Assembly (NCBI GenBank): GCA_973895155.1
Contig: OZ316895.1
Span: forward strand, 10,218,184-10,282,183
Direction of reading: 5' to 3'
DNA length: 64,000 nt
Origin: Marsupella aquatica
Taxonomy: Eukaryota > Plantae > Marchantiophyta
Shown: piece by piece, positions 1-64,000 of the stretch
Layout: each line of letters starts with the position of its first letter
Numbering within the stretch: the stretch's first letter is position 1
The notes under the pieces: model-generated
The model's database searches: none
What the model was told of the DNA's origin: nothing
Seen by the model: the letters and a program-made list of their open reading frames with translations, nothing else
Position numbers and translations under genes: made by a program

Positions 1-229
1 CTTGGAAAGATCTTTCTTATGAGCCTAGTATACTCAAATTTTATTTTGAACTAAAAACCCTACAAACTTTCAAAGACTACTATCTCATTTTCTTGTCTCA
101 TTTCTTTCATAATCAAATATGTACTGTACTATATGAGCATAAAGGATGGCCTCTTTCTCTGCATTTCATCCTGGTTGTAAAAATCAATCTGACCATTTTG
201 GCAGAAGTGGAGATCCATCTAGATTTAAC

Positions 230-293
230 CCAAACTTGATTGTCACTACGATACTGTACCCAAACTTGATTGTCGCTACGGTACTGTACAGTA
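230..293. repeat. 30-bp tandem duplication ending in palindrome TACTGTACAGTA, in the GDSL promoter
   Basis: cccaaacttgattgtc(a/g)ctacg(a/g)tactgtac occurs twice. Confidence 0.85.
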
Positions 294-702
294 AACGCCG
301 TCCTCCGTCGCGCCGTCACCGTCGTCGACCTATTGTTGTGAAACTTTACGGATGGCGTCAGTGTATCGTATAAAGACTTTGTGAGGCGATGCGGGACCCC
401 CGAGACGCAAAGTGGTCGCAAGGGCCCCCGCATGCTGATGAATGTCCCCATTCGCCAGCTCAAAGTGAACTCGGACATCTCCCAATCACTCCGGCTTTCC
501 ACAAGGACGGAGGAGGGCGTCGTTCTCTCGCTTGGGTCGGGCCCCGATTGAGTGTTCCCCATTTGGGTCGCCGGATTTCGACAGGTTCACATCATTCTGT
601 AAGCGTAAAAGTTGCTGCTGCAGTGGTGGTGGTGGTGGACGAGACAAGAGACGAGAGACGGACGAGAGACGAGACTTGAGAGTCGAGAGTAGAGAGTAGA
701 GA

Positions 703-3700
703 ATGATGTCGATGAGGTCGTGGAAAGTGTGGGTCGTTGTGAGTAGCCTGCTGGGAATCCTAGTGCTGGCCCCGATGGCACAAGCGTCGTGCTTTCCAGC
801 TGTGTTCAATTTCGGGGATTCGACCTCGGACACGGGTGGCATTCATGCGTCGTTTCCTGGCTCGACTCCGGCAGAGAGTCTGCCATATGGGGAGACTTAT
901 TTTGGCAAGGCTAACGTGCGCTACAGCGATGGACGCCTCTTGATCGACTTCATTGGTGAGAATGATGACTGATGGCTTACTCCTCCGTTTCCTTTCTCTA
1001 GCTATTCTACACTGCATTATTGCATCTCAATTTCCTTTCTGTGTCGCATTATTGTTGCCACGTCTGTGAAAAGTTTTTTCTCTGTTGATAGAATAATGTT
1101 GATGGCGATCCCATCGGCATTCTGTCTTTGGCTCTCCATTCTCTTATCCTTGAGGAGGAGTGTTCCGAGGAGGCCTCGGTTTCTCTCCCAATCTGCTGCC
1201 CATGCTTGTTGGCATGATTCTGTGTGGTGTGCAAAGAGATGACATCTGTCTGCCCGTACGCCCTCGCATTCCCCGTGGACTTTGAGAACAATCTGTATCT
1301 CTGTGCGGGGTTCCTCGTTAATCTCTCAATTTCACTGCAAGCTTTTTGTCGTTGGCGACTCTTGACGACTCAAGGAAGTGTGCGTTCGTTATCGGTCGCC
1401 TAGTGCATTTGGGTTGTCCGAGGACATTGAACTTACTTTCTTCATTTGTCCACTTACTATCCTTCAATCCCGGCAAGACCCTGGTGCTCTTGCATTTCGG
1501 CTCTAGCAAGTCTTACAATGTTGACAGGCCTACGGTCCTTTGTTCGAGGCCATATGGACTTGAGTCGTCACGCGTTTTTCTCTTCCCCAAAACGCGTTAG
1601 TATCGTTCTTTTCAATCGAGATCACTTCACCTCAAAGTAGTCCCAACAAAATCAAAGTAGTCCCAACAAAATACTTATCAAAAAGTTTTGAGACTGATCA
1701 AAATGATTCTGCTGCTCGCTAATTGAGCTTCCATTGCCATCGGCGTGCTCTCTTTCATGTGTATTTTCATGGCTATAGTTCGTCTCCGTGTGCTCAGATT
1801 ACGCTCATTCGCCGCCCCTCTCTTTCTGCATTTGTGAGCAATAGCACCTCGAATTCATGTTTGCTTCAACGGGATTTTTTCACCTCACTAAATTTGGCGA
1901 TATGGTTCCTGGTTGTGATTCCGGATATGCTACAGATGAATAGAGTCACATTCATTTACCAACCGTTTTGCTCTCTAGATCTTCAGTCGGCGGTGGTCTC
2001 CCGATGACAAGCCAATCGTTCTGGAACGATTGCTTAAGTGCCTTCTCTTTGACTTCAGGACTTGATTCCAACGCATAACCTCTTTGACTGGCTTGCCGCT
2101 ACAAAATTCAAAACACCGGCTTCAAATTGAAACTTTCGCATTCTTCACGGCGTCTGCTCTGTAGTCGTTAGTATCTATACGTGGGAAAGCTTTCTCTATT
2201 TCGACGTGGCATTCCTCCGTCTGCAAAGGAGGATTAAAGCATTGAAATCCTCGGGAAAATGTTTGCATTTGTGCCAGCTCCGAACGTGTTATTAACCGCG
2301 GCCTTTATGGGTCTGGCTGGCTTGCTTGAATGCCTTCTCCAGCTACCGGTTTGGGTCTCAATTTTATCGACCCTTATCTCCAATCGGTGATCTCCAACTT
2401 TGATCAAGGAGCCAACTTTGCGACGGCGGGAGCAACGGTTCAGGATGTGCTTTACCTGAGTCCCTTCACCCTCACATTTCAAGTGAAGCAGTTCGTGGAA
2501 TTCCATGATAACGTCCAATCCCAGATTACAAATAATCCAGGTGAGAATGACAGTCTCTACCGTGCTGATTGTATCTCCAGCTGGTCCATCGACCTATCCC
2601 TTGTATGCTTACAGATTTGAGATGGACAATCGGGAGTAATCTACGATAAATCGTACTGCCAAAGCTGTGGAATTCGCTCAGCTTCTTGCCTCGGACTTAC
2701 CTGATGGGTCTTCCACCTTCTGCATACTGATTGTTGTGCATTTCATCCGTTGTTGTGGGAACTAAGTAGACGGAACGACTTCTTTTGGACCTCTGTTCGC
2801 ATGTACAGGGAATGGCAGGCTTCCGTCGTCCATGCGTATTTTTGGTGACGCTCTGTACACTATTGCAATAGGTGGGAACGATTTCACATTCGGCTACACG
2901 AAAGGCCAGACCCCGGCCCAAGTAGAGTCCTACCTTCCTCTGGTGGTCTCTGGAATCACTAACGCTATCCAGGTGAGTTCAGTCCCTGAAGCGTAAGTTC
3001 ACAAAGAAAAAGCTCATCCACAGCCTGCCATTATCTATTAGCAATTGACTCGACAGAGGATTGAATCTCATGTTTAAGTCAATCCATTGGCGCAACACAG
3101 GACCACAACGCTGAGCAGATGCATAGAAAGGACCCAAACGTCACTCGTGGCGAGGAATCCAAGGATATTGCTATTCACGCCGTAGAGTCTTCTGATCAAT
3201 CAAGAGGAAATGCAGTATGAAGAAATTGCTGTGGGACGGACCGAAGCAGAATCGAGGAAATATTCAAATATGCTGACATCAACCGATCACCCCACGGGAA
3301 AGAAACACACTGCACGTGCATGATGAATTCTGAGCAGCTGAAAAGATGCTGAATGAATGGAAGCTATAGGGACCGTTGAAAATTGAAGATAACGAAGAAT
3401 TATCCTTTGAATCCATCAATTTGAATGGCGTAGGTGCAACTACAATGTATAACCCACACATTGTCGAAAACGAGAATGGATACCGTCCATCCAACTCTTT
3501 CATCTGCAATGGGAGCGAAGAAGGGTGGTCCTTATAGAGAGAGACACAAACATGACAGCATAGGGTGATAGGTTGTAGTTATCTAATTTGGGATCCTGCA
3601 ACTAAGCCGATAAATTGTAACGTAGTCCTCATGTCTCGAATTGAAGTTACAGATTGGTACAGAATTCCAATCAACGAGTGCAGCCCATCAGAAACAATGG

Positions 3701-4653
3701 GTAGCCGAAGTACTAGAATTCGAGTTAATGCTAGAGTATCACAGTGGAACTCTTCGCCAGCATTTGCAGGGAAAAAAGTGATATCCAAGAAACTGACATG
3801 TGGAGCTGTTTGTGTGATGACTGTTGCAGACAATGTACAATTATGGAGCTAGAAACTTCCTCGTGTGGAATGTGGAACCACAAGGATGTTTGCCCTACAC
3901 TCTCACATTGATTCCGCATTCCCCTGCTGATCTGGATGTCAATGGCTGCCTCATCGCCTACAACAATGCTGCTCAATTTTTCAATGGCCTGTTGACTAAA
4001 GCCCTTGCCAATCTGCAAACCACCCTTCTTGGAGCGAATGTTATCCTGCTCGACATGTATCAGATAAAAATAGATCTAATCGGCAACCTTACGCAAAACG
4101 GTAATCTTCTGACTTTGCCTATTTACTCATCATTAAGCTAGTGATCATCTTCTGTCTGGCATTGATAGATTTGTCTCGAGGGCCGCTGATGTTACTCTCT
4201 TGAATTTCACGTGTATCAACTTTTGTCAATGATTAGTGCAACTGAATTGTTATTCTCAACTGTATTGTTATTCTCGAGCTTGTTTTAAGTTCCTTTTCAA
4301 CCAAACTGAGAACTTATTGTCACTGAACGAGGTCGACGATGACCAAGCTAACTGGGCTGTTTGCTGTGGCCGGATTTGTGGCAGGATTTCTTTCCTTGAC
4401 TGTCGCTTGTTGTGGTGTACCATCAGCGTATAACTTTAATACGCAAGTAAACTGTGGCAGCTCCGGAACTGTAAATGGAGTTTTTCTAACGGCTGTCACT
4501 TGCCCCGACCCTTCTCAATACGTAGTTTGGGATGGCGTACATAACACAGATGCTGCTAACAAATACCTTGCCCACCAAATCTTCTCAGGAAACTACTTAA
4601 TTCCACCCTTTCCAAAATTATCAGCTACTTGTGGTCTAAGTCCCTTCAGTTAG
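703..4653 (+). CDS. GDSL/SGNH esterase-lipase, secreted, 5 exons, ~384 aa
   Basis: Exons 703-955, 2343-2540, 2809-2972, 3830-4100 and 4385-4653 join in frame with GT-AG introns. The protein has a signal peptide, block I FNFGDSTSDTGG, RYSDGRLLIDFIA, block II GANFATAGA, block III IGGNDF, ACCG, and the catalytic DxxH in VVWDGVHNT. Confidence 0.95.
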
Positions 4654-5295
4654 CTGGGTTCAGACATTCTTCGGTTCGAAATTAGGCACTAGTTTCCACA
4701 GATTCATCGTTATAGATTAAAATAATTGACATGACCACCATGTTATCATCACTGTCTTCCTCTCCCGAACGAGGAAGTGTATACATAGCCTAGGAAAGGG
4801 CTTGGTCATCATTGGACCGAGTGAAAATTCATGCATGCCTATCAATTGCAATTTATGAAATTGTTTCGTCCCAACTTTGTCTACGTCTCCGTCCTTCAAG
4901 GGGAGAACGAGTTTGATTGACAAGTTCCATCTCATTTTTTGAAGCAGTCAAGGCATGGGTACCATCCTCTTGACTTCGTAGACACGTCCAGTTGTTGGAG
5001 ATGGTCGATCAATGATTTCCTACTGATTGAAAAGCTAAATCCTGACATATATCACCCAAATGTGGAAATTGAGCCTCCCTCCTGCGGCGTTACATACCTC
5101 TTGCGTGTGCTACTGTAGTGCTGAGACACCTCGCCATGCGTTTCACATTCAATTTCTCTCAAACCAAATGTGCAATTGCATTAGAGTTCATATTCGTTTG
5201 TATTGTATTATCATCTCAGTGAAGGTTTTCTGTTTCTTTTGCCAACAATACTCAACCTCACCCAAAAGAACCCGATTTGCATTGTTGTGCGATGA

Positions 5296-5432
5296 CACCC
5301 AGCACTACGCTTGCGAGAGCGGTATCACCCAGCACTCCATTAGTGAGTCTCATCACCCAGCACTATGCTAGCGCGAGCGATGTCACCCAGCACCACGCTA
5401 GCGAGAGCAATGTCACCCAGCACATCACCCAG
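5296..5432. repeat. ~30-bp minisatellite with core CACCCAGCAC (5-6 copies)
   Basis: Core starts at about 5296, 5326, 5354, 5384, 5414 and 5426, and the intervening sequences are related to each other. Confidence 0.85.
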
Positions 5433-6425
5433 TAATACACTAATAAGCCTCTCCGATAAACGGTTATCAGACTATTCAGACATTGCCTACAAAAAAACTC
5501 CACTGAACTACCTTGCACATGCTGCTTGATTACGAATTGTAGAGCTTGTAGACTGTCTACACCACAAAGGTTTATTATTTACTGTACATACATTGCCTCC
5601 AAAACTCTTTAAGGACAGACCGTGCACATGCTGCTTGATTGCGAATCTTCCGAAGAGCTTGTGGACTGTCCACACCTCAAAGTGTAAAATTGCTCAAGTT
5701 TCTTTTGGTCTTAACAGTCGTCTCTGATTGTAAATATGTGATCACAAATCAAGGAAGAATGAAAGAAGATGTGGCAGGTCAATGGGGTCAATGGCCAACA
5801 GGCATGCAAAGAAGCATACTAAGAACACTACGCAGGTTTTAAACTCTTAATTTATTCTGCCTATAGATTGCAAAATCTATGGCACAGCTCATGGTGGGCT
5901 ACCGAAGTATAAATATAACAAAGACTCGTGCTGTGCCAGTGAGTCTGAATATTCCCACGGAAATCCAGCACACAAATCTGGGTGTCGCTTCTGTAACACG
6001 CCAAAGACATTTGCAACTTACTAAGGGAATGTCAATCGACAAAATTCTGGATCTCCAAAACAATGGCATGAAAGCCTGATGGCTGGAGAAAAGGGGAAAG
6101 ATGGAAGGGCACCTCAGGGATAAGACTGACTAGCCCAAATAGAGCACAAACAACAACTGAAACAACTTCCAAACGCAGGTCAAATGAAAACGACGAGAGT
6201 TTACTATTTTGACATCGTTGCTGGCCGTTTTGATAAGGACAGCTCGGCAGGACTAACTATGTACACAGAAGCCCACTCAATCATTTGATCTAAAAAAAGT
6301 GCTCCTAAAGTTGGTAACCATGTACTGTGCTAAATATTTGATTGAGCACGCGTTTCACAAGTATGCTATTACTCAGATCGATGATCTCATTGTCCGAGGA
6401 ATTTTGTAAACAAACTATGACAGCT

Positions 6426-9400
6426 TCATGAGGATTGATCCACTTGAATTGGAGGTAAAGATGGAGTTGGTGTGGGGCTTCCCTTCATGCCCATGTAAGT
6501 GCGCAACAAGTAAGTGCCGCTGGGATCTGACAGCAAATGGCTCACTAGAAGATAACGTAGCTTATTAGGTGCCACCACAAAGGTTACCACAGCAAACCAG
6601 ACCAGGTCTAACGATGTCAACCTTGCCGCAAGAAAGCCTTTCCATAACCTGCACAATATAAACAAGAGACTGAGTATAACCGAAAAGTACGACGATACGA
6701 GTAAGAAGTGAGAACAAGGCACCTAAGGGTCATTCATCAGTGGTGAACAGCATGTGACAATGCTATTAGTATGAGGAGAAACTTCACAGTGGTCTAAATC
6801 TGTTGCGAAGAGTAATAGAGGAAGTTCAGCTGGACATCAGTAAAATGAAGGGATTGAAATGGCACGGCTTAACCGCAGTAGTAACAACAATGACTAACAC
6901 ATGAATTTTAGATGCACGGATTTTGTGTTTTCATCGAACTGAAGTATGATATCTAAAGCTTCTGAGCGACTATGCTTTTCACAGTTTGTCTGGGAATTTC
7001 AAGTTTAAAAGATCGAGGGACAGGATGTTGAAGCGTGCATTTCTGGAAGGCATTTGCCACATAGATCACAAGCCATAACTCTCGTCACAGTGGCCCACTT
7101 CTACTTCAGGGTAGTATATTACCATTCTGGCAACTCGAAGAAGGTGGCAAAGAACTCTCTGATGCCTTCAAGGTCCAGTTGCAAGATCAACTCAAGCCCG
7201 AACAGGAAAAACGCCCTTTGCCGCTTTCTCTCTTGTGGCCACAGGGCATCCCATGCTGAAATGCAAAGAGATGATTAGATCACAACAATTTGCAATGCTA
7301 CCAAACGAGGAAGCTCGCTACAACATGTTAATCGACAATCGATGCACAAGTACCTTCTAAAGCAGCAGCCTTGGGATCCTTCCCTTGCAAATCTTTTTCT
7401 CCTGAACGTAACGCTGCAGCAATTGCAGCAGCATATGCTGGTGCTTCTGAAAGTGATAGTACAACGGAATAGCCTACATATGTACAGGAGAGGCCACAAA
7501 TTAGCATGCTGAGGTGGACACGATGCATTCCTGTCACCTACTAAAGCCATCGTAAAAGATACTGGGATCAATTAAATTTTGTGAGTTGAGGAAACGAAAA
7601 GTACAGTAAAAGATTCACACGTACCAGTTGCAGGATGAACCATACTAGCAGCCGCACCAAATCCTAAGTGCTGCTGTGTTGTATCTGGCAGGGTGGCACC
7701 GACTGGGATATAAGACCATTCCTGCGAAAGCGGTCGAAATCGTCAAATCAAAATAAAATACTGCACTCAAATGCAACCCTTCATATTGTAGAAACATTAC
7801 AAAAAGTAAAAAACCACTACCGGCAATGTGGTACGAAACTTCGTCACCAAATTCAAGACTTACTTCCTCATGAATATTCAACACCTTGATCCCCATCTTC
7901 TCCAACCGGATCAACAGTCGTTCCTTCAGCAGATTAAATGACATTGTGGGTCTAGCAGCCAAGCACGTCTCCTGGTATATAAGCCAACAAAGTAAGGATA
8001 GAAGAACAAGATACCAAACTACCTGACGTTTGAGAGCTACTAAAATTTAAAAAACCGCAAATGAAGATGCCACCTCCTTACATGACTCAAAACAGGGCAG
8101 ACTTCAATGCAATCGAGTCAAATAATTGGAAACACGCTGTCATTGCACAGTTATACTGCCCACATACTGCGCACGTACGCTCCTCACCTCGAAGAATACT
8201 CGGGAACTGGATGTTGGCATTGCATATAGGAATGATGGTACTTCTTTGAACTCCTCAGCATCTGGGCAGTTTTCTGAACCCCATGCTCTATAATCCCGAT
8301 AGTCCATGAACATCATCACTTCAGGGTCGTAGTTGAAATTTTCGATCTGCAGCCCGAGAAGAAAATTAATCCCAACTCCTAATCATGACTGACAAGCAAA
8401 AGACCAGATGCTCTCTTCTTCTATCCAGTGACGTAGAGTTTGATCTCCATCAGGGCACGGGGCATCAGCCAATTCACAGCAATTGTAATTTGAATACGAG
8501 AAAGCGATTATGAGGTCCATACGGATTGGAAGGATCCACGGAACGAAAGTCCCCCTCGGCACAAAAGCAGAGCTATAACTTAATTCCGACTCGTGGGACT
8601 CAACCAGAGTTTTGACGTGGATCTTACCTCGGCTTCTATTCCATAAGCTGTCTGTACAGTAACCCCAGGTCCACCTGGCTCGTACCGTAAGAACTTCCCT
8701 GCAGCAGCTCCAGAAGCCACTGCCACAAGCCTAGAGATAGTCCACAACTCCTGTAAGAAATTGTTCACTAGGTCCTCAAAAGTCGCTTGTGGTAATGGGA
8801 TACTTGGATAAATAGCAATAGACAACCAAATTGAGTATTCAGTAGTCATCAACAGACAATTCACCTGCAGCTTAATATAGCGCCATTTTCGCACATGACT
8901 GTGCTCCCTAAGTCATTAGAATCTGAAATTCTTTCCACCTCAGAATCCAGATATTGTACGCCCGCCTCAGCGCATCTGCACATGTTGTTCGCGCCCTGGA
9001 GGTGAGAGATAAGACACGAGCACGCCGAATGATGCCAATCAATACGGCCAAACAAAGATAGATGTCTGCTTTCCGGCGAAACCATGAAATTGTAAGCCAC
9101 CTTCCAGCTCATCGACGCGCTAACCATTTCATAAGAAGGCGCCGGGGAACTCTTGCAACTTCGGCAGCTGAGTATGACCGAGAAAGCTCAGCGAAATACC
9201 GTTTCAACAATTCCTCGCGCAGGAGGTGCCGATCTACTCGTCCATAGGCACGCCCAATCAGCAAAGGGGTGTCGCTTTCGAAATACATCGCCGAGTCTTT
9301 CCAAGTCTGTCCGATACAATTTTCGAGGCCCAATGCTGTCGACAGAAACGTGAGTTTAACGGGATGCCCTCTTGACGAGTTCTAACAGGCCCTCTCTAGT

Positions 9401-10556
9401 TTCTCTTCAAAGGTAAAAATACATTTTTCTTGTGCAATTGTACATAGAAACGCAGATTGTCTATCTCGTAAAAGCTCAAGTACCTGCAAATTCGTCCTCC
9501 CACACGCCATAATTGTTCGTGAAAGGGAGGTCCGGCCCCACCAAACCGACCGATAAACCCTGTTTGGCTACCTCCGCCGCAAGTGAGAGGCCAGCAGGAC
9601 CGCATCCGATGACTATAAGGTCCAGGACTTTATCTGAAATAGGTTCAAGCTGCAAAACGTATAGAGATGAAGATGCCAGAGGACGATTAGAAGACTAGGT
9701 TACAGACGCTCCAGCCCACATACCACAGGACACCAACAAAAATTTCACACAGAGAGACAGCTTGAAATGTAGGATCATTCGCTGTCTCAGCTTCTCTGTG
9801 AATGTATAATCGCTGTGACGAAGGCCATACTCGAGCAAACGTGATTTGGAAACCAAATTGAGATGCTGTAATGAGATGCTGTAGGACAATCCAAAGGGAC
9901 GTTGCCTGTGATCGCAATGCTAGAACCAAGCTGCTCCGCAAGACAACACTTCACAGCACTGTAGTCAAATCGACCACATTTTCCGGAAAACGAAGAGGTG
10001 ATGAGGCCAAGGGGAAAACCTTCTGCCCGATCTTAGCCTGATCCATAGGCTTTCTGGCTTGTAATTGTACAAGATCAATAAATTCTCCTCCGGCTTTCAT
10101 GTAGTCAGCCTCGTCGACAAATTTCTCACGGGTCGGGACGACGGTGCTCGCAACCGCAATACTCTGCTGCCCCAAACATCTTCGACGTTGGGACCGACCC
10201 ACATGTGGTGTCTTAGTCCATACAGGCGTCAGCTGGTCTCGAAGCTTTCTTCTCTGATTATCTTGAGCTGAATATAACACCGATTTGAGACATAAAGACC
10301 AGGAAGTACAATTCCTTTTCCGGTTAGAACCATCAGGACATTGTGTGGAAGTGCTGCACACTCTGCTAGAGTCTTGTGAATGAGCAATCCTCCCATGCTT
10401 ACTAGAGGACCCTGTAATTGACAGCTCCTTCGTCTTCTTCTGAGCAGAGGATGAAGAAACACATTGCCTTTGAGATGCTACAGCTTTGCTTGCAGAAGAG
10501 GGATGAGGGGGAACATTTGCCGAGAATGCAATCTCCCAAGTGCAAACGCTGTTCAT
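6426..10556 (-). CDS. LCYE: Lycopene epsilon-cyclase, chloroplastic, 11 exons, ~630 aa
   Basis: Exons (minus) 10556-10020, 9649-9484, 9335-9200, 8975-8865, 8730-8628, 8346-8188, 7971-7864, 7721-7625, 7473-7354, 7255-7123 and 6648-6426 join in frame. Motifs: epsilon-type N-terminus FVDEADYMKAGG..VQLQARKPMD, FAD-binding DLIVIGCGPAGL, NNYGVWEDEF, VQTAYGIE, MMFMDYR, FLYAMP..FFEETCL, EEWSYIPVG, MVHPATGYSV and WKGFL. Start ATG 10556 is inferred. Confidence 0.95.
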
Positions 10557-12106
10557 GTTGAGAGAAGCCCGCGGTAGCAGACACAACTGAAACGCACAAT
10601 ACTTAAGGAAAAGCAACAAGACCCGCAATCACGGTCTCCAAGCCCACAAAACGCGGACTGCAGTTCTGCCTATCTCTATCCTGGCGTCTGGAATGTACAT
10701 AATTCTCCGCCCAGTAGCATTTCACCGTCCTAAACCAGAACTGTTGCCTCCAATTGTCCTCTGGTCCTTCCAGTACTGAAGGTTAGTAAACCGCAGCCGC
10801 TAAGGAAAGTGCCCAGATCCCCTACACCCTGCCCTGTCCAAGATGATGGACAAATCCTCCTATCCAAGCGAACCTGCACGCACCGGTACAAGCTCGTCAC
10901 AATCTGCACCGCTCCTGAAGTAATGCTGGTGCTTCGCCAAACCACCTGCTCACTCTTACTCCAGCAATTGGCTTGCACGTCGGGTCAAGATCCGAAAACA
11001 AAACAAAATTGAGACAGAAGAAGAGGGTATTGCAGTCTGCTCCTACTCACAAACAACGCTGGCGACAGCACGCCGCACAATGTGTCATCCAAATGCGATC
11101 CGAAATCATGCAACCTGAGCTGACGGAGGCTACGGAGGCAAAAAGAAGACGAGGCACAACAGCTACACAAGTACAAACCCATCTCAGGGACGAAAAGCGA
11201 GCTGGACTGAGCTGAACACAACAAGATCAATGGCCATAACACCCGACGCTCATTGTCACAGAGTGATTCGACATGATGGAGCTTGCCTACCTCAAACCTC
11301 AATGGGCGAGAGTCGAGCAGCTCACTGTACCGTCACTACCGACTCGGACGATTTCGCAATCAGCCCTCAGCAGAAGACCAACTGCATTTCGAGCTTCATG
11401 CCTCCATCCTCGAGAGAGGTAGGCACTGGACCTCCTCACGGAACGAGATTCCGTAGTCGAGTCATGTGGGGAGCGGCGGAGCGAGGCGAGCGCAGCACAG
11501 CACGGGGTGAGCTCAGCTATGGCGGTCCAAGAAGGATTGAAGAATCTGTACTGTACATGTATCGACGGAATAGGCAACCTCACGACTCACGAGACACGAG
11601 CAGTATCTCCTAATTAAGATGAAGCCTACGGTACGTTCTAACTACTCGTTACAGTAGTAATCGAAATAGAGAGTCCAATCTTTTTTATCTAAGTACATAA
11701 TCGGTCACTTCTTTTAGTTTAAGTTTTAGGGTTTTTCGCTCTTTGGTCTTCTTTGAGTTTTTTTTTGGGGTTTCTCACCTTCATTGGGCCTTTTTTTCTT
11801 TGTTTTTTTTTCTCTTTTACTAGCCTGATTACCTGTCTTTTGAATGTAAATTCATCTTTGCCTCCATCCCTCTTGTTTTTCACCTTCACTTCTATTTTGT
11901 CTTTATTGAGAGTCACTCTTAGTTCTGTCCTTGTTTAGAGTGGATGTCAGTTTGTTAATCTTTGATCCCATCCCTTTTTTATGGTACACCTTTACTTTTC
12001 AGTTTTGTCTTATTGAGAGTTGCTGTCTAGAGTCTTCACTCTAAACTGTAGCCCTTGAAAGTAACTTTGCATTGTGTTTTATTAGTAAGATTGCATCTAT
12101 TGTCTT

Positions 12107-12211
12107 GGTATCCTATCTCTTGGTTTGGCATGTTTTGCTTTTTGGCTGTGTTGTACAGAAGGTATCCTATTACTTGGTTTGGCATGTTTTGCTTTTTGGC
12201 AGTGCTGTACA
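12107..12211. repeat. 54-bp tandem duplication
   Basis: ggtatcctat..ttggtttggcatgttttgctttttggc..tgtaca at 12107 and 12161. Confidence 0.85.
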
Positions 12212-15200
12212 TACTTCTGTATATGTTGGTGTTTGTTTTTGCATCTATTTGGTGCCAAAAAAGTTTTCTTGCATATCTTTTCTTTCATGCTTCTTTCTTC
12301 AATCAGTGCCACTTTTCTGAAAAACAAGCCACCTGTCAACATGCCAGGTTAGGCAAATTTAAAATAAACTGTCACCATTTCGCAAAACTGAAAGACAAAA
12401 ATAAAACACTCTAATTGTAGTAGTGGCCAAGGTTTACACAAAAAAATTCCCATCTAGAAAGTTTAGGGTTAGGGTGCGCCAATAGTATTGCCATCACAAA
12501 CCAGTTGGGAGAAGGGACAGAATAATCCTGAGGAGCCAAGGGACATGTTGTACCAAAGTTGGACCTTGATCGAGTGAAGGTTTTGAATTCAACCCCCATG
12601 AACAAATTGCTGCCCCAACTAGTAGAACGGAATAGCCTACATGATAATAGGTGGTGTTGAACTTGGCTTTAGCGTGCCAACGATCATTGTACGCTGACCT
12701 TTTTGCATAGCAATGATGGATTTGGAGGGTTGTATATATTTTGGATACAAACTAGGGTCCTAGTCTAATGTAAATACTTCTATTTATAGAAAAATATTCC
12801 TTATTTTTAATTTTAATGATCTAGGTTACTTTATAAAAAGTAACCTTAGAGCATATTCTGTACAAGAAAAAAATTAAAAGAGTTTATAACCCCCTTTTGT
12901 TTTTACATCCTACAATATATCACTTGATAATATAAATTTTCACTTGCGCCTGGTGCCTCTGGATTTTGTCAGTCTACCCCTCCATGATGGACACCCGTCT
13001 TGTCTGGTCATGGACTTGGACTATATTGGTTGTGAGTTGTAACAATTAGTGACTTTTGTACATTCCCATCTCGTTCTTTCATCCATGTTAATCCATTACC
13101 TGACACCCCATCGAGGGGCCCAAAATCCTCCAGAATTAGAAAGCACACTATCTTCTCCCACCCCCCCTTCCCCTCCACCCCTCACCAAATTGAGCTCTAC
13201 TTATCTCGGGCCCTGTAGTATCTATCTAACTGAGCACACTAGTGTAATTGTGTGGAAATGCTGTGTCTCTGCAGTAGACACTGGGCGTGACTACTGGGCA
13301 GAATTGAAAGTTTGGAAGCAATTAATGGGGTGTTAAACCAAGCTTCTGGCTCAATAGGGGTTGAAAGTACCCAATTTCCTTGGTGGGGTCAAACGACATT
13401 GTGGGAGCATACAAAGGTTAACTAAGAAAACCCCCATCAAGTAAATCTAAAACTTAAAATCCCATCAAAGCAAAGGGATCCATTTTCACCCAATCAAATA
13501 AATGTTAAGTTAAAGAACATCAAATTACACATGACTTGATACCCGTTGTGTCAGCCAGCCGAAACCAGGGCATACAGTAGTGTGGCAAAACCCAATTGCC
13601 CCTTTCCATGAGGTAGAATCTAGTGGAGGGTTGGGACACGGTAGAGTGTACTACAGTAGCCATGAATCAGGTGGGGACAGGGCAATCTCGCCCACCTTAT
13701 CAGTCTAAATGGACAATCCACTTTATCATCCTTAGGATCAACATGCTATATCATCAATCAACAAGGTGGAGACCACTTTCATTGACGAAAAGTAATGGGG
13801 GGGCGGGGGCTTTGGAAGTATCCTCCAATCCAAGATGAAGACAGCTTCTTTTTGTTCGTAAATAACACTGGGAGCAGTACAAAAAGGCAAACCATATCCT
13901 GTAGTCGCATTATAGATTTCCGTTTGGTAAATTCAGCTGGAACGCAAATCGGGAATGATCTACGATGAGAGTACCTGGAAGCATTTGCCTATATGGAAAC
14001 ATCCTTTGGAGAAAAGCTTTACTCACAACAGAGAGAAAGGCCCCTGTGCACTGGGACAAACAAAATTTACCAGTTCTATTCAGACTTATACACACATGAG
14101 TACCTAAATGCAATGTTGATGCCGTAATCCAAGAGATTATAATATTATTGGGGGTAGGCGTTCAGATCAGAACTAGTACTGACGCTAAAATTTGATCCAT
14201 CAACTCATAATTCGAGAGTTGTAAAGGATTAAAGTTTAGTCCTCGTGCTAACAACCTAGTGAGAACGCTACTTGAACTCCTCCCAACCTTTACCATGATT
14301 ACCATGATTACCTTAAAAACCAGATTGTGCAGTAACGAAGTTCGGCTTGGTAAATATCAATCACTGGCATTTTGGGATCAGTCTTGTGCATTCAGGATCA
14401 ACTACAGGCCATAGTGGCCAAGATACCCATTCTGAGCTGAGATCTGTTACTCGCGACGCAGTCACATTCATCCTCAATGAAGTAAGGATACAATCCTCAA
14501 TGAAGTAAGGATACACTGCGACTACTAAGCAGTATACGGGAATCCTAATTCAACAGCCATGCATAGTTTTTTGGGGTAGAACACTGCTGCCCCAAAACAA
14601 TTAATTTATTTCTCACTACAGGTGGAAGTCGGTTCATCCCGGAGTTGCATCGCCCATAACTCGAGGTTACTGGCGAACGCTCAAAGATCACCAAAGGTTG
14701 ACTAACAGATCCTGTAAAAAGGATAACTTGAACTGCAACAGGCCAATCGTGTCCTAAATCAACTACTGAGACAAACTCTACAAAAATCCTAAACGTTAGG
14801 ACCCAGCAAATCAAATAAGCACATTTATGGAGGTAAACCCCTCTACAAGTGCGCCCTTCGTCCGTCACCAAATTACACACCGAAAGATCCCATAACCTTT
14901 GACAAAATCATATTTACACTATAACAGGTTGGCCTGACATAGCTGAGACAAAATTAGTGGGATATATCTTCTTCTATATTCAATGGATGCGTACACCCCT
15001 TCAGGGGTGTAGATATGTCAGACAATTCAACCCACTGCTTTCATAAGCCATTGGAGGATGGCAATGCCCAAGGATCTCACTAAATAAATGCATTGAAAAA
15101 TTGGGATAGTTGTAACCTACAACATATGTCTCTTTGATTGCTGTACACAGATCCGCTCCCACATTTCCCAGGATACCCTCCTATAAAAAACTCCGCAGAG

Positions 15201-15223
15201 TACACAGCTAAATGGACGACAAA

Positions 15224-18200
15224 TTACTCATCATCCTCCCCGCCTGCTTCAGGAGCTGACTCTAACCAGCGAAACCAGTTGAACGTCTCTTTTATAGCCT
15301 GCGGAAAACAAGAATATTCTTAGGTACACAACACAACCAAGTTTTCCCATCCATGTCCTTTTCTACCCAGGATGTCTGTACACCTTTACAAAAGAAAATA
15401 TAGTTTGGGTAATTCCCCGCATAAGATGCATCGAACAGAAGCCCCTCATCAAAGATGAAAGGCCCCTGTATAGTTACCACAAAATTTTCTTCCCCAAAGA
15501 AAATAAAAATCAACCCACCTTGTCCCTTCCTGGAGTGGAATCCTTAACATCATCTTTCCATTTTAGGAATACCTGTTCAGAAATTACCTGAAGATTACAA
15601 AGCTGTCAGTATTGGCTGTCTTCTGGATGATGCATCACCACACAAATATCACATACAAAACTGTCCATGATTGGAAGTAATCACCTGGCAGGTCAGAAAC
15701 CAGCATGAAAAACGTTTACAGCAAGGATAGCAAAAGGAGAAGCAGTTCACACTGGCAGTACATAAAAACTATAAAACTTACGTCTTCATCGTAGAGTATA
15801 GAAAAAAGAGCCTTTACTAGTCCCGGTGGGTGACCCAGATCATTGGCAAAAAGTTGCACTGCTACAATGTCTGCAAAGAATCAGGATGTCGGATGTTGTA
15901 GACGTTATCCCATGCAATTTGAAAAAATGTGTCAATGATACCACGGCATCCTACAGGGCAACCATGCCTTCAGCCTAACATATGTTAACTAATTCAAAAT
16001 GCGTTACCCCCAACATACGGGGTAGAACATATCTATGTTGTATTCAATTATGGTACAAACGATACGAACGAAGCCAAAGCCGGGGTGACTAGATATCACT
16101 CACAATGTCTCTGATTTGCTTCCGAAGCTCGTGGGTTTCTTGGAAGTAATCTCTTCAACAGCAAGGAAAATTTCTTGATCTTTCCTTCCAGAACCTTCTG
16201 CATTTCCAGCATAGTTCATAATCCAGAATGAGGATACAAAATTATTGCCTGACTAAAGAATTACATATTTCTAACGAACGAAGGAGCAAACAAAACTTAA
16301 AGATAACTACTGATCATAAAACTCACCTCCAACTCGTTTGTCACCGACTGTCCACCACCATCAAGCGGCACTGAATGTCTCAAGACTTCAGTCATGACCA
16401 AGCGGAAAAATGCAGCTTCAGAGCTGATTGACTTCGGAACATTTATCTACAAGAAAGTAATAAAATGAGTTGTCAGTTGGACAGCACGCTACAGAAAACA
16501 AGCTGGCCCACATGTATTACATTGATTGCATCAAGGGGTCATAATGTACCACCCAAATAAATCTGCGATGTCTGGCAGTGCCTGCATTGCAGAACATAAA
16601 TGACTCACCTAGCTGTCCCAAAATCCTAAATGGAGCAGAATGAAAGATAGTAGAAATAGATCACACCCATGAAAACAGTCAGAATTCCAATCCCATATTC
16701 ATCATTCACTCCGTTTCATGAGTGGAATCTAACTAAATCGAAGTGGAAAAACAGTAAATTCAGTGGGACCAAAATAGAAGACAGTAGAAATGTAATTCAT
16801 CACCTTAAAAATATTGAATTCCGACATCCATCTCTGGATTGAAAAACTCACCTCCACCCAGTCCAAAATCTGTGCAGCTGGCTCATCTCTGGCAATGGCC
16901 TCCCGTAAGTATTTTTCCGCCGGGATCATCTGAAAAGCACACTGCGGGTCAGCTTGTCCTACGTAATTGCTGTGCGTGAGAATACATTTATATGGTCAAG
17001 GAAGAATTCCCCGCTTCTTGAACCCGTACAACATATCACAGACTTCGATCATGGGCAAAATTAGGACGCAATTGGGGGGTGGCGTCCTGACGTGCAAAAA
17101 GAGGAGAAGATATAGTAAAAGTGCACAAACAAAAGATCCCACCAAAGTAACAATACCAGCATACTTACAGGATAGAGGCATTGTAAATTCTTCTTCTCCA
17201 AAAACATCTCAAACTTGCCCGCTTTCTTCTTGTCATCAGGTGAGAGGAAATGTTCCAGATTCAGTTTTGACTCTCTGTACAAGTCAACCATTGCAGCCTC
17301 CCCCTTTTCTCGTCTGATTATATCTAAAACAACCCCAAACACAGTTAAAGCATCACCCATCTCCAGCAAAGATCCAGGATCCATGCCACCTTCCTTCAAC
17401 AGCTTGCCAACATGGGCAACTGAAAAAATTCCAGCGACGACGAGTTTAGCAAACATCCCTCCGACATACTCAGGAGCTTTGGGGACATCCACTGTGGTAT
17501 CCTCTAACGTCGACAAAACCAATTCGAACCTGCGTACCATTGGTTGGTAAGATTAGAAAAGCGGTAAAGTGCCGAAAAACTTAGAAAACCTATGACACAA
17601 GCATCTCGTCGATGGTACAGAAGGAAATAAGAAAGGGGTAGGAAGCAACACCCACAAAAAGAGTTGTCTGTTTTGCCTTCCAGTCACTGAAAGAAAATAC
17701 TTACCCCTTACTCATCTGCTCTTGGGACACTAATGGAGGCTCTTTCTCCTTGCCAATATATATGAGCAGCTTCACTAGGAGCTCCCTTTCCGTATCTTTC
17801 TTATCCAAAGCCTCTGAGACCCAGACTGACACCATATTTGCATGAAACTTTGGATTCTTCAAATCCTCCACGCACTGGGCAGCCTCCTTAATATCTCGTA
17901 CACTACATGTAAAAGAAAACCGCTCATATTAGCATGAACCAATACATCGATTGAAGAATGAGGTAAAATCTAGACACGAAAAGACACAAAACTGAGATGA
18001 GAAATCCAGCAACCAACATGACATATCAAGAAATGACACCTAACGGCTAAGGGAAGCGAATAACAAAACTCTAGTTGGGATTTATACTACCAGTAAAGAG
18101 GCCACAAGGATAGAGGCACACCTGAAATATTCAGTAAGGGTTGAGATACTCTTCTTTTTCAGATCTTCTTCACTCAGCGGAAGCAAGGCTGCTGGAGCAG

Positions 18201-21200
18201 TCCGAGCTGCAACTGGAGTAGGAGGTGTACGTGGCCGCAGGGACGAACTTGGAGCAAGCGAGAGCACAGGTCTCTCAACAGGAGATCGATCAATGCCCCG
18301 CAAGTCCCTCCCAGAAATAGAAGGTCCCAGCCTCTCTGGTCCCAATGGCCTCTCAAGCAAGGGCCTGTCAGCAGAACCAAGAGGCCTCTCAGCACCGTGA
18401 ACTCTCATTGATAGCTCCTCTCTACCACCATAAGGACCTCTATCAGGGATCATGCCCCCAAATCCTGGCATTGAGCCCATTCCGGGGCGTCTGACATCAC
18501 CACCCATCATAGGCGGCACTTCGGCCAATGCACTTCGTCCTGGAACTATTGGTCGCATAGCCATGGCCCTACCAAGGCTACCCTGTGGACCCAGTGTAAG
18601 AGAACCTTCATCAGAAGATCTCTGCGACGGCATTGGCATTGGCCTACTGTCCGGCATCAACAGACGATCTTCCATTCGCACGTCTTGACCAAATCCACCA
18701 CGCACAGGACCAGGAGGCGGTTGTGCACCACGCATTCCCCCCATCCCCATGCCTCCCATTTGTCCTCCTGAAGAATACATTGGAGACGGTGGACCGCGCA
18801 TACCAAAGTCGTTTCCTGGTCGTCGTCCTCCAGGGCCAATACCACCACGTTGTTGAGGGCGATCCCTACTTGACGCAGCAGCCTGTTGCCGCTCCTGGAC
18901 GGCATCTCTATGTACTTCGTCAATCTTCTTTGGTCCCTCAACTTTCCTCCTCTCTGTCCAGCCATTCCTCCGTAAATCTATGACATCCTTCAGCATGAAT
19001 CGCAGTCTGGAAGAGAGCTTCATGTTTTCACTCAACTTCTCCATTCTTTTAAAGTAAGCATCTATATGCTCTTTGGCCTTCGGATGATCGATAATACGAC
19101 CGATTGTACTCATCAGCTTGCACAAGGCCTCCACATCTTCTTCATCTGGATTTTGATACTCACCAAGCAACTTCTTAATACACTCATGCATGATCCGTTC
19201 TGTGAGCATATTCTTTTTGTACAATTCACCAATGAACCTTATATTGCCTAGCATGCGTCTCCTAGCGCTAGTCCTCTTCTCCTCCCTCTCTTCAGCGGTG
19301 AGCTTAACCTCTCCATCTTCTTCTACTTTCTCTGCCTCTTCTTGCTCCCTCTCTCCCCGTTCAAATTCCTCCTGACATTTGTTTAGCAACACACGCTTGA
19401 AAGTGATTTTCTCCTCATCCTCTACGAACTCTGGCAGCTCCACGGCTAGCTGAACACAAAACCTGGCGTACATTTCACAAAACGTAGGTTCTGTGAGCGC
19501 TTTATCGAATATCTGGGAAATAACACCAGTGAGTGTGGTTGCCGAGTCGATGTTGACCTCCTTCACCTGTGCAAAGAGCTTATCGAAATTCTGTGGGGTC
19601 AGCTTATTCAGAATACCCTTGATCAACCTCTGCTTTAATTGCTCCTCATCAGATATCGTCCCAACTTGGTATCTGTTTTCGGTCTTGTGAATAGCAGGCA
19701 AAGGTGTTCGTGGTGAAGGTATAAGTCCCTTTTGCCCTACAGGAGCACGCTGCCAACGATCAGCATCAACACCCACCATGTTCCTTCCTGGCCCTGGCGG
19801 CATCATCATAGGAAGTAGAGGACCACCAGGAAGTATACCACCCATTCCAGGTGGCATTATTCCCGGGCCGCCCATTCCTGGTCGCATACCAAGGGGCATG
19901 CGCATCAGCCCAGTATTACCCTGCCCTGGTCTGAAACCGCCAGGAGGTCCTCCCATCCCCATGTCCATCCGACCATCAGGTGGACCACGCCCAGGTGATG
20001 AAATGGAGGCGTTCCTGGTCCATCGATCTTCCTCAGCACCTACATTGCTGTTGCGACGTTCGAGGCGTGGGCCGCCACTTGACTGTCGATCTAAATTCCT
20101 GCCAGGACTAGGAAGAGGATCTGTGAAACCGGCACCTAACTGGGGATTCAAAAGAATATCGGCTATATCTGCTCTAATCTCAAATTGTAGAGGCAGATCT
20201 CTGTGCAAGTCCTTCTGGGACATCAAATAGTCCTTTGTGTACTTCTTGACTCCCAAGTCACTTCCGCTCGGAACCTCCCCAGGGCCCACACTTACCATGG
20301 GAGGAGCCGTTGAGGGCACGGGGGGCATTTTTGGCGTCGGAAGCTCTGCAGCATCCTCCCAGTCATCCAATTCCTTGAGGACTGGCGTTTCCATATTCGA
20401 CAGGGGGTCCTTCTTGGTATCTGTGCTAGGGTTCGCAGACCCAGGTGCCTCCGCTCTCTTCACCTCATCCAGTTTCTTTTCTTCAGGAGCCTTGTAAGCG
20501 GTAAACAAGTCCCCTGTCGACCCTTGAGCATCTGCTTTTGCAAAAATTTCCTTCTTCTTTTTCTTTTTGCTTCCCGCTTGTTTCACTTCAGGAACAGATG
20601 TAATCAAGTTTTCTGTGTCGACATTAGGATTTGCCCCACTACTGTCCGCATTAGGATCTGACCCACCAATGCTATCAGCATTAGGATTTGACCCACCAAT
20701 ACTGTCGGCATTAGGATTTGACCCACTACTGTCGGCATTGGGATTTGACACGCCAATACTGCTGTTCTCTGGAATTTCTTTCGGGTTATGCTCCTCGACA
20801 GCTCCCCCGTTATCATTCTGCAATTCAGAAATAGTTGTAGGTGCAGAGCCTCTATCATCACTGAACTTTCCATTTGGTAGCACTTCAACTGAACTTGCAA
20901 CAGTCTCCTCGCTAGGAGATATCTCTGGAGGAGAAGGTTGATTAACACACTCAACAAGGCTTTCTACAGAACTTTCCACATTCTCCTGTACCACACCTTC
21001 AGATTCCACAGAGTTGGCAAAAGACTTGTCCTCAAGATTATCAGTTATACTGTCCGACGCTCCCTCCGACTCAATAGTGCGGGTTGACTCTGGGACCGCA
21101 ACAGCAGCATCGGCTACAGAATTTTCAGTTTCCATTGCCTTTGATAGAGAAATGTCTTCAGTTCCCAACTCTTCTTCAATTTCATCAACTGCAGGCGACG

Positions 21201-23711
21201 ACAACGGGGCGCTGGTGGTAGTCAGTTCTACTCTAGGTTCATCAGAAATTCCACTCGTTTCACTGACAGGCTCCTTCTGTCGAACTACTTCCTCCTCCGC
21301 TGAAGGTGTTTCATAAGGTGTGAAATCCTTGGTACTTACTATAGTATCTTTCCCAAGAGACACAGCATTTTCCACCGAACTGTCTACTGCAACTTGCTCT
21401 TGGAGAGCTCCTCTCCCGTTGGCCAAAGAGTCCATTGCAACATCCAAGTTTTTGGAGGCCACTCTGTCCAGAGAAGAAACTTCACCTAGACTTGTCACAA
21501 CTTCAGGAGCTGAGGTGTCACTGTCTGCTTTCAACAAATCCTCATCAAAGGAGGAACTTCCAGACAACGGCGGCTGCTTCGGAGGAACAATAGCACTGTT
21601 CATGGGGGAATCATTCACTTCCAAATCCATCCATTCTGCGCTTCCAGTACCACTGACAATCTCCTCGGTAACAGGCGACTTCTCCCGTACATCATCACCA
21701 GCCCGAGTAGGATTACTCAGCACGGTGGGAGCTGGGGTCAACTTAACCCCTGGAACTTCCTTGGTTGATGAGTCAATAGTTTGTCCAACAAGTGGCTCCT
21801 TCACCGCGGGAACTGACGAAAGGGCCCTCGAGGATGAATTCAGCTTAGAAGATACTCCCCCTTTAGCAATTGATGAGTCGATCGTAACAGGATCTTTTCC
21901 TTCAAAGCTCTTAGCAGTAGATAGTGCTTTACCTGAAACCTGTTTTGAGGGCTTCCGTACGACTTCTTCAACTTCAGAAGACAATATTGACGTTGAGGAA
22001 ACTTCAGAATTTTGCGGAGAAAGTCCTGACAATTTCCCACTTCCACGTTTCTCCAAGTCTCCAGATTTGGATGTGCCCTTGGAGTCTTCAGACCTACCAA
22101 ATGAATTTGTTCTCTTTATCGGACCTCCTGGTTGCACAACAGGGTGAGGAAGCTTGGGTGAGCCAGACTGAACAGCGGCACCACTTGCAGCGGATATCGG
22201 TGGTTGCGAGTTCTCTGCTCCAACTGCAGTTGAAGGGATTGAGGCCTCACCTTTTTTGTCTACATCACTTTCCACAGAAACTGCTACAGTTGGGACAGCT
22301 TGTTGTTGGTGCTGCTGCTTGTGTTGCTTTTGCTCTTTCTTGCTGATCTTCCTAGAATTCTCCCTGCTAATTGTTGGTTTTACAGTCTCAATCTTTGGCT
22401 TATCTCCACTGACAGGAGGCACACCGGAAGGTACTGCAGCGACTTTGGGACTATTAGTACTGGTGGCCAAAGATGTGCTGGTCACCTTTGACGGAGGTAC
22501 CAATACGCTGGGCTTTGGTGTCACAGCAATAGAACCAGTTGTCTTACTGCCTTGATCTCTTCTGGCTGATGAACCTTCAGAGGCAGTAACAGGTACACTC
22601 TGATGGGGCACAACTGGGTCCGCACTCGGAGCAGCCCCATTTGCAGCAGACGACGGGATTTGGGGCGAAGATACGCTGGTTGCGGGAGTCTCTTCTGAAG
22701 GAATAGATTTTGCTGAACTCGACGCCTCAACATCGCCAAATTTTAAAACTACCCCCGAAGTAGTTGTGGGGGTTGGAGGAGCCGAGGAGGTCGTGGCAGA
22801 AGCGCCTGGCACTGAACTAGGAATTCGCCCATTCGAGGCAGGAGTCTGGCCACCGGATGCTTCCAATATTAGAGGAGCAGCTGGTCTTCCTGACAGAACA
22901 GCTGGATTAGATTGAATGGGATGAGCAGGGCCACCAGATGTACTGACAACCAAAGGTGTTGCAGCTGAATTGTTCACATCTATTCCTGCCTGACCTGTTG
23001 GACCCCCACCTATTCCACCAGATGGAACGCCTTTTGAGGCAGGAGGATTCGAAGCTCCTGCAACATTTATGTGCCGGTGTGGCTGTTGGCCATAAGGGTA
23101 CCGGGATGGATTCCCAGGAGGACCACCAGGGGCTGGAACACTTTTCGGAGGTACTACTTGTTGATAGTTGAAGGGGCCCGCGTGCGTATAAGAATAATAA
23201 TTGACACTAGCGTGATGAGGACCACCGCCATAGTTCACTTGTCTGCTTTGAGGTCCGTTGCTAGAAACCCTAACAGAAGAAGCAGCTGCCGAAGTTGGAG
23301 CACCTACATCCATAAAAGGTTCTTTCTTTGCCTTGGCATCAAATCTCACCTCCTCATGAGTAGTTGGGTCCACAATCTTTATAGCTCTGCTTGGCTGCGG
23401 TTGAATAAACTGGCCGGTGTTAGGGGGTCCATATTGTGTACCAGGTGGAAGCTGGCCTCCCATGGGTCCACCCATTGGCGGACCTAGTGGATGTGCCATT
23501 TGAGGTGACACTTGACCCGCTAAGGGACCGCCCATCTGCTGAGCGATGATCTGTGGTCCGTGGGGAGACATCATTGACTGAGGGTATTTCATTCCCTGAC
23601 TTAAACTTTGCACCCCTAATGCTTGCTGAGGTAATGACTGTTGGGGTAATGCCTGCTGTGTCAGAACCTGTTGCTGTTGCTGTTGCTGTTGCTGCGGCTG
23701 CGGCTGCAACT

Positions 23712-23755
<44 letters not shown>

Positions 23756-26700
23756 TGCTGTGCGTGAGCTTGTGCCTGCTGGGCATGTTGAGCCTGCGCT
23801 TGAGCCTGAGCTTGGGCCTGAGCCAGCTGATATTGTTGGTAGTGCTGGGATGGAACTGGAGCCGTTGCAGGCATGTGCATTGGAGCCTGAGAATGTTGTG
23901 GAGCATGCCCCTGTCTTTGCGGGAGCTGCAGAGGTTGCTGTGTCAATCCATGAGGCTGTCCGGCTGATGCAGGCTGAAGGACAGGCGTTCCAGCCCCGGT
24001 TATTAACCCCTGGGAAGTAGCATTTTGAGTTGCCTGCAAAACAGGATGCGACTGCTCGGTTGCATTTCCAACAGCGCCAGTGACCTGTACCAAACAAAGG
24101 TAACTCGAATTTAAGCGAGAAAGGCTACAAGCTCCAAATGAGAAGGAAATGTCAACTCTAAGCAAAGCTATAGCTATTGCCAGCAGCTTCCACAAACTGT
24201 CAGGCAACGAATAAGAGTCTCACTAGACAACAAGGACTAAGCCTTCTTACCAGCACTTGCTGTTGCCCGGATGGAACCGTCGGCACTTTCTTAGGAACGA
24301 CAGCACGAGATGCTTCAAACCGTGCCTGCATTGATCCAGAAACAAGACACGGAACAAACTTCATTACATTGCTCACCAAAGGAGAGTGCACAAATAGGAA
24401 GTCTACTGCTTATCGATATAGAGTGCACAAATAAACATCTGTTATCCATTGCTAATATCCGTCCAGGTACCTTATACAAAACAGGCTCGCAACCCTAACA
24501 GAACTTTCCACAACCAGGAAGAGAGACGAACAAAAAAGAATGACAGTAGACGTACCTGCTCACGTTTCTGCTCGTCAAGATTGGGTGGAGCAGAACTAGT
24601 TCTGGCTGGAATCTGTGGAGGTAAAACGATACTTGCTTAAAAAATTTCTAACTTCATATATTCTGCGAGGCATGAGACGGAAGAAAACAACGGCAGTCAA
24701 AAAACGGCGCCAAAAGGGACCTATAGAATACCTGCATCCCTGGCACTGGCGTCATGAAACCTGGACTAATGCTCCCAAACTGGAACGAGAACGAAGGTTG
24801 CGGTGAAGCTCGAACATTGTCACCTGATGAAGCTACCGCCAAACAACAGACAAACACTGAGCTGTAATCACTGTATGTTGGCTCACAAGGTCAGTCAGCA
24901 ACTTAAACACGATAACGAGCTAAGATTGCCTCCAAATTAGATCCGGCAGGAGAGAATGATGCCCACGAAATTCATCAAAATCTGTCCTACAGTGGTCAGC
25001 AGACCAAAACGGGTCAAATGACTAGCATTCACCGGCTTCTGTTCCCTGACAAGAAAGATAAGAATGGCAATGGACTTGTATCACGAAAAAGTAACATACC
25101 AGTCGGCACAGGTGACACAGGCTCGGGGACAGCAGCGTTAGCAGCAGTTACTGCTGGAGCTGGCGGTTTCGCAGCAGCACTGGAAACAACAGGATTTGAG
25201 GGCTGTCTCTGAGAGGGTACCGCTGCACCACCGGTGCAAACAGCTCTAGATCCAACAAACGAATTCGAAGATTGAATAGCTGGAGTAGCCTGCTTCAACT
25301 CTGTCTTCTGACCAGTATGCGTTGGCGTGTGCGAATTAACATCTGCGGGGCCCACAGCTTGCCGAACGGCCGAAGCTGTCAAAAGAGCAACAATTCAGAA
25401 GTTAGATCAGGAAAATAGAAGAATTCCGAAGGATAGTAATCCGCCCCGAGCACCTGTGCATACGGTACTGCAGTTGATACGTTCAGATATCAGAAAACGA
25501 AGTACAAAGCAATTTGCCACACAAGCCAACCTGGCTGCTGTTGTTGGGGTTGCTGAGTTTGATACTGTGCTCCTGTATGATGGTGGTTCCTATAATTTCC
25601 TCCATGATCTGGGAACCCACCACTTTGAGCACTTCTGCCTAGTCCAGCAGGTCCATTGGCGCGCTTTCCACTGAAGAAAGCCACAAGCGATTCAATGAGA
25701 TAAGGCAAACCAGTTGGAAAATAGAAACTAGGAGTTCCTTGGTAGGGCAAAGATCGTACTGGATTGCACAAAAAACAGATCTCTCGTACGAGATATTCTG
25801 TCAAGTCTCCTTGGTAAACAACAATCCAGCGCTACCTGAGAGCAATGACCTGATGTAACGTTACTCCCTCTGTAGGTTTAAACACGCGAACGTCATGCTT
25901 TCTGGATAGCCCGATAATAAAGACTGACGTAGCTACGGTTTTCTCAAGGTCTTCGATGATCAAGTGCTGGCTTCAGAGAGGAAGAGGCCCTGAACTATGG
26001 ACAATACTTCACCATGTCGAGGACGCCTCTCAGTGAATTAGTTATAGAACGTCCGAAAATTACAAATGGGTGGGGGCGTGAACAATTTATAGCGCTTCCG
26101 AACATACGCCAATCGCAGTCCAACAGAACAATACAAAAACAGGCCCTCACGAGAACCCTAAAGCTCTGCTTCGTCAGAGATGTCTAGGTCATGGAGGAAA
26201 CTCCACTGAGGCACAATTGAGTACACTTGACTCAGAGGGGCATCTACTGACTTGCCGAACCTCGTGCAACGACTTCAAAGATAAAGTGCAGCTCCAAGAC
26301 GGATGCAAGAATTAAGGAATGCACGGCAAAAATAAGATCAGGCTGATTTGACCTAAACAGGACGGCGTTACCCGTCTCAGCTCAGCAAATGAACGAGTTT
26401 GGATTGCACATTATACCTTTGAGTTTATAACAACTTTTAAGATTGGAAACACAGGGGGCACAATGGTAGAAATAATAACAGCGAAGGAACGACCGCGTAT
26501 GTATCAGAACTTCAGCTGTCAACACAACTGAATCGGCTATTGATGAAAAGAGAGCTTACCCACGATTGGTGGAAGAACCCGGCGTTGTAGGGCGCCCAGC
26601 AGTACCCGGGGTTGTAGGGCGCCCAGGAGTACCCGGCGTTGTAGGGCGTGCAGCAGAGAAAGACTGAGAATTCGTGAGAGACGCCCCAGAGGCAGGGGGG

Positions 26701-26849
26701 GCGCTGCCTGAAGGGCTAGGCCCTCCTGCGCCTCCACCCTTTACAGCTGTGGATGAAGCTCCGGATCGCTGCTGCCCAGGACCACTGGATCTTCCAGCCT
26801 TTTTCAGCTGTACCTCACTCCGGTCTCCCTTTGAATGATAATGGGACAT
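15224..26849 (-). CDS. eIF4G: Translation initiation factor eIF4G (large form) with MIF4G, MA3 and W2 domains, 15 exons, ~2660 aa
   Basis: Exons (minus) 26849-26560, 25670-25531, 25375-25100, 24832-24732, 24612-24556, 24325-24251, 24084-18122, 17902-17705, 17529-17169, 16929-16852, 16446-16327, 16197-16104, 15870-15782, 15587-15519 and 15298-15224 join in frame. Plant eIF4G motifs: MSHYHSKGDRSE, FSFQFGSISPG, IPARTSSAPPNLDEQKREQ, AIKIVDPTTHEEV, DDWEDAAE, 4E-binding YTKDYLM, and MIF4G IKGILNKLTPQNF..RRRMLGNIRFIGELY. Confidence 0.95.
20221..20241 (-). other. eIF4E-binding motif YxxxxL-phi of eIF4G (YTKDYLM)
   Basis: Matches the canonical Y(X)4L-phi motif and lies just upstream of the MIF4G domain. 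Confidence 0.85.
20622..20762 (-). repeat. Coding 27-30 bp tandem repeat in eIF4G (SNPNADSIGG-like, ~5 copies)
   Basis: Repeated gcattaggatttgacccacc(a)atactgtc units, translating as SNPNADSSG SNPNADSIGG SNPNADSIGG SDPNADSSG ANPNVD. Confidence 0.9.
23657..23830 (-). repeat. PolyQ and (QA)n coding microsatellite in the eIF4G N-terminal region
   Basis: (tgc/tgt)n runs on the + strand, translating as AQAQAQAQ..QQQQQQQQ. Confidence 0.9.
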
Positions 26850-27780
26850 ATATAACGTAATTGAATCCCACCCTTCTATAATTGAAACGGATCCTAAGAT
26901 CCGTTCGACTCCCACTCACACACTCGTGTGATCGGGAAGCGAACAAGGACGGCCGAGCATGGAGACTGGAACCGCAAAGATGTTATCAAACTGTCTCGGC
27001 GCACCTCACCTCAATAAATGCTTGCATAAATCGATGCCGACCTTCTTGCTCTAAACAGAATGTCACTGGCAATTCAATTCCGAAGTAACTCACTACACTC
27101 GATACGTGAACGGTGTCACATAGAAGGAAGCAGAGCCCCTTGAAACCAAAATCACAGAGGTAGTAGAACAACACCGCCAAAAAATCCCGTACGGCGTGTG
27201 GTAGAATAATCGAGACGGTATCGTAAATTAGGTTGAAAATGTCGCAAGAAGGGAGGCAGGAACACGAACGATTTGACACTAGGGGACGGAAGGGGCGGAG
27301 AGGGGTGGGCAGGGTCGGGGAGAGAAGACGTAAGAGACAAGAAACTAAGTAAACAAAAACAGGAAGCCAGAAAAAGGGACTGGAAAGCACGAGGATATCG
27401 ACTTCTGTATCAAAACCGGCAACAACAAAATCGACAGGAGGGACAGAAACGAGAGAAAAAAGGACAGAAAAAAAATGCTGTCAAGAAGAGATGGGGGTGG
27501 GGAGAAAAGAAGAAACAAAGAGAAAGAGAGAGAGAGGAGAGAGAGGAGAAAAAAGCGCTCTGCAGCGCAACGTGAGACTCGATCGATCCGATTGTTGAAA
27601 TTTGAGAGGAGAGGGGAAAAAATGGGAAAGGAGACTCACAGTGAGCTTGAGAAGCCAAGCCCTGGCCAGCCAGGCTGAAAATCGCTCGACAACGAAACCT
27701 TGTGTTCTCTAGGGCAAGCTCTCGCTCCTCCGCCCACGGCCCACTGCCCACGCCACGCCCCCTCCTGCCCCCCCACCTCG

Positions 27781-27810
27781 TTAACTCAGCTTTAACTCAG
27801 CTTTAACTCA
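27781..27810. promoter_or_regulatory. 11-bp direct repeat TTAACTCAGCT (x2.7) in the presumptive eIF4G promoter
   Basis: ttaactcagct ttaactcagct ttaactca sits beside GC-rich boxes (gcccacggcccac, cccgcccgccc) upstream of the CT-rich leader. A regulatory role is inferred. Confidence 0.45.
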
Positions 27811-28108
27811 ACTCGACCGTCCGAACAGAATACGCCAATGAGCAGCGGCAGCTCTAACCCGCCCGCCCGAATGCCCGATTACCAAAAAGCATGCTCCTCG
27901 CTTACTCGGTTAATTTATATTGAAGGGGGGTGAGGTTTTCGCCAAACGACTATAGCAGCCCGGTGAGGGTTGCTGCGAGTTTTCCCAAGGAGAAATTCCT
28001 GCGTGTTATTACCGAACGAAAGCTTGCGAAAAAGAAGGTAGTAGTATCAACTATCAAGCCCTCCCATTGTCTTAAATGCGCAGATTCCATGCAACATTTG
28101 GTGCATTT

Positions 28109-28585
28109 AACTTGGAAAGTACACAACCAAGCTGTGAGACTGGGAGGTTGGGTTGCACATTTGTGGGAGGCACCAGTAGTGCTGCTGCGGTCCTTTGGGC
28201 AGTCCTCTTGGGCTCGAGTGTCTCATTGTTCCGCTTATCGGTACGTGGTTTTTATTGCGACTTGGCGTACAACTTGGGAATTACACAAACAGGTGGACAA
28301 GGCTTGAAACTTGGGTTGCTTATGTGTGGGAGGCTCAGGTGGAGGTGCAGTCCTTGGCCTATGCCCCCTTGCGCTTGAGTGTCTCGTTGTCCCTCTTGCG
28401 GGTTGTTGATTTTATTTTAGATCAGCATACAACTTGGAGAGTACACAAACAAGTGATAGGGCTTGAAGGTTTGGTTGTACATTTGTGGGAAGCTCAGGTG
28501 GTGCTCGGGTCCTTGCCCTGTTCCCCTTGGGCATGAGTATCTCTTTGTTTTTCTTGTCAGTGGTTGATTCAAATTGCACTTTGGC
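28109..28585. repeat. Diverged ~160-bp tandem repeat, 3 copies
   Basis: Units start AACTTGG..TACACAA at about 28109, 28271 and 28431. Each contains TTGTGGGAGGC/TGTGGGAAGC and GAGTGTCTC/GAGTATCTC. Confidence 0.85.
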
Positions 28586-30918
28586 TCTAAAAACATTGGT
28601 CTCCGTACCTCAAAAAAAGGGGGTTCAGGTTCTCAAGGTAGGAGGGCTCTAAACAAACAATAACTCTTTCCTTCCTTCTACCTGCGCCTATTTGTCCACT
28701 AGGACAGATACCTGGTGACCCAAGGCATGGTGATACATGGCATATGTCATAAGGGATAATGTATGGATATGAGACTCACAAGAGTAGGTCTGACTATGCA
28801 TTTGTGTTAGGGCATAATATTTAATTGTGAGGGTTACTACATAGCATGTGTGGCAAACATAGAAGCAATATTAACAGACAAGTGTCTCTTTATACCCGAC
28901 TTTGCCAGGTCAAATATGTGCATTTCTTGGAATGTAATTGCAGGGTTCAGCCCTTAGATAACCCAAATGTGAAACGAAGACTCTAGCCTACACGTAAGAT
29001 TTTTAACCCCAGTAGCCCAAATACCCATGCATATGCATAGGAAGGGTTACTCTTACTAGTCTCCCCATGTCAGTCCCTACTCACAAACATAATTTATGTA
29101 TCCAAATGTGTTGTTACGATATAAATTATGGCCTAACAATTTTACTTTTATACCATATACGATACGATACGATACGATGGATGCCCAAAGGGACAAAGGT
29201 TTGACCCCTAGTGGTGGTCCCTTCAACGTGGTCGTTCAATGTGGTCGGTCCTTTTCGACCTACGGTTCCTTCCACTTGTTTCGCTGGTACCTGTAATCTC
29301 GTTACCTAACCCGCTTGCGTATTCCCCCCATTCCGGGAATCGCATCTTGCCGAGTAAGGATCGGCAGTACATAACTGTGTCAGCAAGGCGGCCTCGTTGG
29401 ACACATTTACCGTACGGGGCCCCGTCAGGTCATTTCGCAACCCCGGAAACCCCACCGCCTAGTTTCGCCCGTCAATAATCCGTCCTCCCGACAACTTTGG
29501 CCGTGATTTCCTCAGGCACTTTGGCGGTCTTCAGTTCAGGGTCATTTAGTACCATTAGATCCCAATCCAACGGCTATACATGTCTCGGGTTGCGACTAAA
29601 TTCTAATCGTTTTCGCGTACCCTCGATTGTCCGGACAGATTCGCACGGGCCACATTGCGGCCTCGTTTTGCCAAACTTTTCGACGCGGTTTGTGCGTACT
29701 CTCACTGCAGTCGTGATTGACATGCGTACTTCTGTACCATCTTACTGTACCGTCTTACGGCGGCACTGTAATCTGACGACACTGTAAGGTTGTTGACACC
29801 TTGACGGTCACTCCGTTCTACCGTCAATCGATGACCGGAACAAGGGGCCCATCCTGCTTATTAACGTGGGGAGGAATTCTACACACGGTAATTATGGACA
29901 CGAAGGGCAGGTCCCACGAGTGCTGAAAAAGAGTGACCAGGTACTAAATAGACTAAAAAGATGGGCAAATACTACTAAACCTTAAAAGATTGGCAATCTA
30001 GCAATTTTGCCCTAAACCAAGAACCTTGCCAAGACCTAAAATAGAACCCTGCGCAATCATGATCAAGAGTTTGGCCCTAAGGAAACTCTTTCTATACTTT
30101 TGAACTGAATAAGCTTTAAGGTCAACAGAAAGGCAATACAAAATGTGTAAGACCTCGAGGGGGGATCAAACCCTAGCAGTAGGAAAACCCATGCTCCCTC
30201 AGAGAAGCCTAGCAAACAAAACAACCCCTATGGACATATTAAGAGCCCTAGTGCAGTCTGAACCACTGAAGCTATGTCCATTGACTAAAATGGAACAGGA
30301 TCTACAACTACTAAATATATTCTCTACTGTAAATCACAAAACAACAGAAACCCCGCCAATACCTAGACCAAACCCTGCACAGTCATGGTCAAGACTTTGG
30401 CCCCAAACAGCAAGGCCCTAAACTCGTTTTGGAGGCCCGGGGTCTCATAATTGAGACCCCCTAATTTCACATCACATAGACAACCAAGCCTTGTAGACAA
30501 CCTAGCATCATAACCAAACAGTAGGGAAAATATTGAATATGCTAAATCCCCTGAATTTGAAACGAGGAACTATACAGGTGACACCTGTAGCAAGAAGAAC
30601 TCTGACTAATATACTTATCAAATACAGTCACTTGCCATTTTGCCCTATATCTTAAGTTCTAGATCTTTACTTCACTGACTCCCAACTTTCCTATGAGCAG
30701 CCTTGGGTACAATGTTTATTTTGGTTATCATTCTTTACTCTCTTGCATCCACATGCATCCTTGACGGTATTTTTTACTTTAGTAAATTTTTAGTTGATTT
30801 GTAGCTTGCTCCATGCAAGAAATTGGTACAATCTTTCTATTTGAGATTACTTAGACCAGTTCTTTGAGGTGGTCAAAAATGTGCTGATTTGTTGGATTGA
30901 AGGCCAAAAGTTCTAAAC

Positions 30919-33900
30919 ATGAGCATCACTCAAATATGTGCGCGTGGATCTATTGTGAGCTTAGATCGGGGGACAAGCCCAGAATTGATTTTGCCACTCT
31001 TCTTTCCAAAGTTGAATGAGGAGGATGGAGATCCTTTCACAGAAACTGTGGTCAAGGAGCCTGAAAAAGAAGTTATTGAAGAACCAAAATTCCCGCCATA
31101 TTTTTATGAAGATTGCATTGAGAGACATCCACCAACAATTTTTTGTAGTGCACTCCAACATAACATTGATGAAGGGCTGCCAATGTTATGGTATGTTTTA
31201 CGGCCCCTTGTAATCTCTACTCTCTAGTTTCATAGAAGTAACTTGAAAGGCTAATTAGGGCAATTAACTGGGAAACATGAGTTTGAAAATTAGTTTGATA
31301 AATGTAATAAAGAGAAAGGAGGTAGAAATCCATGTTTTTGGTCCAGTCCAATCAATCATTTAGGATAAGAAGTTTTGGTTGCCATTAGATTAGACTTTCG
31401 GTGTCCATTATGATGAAAATAGATTGTAATCATGCAGGGGTCTGAGTTTTTTAACTGATGATGTCTTGAGCTTGTTGGACAAGAAAGTTCAGACCCCGGA
31501 AAAATCTAGGATTGCGCAACAACTTAGACATGAAATTTGTGCTGTACTTTTTCTATCCTCAACACCTACATAGTATACAAAATCAGATTCATAGTCAAAA
31601 TCTCTGCACATGGGGTTCATGGATGCCAACTCTCTATGTTTGAAGCAACTTTCACTACCTGCATGGTTAGACTGTCTTAAAAATTGCAATATCATTTTGA
31701 TTGGCTGAAAGAAGGATTTACAACTGAACTTCTGTTTAAAGATTTTTTCAGGAGGTTCTCCAAGGGCTGTACAAGCACAAGGAAATTCTTACCATTTGGG
31801 AACATGCACTCAAGACTAAAGAGTTGGAGGATACCGTGGAAGCTGAGACCACACTAAGCCAATCAGCCTGGCTTCTTTGCAAGCTCTTGACTGTATGTGT
31901 TGCTTTTACCATAGCAAACTTGCTTGTATTATTTGTGAAATAGCTGCTGAAGATTACAACTTTTTCAGAAAAGTATTTATTAATATTTCATTGTCATATC
32001 ATTGCAGTTGCATTCAGAATCTGCAGATGTTTTGAAGGGCCTAGGGGGAAGACAATTTGGGTCTATCAAACTTTTTGCAAAGACTTATCAAAAGGTTGTC
32101 CTCGTACATTAGATCTGGAAGTCTACAAAATATATTTATTTTTACAATTGACATGTTGAGTGATGAGAAATCTAGGAACAATCCCTGCCAATGGAAGGAG
32201 TCACGCCACAACGTACATTGTTTAATATATCTTCAGAGTTTCTTATCAAAAAAGACTTTGGGTTTAATTCTGATATTCCATCACAACCTAATTATACTTT
32301 TTAAAAATTACATGTAATTGAGGAAAATGTCACCTAGTACCTAACAGGTTAATAGATCCGGTTTGTAAGCATCGTAATTCCTCTTGTGTGTGCTAACCGA
32401 TTACACTTTCTATTTCAATGAACATGTTCAAAGTGAGATTAGACCAGGGCCTTGTGATTGGTCCTCAACACTTCTATAAAAGTTTAATTGGAATACCTCT
32501 ATTCCTAAGTAGCGACCAGGATAGTGACTCCTTTCTCATGATCTGCTACTTTGTGTCAAATAAAAGTATGGCATGTACCCTGATTATGACATTTGTTGGC
32601 TCTCCATTGGACAAAACTTTGTTTCAGTTTAGATTGCTCATGTTGAGGAGATTGGGAACATCTGTGAAGGAAGAGGAATCTATTGCTGATTATCAAAAAG
32701 AGATGTTTAGGCGTCAAGCAAAGGTTTTGTTCATTTTGCCCCTGGCATGGGTTACCCAAAATCCCAAGTAGGAAGTGAGTCAAAATTGGCAGTCCTGTTT
32801 TTTTGTGGATTATGAACTAAATGAAAAAAGATTTCAAAACAAGGAAATTTTGCTTATTGCCCTAGTATGAGGCATTGGCACGCAAGTATAGCAACTACCA
32901 ACCTTTATTTCAAGTAAACTTTGAACTGGGATTACTATATATTAATGTGATAACTTATTCTCAGGAATGTGATTAAGCCAAGGTTCATGCTCAGTTATTG
33001 CAGGATAAAGAATAAGCCACGGTGCAATACAACTGTTGACATGATGCTTCCTTGCTGAAGGATGGATGTAGGCCATACAAGACCATCGTGCACTAGAACA
33101 ACAATTGGAAATAGACCGCTCTGAGCGTGCTCAACATTATGCTCAATATCAAGAAGTTGAGAAGAAGATCCAATGTTAGCACCTATCAATCACAATCCAG
33201 AAGTTTCCATAGTGGTCTTCTCTTCATGTGCATGGTTATTTAATGATGCCTTGCACGGACTTTTGCTCAGTGGTTGGGTTTGCTTTGTTGTCCTTTATAA
33301 AATACAGTTTGCATATATGATTGGAGGTTGGGCTTATAGATGACAAGGACCAATCAAATGCTCAGACGCTGGCATTGGAGAGACAACTTGAAGCTGATTG
33401 CAAAGTTTTGGCTGAACAGGAATATGGAGCATTCAGTACTGAGGTTTGATGCTCCCACTTAGGGAAGCATGTTTGTCAAACTCACAATTTCATGCACTAT
33501 CTGCCCACACAATGATGAACACTTTTTAAAATCACACAATGGCACAAGTCAGGTCTGCCTCCAGGGGTTACTTATACTATGGCCATTGAAACCCCCTTCA
33601 ACCTAAGTGGCAGGTATCTAAGCATAAATGTCGGGCTACAAATCCAAAATAGACTTTTTTCCCCATATGACCGGTTGAGTCATTATGTGACTGATACCTC
33701 ACCTTACTTCAAAAGAATGTAAAAATGGAATATTGTAAGGAAGTTGCTCTTGATATAAAACTAGCATATATTGCAACGCCAGGTAATGCTATCTGCTTTC
33801 TACCTTTCAGTGTTGCTTTGCCTTTGGGACGTGGTCTCCCGGTTTGGCATTTTTTGCCCTTGGGCACTCTGATTTTTCAGTTTCAAGCTTTCAATCTTTA

Positions 33901-35980
33901 TGGTACTAATCTATAAAGTAAGCTTTTTTGGAAAATGTTAGACCAATCTCTTGAACTTGTTTGAGCTTTGAGTATTTTTCAATGTGTTTTTTTTAGGCTT
34001 TGAGTAATTTTAATCCAAAGTGAATATTAAATTCTGTACCACTCTACCTTGGGTGTCAAGTATGGCACAAAATTCTTGTCATGTACTCAATTAAGAAAAT
34101 TTGCCTAAATTATTAATGTGTAAGAGAAACCGTACCTACAATCTGTAGCATATCACTACCACTGACTAATTTGGACCCCTATTTGGGCTGAGAATTGTGG
34201 AGCATAGTATAGATGGATAGACTAGTTTCTTAAATAAATTTGTTCGTAAGGCTATGAATGAGTATATTCCCTTCACGCTTCTTGCAAAAACATTTGGTTT
34301 ACCTTCAATTCCCATCTTCCCAGAGAATGTAGGAATGGAAAAGAGAAAATGAACTAGATATATGATACTGGTCAAATGTGGGTTTCAAATGAACAGGAGA
34401 AAATGTTATCTAGCCAAAACACCACAATGAGTGCTCAACTGGTCAAAATGCAGGTACTTTAAAACCAAAGCAACAAGCTGGAGTACTTTAAGTCTTTATT
34501 TCTCTTCGAAAATATGCTAATGGAGATCTCCATCATGATAGGCTCAACATATAGACCCAAAGTCTCATACCATAGAAATTTTATCCCTAAACATATGGAT
34601 TCAATGTGGCACTAAGAAAGGCTTTAATATGATCAGAATGACAATAAAGATAAAGAGCTCTCATTGCGAGGGAAGAAAAGTCAAAGTGTAGAGGAGGTTG
34701 AGGCCTTGCTTGAGGAGTACGAACAAGCCATTCTTGCAAGGAAAGGAGAGCTTGATGTTCTTTGTGTAAATTCTACACTTGTGCTCATTCTGGAATTTCC
34801 TTCAGCTTCTCTTTTGTCTTGACTAATAATGTTTCAAACTGTTTCATACCAAAAGTGTTAATAAGTACCCCAAAAATCAAAACATTGAGTACCCTTGCTG
34901 TTATCAAGGCTTACATGATCAATATATTTCAATCTCCAGAAGGAACACAGAGAAATGGTTTCAAAGATAAATCAATATCAAGGATTTTTTGACGAGGAAG
35001 CATGCGTGGTATGCTTTGTACTCCCTCTTACCAACAAATTCATACATATTTGGATTGGAGATGTTCAAGCTCAGCCTTTATATTATCCTAGATTGGTTTG
35101 AAAAAATTGACAAGATGCAAGCTCCAATAGTTACTTTCAGCAAGAGCATGTAAGGAGTATATAGGCTTAGGAGTTAGGTTGTCTACTAACCATATGCTTC
35201 AACAAACTTGGTGGGCAGGCATTTGCCAAGGCAGAGGTGAAGAGAATTGCATGGGAGAAAATTTGTGTAAGTGACCTTGAACAGACTATGATCAATATAT
35301 ACAACCATATCCCAGACCCTAGCTAGAACCCAGCACCACTGTCCTTCAGATATTCTGTTTTGCCTTCAATGAAATATTGCTACCATCCTTTAATAGATAT
35401 AAGATATAACGGAGCATGATTTGAGTGTCAGCTGTAAAACATTTGTCAATGAATTTGATCCCAGGAGAGATTTTTATCCCGAAAGAGGTACTATCATGCT
35501 GCTCGGAAAATTCAGCGAGCTTGGCGAAAGCACAAGACCTATGAAGCAAAGAAGAAAAAGAATGTATGCCCCAAGTGCCTTTACCAACAGTGTTTGGTGT
35601 GAATTGAGTGTTTGGTGTGAATTGAGCCAGGATGAAGGAATACTGTTGTTGTATTCTTTTTATTGATTGATAAATTCTTACTGTATGGTGGTTCCTAACA
35701 TGAAGGGACAGTTACTATACTTTCTTGAACAAGTACACAAAGTGGGAACAAATCCTACAAAGTGGGAACAAGTCCTACATAGTGGGACCTTACTTAGGGG
35801 TCCTTCATATTTCATTGATACTATTTTCCAAACATGAGTTGGTTGTTGGCTTTTTTTTTGCAGGAAGGAAAGGGGAAGAAGAAGAAGAAAGGCAAGAAAG
35901 GAGATAAAAAGAAACCTAAAGATGTCATGGATCTTATGCCTAAGCGGTCTGTGAAGAAAAAGAAAAACAAGAAAAAATGA
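30919..35980 (+). CDS. IQCD: IQ-domain coiled-coil flagellar protein, IQCD/DRC10-like (nexin-dynein regulatory complex), 13 exons plus a possible micro-exon, ~475 aa
   Basis: Exons 30919-31190, 31438-31543, 31752-31892, 32008-32094, 32628-32723, 33072-33174, 33340-33443, 34397-34453, 34637-34765, 34940-35008, (35141-35149), 35219-35266, 35465-35563 and 35864-35980 join stop-free. A long coiled coil (RRLGTSVKEEE..ELSLRGKKSQSVEEVEALLEEYE) is followed by a single IQ motif AARKIQRAWRKHK and a Lys/Gly tail KKKKNEGKGKKKKKGKK. This layout is typical of IQCD/IQCG; the choice of IQCD is from recalled similarity. Confidence 0.8.
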
Positions 35981-38875
35981 GTGACTTCCCTCATTGAAAG
36001 TAATATTTGTGCCATTTTGATTGCTTTTGTACATATGTTATTGAAGTGTGTGAAGAGAGCCACCTAAAATGTATCCTTGAATGGGTGAGTTAATGAAGAA
36101 AGTGAAAGGCTATTTTTGTGGTGTTTCTATGCCTAGTGGGATTCTTTGCTTCCTTAAGGTGAGAAAGTGCACACCAACAAACATGTAGTATAATCATAGT
36201 ATTTCAGCTATTGGCTTCCCCATGGCTTGGTAAGGGAGTAAAAGCGGTTGCGCTTGAGTGATCTATGTTGTCATGCTATTTGAGCCAAGCTTGGCTTGGT
36301 CCCATAAGATTAATATATGCTATGTAGAGCAAGTTCACCAAACCTTAGTTTCACGATGGTATTGACTTCAAGAATCTTGAAAATTATTTTAATGGGAGGA
36401 TAGAGTCTGACCATTGAGGCATCTGAAATATGTATCATTTCATAGCTAGAATTGAGAGATTCATTCTATAGACAATACCATTGTACTTTTGATGGATGTT
36501 GATGGAATGGAGAAAGTTAATGCCTGGCTTGTACTCAGAAATCCAGTCAGGCTTGTACTCAAAATCAAGTCAAAGAATGAGAAGCTGATAGATAAACTTA
36601 TAGACATCATGTTAATTTGTCACAACTGTGGCTTGTGTATATCACTCTGAGTTTTTAGTTTGTAGCAAATGTGCCTTTGAATTCCCTTTGGATTCATTGG
36701 ATCCCTTTTTAGCCTTCAATTCAAGAGTTCTTATGTTTCAATCATTATCCACTGTGATTCCACAAAGCATTACGATAATAGATTCTCTGCATCAACTGTA
36801 GCCAATATCCCGACATCCAGCAAGCCTATTAATAGTCTGCTATAACATTTTGGATTATTCCCTGGTGTGCTAGTTATCTCTTTCCTCATGTACATGGAAC
36901 ATGGAAGATTGCCTCTAGGTTTTGTTTAAAAAGTGTTCAACAACCCCACTAGCTAGGGGTCTTTCAACATATCTTGATGTCTTTGGGCTTCTGATTTTTT
37001 TAAAACTTGTTTTTATAGGGGAAAATATGTGAAACCCACAGAAAAGGAACAGTCAATCACATCATTTGAACTCTAGACCTATTAGTCTTAACTCGGTAAG
37101 CTACCACACAGCCATGCCTCTCTGGGCAGGGCTTCTGAAAATTTTCCAGACTTGAATCCCATCACTCTATGTCTTCAAAACATACTTATGATCTCTAACA
37201 GCTGCATGCTATATATATATATACCCCCCTTGGTTACCTGGTTGAACATGAGAGGAGCATTTTGGCGATGATGTCATCAGAGTGCATATGACGAGACCTC
37301 CAAACATATATTTCACTCCCGATTTCACTCTGGAACACTCCCTTGAGTATGAACAAATCTAGTGACCATTCTCTAAACCCCATCCATTCAAACTTTGCAA
37401 TGTAAATATGTTGAATGTGCTTCATCAGGTTTAATTTTGGTTAAATACATTTGACATCCTTCTTTGAAAAAACCAACATTGTGACTCAACTTTTCAGAAC
37501 CAAGGGTGTAGAAGGTGCTGGAGAACATTAGAGGCAATAATGGCAGTATTGTTCTCAATATTCATTTCTAGGGAGGTTCCACGGTTGCTGTCAATTAACA
37601 GCTCGAGCTACTGTAGACTTATAGCTTACAGGGCATTTAAAAAAACAAATGTGCTGGCTTCAAGGTCACAGTGAAGGCCTTTGTATGCCAACCTTATCAT
37701 GGAGGAAACTCAGGCTCCCATGGACTACCACCTTGGACAGGATGCTAGGATGGGTGCATGACTCCAACCTGCATGGACTGCTACCAAAACAATTTTTACT
37801 TAGCTAGCACCTTCTGTTTTGTATAAATATTGTCCTGGTCCATTGCGGGTGTCAAAAAGTGCTTGGTCCATAGGGAGTCGGGAGGTCAAACCTTACAGTC
37901 CATTCAAGTATCAACTTATTGACAGTCTCTTAATTATAAGCTTTTGGTTCATTGGGAGTCCAGAGGTAAAATGTTATGTTCCATCCAAGTATCAACTTCT
38001 AAGATGGAGGCCCACAAGAATGGTGTGTACACTGCCAGCTCATCATAAACAATCATGAGGAAAGGAGCTGAGGCTGTTGGTTTTAGGACATCTAGACAAA
38101 ATTGTCATTGTGACAATCAATCCATTTTACTCCAGAGCTTTAACAGGCCTTTCAGTTTGTTGCCAATAGGGTTTTAGTTTGCTGGTATGTAGGGTTTTAG
38201 TTCCTTTTGCCATTGTTGAGGACTCTGGGGCTTATTATGCTCTCTGGTCTTCACTGGGTTTTTTTTCCCTTTATTGAATCTCCTGCCTTTGGGATCAATT
38301 TTCCCAGTTTTTCTCGTTTTGTTCATTGGCCACGTTATGATACATATAACTTGAAGACCAACCAATCTAAGCGCTGATTTTCAATTTACCCCACCCCTTG
38401 ACCGGCCAAGTGGATTGACACACACTAAGCAAGCAATAAACTTCTGATGCTCAACCCCCATTTGCCACATGCAACGGGGGTGGAAGAAAATGAGAATGCA
38501 TGGAATCGAAGCCACCCCTCCGTCATCACACTACCAAAAGGGATTCATAGAATGGCTTTCATTCAAACGCAGGCTGCTCAATTTCCTTGAGTGTGCTTGC
38601 AGCAATTTGAATCTGTGACTCAGGCAAACCAATTTCTCGCTTCCACTTGAGGGGAATTAAAATTCATATTCTTCTTACTGAGAGGACAGCAACAAATTAA
38701 TTGCTTGAGTGCCCAATCTTTGAATGTAAATAGAAAGTGAGGATAGAAGTGATGACACTCAAGCCCACTGCACCATTTTCTAAGACTGCCCTGGCCCTAA
38801 TTCCTGTTTTCCACTTGCACCCCAAACTTCAGCTATGACCCAGATAGAGTCATATATGGTCTAGAGGTTTTAGTA

Positions 38876-39020
38876 TAGACCAAAGGCCCTGAAGAGTAAC
38901 TTTCAATATAATTGTGATTCTATTCTTAACTGACTTCATTGTGCACTAGACCAAAGGCCCTGAAGAGTAACTTTCAATATAATTGTGATTCTATTCTTAA
39001 CTGACTTCATTGTGCACTAG
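38876..39020. repeat. Perfect 71-bp tandem duplication
   Basis: tagaccaaaggccctgaagag..cttcattgtgcac at 38876 and 38947, identical. Confidence 0.95.
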
Positions 39021-40389
39021 CCCAATGCCAGTGCATTGTAAAGTCTTGTCAATAGTAAGTGATGTTGAGAGAAAGAATGGCCAGGCAGTCAGACATGGTG
39101 AGACTCAGCAAGTTGGTGACAGCAAATTGGTGAGTTTATCTGGCAATTGGATTTCAAAGAGTTTGTGAGGAGAGTGATAGGTTGAGGCATTCAAAAGGTG
39201 CACAGTGACGCCTTTATGCCCATCTCATGGTGAATAAAAATGTCACCACAATTCAAGGCCATGAAAGCTCCCTTCTAAATTGACATTTCACAAAGGGCCC
39301 ACGAGAAAGAAAAAGCTCCCCTCTCCATTGACATTTAATTCACAAAGAGCCCACAAGAAAGAAAAGAGTGAAATTGCATAACTGTTATAGCGTACATTTA
39401 CATAAGATGGCTTGAATTCCTGAAACCATTCCTCTTGTTAGCAAACAATCGGATTGACGTTAAATAAATCGACCTCATTCGATCATCTTCTCTCCAGCCC
39501 AGTATTCTTGTTGGACTCGGGGTCGGATTTCTTTCTGCAAAGTGACTTCTTGAATCGGTTCTGCCCATCAGATTTTGTTTGCACACAATGCTTCGCTTGT
39601 TTCCTGACACTGCACAAGTCGTTCACCGGCTTCCGATGCTTTGGATAATGTGCTCAATTGAACGAAAGTAATTTGACTTGAAGAGATTTACTTGGCTGTT
39701 GCAAAAATGTCGATCCTAAGATTGTTGAAAATCATACGCCTAAGATTTCTTGGCTGTTGAAAATCATACGCCTTAGCATGCTACAGGCAATGGGAATCCT
39801 AATTGCAGGGTCACTGTTTTTTATCATCTTTCAATCTTCTTACGGTTCCACACAAGCTTCGTGCGTCATCGCCAGTAGAAAATCTGTGCTCTTCCCTCAG
39901 ATTAACGAAGGAAACTAGCCACATCGAAGATATTAGCGACCAGAATCGCTCGGTCAGAAATTAAGGTAGGTCACCATAAATTTCTGTATCGTTCCGTGAG
40001 ACTTACCGCAAGGCATGGTGTAAGTGTCCGGTTTTTGTTCTAGATGCGTTCCAAGAAGACGGTTGATAACGCATCATGGACGATCAATGCCAACAGAACA
40101 TTTTTAGTATGGCACTGCCAGGCCCCGGACCGTCGTCTCTAATCTGCAAGAAAGCAGAAGCGGAAGGCCAAGAAAGCGGGAGAGCAAGAAAACAGAAGAT
40201 TGTTGTCGTCTTGTTTTCGCCATCAATTGCTCGCAATCGATCATTTGCCCTCTGGTACGCCATTGCTCCATTTTAGGATAATCAAACCATTTATGCAATA
40301 GCATCTGTGACTACCTCCACCCAACAGTCAGCTCGAGCCTTCGCTGTATTGGCTCACTCACCCTCACAAACGAGGAGTAAAGGCAAACG

Positions 40390-42764
40390 ATGGAACAAAG
40401 TCGAAAGGACGAGATGGAGGAACCGAGCGAAGAAGAATGGGAGCTGGACGAGCTCAATAACCTCGATTCAGCCTTGACGCAGACGTTAGAGTTTCTGGGG
40501 GAGGTTTATGTGAGTCTATCTGGTTTCCATGCAGTTGAGGAGTTTCTTTGCGAGCAATATGCTGCCTCCATCCGTTTCATGCTCCGTTGCATATCAGGAT
40601 CCTCCCTGCACACCAACTCCAAGGCTCTTTCTCGTGAGCACCTCACCTCCAGGTACCATGCAATGCCGTCTTCGATCAAACTTCTGTTCGTTCTTCGGTG
40701 GTGACCTCTGCAAAATCATGATCCGTATGTGTCATTGTGCAATCTACGATCACACATTGATTTCGAAAAGTTCAGATGCAGACTAAACACGCGCCTCTGC
40801 CCATCTCATGCAAGTGACAACTTCTTAATTGCTAACAAGGTTGCCTTTTTCATCACTGTCTTTAAAAGAACAAAGTACTCAAGTTCCTTGTAAAACCCTA
40901 AACTGCTGGGCACTTCTATAAGTTGAAAGATGGACATCAGAGACCAGCATGCAAGCCAATGATGCCATTTCAGGCACACTCATGCACACTTTTTGGTGAA
41001 CTTTGGTCGCAATATTTCTCTGAATCATTACTCTTTGCCATTGCGATCTGTGACGAGACTGTAACATCATCGGGAACATCATAGATTATGTTGAAATGCA
41101 AGCGCATTGTAATGTACAAGAGAAAACTCCTCTTGTTGGCATCTATCAGCTAGCTAGAGCTACGAGAATGTGACATCATCGGGAACATTGCAGATAATGC
41201 TGAAATGCAAGGCATTGTAATCTACAAGAGAAAGCTCCTCTTGTTCGCATCGATCAGCTAGCTAGATCTACTCTTTAGAGATTGAAGAATGGATCGTGAG
41301 ACATGATTACACCAGTCATTTTTTGCAGTGGCTAATCTATTTTATTCCGAAGAAACATGTCCCATAACATGAGGATCAGTGGTGGTATAAATATGATGTC
41401 TCGAACACTATCCGGTTTATATTGTCTCTTCCTTTGTAGTGATTAACGGTCTCTGTTTAAGTAAAATAATTATAGATCTGCCGGTGACGCAATCTAATCA
41501 ATTTGTACAGACCTACAATTGAAGAACATCACTACGTCTGGGTTGAGTTTGTGTATGCCCATGCAATCTAATCAATTTGTACAGGCCTACAATTGAAGTG
41601 TATCAACACATCCGGGTTGGATTTCAACGTCAATTTCTCTATATCTGTAGGAAGAGCCCTGCTCCCAACAGTTCCAGGCAGAGTGTTCCGATAAGTTTGA
41701 GAAGAAGTCCAGTGCAGCATGGAAGCTCTAAAAGTACACACTCGAAGATCGATGAGACCACCACCGTGCGCGAAGGTATGAAATGGTTCCTTCAATCGCC
41801 CGTGTAGGTCTTTACAAACATTTAGTACTAAACAAACAACACAAGCTTTGCTGGATACAGCGATCAGAGAGTAGCAATTTGCATACATTTTCTAATTCGA
41901 CGGAAGTTAGTCGCGCTTGAAGCAATACTTTTTCTACTAAACAGACTCCTATATGGCCTTTCTCTGGCGGGCATGAATCAGAAGAATGGTTGCTCTGTTC
42001 AACATTTATGCCTACCGTGGATGAACTCGCGAGGAGGGTCGATTGGTCTTGAAACCATGCAATCATTCCTCAGTCGTCGACGATTTCAATGATTGCTTGC
42101 AGAAATGATGATGCTCAAGGGCATTGCGCATTGATGCGGTATTACTGTTTACTGCCAACACCTTATCATAAGTTCCATAGCCATGCGCAAGCTTCAAGTA
42201 GAAATCCATAACGACGAATGGGAATCGCCACAGTGCTCTCTACATGGACATTATCCTCAACAGTGCGGGATCGTATCCACGAATGCGCGTAGAATAGATT
42301 CATCAGCCGTGGATCGTGGACGCCCTCGTGTGGGTGTTTTGGTGGCAATTCGATTGGGCTACTGTAGTATGAGATACAGTTGGGAGTCGAAGGTCAAAGC
42401 CAGCGCGAAGACTTCCTCACATTACCGTATTTTCGATTGGAGATACGGAGTACCGTTAATGATTGTGATTCAATGCACTTCAGGTGGATCTGATTCCGAC
42501 GATGGAAGAAGGCTGAAAACGATAGATTCTCTGTACGAGTCCATTGATTTGGTGCTGTCGAAGGCCAAGCGCGTCCGAGAGAGGAGCACGACCGCAAAAG
42601 TGAGGAGAAAGGTCTGTTGCTTCTCGTCATTGGCAATCTGCAAAAGTGAGGAGAAAGGTATATCGCTCCTGGTCATTAGGAAGTCATGGTACAGTATGAC
42701 ACGGCCTCGTCCACTGTTCGTTCAAGTGCGGAAATCTAGGCCGGCCGCCCATGTGAGGAATTGA
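40390..42764 (+). pseudogene. Possible decayed or orphan coding sequence of unknown family
   Basis: ORF 40390 reads like protein (EEWELDELNNLDSALTQTLEFLGEV) and has a CAG|GTAC donor near 40652. Stop-interrupted coding-like frames lie at 41900-42760. No recognisable motif. Confidence 0.3.
41061..41271. repeat. ~108-bp diverged tandem duplication
   Basis: acatcatcgggaacat..gcattgtaat..ctcctcttgtt..atcagctagctaga occurs twice. Confidence 0.85.
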
Positions 42765-43263
42765 GGATAGTCAATTGAAATTGAAGTCTTCCGGTGCGGA
42801 AAGCAATGATATTAAAACGATTGCTCGCAACCGGCCACTGGGATGGACGTGCATAGGTTCACGCAATTATTACAAAAGATAAAGCGGCTTTGTATCAATC
42901 GAATTAACGGTTTGATGCGAGATCCTCCGGATTCCTCTCTCATGATCTCGCTCTTAGTTACTCCAAACCACTGTTGACTTGCTTTCCTGATCCATCTCCG
43001 GCTGACTGCCTCGGTACCGAAACCTCCTCTCGTCCACGCCCTTGTCATGCTGCTGAGCAGCTGAGCTGTCTCCATGGACCATCCTCGTTCTTGCTGTCTA
43101 CCATAATAACTTCCATAATAACTTCTCAGAAGCGTTGAAATTTTACTAGCATTGCACCTCCTCTTTAAGCACTGTCCTTGACCAACGAAGTCTAGAGACA
43201 AGAGAGTGGATTGAGTGACATATATACTTCTGATCCAAGCGGAAAGAATTCGTTTAGCGAGCG

Positions 43264-43674
43264 ATGGCGAAGCTGACGCTGATCGTTTCTCTGGCATGCC
43301 TCTTTGTGGCTGACTCGTGCGTGACTTCGTGCTCCGCTCGGTGGCTGCCGTTTTCGTTCGAGACATCAAATCATGTCTCGACATCAGAGGCTTCGATGAC
43401 CAGCAGCGGCAACAAGCTGACCAGCGTCGAAGCTGCTAGTGTTGAGTCGAGTAAGTCTACAGCCTACGCTACCTCAATGAAATCTACCGAAGGTGTTGCT
43501 GGTTCCGACTGGGAAGAATTTCCCGAAGAGGAGTTCGGCGCATGTATGGACACTGACATCGTTGGCGAAGAGGAATCCTCAGACGAGGCTGAAGCTGAGA
43601 CGCCGTGCCGTCGCATACTGCGAAGTGATTATCATTCGACAGGGTCACCCAACATTAACGGCAAAAAGCTCTGA
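43264..43674 (+). CDS. Putative small secreted peptide precursor (signal peptide, acidic pro-region, RRIL site, DY motif), 136 aa
   Basis: Intronless ORF with strong start context (GCG ATG G) and hydrophobic N-terminus MAKLTLIVSLACLFVADSC. A Ser/Thr-rich then acidic linker leads to C-terminal C-RRIL-RS-DYHSTGSPNINGKKL. TATATA lies at ~43221. Confidence 0.7.
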   Translation: MAKLTLIVSLACLFVADSCVTSCSARWLPFSFETSNHVSTSEASMTSSGNKLTSVEAASVESSKSTAYATSMKSTEGVAGSDWEEFPEEEFGACMDTDIVGEEESSDEAEAETPCRRILRSDYHSTGSPNINGKKL

Positions 43675-44554
43675 GACTCCAGGTTTTGGACATCTGTAAG
43701 GACTGACGGGAAGAGAGGGCAATGCAACCACGACACCTAAACTCAACTTGCTCAGGAGCTCAACAGCTCAGCAAAGTCGTGGACGAGTGGAAGATCCGGT
43801 GGAGGAGTATAAAATTTAAGATAGCTGACAGGTTTAATTTCTAGTTTCGGTTTAGATGCACGAACGGTTCTTTTGCACACAGGATTGCTTTCGTGGAATG
43901 GAAACGGGTTTGATCACGAATCCAAGGCCGCCCGAAACAACTTTAGATGCACCTTCAACACATGACTAGGTTGGATCAATGGTGACTTGCATCTTGCTCC
44001 TAGAAACTCGGTGATAAAGGTTGTTCGGGAAGTTGAGAGAGAGTCTAGACCTGCAGGTCAGGAAGCCTATCCATATGTACTTCCCGGGGTACTCCCTGGT
44101 GGATTGTAGAGTGTGGTCCTAAACGAGACCACTCCATAGTCACCGAGTAATTTGAAGCCACACCCATGTCCAACCTCTGGAAACCCTGTGAGTTTCTTAG
44201 TGTGTTGTATTTCTTTCCACGTGCTTGAGCCGTGCGTTTGAAAGGCAACGACATAGTTTGAGTTTGGCTTAATGAGTTATGACCAACCTCGGAATGCAAG
44301 GATGATTTCGTTGTTTGATATGAGTTTATATGCTTTTCGGATGTAGTCGTTTAAGAACGTGACGTGTTTTGATCGAGGTTTTCATTTGGGTCAAGCATAT
44401 CTACTGATAACAATTTGGGCCTTCAAAACGACATTAAACGGGGAGAATTACACGCAGTACGTAATCTGTGTTGTTTCAATGGCTTTTTTCCTGTAGCCTT
44501 TTGTAAGCTCGTATGTATCTACTGGTTGAGGTAAACATCATGGATTTCATGCAG

Positions 44555-46040
44555 GCCAGCATAGTCCACCTTCACAGCGTTCATCCAAAGTCTCCTGGTA
44601 AGGGTGATCGTAAATCTGGCACCAAAGTTGAAGGTGGTAACGCAGAAGGTGCAAAAGCTTTGACTAACAAGAACAAATTCATCGCTGTTGCAAAAGAGAG
44701 GGCAACGAAGTTGGTGCCGAGGGAACTTCAGACCAAAGTGGAAGAGAAAGCTTTCAAACCGCCCAAGCCATCTCCCAGAACTGGAGAAAAGAGCAATGAC
44801 TTTGGCAACATTACAGAAGGAGCCAGAGTGATGGGTCGGTCAACAAATGAGGGTCAGCCCCCTGACCCATCGACCCATATTGTAGCTTCAATAGTTATGG
44901 CTATAAATCAAAATGGAATCTACGGTTCTTGCTTGTCTCTAAAATCAGTTTCTCCGAACTTTACTGCAAGGTTGATCAAACTCGTTCTCGAAGCAGTGTA
45001 CAGCAGAACAAGAAATTTACGAGGAAAACGTAGTTGGCTGGTTTAAATCTTCAGTTCTCTCTTAGTTCCCAAACATAAGCATCAATCAGAGCTGCTCGTT
45101 TCAGTTTTTCCGGCAAGACGCTATTTAGATTTGATCACTGAGAATGAAGTTTGTAGGTGGTGCTTCTCAGGTTGTAAACAAACCCATAATACCTAATTAA
45201 GCAGAATTGTTCGGAAGCACGGGCAAACGCAAATTGGTCGTCTATATCTTGACCTCAGACAGCAATTGTTTCACGGCATGGTAGGCAAGAAAACATGGGG
45301 GAGATCTCGCTTACAGCTTCCCGGAGAGTTATGCAAACTCCTTGCTTGGTTCAAGTCAAAGGGGATTTCGTTGGAAGATCCGGTGAACGTGCCAAGAGCC
45401 GACGCTCAGGCTGCAAAGGAGGACTTCCTCTCTGTTTTGGACGAGGTAAACAACCAGCACGGTTACCCAGATCACAAGGCAGGTACTCTTTACATTAGAA
45501 CTGTTTCCATGAACCACTTAGATGTTCTCTGTTTCATGCGACAGTTGGCCGTTATTTGTTGTGGCAGCAATGCCCAATCTAGAGAAACAATCGCACGTCA
45601 ATTATCTGAAATATCGTTCCAAGGCGGAGGACTTAGTTATTGAAAAGATCAACCTTAGCACTACTGGGTTTCCAAGTTGTCAGGCTGAAGAATGGAAAGA
45701 GTGAATTCTTAAATTTCAGGAATCCAGAGAAGCAGCTGCTCAAATAGACGAAGCACAAAGTGTCTTGAAGGAATTGGCTTCACATGTCAGTCCTTTGGAA
45801 ATGAGTTGGCTTCTCCGGATAGCTCCTGCAGGTGGGATGCCAGCACGCATGTCCTTGGTGTGGCTTTAAATCGTAACGATGTAGAATAAAACGCGCGTTA
45901 TTTCGAACAGGGCCACCTTCCGCCCAACATAGCTCATAGATGTCCAGACAAATTGGGTGAGGTTGTCACAACATCAGAAGGTGGACTCCATCCAGGATTG
46001 CATCTCAGGCTATTTGGTGTGCAATCACGGCCTTTCATAA
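44555..46040 (+). pseudogene. Frameshifted coding relic, possibly the C-terminal part of a VLIG/GVIN1-like very large GTPase
   Basis: Several protein-like frames broken by stops and frameshifts, with an apparent intron at 45446-45544. GCQHACPWCG at 45835-45864 resembles the GCxxxCPxC motif of VLIG C-termini. Confidence 0.3.
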
Positions 46041-49000
46041 GTCTCTCTCTCGAATTGTTTGGTTCTTCGATTAGAAAGTTTGCAACAGTTCAGAGGACTT
46101 CCATGAGAAGCAACAAATGTAGTTAATGTAACAAGGTCATCGGGTTTTCACTGCAAACCGAACGTCACGACAACCTCACTAAATATGACTGATTGCTGAA
46201 CTTGGTGATCAGGCTCCACAATTGCTAAACAAAGGGACTCCGGAGTACAGAATGTGTTGAGGACTCGGCTGCAAAAGGGACCTAATGCTCCTCCTCACCT
46301 GGGAAGATGTCAAGTAACTTATTCTGGTGCTATTACACCGCTTCATCACCGAATCAGAACCTTATCATGGCTGCCTCAAAATTGTTGGAAATATTTTGGT
46401 AATTTTCATGCTTTTGGCTCTGTTTGCATCCTTTGGTTTTGAGTACCTTCCTCTAGAATATCTCTTCACCATGGCCTGTTTTGTTTGGTGTCTCTCCTTG
46501 GCTCGTTTAGGTGGTGCTGCGTTTATTCCACGTGCATGATTTGGGTCTTTTGTTTCCTTTGTCGTCCGCTGGCTTTTGCCCTTGTCAACTTTGAATAAAC
46601 GGCCTTGACTGCAGTCATTTGCCAAAAGACAACAAATAGTGTAAACTGTTGACCTCTATTAGTGTTACTCACACTAATTCTGTTCTAACACTAATTCTGC
46701 ACAAATGAACAAGTGTTACTTTGGACTCAAGGGTCAAAAAACAGTGTGAAAAAGAATTTTGAGAATTTTGCAACAATTTATGTTACTTTGGACCCCAAGA
46801 TCACTAATTCTAGAACTGTCTCACAATGGGGGAATGCTATTTTGAGAAACCAACAAGATTTAGTGTTACTTTGGCCTCAGGATCACATTCACAAAAGTCA
46901 GTGTTATTTTTCTTGCACTAATTTTTGCATGACACTCATTGCGGTGAACAGTGTAGGTTTTGATCTAGATTTTAACTATGCAACTAAAGAACCCCCTGAA
47001 CAATGCACTTGCCCGCAGTGAGATTAATTGGCAAGCTTATTGATGGGGTACAGTTGAACCTCACTGATTGTTGTAGACGTGCAACCAAACATACCATCAT
47101 TCATTACATTTCTGAAATAAATAAGGTACTTAAGATTTTATTCAAAGCTGCTGCTGTCCATTTTGATCCAACGAGACTTGCTAAGAGTTTTGTTCAGTTT
47201 TGCCTCCACTGGCCCTCACACCACCAAAAATCAATGCTCAGATTTACAAATAATTTATTTTTCTTCTGGGAGACAGCAAAAAACAGTGGTGTGGTCTATG
47301 GGGGTCATGGCGCTTGGCCGAAAATGAACTTATAGTAATGAAAGGTCAGTTGGGAATGATGGAGGGCAGGTCATTTGAGTGCTCTCACTTTTCTCCCCTA
47401 ACTAAACTATTTATTCCTGTTTGCTAATTCTTCGTGCCTACACTCTGGATATTGTTCATCTCAGGTCAAGCAGTAGAGTCCTTAAGATGTGGTAGCAAAG
47501 AACACGACATTATGCAAATGCTGCATACAACTTTCACCTGCTATGCTGATCCGGAGGTGGCTTAGCTAACGTTATTCTACTTTTGATGATATGTAAAACA
47601 TCCAGCATAGTTTTCTTGTCATGGCACATAATTGTTTCATCCAGCAAAGTTTTATGGTGCATGAAAGTTAAACATTCTGTAATTTTTGAACGATGCCAAG
47701 TCTAGTATGTTTACTCCAGAATTGGGGATTCAAAACCAAGTGGTTCCAGCATTACAAATATGAGAGGCATGTTGAATCTATGAAAGATTAAGTATTGGTC
47801 TTAAGTTCAAATCTACAACCAGCACCCACAAACTCATTCAGAACTCACACATAGTCATGTTGCACATCAATTAGTTTAGATGCCACATCAGGCTTAAATT
47901 CAGTACTCCTAGCCAGTGGTAATAAGTTTGTGGTTTGAATGATCTAGAACATTTACTAATCTGAATGTGACCAAACCCATTCATTCTTCCTTTTTTTGTT
48001 TCCAATGGACGCAGCATGTGCTTGTCATGGCAAGACTATGGCACGTCATCCAAGTGACTCTATTTCAATGTCATTTGGAAGATATTGTTGCTGCTCCCCT
48101 GCTGCCAACTAAACCTCCAAGGTCTCTCTCTAACCTCAACTTGTCATTATCTAAATTCTCTTCACTTATCATAGTAAAGGGTTTGCCTACTTTCCAATGC
48201 TGATGTAGCTCTCAGAACCTGGTTTAAATATACTATCCTAATCGTGGAGCAAGATCTCTTGATTTTTTGGTGTGCTTTTCTCTAATGGTGTTTGTTGAGG
48301 TTAAGGCTGAATTCAGTTGCCTGGTGTTGGGGGGGACTCCCTCCCTTGGTCTCCTCATTTTTTTTAGAAAAGTTTTAGTATCTTAGCATGGAATGGATTA
48401 CCTAGAAATGTTTGATGGAACCTGGGTTAGCATCCAATATTGTGGGCACCTTTGTTACTTTTTCCTATCTTCCTGAAAAATATTGAAGAGTTTAGTCCAA
48501 AGAGAGATAGGGATAATGCTTTTTGTTCAGCTTATGAACACTGTTGGGACTGGTCAAATGTATTCCAAACATATTCAGGCTGAATAGTAAGGGGAGCCAG
48601 AAATGGCCTCTCCATAGATGATCATCTATCTTTTGATATAAACAAACTAGGCCCCCTACATAGGTTCAGTACAACTATGCCTGAAGACATAATGGAGTAT
48701 GTATTCACATGATTATAAAGTTTTAGGGGATCTGCTGCTACATGATAGAGGGTTTGTAGAACATTTAGTCTAAATCTTGCAGGCTAGCAATTGTTTTTGG
48801 TTAGGATTGACTCCGTTTTGTCTTTGTTTCACACTTAGACAATTTTTAAAAGTTACAACAAGGGCAACCAGTCAATTTTAAAAGATCCCTGGCTCCTTCC
48901 ATACTTAAATAGACAAATTTGGGGTCTAGATGTGAGATGATAACATGGATGTTGTCTTTGTTTCACATTTGGACAAATTTAAACCTTGCAATAGGGGCCA

Positions 49001-49659
49001 ACGGCCATAAGTAAAGGGTTCATTCCATACTTAGAACAAAAAGAAATGTCAAATCATCATGCAAATCCAGTGCATAGGTTGCGTGAAGCAACCTAAAGAC
49101 GGACGGTATGGTAGAAATTCAAACCTGAAGACATGAACCCTATTGCCTTCACTTAGGAACTCATAGTTTGCATGACAACGGCCACTACTCCGCAGTTTTT
49201 CCCACATGTGGTTTGTCATTCAGCACGGTTTGACTCTAAACTTTACGGAAGCTCTTATTGGTGATAATATCAAAACTAAAACTGCTTATTAAAAAGTATT
49301 TCAAAACCTTATGACACAAAAGTGTGAGAGGGGGCCTAGTTTGTAACAAAAGTTTCATAAAGGCCTATCTCATAAATTTGTTTTGACAGGTCTCAGCAAA
49401 CATATACCTCATCCTTGAAGGATGTTTGTAAGTCTGGATAGTTGCACATCAAAATGTGAGAGTATATGATGTACTATATCATACTTACCATGATGAACCA
49501 AAATATTTTGTTTAGATCACTGACTATTCTAAAGACATACTTGTGTCCCTTATTGATGTGCAATTAGTGAGGCGCAAGTTACAACCATGAATATGTTACT
49601 ACCATGAATTTGATAATCGCAATATTACCTGCTGTTGCAATGTAGATACAGTATTTGCA

Positions 49660-50520
49660 GGACCTTAATGTCAAATCTGCTCCATAATTCGTGGCTCTTA
49701 TCGAACCCTGATCATGATTGTGGGCTCTGCTAAGCCTGTTGCCATCAATGTGTGGGCTGTAATGAATGCAGAAACGAGGAGAGCTTGGTGAGCCTCTTTC
49801 GTTGCAGACTAGCCCACTCAATTCTCTGCAAAGAAGGGCGTGGGTTGATGGTTATGGCAGAGAGGTTGGTGACCCCTTATTAGCATTCAAGTCACCACTT
49901 GCATCGACAGATCCGAGGATGCGACATTGACCTCAATTCATACTTCTACCAGGATAATGCATTCATGACTCCTAATTGAAACTTGTTGGAGCAAATTAAG
50001 GATATTTTGGGTACAGCTGTTTTGTTTGGTTTTTGGAATAAGGTTGAATACAACCTCTCTTGTTTTAACATTTTAGATTCAAAACAAATATATGCTTTGA
50101 CTGGTTGCGAAAATACTTTTCGGCACTTGCAAGGACCTTTAGCACAATTCAAGATAGTTCTGGAGAAAATGTTTTCATCCATAAAGATAGAGGATGGCTT
50201 CCTCTAACGCTTCATGAGCTTCTTTTAATTTGAGTTCAACTTGAGAACCATTCAAACAGAGTACTCAAAGTTTTCCTTCTTTGTAGAATAGTGTTTCAAA
50301 TCACTTTCCAAAATGTGAAACTGCATATATCTAATACAACAAAAATGAGTGCATATGACAACAAGCGAGGGCAATGTAACGTCTTGGCTCAATACTATTC
50401 TTGCATATAGGGTAAAAACTAGCTCAACAAAAAAGGACAAATTTGTCATCTTTTCCAAAAACTATGTAGTATTGGAAAAGTTGAGTAGGCTAGTCCTTGA
50501 TGAGTCTGCTCGTAATCAGG
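49660..50520 (+). pseudogene. Decayed RING-like plus SNF2 helicase-C-like fragment
   Basis: Cys cluster CQIC..HDCGLC*ACCHQCVGCNECR is followed by a long frame with scattered stops and then DKFVIFSKNYVVLEKL, resembling the KxxIFSQ motif after the RING in RAD5/16-type SNF2 proteins. Confidence 0.3.
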
Positions 50521-50557
50521 TTCGTTGGGTGAGTACCTATTGTCTTATGAGTCTTGT

Positions 50558-51690
50558 CCCAGGCTTTTCATGCGATCCTGAAAGGCTGCCGTTGCTAATC
50601 TCCATGCCGTTGCTAATCTCCATGTATACCTCTTTGCATAAAGTACAGGAATGCCGAGTAGTTCTTTTCTTTCTACAGTACTTGATCTTTTCTCATGCAC
50701 AGTACCGGGTGCTTCTGCGTAGGCACATGGAAGGAACAAAATTGGACCCACAAACGCAATCCCCATCGTCCCTGACGTAACAGGGGTAATGTTGACACAA
50801 CGGATGCCATGATCCCACTTCCATCCACATATAGATTGAACGTAATAAAAACCAGGACAACAGGTTCGTTTTCGGGGAGGCTCCGTGAGAAGGCTGTGGA
50901 AGAGGGCAAGGTTGATAAATCAGAATTGGACATGCGAAATGGATGAAGCACTGAAGTCATAGTTAGAGAAAGTAGGCAGCTTGAAATATCGATACGAATG
51001 CCAAGGTCCTAGATTTCACAACAGAAATGACACTTGTCGTACCTGTGTTTTGAGCCTTGCCCCTGCCCCAGGTTCTTCATGGGAAATCCTGAAAGGCTAC
51101 CGTTGCTCATCTCCTTGTGTAACCATGTAGCATGTAGCGCACAGTACAGGAGTGCAGAGTGGTCCTTGCGTCTTCAAGTACTTGATCTCACTTGCATCCA
51201 ATAAGAGATCGACGGCCTCCTACAGTACTTGTTCTGCTAAAAATCTCATGCGAGGAGTGCTTCTACGTGGGCATATGAAAGGAACAAAAGTGAACCAAGA
51301 ACCGCAATTCCCATCGTCGCCGAGGTGACAGGGGTAATGTTGACGCAGCGAATGGTAAGATCTCCCTTCCATCCACTACGAGATTGAACGTAAGAAAACC
51401 AACGCAGCAGGGTTTGTTTCCAAGGAGGCTCCTTGGGAGGGCTGTGGACGAGGGCAACGTTTACAAACCAGGATTTAAATATGCGAAATGGTTGAGAGAG
51501 GTAGAGCAGGCACACTTCGAAAAGAAGGTAGCTTAAAATATCGATAGGACGCCCAAGTCCTAGATTTCACAGGCAACATTTACAAACCAGGATTTAAATA
51601 TGCGAAATGGTTGAAAGAGGTAGCAGGCAGATTTCCAAAAGAAGGTAGCTTAAAATATCGATAGGACGCCCAAGTCCTAGATTTCACGAC
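50558..51690. repeat. Diverged ~510-550-bp tandem duplication with a nested ~120-bp near-perfect duplication
   Basis: Copy 1 is ~50558-51040 and copy 2 is ~51066-51570; both share atcctgaaaggct, acaggggtaatgttgac and gtcctagatttca. Segment 51452-51570 repeats at 51572-51687. Confidence 0.85.
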
Positions 51691-53071
51691 AGAAAAGACA
51701 CTGGTCCCGCTTACTTACAGTAGGCATACCGAATACAAAATGAGAGGTGCTTGATTGGATTGCAAGAACAGTATGCTGAATATAAAGATTTCAGTACACC
51801 GTCCACCTTCAAGATGGTACACTTCGTTAATACAATGACCAAGGTTACTTGTTGCCCTGCAAGAGCGACAGATGTTCACAAGAACGCTTTGTCCATTAGT
51901 TCAGCTGCACTTCAACGTAAATATGCATATTAGGGAAATGCCCAGTTCCAGCAAGTTGAGCGGAAGCGGCAGATATCTTACAGCCTCTCCAAGTCGGCCA
52001 TCTCATAGCGCAGACTGGAAAGTTGAACTTTAACCCAAAGAGCTAGATTCACCAAAATTGAGCAATCCTAGAGTGCGCGTAGATATGAGGCTAAGTATGG
52101 TATTCCTCCCACTGGCACAGCGCGTGGAATCCCGAAGTGACCATTGGCTGGAGAGGCACCAAACTTACATGACCTATTCTCCAAATTGGTGTGGACTGAG
52201 TTCATTGAACAATATACACTTACCACATTCGACAAAGCAAGTCACATTATCCCAAGAATTTATCGATAGGTCAGTTTCGCGCTTTCAGCGTAACTGAAGT
52301 TTAGCTAAAGGCTTTGGACAGTGAAGTCACACTCTGCTCGCTGAAGTTATGCTGAAGCCTTTCAGACTTTCCACTTCAACTTACTATCTTAAGCTTGACT
52401 GGCAGACGACCCAAAGCTCCGAATGCTAGAACATTCACTACCACTTTAACCGAGACAATGAAAGAGTCAACCGTATATAACAGGCCAGCCCCGATCATGA
52501 ATTGACTAGACGATGATGCTTGCTTCAACCATTTATACTGAAAAGGAGAAACAAATCGTTCACTAAGTAGGGCGCCGTCTGATTCATTAAGGCTAACAAC
52601 ACCGAATTCACTTGAAATAAACTAGGGCACTGATGCTCTCTGCCCATCGCTTGATTCCTAACTTCCTCCCTCCTACAACCGAGATATACGAACCACTGGC
52701 GCAGTAACACACATTGAAGTTCTGACTTGCAGTCTACGAATTGACCATCTTGGTTAGAGCTTAAAGTGCACTTCCAAGTTTCATCAGAAATGTTCAGTGT
52801 GGAAAAACTTTGGCTTCGGCCAGTGTGTTCTCTGAGTTGAAAATTGAATTTGACCTCTGCATTAGGGCAGTAGAAGCTGCCAGTCTCAAACCTGCTTTTC
52901 GCCGTGACAACAGGCTATCATTGACTCGTGAAATTTCCCAGTGTGTCGTCATCCAAATGATTGAAGGAATGAACATTTGCAGCTCCAAACCCATCCTTGC
53001 AACCAGTATCTCTGCAAACAACCTGCGACAATCCGAAATTTTGCTGTCCTCAGCACGACTCGTCCTTGCTT

Positions 53072-53607
53072 TTAAGCTGTAGCTGCAGCCTCTGATGGGG
53101 TTCGTGCCACTATCGAAAGAGCATGCAGTCCCGCCTTCAGTTCTTCCTGCAGAATATGGTAAACTGATCGATGTCGTTGCAGGTGGTTTTGACCTTCGAA
53201 TGCAGAGGAGACAATTCTCACACTGCAAGCCATGGAAACGGTTTGTCAAAAGTTGACCTTTATCCATACCTTAATTTTCTCAAGTTCCACATAACCCACG
53301 TGACGACAACCTCGTCCGAGAAGGACCAGACAACAAGCCAGAGGAGCTTTAATACGTCAACTCGGAACGGCTCCGGTCCACGGAAATTGACAGAAAACCA
53401 ACTAGACGTAGCTGCAGTTCTAAATTAACTGCGCATAGATAACTTGTTCAGATCAAGAATAAACACTGACTTGAAGTGGGTTTTGCCAGCTCCAAGTTGA
53501 ACTCCAGCAACGTGCTCGACCGAAACATCCTCAACCTCCAAGTTGACGGGATTCAGTGCTTTGGTAAGCTGCTTGGAGACAAGAAAATCCGTTTGTGAGG
53601 AAAAATG
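53072..53607 (-). other. BolA domain (BolA1/SUFE1-C-terminal type), encoded by two exons
   Basis: Hallmark BolA motifs EDVSxxH, THFN, IVSxxFEG, RHRxVY and GLHALSIxAxTP. A phase-2 intron spans 53470-53223. Confidence 0.92.
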
Positions 53608-55313
53608 CTGCGACATCAAGACACCATTTGAAAGGCCCAGTTCGACAAAACAATTATCCTCATTATGGGGATCACACAATCATGTACAATCCCTAACATA
53701 TAATACAAACACTGCAACACCAGTATACTTCACACGAATACATAAAAAGACCTGCGCTATTCTAGTTGATTGTGAATCCAATGGTGCCACCAGACACAAG
53801 ACCAACGGATTCATGAACTTCACGGCATGCGAGACAGGGGTTGTGAGTAAAGGAAGGCATAGAATAAGTGGCATGGCTAAGACCATCAAGAAAGGAAAAT
53901 GTGTGCCAACAAGCGCAGCGTAACAATAGGTGTGGGAGTTTTCAATCAACTGTGAGAACAGGGGAATAAGGGAAAAGCACATGAAAGACGGACTCCAGGA
54001 TCAGCTGCACCAAAGAAAAAATCAATCGAGTGCACATAGCATACTCAAATGTGGGTACGAGAAAAACGCCCACCCTCGTGTGACGATCGGGATAAGAATT
54101 GCGACATACAGGCAATTATCCCACACTTAGAACGACCTCAACTACCTTTTGATGGATGACGTCCCGCCCAGGAAAAGCCGTCACAGCTGGAGAGAGACAC
54201 CACCTACACTGGAATCCCACAGAACGGATCGACTAGCCATGTTAGAGCCTACAACAACAGATGCAAGAGCTTGTGAAGGGAGAAAAGAAGATAAACAGAG
54301 GCCAGAAATAAGTACATAGGACAAAGAAAGAGAAAAGGCTGATGTATGCAAACCTGGTCGGAGTCCAAGGTGGACGGAGACAAACGGGGTCGTTTCCTCG
54401 TGGTGTTGGAGATAAGCTCTCGGAGCATTTGCATGCGCTCTACCTCCAGCTTGGCCATGGCATTCACAAAATTGCTGAAGCTGGCGGCGAGATCTTTCAC
54501 GGGGCTGCGAACAGACACATTACGTCTCCTCTTGCGAGTGGACTTCCCTGAAACCTCAGGTACATTTTGCATGCATCGAGTGCCACAACCGCCCGTCGAG
54601 CCCTGCTTCCGATCTTTGCCAGGAGGAGTTTCCATGAAGCTGCTCGCCCTCTCACTGGAGATTTGGCTCTCTGTCAGAGTTCTCATTTTGCTATCATCCC
54701 CGATGCCTAAGGGAACGATGATCCCCAGATGATTGCCTCCTACTCCTCCTAGTAGCCCTCCTCCGCCTCCCTGCCCTTCGCCCTCACACTCTTTATCACC
54801 ATTGGAGATGGGGCACTCGAGTCCCGTCGCTCCTAAACCTAATGCAAGGGCAGCAGCAGCTCCTCCTTCGGCCTCTTCGATCAATCCTCCGGCCTGCTTC
54901 GGAGCCTTCCCAATGATGTCATGAAGGCGCTGGAACCAGGGCCAATCGCTAGCCACCTCGCCCGCCTCGTTCTTCTTCTCCTTCTCCAGCTTGTACCGCT
55001 TCTTGAGATTTTCAATCTTGTTCTTACACTGCAGGAAGGTTTTCCGCTCGCCTTGCCACTGATACCGCTCGTCCATGTTGGTGGCTACTTGCTCCCAGTC
55101 CTTCACCCTCAGGTTGCCGAAACTCACTCCTCGCCACTTCTGCTCGTAGAGCTCTAGCAGCAATTCGACCGCTCTATCGGTCCACTCGTTGCCATCCTTT
55201 TTCTTTTCACTCTTCACCACCCCTTCCTTCATGCTTCCTCCTTCCTTTCCTAAACCCATCGCTGCTCCACCCGACGGAGTCATCGGTAGCGCTACTCTCC
55301 CTCCTCCCCCCAT
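53072..55313 (-). CDS. Trihelix (Myb/SANT-like) transcription factor fused to a C-terminal BolA domain, 3 exons, ~415 aa
   Basis: Exon 1 (55313-54354) has WTDRAVELLLELYEQKW..LRVKDWEQVA..KTFLQCKNKIENLKKRYK..WPWFQRL and the coiled coil LAASFSNFVNAMAKLEVERMQML, ending CAG|GT in phase 0. Exon 2 (53607-53471, phase-0 acceptor) and exon 3 (53222-53072) give LTKALNPVNLEVEDVSVEH..THFNVRIVSSAFEG..RHRSVY..EELKAGLHALSIVARTP. Confidence 0.8.
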
Positions 55314-56118
55314 TCCCTACACCTCCCTAGCCTTCCCTTCTTCGTTCTCCTCTCCTCTCCTCTCTTCTCCTCTCCTCTTCGCCCGCTCGCCGCTCGCGGA
55401 ATTTGGATCCCCTCCTCCTCCACCTCCCTTCTTGCAGGAGAAATTAACTTCCTCGGCTTCTTTGGACTCTTCTTCGAGTCGAATTCCCGTCCTCTATCCT
55501 TTCTCCCTGCTACCCTCTCTCTAATAAAAATACAAATCACTCTCTGTTCCTTGACCCTCCTCCACTTTTCCCTACAAAACTCGTCCTCCCTCAACCCCTT
55601 CCCTTCCTTCCTCTTCGGATCTTGCTGCCTCACCCTCTCCAACCTCCCACTCTCCCCGCGCCCTACTACTTCCACAAGGATCAGGATCGGGCAGGCGGGG
55701 AATGGGATCCCCACCACGACACAGTCACTAGTAGTACTGGGTGGCACAACACTACTGCCACGAGAAAAATGTAAGAGAGGAGGAAGAGAAGGAGGGCGAG
55801 CAAAAACAGGAAGATGCACGCTCACGGGACGAGTATGGAGACGATCACCACCACTGCCCGAGTTCTTTCGCGGCTCTGTTTGTTCTTTCTACGCCCCACT
55901 CCTCCTGTTGGGGTCCCGATTGTTCGTTCGTTCCCAGATCCTTCCCAAATCGGAGCGGAATGTGGAGGGGAGAAGGGAACACGGGGAGGAGGGGCAGACA
56001 CAGAGAGAAACAGGAGACAGAGACAGAGAAAGGGAGGAAACAAAAACAACGTCCTGTAGCGATGAGACGGTCATCATGATGCCCCACTTTCCTTTCTTTC
56101 CTTCTTTCTTTTCTTTCG

Positions 56119-56122
<4 letters not shown>

Positions 56123-56155
<33 letters not shown>
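56123..56155. repeat. (TC)16 / GAGA microsatellite upstream of the trihelix-BolA gene
   Basis: A pure TC run. GA repeats are known BBR/BPC binding sites in plant promoters. Confidence 0.85.
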
Positions 56156-56161
<6 letters not shown>

Positions 56162-59100
56162 TCGTTACACCACTGCGATCGTTCGTACAAGAACAGTACC
56201 ACTGTATAGCGGCCTGGATAAATACAGTACGTTTTCTCCCATCACATACGATATGATACGGTACTGCGGCTCTTCGTGTGTACCGCTCCTCGGCGTCTCT
56301 CGCACAGTCGCGGCGCGCGGCCAGCGAGCCAGGCTTTGGTCGGCCCCGGCCGGGCCCCACTTTCCGGGGCAGACCGCAGTTAGTGTGGTGCGGCGGTACT
56401 GCCTCGGCGGTCGGGCAATGCTTGCGTCCCTTGCACCACGGTGACGCCCCGTCTGTGTCCCAGTCTCATCTGGTCCTTTGCGTTCCTTAGTTATTATTAG
56501 TTTTAAAGGGCCACTCGATGGGACGCTACTATTTCATGAGTCCTTGAATCGATGCTCATAGACAAGAAGTAGAAAATAGAATTCATATGGAAGCAAACTA
56601 CGGAGTTAGTCATAGCAACGCCATGAATTTATATACACTGCCAACAAGCTCGCTTTCTCATCTGGTCCTTATTTTAAAAAGAAAGCCGTTTTATTGCAAA
56701 CTACTCAAAAAAACACTGGACCTACCACAGGTCAGTGACTTGGGAGTGCTCTGGTTACAAGAAGACCGAACAACTAGTCCTCACGCCCATCCTCCCTCAC
56801 CCTCCTCCTCGGTTACCATGCAAAGTCCTTCACCCTTGCTCATGGTATCCGCCCCTGCATTGTATTTCCCTTTATATTCTTGAATATGGTAATAAAATTT
56901 TGGAACTGTATCCTCAGATATAGGTTTGCTGAGTCAGTAGTTCAATAAGCCCAGATTGGATCCTTGTACTATAAGTAGCAAGTTGTCACTTGCAGGCATC
57001 CCATTGGATCCCATTTGGGCATTTGGAAGCATTATTTTGCTTAAACACTTGTTTGAAATGAGAGGCACTTCAGGAGGAGGTATAGAATGAGAAAGCCACC
57101 ATTTGACAAATTCATGATGCAAATTGCACTAAAGATGACTTTTTCATCCAAAAAGAGAGCAAGGGTTCTTGAGTTGTCTTCAATCCAGAACATCAGCTTT
57201 TTGTAAAATTGGGAGTTTCAATTAATGTCTTGAATGATGATAAGCATTTGCTCTTAGGTCTGAAGTCACAATAACTTAGGAATATTCCTAAGTTTGGTGC
57301 CCAAAACCCCAAAATTTTATATAATTTTCAAAATTGAATTAAAACACCCCTAATGTTCTTTAACAAAAAAATTTGAAGTCTTCTATGTTGAGCATTGATG
57401 ACATTCACAGCAGCATGCCCATAATCATCCAACGATCAAGTAATTGATACAAAGAGAAATGTGGTTCATCTCCACGTGAGGCTACGTCCACGAAAACACA
57501 TAAAAGCTAAACTGCACTCAAGGCGACCGGCCATACCAAGCTTCCACAACACAAGCTTTCACTATTTCTCAACTGGCTTCGTAACAATAAGCCTAAGTTC
57601 TCACTATCCAAGCAAATATCGTTTGGGTTATAGTGTGTGTGCACACCATGACTAACCTAGCCTAGTCTGCGACTAAGGTTAGCCCTAACTGCGGTACAAT
57701 CATAACTCTAGACCTAAGAGTTAATCCTAACATTCTGAACTGTCCAATTGAAATAAAACCTAACTTATTTGTGCCCCAGGGTACCTCAATTCTAAAGCTT
57801 CCAAAGACCCCAATGTTTGACATGATGCTCAGATGGACCACTAAAGCCTGGATTTGACCATCTTCAAACATTTTAGATAGGACCTTTCCCTTTGTATATG
57901 CTCACATATTTGGGTTTCAACAAATGTATGGTTCATACATTGTACATGCAAACATGAACACCTTATACCTCTGGTTAGGTATAGTATCTTTTTCCTACAT
58001 TCTCAGTGACAGTAACCTCAGGGTGAGATATATAAATTTCAACATGTTTGAAGGTTGACTATACCTTTAGAATGCAGATTTGTGTCGCCTCATTCACTTG
58101 AAGTAGTGCCCAATAATTCCTAAGAAAACTATTATTTCACCCAAACAAAGGGATTAATTTTATGAACCTTACTTTGTAACACATGAAACAAATGTTGACC
58201 CCTGTTAATTGGCTAGGACTCACACAAGGAGTTTTTAAATTTCACTTTCACTAAACTTACATCAAGGATAAGTCTGCTAATTTGACACTCTTTGCAATGT
58301 AAGCTCTCATTGCCTGTAGAAAAGAAAGGTTTGCAGTGCCTTCCTAGTTTTGACATTCTTAGTATATTTTAGCATGGTGTCATTGAAAGATGTCTTTACC
58401 AACAAAATTACACTATCGATCATATCTAGTCCTGACTAATAAATAGTGTTGACCTAATTTACACTCGGGAACACTAATATTGCCACTAACTTGGGGTGTA
58501 TTGGAAAGTTCACCCAATGTACAGTAGGGTTACATTTACAAATGATGCAAATTTGTGCAAATTTGTGGTAATTGTGTGTAATTGAGACTAATGTGTTGGG
58601 GATACACTCAGGGTAAGACTATTGCAAGGATACTCTATGCTTTACTACAGTTCATTTCACGAAATATATATTAAGATTCCAAAACCCTCTCACTTCTGGT
58701 GATTAGATCATGTTGGTTGTCTGGTTGCATCACCACCGGCCATATAAAAGGAGAAGAGTCCAAGACAAGGAGAAGAGTCCAAGACTTCTCCCTTTTTTCA
58801 CATTCTTGTACTCTGCCGTGAAACTTTGCTCCAATTTCAAGAAAGTACTAAAAGTGGTGAAACCTAGTGGATCCAGGTTTTGACATGGACAGTGGTGCTT
58901 TACCCAGCACAGTTCATGGATTCCAAGAGGCTTGCACTCTGGTGATTAGATCATATTAGTTGTCCAGTTTCATTAAATTGCACAGTTCATAATGCTCTTC
59001 CGTAACTAAAATGATGTTAGTTGTCCAATTTCCTTAAACTGCACAGTTCATAATGCTCTTCTTTAACTTAAAGACTTTCCTGACTTTTCTCTTTGTATAT

Positions 59101-61689
59101 TTGAGTGCATTAATTCTCCATAATGCACCCCTTTTTTGAGGAGGGGATTATACAAAACATCATAAATATAGTAAAAGTAAAAATTAAATATAGTTTTACC
59201 ATACAAAAAAATAAATTAAATTTAGTCAAGATCTCAAGATGATAACCAAATTTTATATGGTGATATTAACAAAATATCTATGAATAAAAGCTAATATAAC
59301 TAAAGAAGGTATATTTTTGGTCAATTCCATAGCAACCACTTCTTAGATGACCTTTTAATTTGAATTTTCTATTTCAAGGATTCACTTGTTTTTGTTTGTT
59401 ACCGAAAAGTCACTCAAGTTTAATGTACTAGTTACAGGCATTATGAGAATAATGTCCTCAAAACTCGAGCTACTGTCCTCATTTTTCAGGGCATTATATC
59501 CCACAACGCCCTCTAACCAGGACATTATCCTATTCAAAAATGATCTGATTTGTGGGTCTACCCACAATACATGGAGTTCCGAGCCTGAATGCCCCAGCTT
59601 GCTCCCAAATAGTTTTCCACTTTGAGCATCCTAGTCACCTCCTCTCATGAGTACGTCGATGGCCCTGAATGATTTAACCCTTCCATGGTTACACCCCTCA
59701 ATCGTTTCCTCCCCTTCCACACTATTGTTACTTGAGCTTTTTACTAGTATAGATACCAAGACTACAGTGGGTATCACTAGATTGACAGAGGTCCTTAATT
59801 CTCTTCAGTTATGACATTGCTGTACCTGGGCGAGAGATTTAATTCATTGTCACAATAGCCCTAAAGTTTATCCGCTCGTTGCTCTTGAAAGTCCTCTAGA
59901 TGCGTAGTCCTCAGTAAATTAGTTCTAATCTATAATATTACTCTCCCTATTACCCACGATTTATGCTTGAAATAGGCAACTATCGCCACTTAGAAACTTT
60001 GCACTAGCACTTCCAAAACAAATGTAAAGCATAATCAAATCAGACATCTACTTCTCTATTGTTGCTATTTACTTCAGTCATTCTATGAAATGAACAAATG
60101 AAAAAGCAAGGACCACATCTCAAACGATGGATTTCCTCATATTAGTGGTGGCAAGAACGACAGGGGTACTTTGAGAAGACCGATTTGAGACAGTACCAGG
60201 TAAAACAGTCGAGAATAGGAAACAATTATACCACAAGTGCCCGTGAAAAACTCATGTGATCTAGTAGGCCCCAGGCCAGGTTTTATCCATAAAATGATAG
60301 AAAATTCGATAATGAGAGGCTCACGTTGGAAGAAATTCCTGAGCCTGGACACCAAAGCCATGTCGACATCAAACCAACAGAACTCTGAAGTTCTAATTTA
60401 GGTCTCTACATCAAAGGTGCTCACTGTCTCCAAGTATCTACAGAAACCCACAGAAACATCTGTCTTGGCTGAAAATTAGCAACATCTCAGCCTTCTGATT
60501 GACGCGCCTGCTATGTACAAGTTTCTGTCTCTCTATCATTTCCAATGGCCACGTCACAGTCTATGAAGAACTCAACCTACTATAACGCCACTTGGCATCA
60601 AGACAGCATTTGTGTGATCATGGGCCGTCCAATATCTATATTTCTCATCGGCTAATCTACAGAATGCTGGAGTGCAAAACTAGGCATAATCTTGTATCGG
60701 AAGCTCTCCACAACCAAAGACGTCAAAGGGACATACTTGCAGCACAAAGTGGTTCATGGAGGGCCGTTCCTGGAGATTCCTTAGTACAAGATCCCCATTC
60801 TTTGGTCTTGGCTGACAAGGTACTTCACGTAACAGTTCCTGAGGTTTGACCTTCCTAAAGACAGCCCCCACATTGATTACAATAATAAAGCTTAGCGTAG
60901 AGGATCAATTCCTGAAGTCAAAGTTCTTCCATCTTGACACCTCCTCAGTATGGCTAGCACCGATCAGATTTTGAAGATCCGTCGTCTCCTGTTCTAAAGC
61001 TTAACTGGTCACACTTTGATGGTCAACCAACCTGCCACCTGAAGAATAAAACCCAGGCATTTGAAAACTCACGAATAAGTTTGTATCCGCAAGTAGGAGT
61101 GCAGTGAGAGACTACAAGAAGAATACCAACGGAGCTGCATATGGAAAAGGAAGGGACCAACTGAATTCTTTTTTCAGCTCTTTGTGCCCAGAAAAGACTG
61201 GAAAAAAGTAGGCTCTCTTTAATCTCATGTCACCACTACTCAAACACAAAGAGGGACGAAGAGAAAATCTTCAGTGGAAGGTTGCAAATCTGTCCATACA
61301 TGTCATTGATGTGGAAGAACCTTCGGTGCGAGAATTGAACTATAGTACATGGGGATTGGACTTGGTTTGAACCTATGAACGTACTGTTCTAGAATAGGAT
61401 GTTACCAAGTCTGCAGGGCAAGAACTAGGACTGGGCTCCTCGGGTGCTCCTCGGGTGCTCCTATTCTCTACAAGTGTATAACATGAAATTGAATTCAACA
61501 TAGCACAGTGGCGTTGGAAACATCTATTCCCAAGAACCCAGACCTCGCGTGCGCAAAGTATGTGTCCTACAACAAACCTGATTTGCTTAGCAACTCTGGA
61601 CCAAACTTACAGAACCAAAAAGGACGGTTCTCTTCGTGACTTTGTTACATGAGATTGTATTTACTACTGATCTCTTCTATGTAACTTTA

Positions 61690-64000
61690 TTACTGTGAGG
61701 TACTATACCGAAGGTGCTGCTCGTAGAAATCAATTAACTGCGCACAAAAACCAGAACGACCATCAGCATCGGTTCTACTTGAGCATTGACTCGTAGAAAT
61801 TAAGAAGCTGCACCACGCAACAAAGCCAACCATCAGGTGAAATCCTCATTAGCAATATCTATCCAAGGCTGCTCAAAAGTAAATTGTCTTCAGAAATGCT
61901 TCTAAAACACATTCAGTTGGAACGCATCAGCTTCGTAAGGACTGTGCACTTCCCAATACCAAAACGTTATTCAGTTCATAGTCTCCATACATTCTCATAA
62001 AAAAGATAAAGCTGTATCGTGAAGTCAATATATGGCGGTGACTCTTGCGCTCCCCTACCCTAGAAGCTAGTTAATCCACGGCTTGTTGTGGTAAAGTTGT
62101 GGGGAAGACAATGCAGCACCCTTCTTCCCATCATGATAAGTCAGTTACATAGGAAATCCTTCATTTAAGGGTTTACAGGGGAAACGCTAACGATCGTCTC
62201 CCATGAATGTGAGGACAGGAAATTTAGGAACCTGTTTAGCAGGAACTATGGCAACCGTAGCTTCGACTTAACTCCTCAGGAAGTTTCCAAAAACAACATT
62301 ACTCAGCTTTGAATTCATCACGTGACCTTTCAAAATGGGGAGAGTCAGGCCGAGAAGCTTCGATATAGATCCTTACCAAGAGAGGGTAGCTGTCTCGCAT
62401 AAACTTGTTATCGACGACGACTTCTATGCCGTCCGATCTGGTCCCCGAAATTATACAAGGCGTAATTTAGAGTGACAAGAAGAAGGAGAACTTAGTATTT
62501 AGATACGAACAAAATACTACGTAAGACCGAATATCAACGGTCAAATCTGGGGGACCCTGATCGATTGAGACAACAACCGAAAGCACACACACAATGCAGA
62601 CACCAGAACATAGTGCAATGCCAATAACGTCAAAGCACAAAGTGATATTTTGCCACGCAATAAAACTGCAAACTCAACACTGCCTGTGTATTGACCATGC
62701 TGTCCTGACAAAACAAATCTACTCTCAACAAATCCTTGCATCATAAAACTCATTGAACACAATACAGAAGAAGAAAGGCATGGATTTGAAGGACAAGGCA
62801 AAGAAACCTAATTGAAGACCAAACCGTGAAATGAAGAGCATAACCGGTTGGATTATTTACAGTAGATTGGAAGGCGAACTACCTTGTAGCACAGAATGTT
62901 GTGATTTCATATGTAGGAGAGCCTTATTAAGCAAAACCTTACCTTGAAGCCTTAAAGAGCACCAGAACTTCTTGTCTTCCGTTGTTGGTTTGGTTGCTGT
63001 AGCTAATAGCCTTATTGATTTGAGTGATATAAGTTACAGTGGATGGCACTCTATTATTGGCGTTCCATCCCGGCGATGACGATACTGGCCTCTCAGCGCC
63101 TTCTGACTCGGGTGATGTACACCTGCATTCATGCTGACCTTGACCTTCTTTCCCACTTGGGGAAGTAGCACCTTTCCCATCTTGTTCAGCATTACTTATC
63201 TCTGCTAATTGTTTGTCCTCGGTCGAACTCTGTTTGGGTTCCTGCGACTCCAGCGTCTGCCTTACTCGTTTCACAACCCCACTTTTACGCTTCTTTGCAC
63301 CTGTGTAGCGATCCATGGCACTGAGCTTACCCTGCTCCTCGCCTCCACCATCGGATTTGGCAATGTTTATATGCCCCACTAGCTCTGATTGCTTCTCAGT
63401 ATTTTCATCCGTGCATATTGCGTTCTTCGACATTGCAATCTCTTCGAGTTCCTCAACTCCTTTGCTAAAGGCTGTTTCATGAGTATCGGCTTCTGTTCCA
63501 ATTGATCCTTTCGACTTCTCCACCTTTCCTGTCTGCTCGTTTCCACTTTCTCCCTCTCTGTCAGCGTGATTAACCCCTACATTCAAGGCACCCAGCTTAT
63601 CCGTAGTGGAATCGACCGCATTTCCATTCTCCTCTCTAGCAGAAATTGTATGAGTCGAGGTAGATTTACCACCTTTCTCGCCATCCAAATTCCTTTCTTG
63701 TTGCATCTCGACGTCCGAAATACCAGCACCCGCTTGCTCACCGCCCTTGGCCTGAACTTTACATGCGGCTCCGTTAGCAGTAGAGGGCTCCAAAACTTGG
63801 TCCTTAGATATCTCACCAATATCGGAGAACACTGCCCTTCCCTCGTCCGTATCGGCGTTTTTATCAGAACTCCCTGCCACGTCTCCGTTGAATGAAGTGG
63901 ACGATCTTTTTTTCCTTTCACTTCGACGCTCTTCTATGGAACCAACCTTCAACTTCGACTCGCTTTCCTGGGACTTCTTTGATGACTTGACGTTTTTCGC
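61690..64000 (-). CDS. LHP1: LIKE HETEROCHROMATIN PROTEIN 1, 3' part (hinge and chromo shadow domain); 5' end lies beyond the window
   Basis: The frame is open from 64000 to 62943 (RYTGAKKRKSGVVKR, ITQINKAISYS..QEVLVLFKASR). Exon 62437-62377 (SDGIEVVVDNKFMRDSYPLL) and exon 61737-61690 (LIDFYEQHLRYSTSQ*) complete the plant chromo shadow signature. Confidence 0.92.
61775..61807 (-). other. Paralogous alternative terminal exon of LHP1 (LLNFYESMLK*)
   Basis: Has its own CAG acceptor (61810-61808) and a CTGAT branch-like motif, is in phase 0, and lies 70 bp upstream of the canonical last exon. It shares ATTTCTACGAG with that exon. Confidence 0.65.

What the first reader, a model, noticed from the sequence alone, without database searches (positions are those of the whole stretch)
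53072..55313. Trihelix transcription factor fused in frame to a BolA (Fe-S/glutaredoxin partner) domain
Seen: the trihelix exon ends LDSDQ|GT in phase 0. The next strong acceptor (tgtcgcag|CAT, 53607) is also phase 0 and opens a complete two-exon BolA domain with no transit peptide of its own. The BolA retains the loop His (EH), the THF His, FEG/RHRxVY and the invariant LHAL His. Established: BolA proteins form [2Fe-2S]-bridged complexes with CGFS monothiol glutaredoxins; in yeast, Bol2(Fra2)-Grx3/4 passes the iron signal to Aft1/2 in trans; the familiar plant BolA fusion is plastid SUFE1. Inference: this gene puts the sensor and the DNA-binding domain in one chain, with an NLS-like KRRR, so it could be a one-component iron/Fe-S/redox-sensing transcription factor. 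I do not know of a description of this architecture.
Basis: partly seen in the sequence, partly recalled or inferred. Interest (0 to 1): 0.88.

Follow-up and report, generated by a model that had tools for sequence, protein, structure and literature searches.

The report
Liverwort trihelix factor fused to BolA
Liverworts from both major classes carry one gene that joins a trihelix DNA-binding domain to a BolA domain (a family that partners iron-sulfur glutaredoxins) through a small exon with an invariant cysteine pair, so it is likely a transcription factor with a built-in redox or metal switch, which nobody has tested.

Summary
Spliced contigs from two related organisms join the trihelix exon to BolA through a 63-nt micro-exon (54208-54146) and acceptor 53568, not 53607. 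This gives a 423-aa frame. The same two-domain protein is annotated in Calypogeia fissa, Marchantia polymorpha and two Riccia. M. paleacea has the same exons, read from a second AG 5 nt downstream. None of 148 other top hits from 1.84 billion representatives has both domains. The fused BolA forms one clade of the organellar SUFE1/BOLA1 type, not the cytosolic BOLA2/Fra2 type. Its usual cluster ligands are eroded: HxxH loop 0 of 6 (61 of 69 free BolAs), THF His 4 of 6, invariant His 5 of 6. A CxxC and a His on the micro-exon are invariant instead. Best reading (0.4): a nuclear SIP1-type factor whose BolA docks a glutaredoxin while the CxxC is the switch. Function is untested. Ten literature searches found no description, though public gene models already hold the architecture.

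The parts
54354..55313 (-). Exon 1 coding part (residues 1-320): trihelix domain, linker, two basic motifs, long helix
   Evidence: covered by spliced contigs
54906..55190 (-). Trihelix (Myb/SANT-like) DNA-binding domain, residues 42-136, W-W-I pattern of the SIP1 clade
   Evidence: PF13837 E 6.9e-16; 82 of 95 residues invariant in 4 liverworts; pattern from PMC6747514 passages
54522..54536 (-). Basic motif RKRRR (residues 260-264), predicted nuclear localisation signal
   Evidence: KRRR in 5 of 5 orthologues; function inferred
54399..54503 (-). Long amphipathic helix (residues 271-305), likely coiled coil
   Evidence: helix 268-302 in the model of P0001, pLDDT 39-51; 28 of 35 invariant in 4 liverworts
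54384..54398 (-). Second basic motif RKRPR (residues 306-310), 11 residues before the CxxC
   Evidence: present in 5 of 5 orthologues
54209..54353 (-). Intron 1, 145 nt, GT..AG
   Evidence: joint in X1; X2 contig carries the micro-exon's first 34 letters at the same place; ends
54146..54208 (-).
   Evidence: joints in X1 and X2; 11-16 of 21 residues identical in 4 orthologues
54197..54208 (-). CRWC motif, invariant in all full-length fused proteins
   Evidence: 5 of 5 database proteins plus the window; 0 of 69 non-fused BolAs have CxxC within 30 residues upstream
54204..54205 (-). Second AG, 5 nt downstream of the used acceptor; its use would shift the frame, drop CxxC and BolA, and stop after 31 residues, 60 nt before the last junction
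   Evidence: the M. paleacea gene model P0002 uses the equivalent site (31 of 32 positions frame-compatible); not seen in X1 or X2 contigs
53569..54145 (-).
   Evidence: joint in X1 and X2
53471..53568 (-). Exon 3, 98 nt: BolA helix 1, strand 1, shortened loop (H360), H372
53223..53470 (-). Intron 3, 248 nt, GT..AG
   Evidence: joint in X1 and X2
53072..53222 (-). Exon 4 coding part: FEG, RHR, invariant H407 (53125-53123), stop
   Evidence: PF01722 E 2e-16
52497..53071 (-). Likely 3' untranslated region
   Evidence: X1 record 1 runs to 52497 and X2 record 7 to 52543 in one piece with exon 4; contigs cannot show the true end

Best explanation
This is one four-exon liverwort gene for a 423-residue trihelix protein ending in a CxxC plus a BolA domain, likely a nuclear transcription factor whose BolA part is predicted to dock a monothiol glutaredoxin while the cysteine pair would act as a redox or metal switch on DNA binding or nuclear location. 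Shown: exon structure in relatives, open frame, both domains, one origin, conservation across leafy and thalloid liverworts, erosion of the loop histidines, and invariance of C321, C324 and H339. Inferred from family knowledge: nuclear location, DNA binding, dimerisation through the long helix, and glutaredoxin docking on the retained FxG/RHR/strand-3 face. Inferred and weakest: that C321/C324, possibly with H339 or H407, bind a metal or a handed-over [2Fe-2S] cluster or form a disulfide, in the way cysteines of yeast Aft1/2 receive a cluster from Fra2-Grx3/4.
For: Spliced contigs join all four exons in two organisms from two studies; X2 record 7 holds 54988-52543 in one 1506-nt contig. The frame is 423 aa without a stop and 390 of 423 identical to C. 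fissa P0001. Both Pfam domains pass their cut-offs in P0001 and P0007. The fused BolA rows form one starred clade, 100/96. The BolA part keeps 49 of 76 residues invariant in 4 liverworts, against 32 of 69 in the acidic linker, so it is under constraint. RH[RKQ] is kept in 6 of 6 and the invariant His in 5 of 6; the exception, P0004, has an unrelated tail after helix 3. CRWC is invariant in 6 of 6 while the rest of the micro-exon keeps 7 of 17. H339 is in 6 of 6 fused and 2 of 69 free BolAs. Glutaredoxin docking on strands 2-3 and helix 3, and cluster transfer to Aft1/2, are described in PMC6558291 (parts 2-3 read).
Against: No functional data exist. The CRWC codons overlap a second splice acceptor that also exists in M. 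paleacea, so the first three residues may be held by a splice signal rather than by protein function. The structure model gives the CxxC segment pLDDT under 50 and pTM 0.26 overall, so no geometry supports a metal site. The fused domain changes faster than SUFE1's BolA over a similar species pair (69 of 88 against 82 of 91 identical). Four cysteines in only four genera-level samples is a small set, and C243/C247 in the linker are equally invariant, so invariance alone does not single out the CxxC. Arabidopsis bola2 and grxs17 mutants have mild phenotypes (PMC6558291).
Confidence: 0.4

Rival explanations
1. The BolA domain was recruited as a plain protein-contact or accessory nucleic-acid-binding module and senses neither iron nor redox state; the cysteine motif is kept partly by splicing.
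For: The HxxH loop is lost in 6 of 6 and E[TSM]HF in 6 of 6, and both Riccia proteins lack any loop His. The FxG/RHR putative DNA-binding face (PMC6558291 figure legend) is kept in 6 of 6. The nearest trihelix relatives carry other C-terminal add-ons: AA_kinase in 8 of 15 scanned and MazG-like in 1. The second AG overlaps the Cys-Arg codons.
Against: The invariant His is kept in 5 of 6. The second Cys and H339 lie outside the splice signal and are invariant.
Confidence: 0.3
2. One reading: the fused BolA bridges a [2Fe-2S] cluster with a CGFS glutaredoxin through its own two histidines, as free BolA_H proteins do, and this controls the factor.
For: The window protein has H372 and H407 at the 35-residue spacing of human BOLA1 His67/His102 (PMC7538681 passage) and H360 at the 47-residue spacing of Arabidopsis BOLA1 His97/His144 (PMC6558291; counted on the alignment). 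M. polymorpha keeps all three. The fold matches SUFE1 BolA.
Against: H360 is kept in 2 of 6 and H372 in 4 of 6, against 61 of 69 (HxxH) and 67 of 69 (THF) in free BolAs. The loop is 13 residues against 15 in four plant SUFE1-type rows. The domain is not of the BOLA2/Fra2 type.
Confidence: 0.2
3. The main regulation is at the RNA level: choice between two acceptors 5 nt apart switches between the full fusion and a short, likely decay-prone trihelix-only message, and the BolA tail matters little.
For: The second AG exists in the window and in M. paleacea, whose gene model uses it (31 of 32 positions compatible; shuffles mean 7.8, max 16 of 2000). The early stop lies 60 nt before the last junction.
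Against: No X1 or X2 contig listed uses the second AG, though contigs drop rare forms. The M. paleacea model may be a prediction error. The BolA part is constrained at protein level.
Confidence: 0.07
4. Two separate genes: a trihelix gene and a BolA gene that starts at the ATG at 53616.
For: An in-frame ATG exists at 53616. Low-depth intron-2 contigs exist in X1 (53666-53994, depth 8) and X2 (53726-53815, depth 7).
Against: Contigs splice across that ATG in both organisms. Residues it would add match no orthologue (0 of 13). BolA helix 1 begins on the upstream micro-exon. Fused models exist in four named species.
Confidence: 0.03

Closest known systems
SIP1-clade trihelix factors (ASIL1/ASIL2, FIP2, ASR3-like)
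   Same: One N-terminal PF13837 domain with the W-W-I pattern, a fourth helix, and a long C-terminal helix. The Atlas's nearest clusters are ASIL2/FIP2/ASR3-like at 0.83-0.85, leads only.
   Different: It carries a C-terminal CxxC plus BolA. The liverwort domain sits on a long branch (2.62) with no close non-liverwort relative among the 48 rows.
Plant SUFE1 (SufE-BolA fusion) and BOLA1 (BolA_H type)
   Same: Closest solved relatives by sequence (4PUI 86 bits, 4PUG 75 bits) and fold. FxG, RHR and invariant His are kept. The window's domain is 46 of 84 identical to liverwort SUFE1-type BolA.
   Different: No SufE domain, a DNA-binding domain in front instead of an organellar leader, a loop two residues shorter without HxxH, and an added CxxC. 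Liverworts keep a separate SUFE1 (P0035). Which paralogue was the donor is unresolved: AU p 0.445, 0.377 and 0.209 for three placements.
Yeast Fra2(Bol2)-Grx3/4-Aft1/2 and fission yeast Fra2-Grx4-Fep1
   Same: A BolA and a glutaredoxin control a transcription factor through a [2Fe-2S] cluster (PMC6558291); this is what the gene may work like.
   Different: Those BolAs are separate proteins of the loop-cysteine type; here the domain is fused, of the loop-histidine lineage (BOLA2 34 bits), and the DNA-binding domain is unrelated.
Trihelix-amino-acid-kinase (UMP kinase-like) fusions
   Same: A trihelix domain of the same broad type with a C-terminal domain taken from a metabolic family (PF13837 + PF00696 in 8 of 15 scanned); these are the top-scoring non-liverwort trihelix domains.
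   Different: Different add-on domain. The Arabidopsis name At3g10030 for this type is recalled; one search listed papers naming it but I did not read them.

Membership tests
SIP1-clade trihelix | Single N-terminal Myb/SANT-like trihelix domain | tested here: met
   PF13837 58.9 bits over cut-off 27, residues 42-133, one stretch
SIP1-clade trihelix | W-W-I/V pattern before the three helices (PMC6747514 passage) | tested here: met
   W, W, I read from the domain rows; rule
SIP1-clade trihelix | Fourth amphipathic helix (F/Y)(F/Y)xx(L/I/M)xx(L/I/M) | tested here: met
   W-F-x-x-L-x-x-I, first position W instead of F/Y; helix 123-133 in the model
SIP1-clade trihelix | Groups with named SIP1 members in a tree | tested here: inconclusive
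   long branch, unresolved base, no named ASIL row in the 48; Atlas scores under 0.9
SIP1-clade trihelix | Sequence-specific DNA binding in the nucleus | not testable with these tools
   two basic motifs present; no assay
BolA_H (SUFE1/BOLA1 type) | BolA domain and fold | tested here: met
   PF01722 85 and 95 bits in P0001 and P0007; helix-strand-strand-helix-strand-helix order; best fold match 4PUI, E 4.7e-07
BolA_H (SUFE1/BOLA1 type) | Invariant His at the start of strand 3 | tested here: met
   H407; 5 of 6 fused rows
BolA_H (SUFE1/BOLA1 type) | FxG turn and RHR motif | tested here: met
   6 of 6 fused rows
BolA_H (SUFE1/BOLA1 type) | Second His ligand in the [H/C] loop | tested here: inconclusive
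   present in the window (H360, H372) but HxxH 0 of 6, H360 2 of 6, H372 4 of 6, none in Riccia; the two papers read place the ligand at different histidines
BolA_H (SUFE1/BOLA1 type) | [2Fe-2S]-bridged heterodimer with a CGFS glutaredoxin | not testable with these tools
   no assay; not modelled
BolA_C (BOLA2/Fra2) | Cysteine in the strand 1-strand 2 loop | tested here: not met
   no Cys after residue 324; BOLA2 scores 34 bits against 86 for SUFE1
SUFE1 | SufE domain (PF02657) before the BolA domain | tested here: not met
   P0001 and P0007 match only PF13837 and PF01722

The most novel reading that the evidence does not exclude
Liverworts built a one-component iron-sulfur/redox-sensing transcription factor: an organellar BolA was moved to the nucleus on a trihelix protein, shed its loop histidines, and gained a CxxC micro-exon that takes a cluster from a docked glutaredoxin, with a tandem splice acceptor able to delete the sensor. 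It would be the first plant case of the BolA-glutaredoxin route to gene control known from fungi.
Probability: 0.2. Interest if true: 0.9.

Novelty: new variant of a known kind. Interest (0 to 1): 0.66.

Why it matters
Whether glutaredoxin-BOLA pairs report iron status to transcription in plants is an open question; it is the title of the review PMC6558291, and the 2026 paper PMC13736203 still treats only organellar BOLA1/4 (passages). This gene puts a BolA on a DNA-binding protein in Marchantia polymorpha, a genetic model, so one knockout and a few point mutants test the question directly. Even if it senses nothing, it is a conserved, liverwort-restricted domain fusion with a corrected exon structure and a changed ligand set.

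Tried and rejected
No whole genome is held for the window, so paralogues and synteny could not be checked. No run on record as RNA was listed ('no RNA holder listed'). Two metagenome scans found no related locus, so P0003's DNA and any orthologous intron sequence were not seen. A homodimer prediction of P0001 residues 262-420 with a 2Fe-2S cluster gave no answer, score 0.02. The Atlas gave no usable hit for the C-terminal part. Earlier-findings look-ups were empty. Lack of contig cover at 53569-53665 fits depth arithmetic (57.1 and 5.2 expected, 57.1 and 5.23 seen) but is not used alone. X1 record 2 (54354->53570, letters between unknown) cannot be read as micro-exon skipping or as a diverged micro-exon; this stays open. 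P0002 was first taken as a BolA-less orthologue and rejected. The same frame test explains neither P0003's tail (best 11 of 28) nor P0004's tail (best 8 of 18). The BolA donor paralogue is unresolved. Supplements of PMC11132968 could not be read and those of PMC6174852 hold no BolA or PF01722, so the Marchantia gene name was not found and any work under an MpTRIHELIX number may be missed.

Full report
Setting. The window is spliced eukaryotic DNA. The gene's closest named relative is from the leafy liverwort Calypogeia fissa (90% identity over exon 1). No whole genome is held.

Observation. Exon 1 (55313-54354, minus strand) is 960 nt, ends in phase 0 before GT and holds PF13837 (E 6.9e-16). 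BolA-coding pieces lie downstream. I laid 4 of the 6 listed runs. Contigs of X1 and X2 (organisms A and B, two studies, RNA by the tool's guess) skip introns; DNA runs X3 and X5 show no listed joint. The joints are 54354->54208 (X1; X2 carries 34 diverged letters of the same micro-exon there), 54146->53568 (both) and 53471->53222 (both). X2 record 7 holds pieces from 54988 to 52543 in one 1506-nt contig. The four-exon model is 1272 nt and 423 aa, all introns GT..AG (145, 577, 248 nt), and 390 of 423 identical to P0001. One more diverged X1 contig joins 54354 to 53570 with unknown letters between and cannot be interpreted. All RNA evidence is from relatives and from contigs, which show presence, not level or ends.

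Distribution. The exon 1 search returned 5 proteins; 3 carry PF13837 + PF01722: C. fissa, Riccia fluitans and R. sorocarpa. Cluster look-up added a second C. fissa copy and the M. polymorpha protein P0007 (409 aa), which NCBI sources name both as a BolA family regulator and as a Myb/SANT-like protein. M. paleacea P0002 seemed to lack BolA, but its 31-residue tail is the micro-exon and exon 3 read from a second AG 5 nt downstream: 31 of 32 positions are frame-compatible with P0007 at offset 5, against a shuffle mean of 7.8 and a maximum of 16 in 2000. The window has the same second AG and would give a tail of the same length, stopping 60 nt before the last junction. A profile search of 1.84 billion representatives gave 2 hits at E <= 1e-30 (P0005, P0003), then a drop from 527 to 115 bits. 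Of the 155 proteins then held, 5 have both domains, all liverwort; 0 of the 148 new hits do. Only the best 150 of 3532 hits were seen and the library is clustered at 50%, so 'liverwort-restricted' is likely, not proven. Moss, fern and lycophyte proteins are in the collection. P0003 (unnamed JGI record) stops matching at the exon 1 end, so its status is unknown. Calypogeia and Marchantia/Riccia belong to the two large liverwort classes, which split several hundred million years ago (recalled).

The BolA part. By sequence it is closest to the SUFE1 BolA domain (86 bits) and BOLA1 (75), far from BOLA2 (34). The AlphaFold model of P0001 is poor overall (pLDDT 45, pTM 0.26, 5 sequences) but has the BolA element order at pLDDT 70-85 in its second half, and Foldseek ranks 4PUI first. 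In a tree of 75 domains (15 cluster-member rows left out) the 6 fused rows form one starred clade, 100/96, next to but outside the starred group of land-plant SUFE1/BOLA1 rows. On 30 rows, AU tests reject none of three donors: liverwort SUFE1 p 0.445, stand-alone BOLA1 group p 0.377, three further SufE fusions p 0.209. Liverworts keep a separate SUFE1 (P0035), so the fusion came from a duplicate.

Ligands. PMC7538681 (passages) says BolA gives the invariant His plus a His or Cys from the loop, and names His67/His102 for human BOLA1. PMC6558291 (parts 2 and 3 of 6) names His97/His144 for Arabidopsis BOLA1. By spacing these are the THF His and the second His of HAGH (counted on the alignment). 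The window protein has H360, H372 and H407. Across 6 fused rows HxxH is 0 of 6 (61 of 69 free), H360 2 of 6, THF His 4 of 6 (67 of 69 free) and the invariant His 5 of 6; both Riccia proteins have no loop His. The loop is 13 residues against 15. In contrast CRWC is invariant in 6 of 6, no free BolA of 69 has a CxxC within 30 residues upstream, and H339 is in 6 of 6 against 2 of 69. Against over-reading this: the Cys-Arg codons overlap the second AG, C243/C247 are invariant too, and the CxxC segment has pLDDT under 50.

The trihelix part. It has the W-W-I pattern that PMC6747514 (passages) gives for SIP1, a fourth helix, two basic motifs and a long helix, and is 82 of 95 invariant in 4 liverworts. 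It sits on a long branch; the best-scoring outside domains often carry a C-terminal amino-acid-kinase domain (8 of 15 scanned, chosen by me from the top hits) or a MazG-like one (1 of 15). Trihelix factors with add-on domains are therefore not unique. PMC12142463 (passages) notes that trihelix binding motifs are diverse, so no target can be predicted.

Mechanism. I commit at 0.4 to a nuclear factor whose BolA face docks a monothiol glutaredoxin and whose CxxC, 11 residues after the second basic motif, is the redox or metal switch. Structure of the gene and conservation are shown; everything about sensing is inferred.

Novelty. The architecture is already in automated public gene models. Ten full-text searches listed no paper describing it; I saw most only as listings. 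Where I checked passages, 'bola' was a surname (10.64898/2026.08.24.746769), a species name (PMC12513842) or a bacterial YciI-BolA fusion (PMC7641849), and PMC13736203 has no mention of Marchantia or bryophytes. The library lacks most subscription papers; the supplement of PMC11132968 could not be read and bioRxiv supplements are closed, so a table naming this gene may exist unseen. Verdict: a real, conserved, apparently undescribed variant of known parts; interest 0.66.

Noticed in passing
window 54204-54205 (minus): A second splice acceptor 5 nt inside the micro-exon, also present in M. paleacea, would remove CxxC and BolA and give an early stop 60 nt before the last junction.
   Followed up: partly
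window, residues 243 and 247 of exon 1 (near 54587-54573, minus): A second cysteine pair (CxxxC) in the low-confidence linker is invariant in the window and 4 orthologues; P0003 keeps only the first.
   Followed up: no
P0004 (Riccia fluitans), last 24 residues: The tail after BolA helix 3 is unrelated to the other orthologues and lacks the invariant His; likely a gene-model error, not explained by a frame shift.
   Followed up: partly
P0001 and P0006: Calypogeia fissa has two copies, 98% identical, on different contigs.
   Followed up: no
P0176, P0174, P0022, P0028, P0015, P0055, P0061, P0064; P0033: Trihelix domains fused to an amino-acid-kinase domain (8 proteins) or to a MazG-like domain (P0033) among the top hits.
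   Followed up: no
window 17061-24219 (minus): An eIF4G-like gene: MIF4G domain E 2.5e-53 in a 2045-codon open frame, weak MA3 match downstream.
   Followed up: partly
window 9951-10628 (minus): An open frame that resembles the start of plant lycopene epsilon cyclase (resemblance recalled); no Pfam match for this piece.
   Followed up: no
window 56800-56844: Many loose ends from other contigs in both DNA runs, so a short genomic repeat lies about 1.5 kb upstream of the start codon.
   Followed up: no
window 51500-51690: Two near-identical copies of a roughly 55-base stretch about 120 bases apart, seen by eye; probably part of a repeat element.
   Followed up: no
run X1 on window 52674-55453: X1 holds two sets of contigs for this gene, one close and one more diverged, so a mixed sample, a polyploid or a paralogue.
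   Followed up: no
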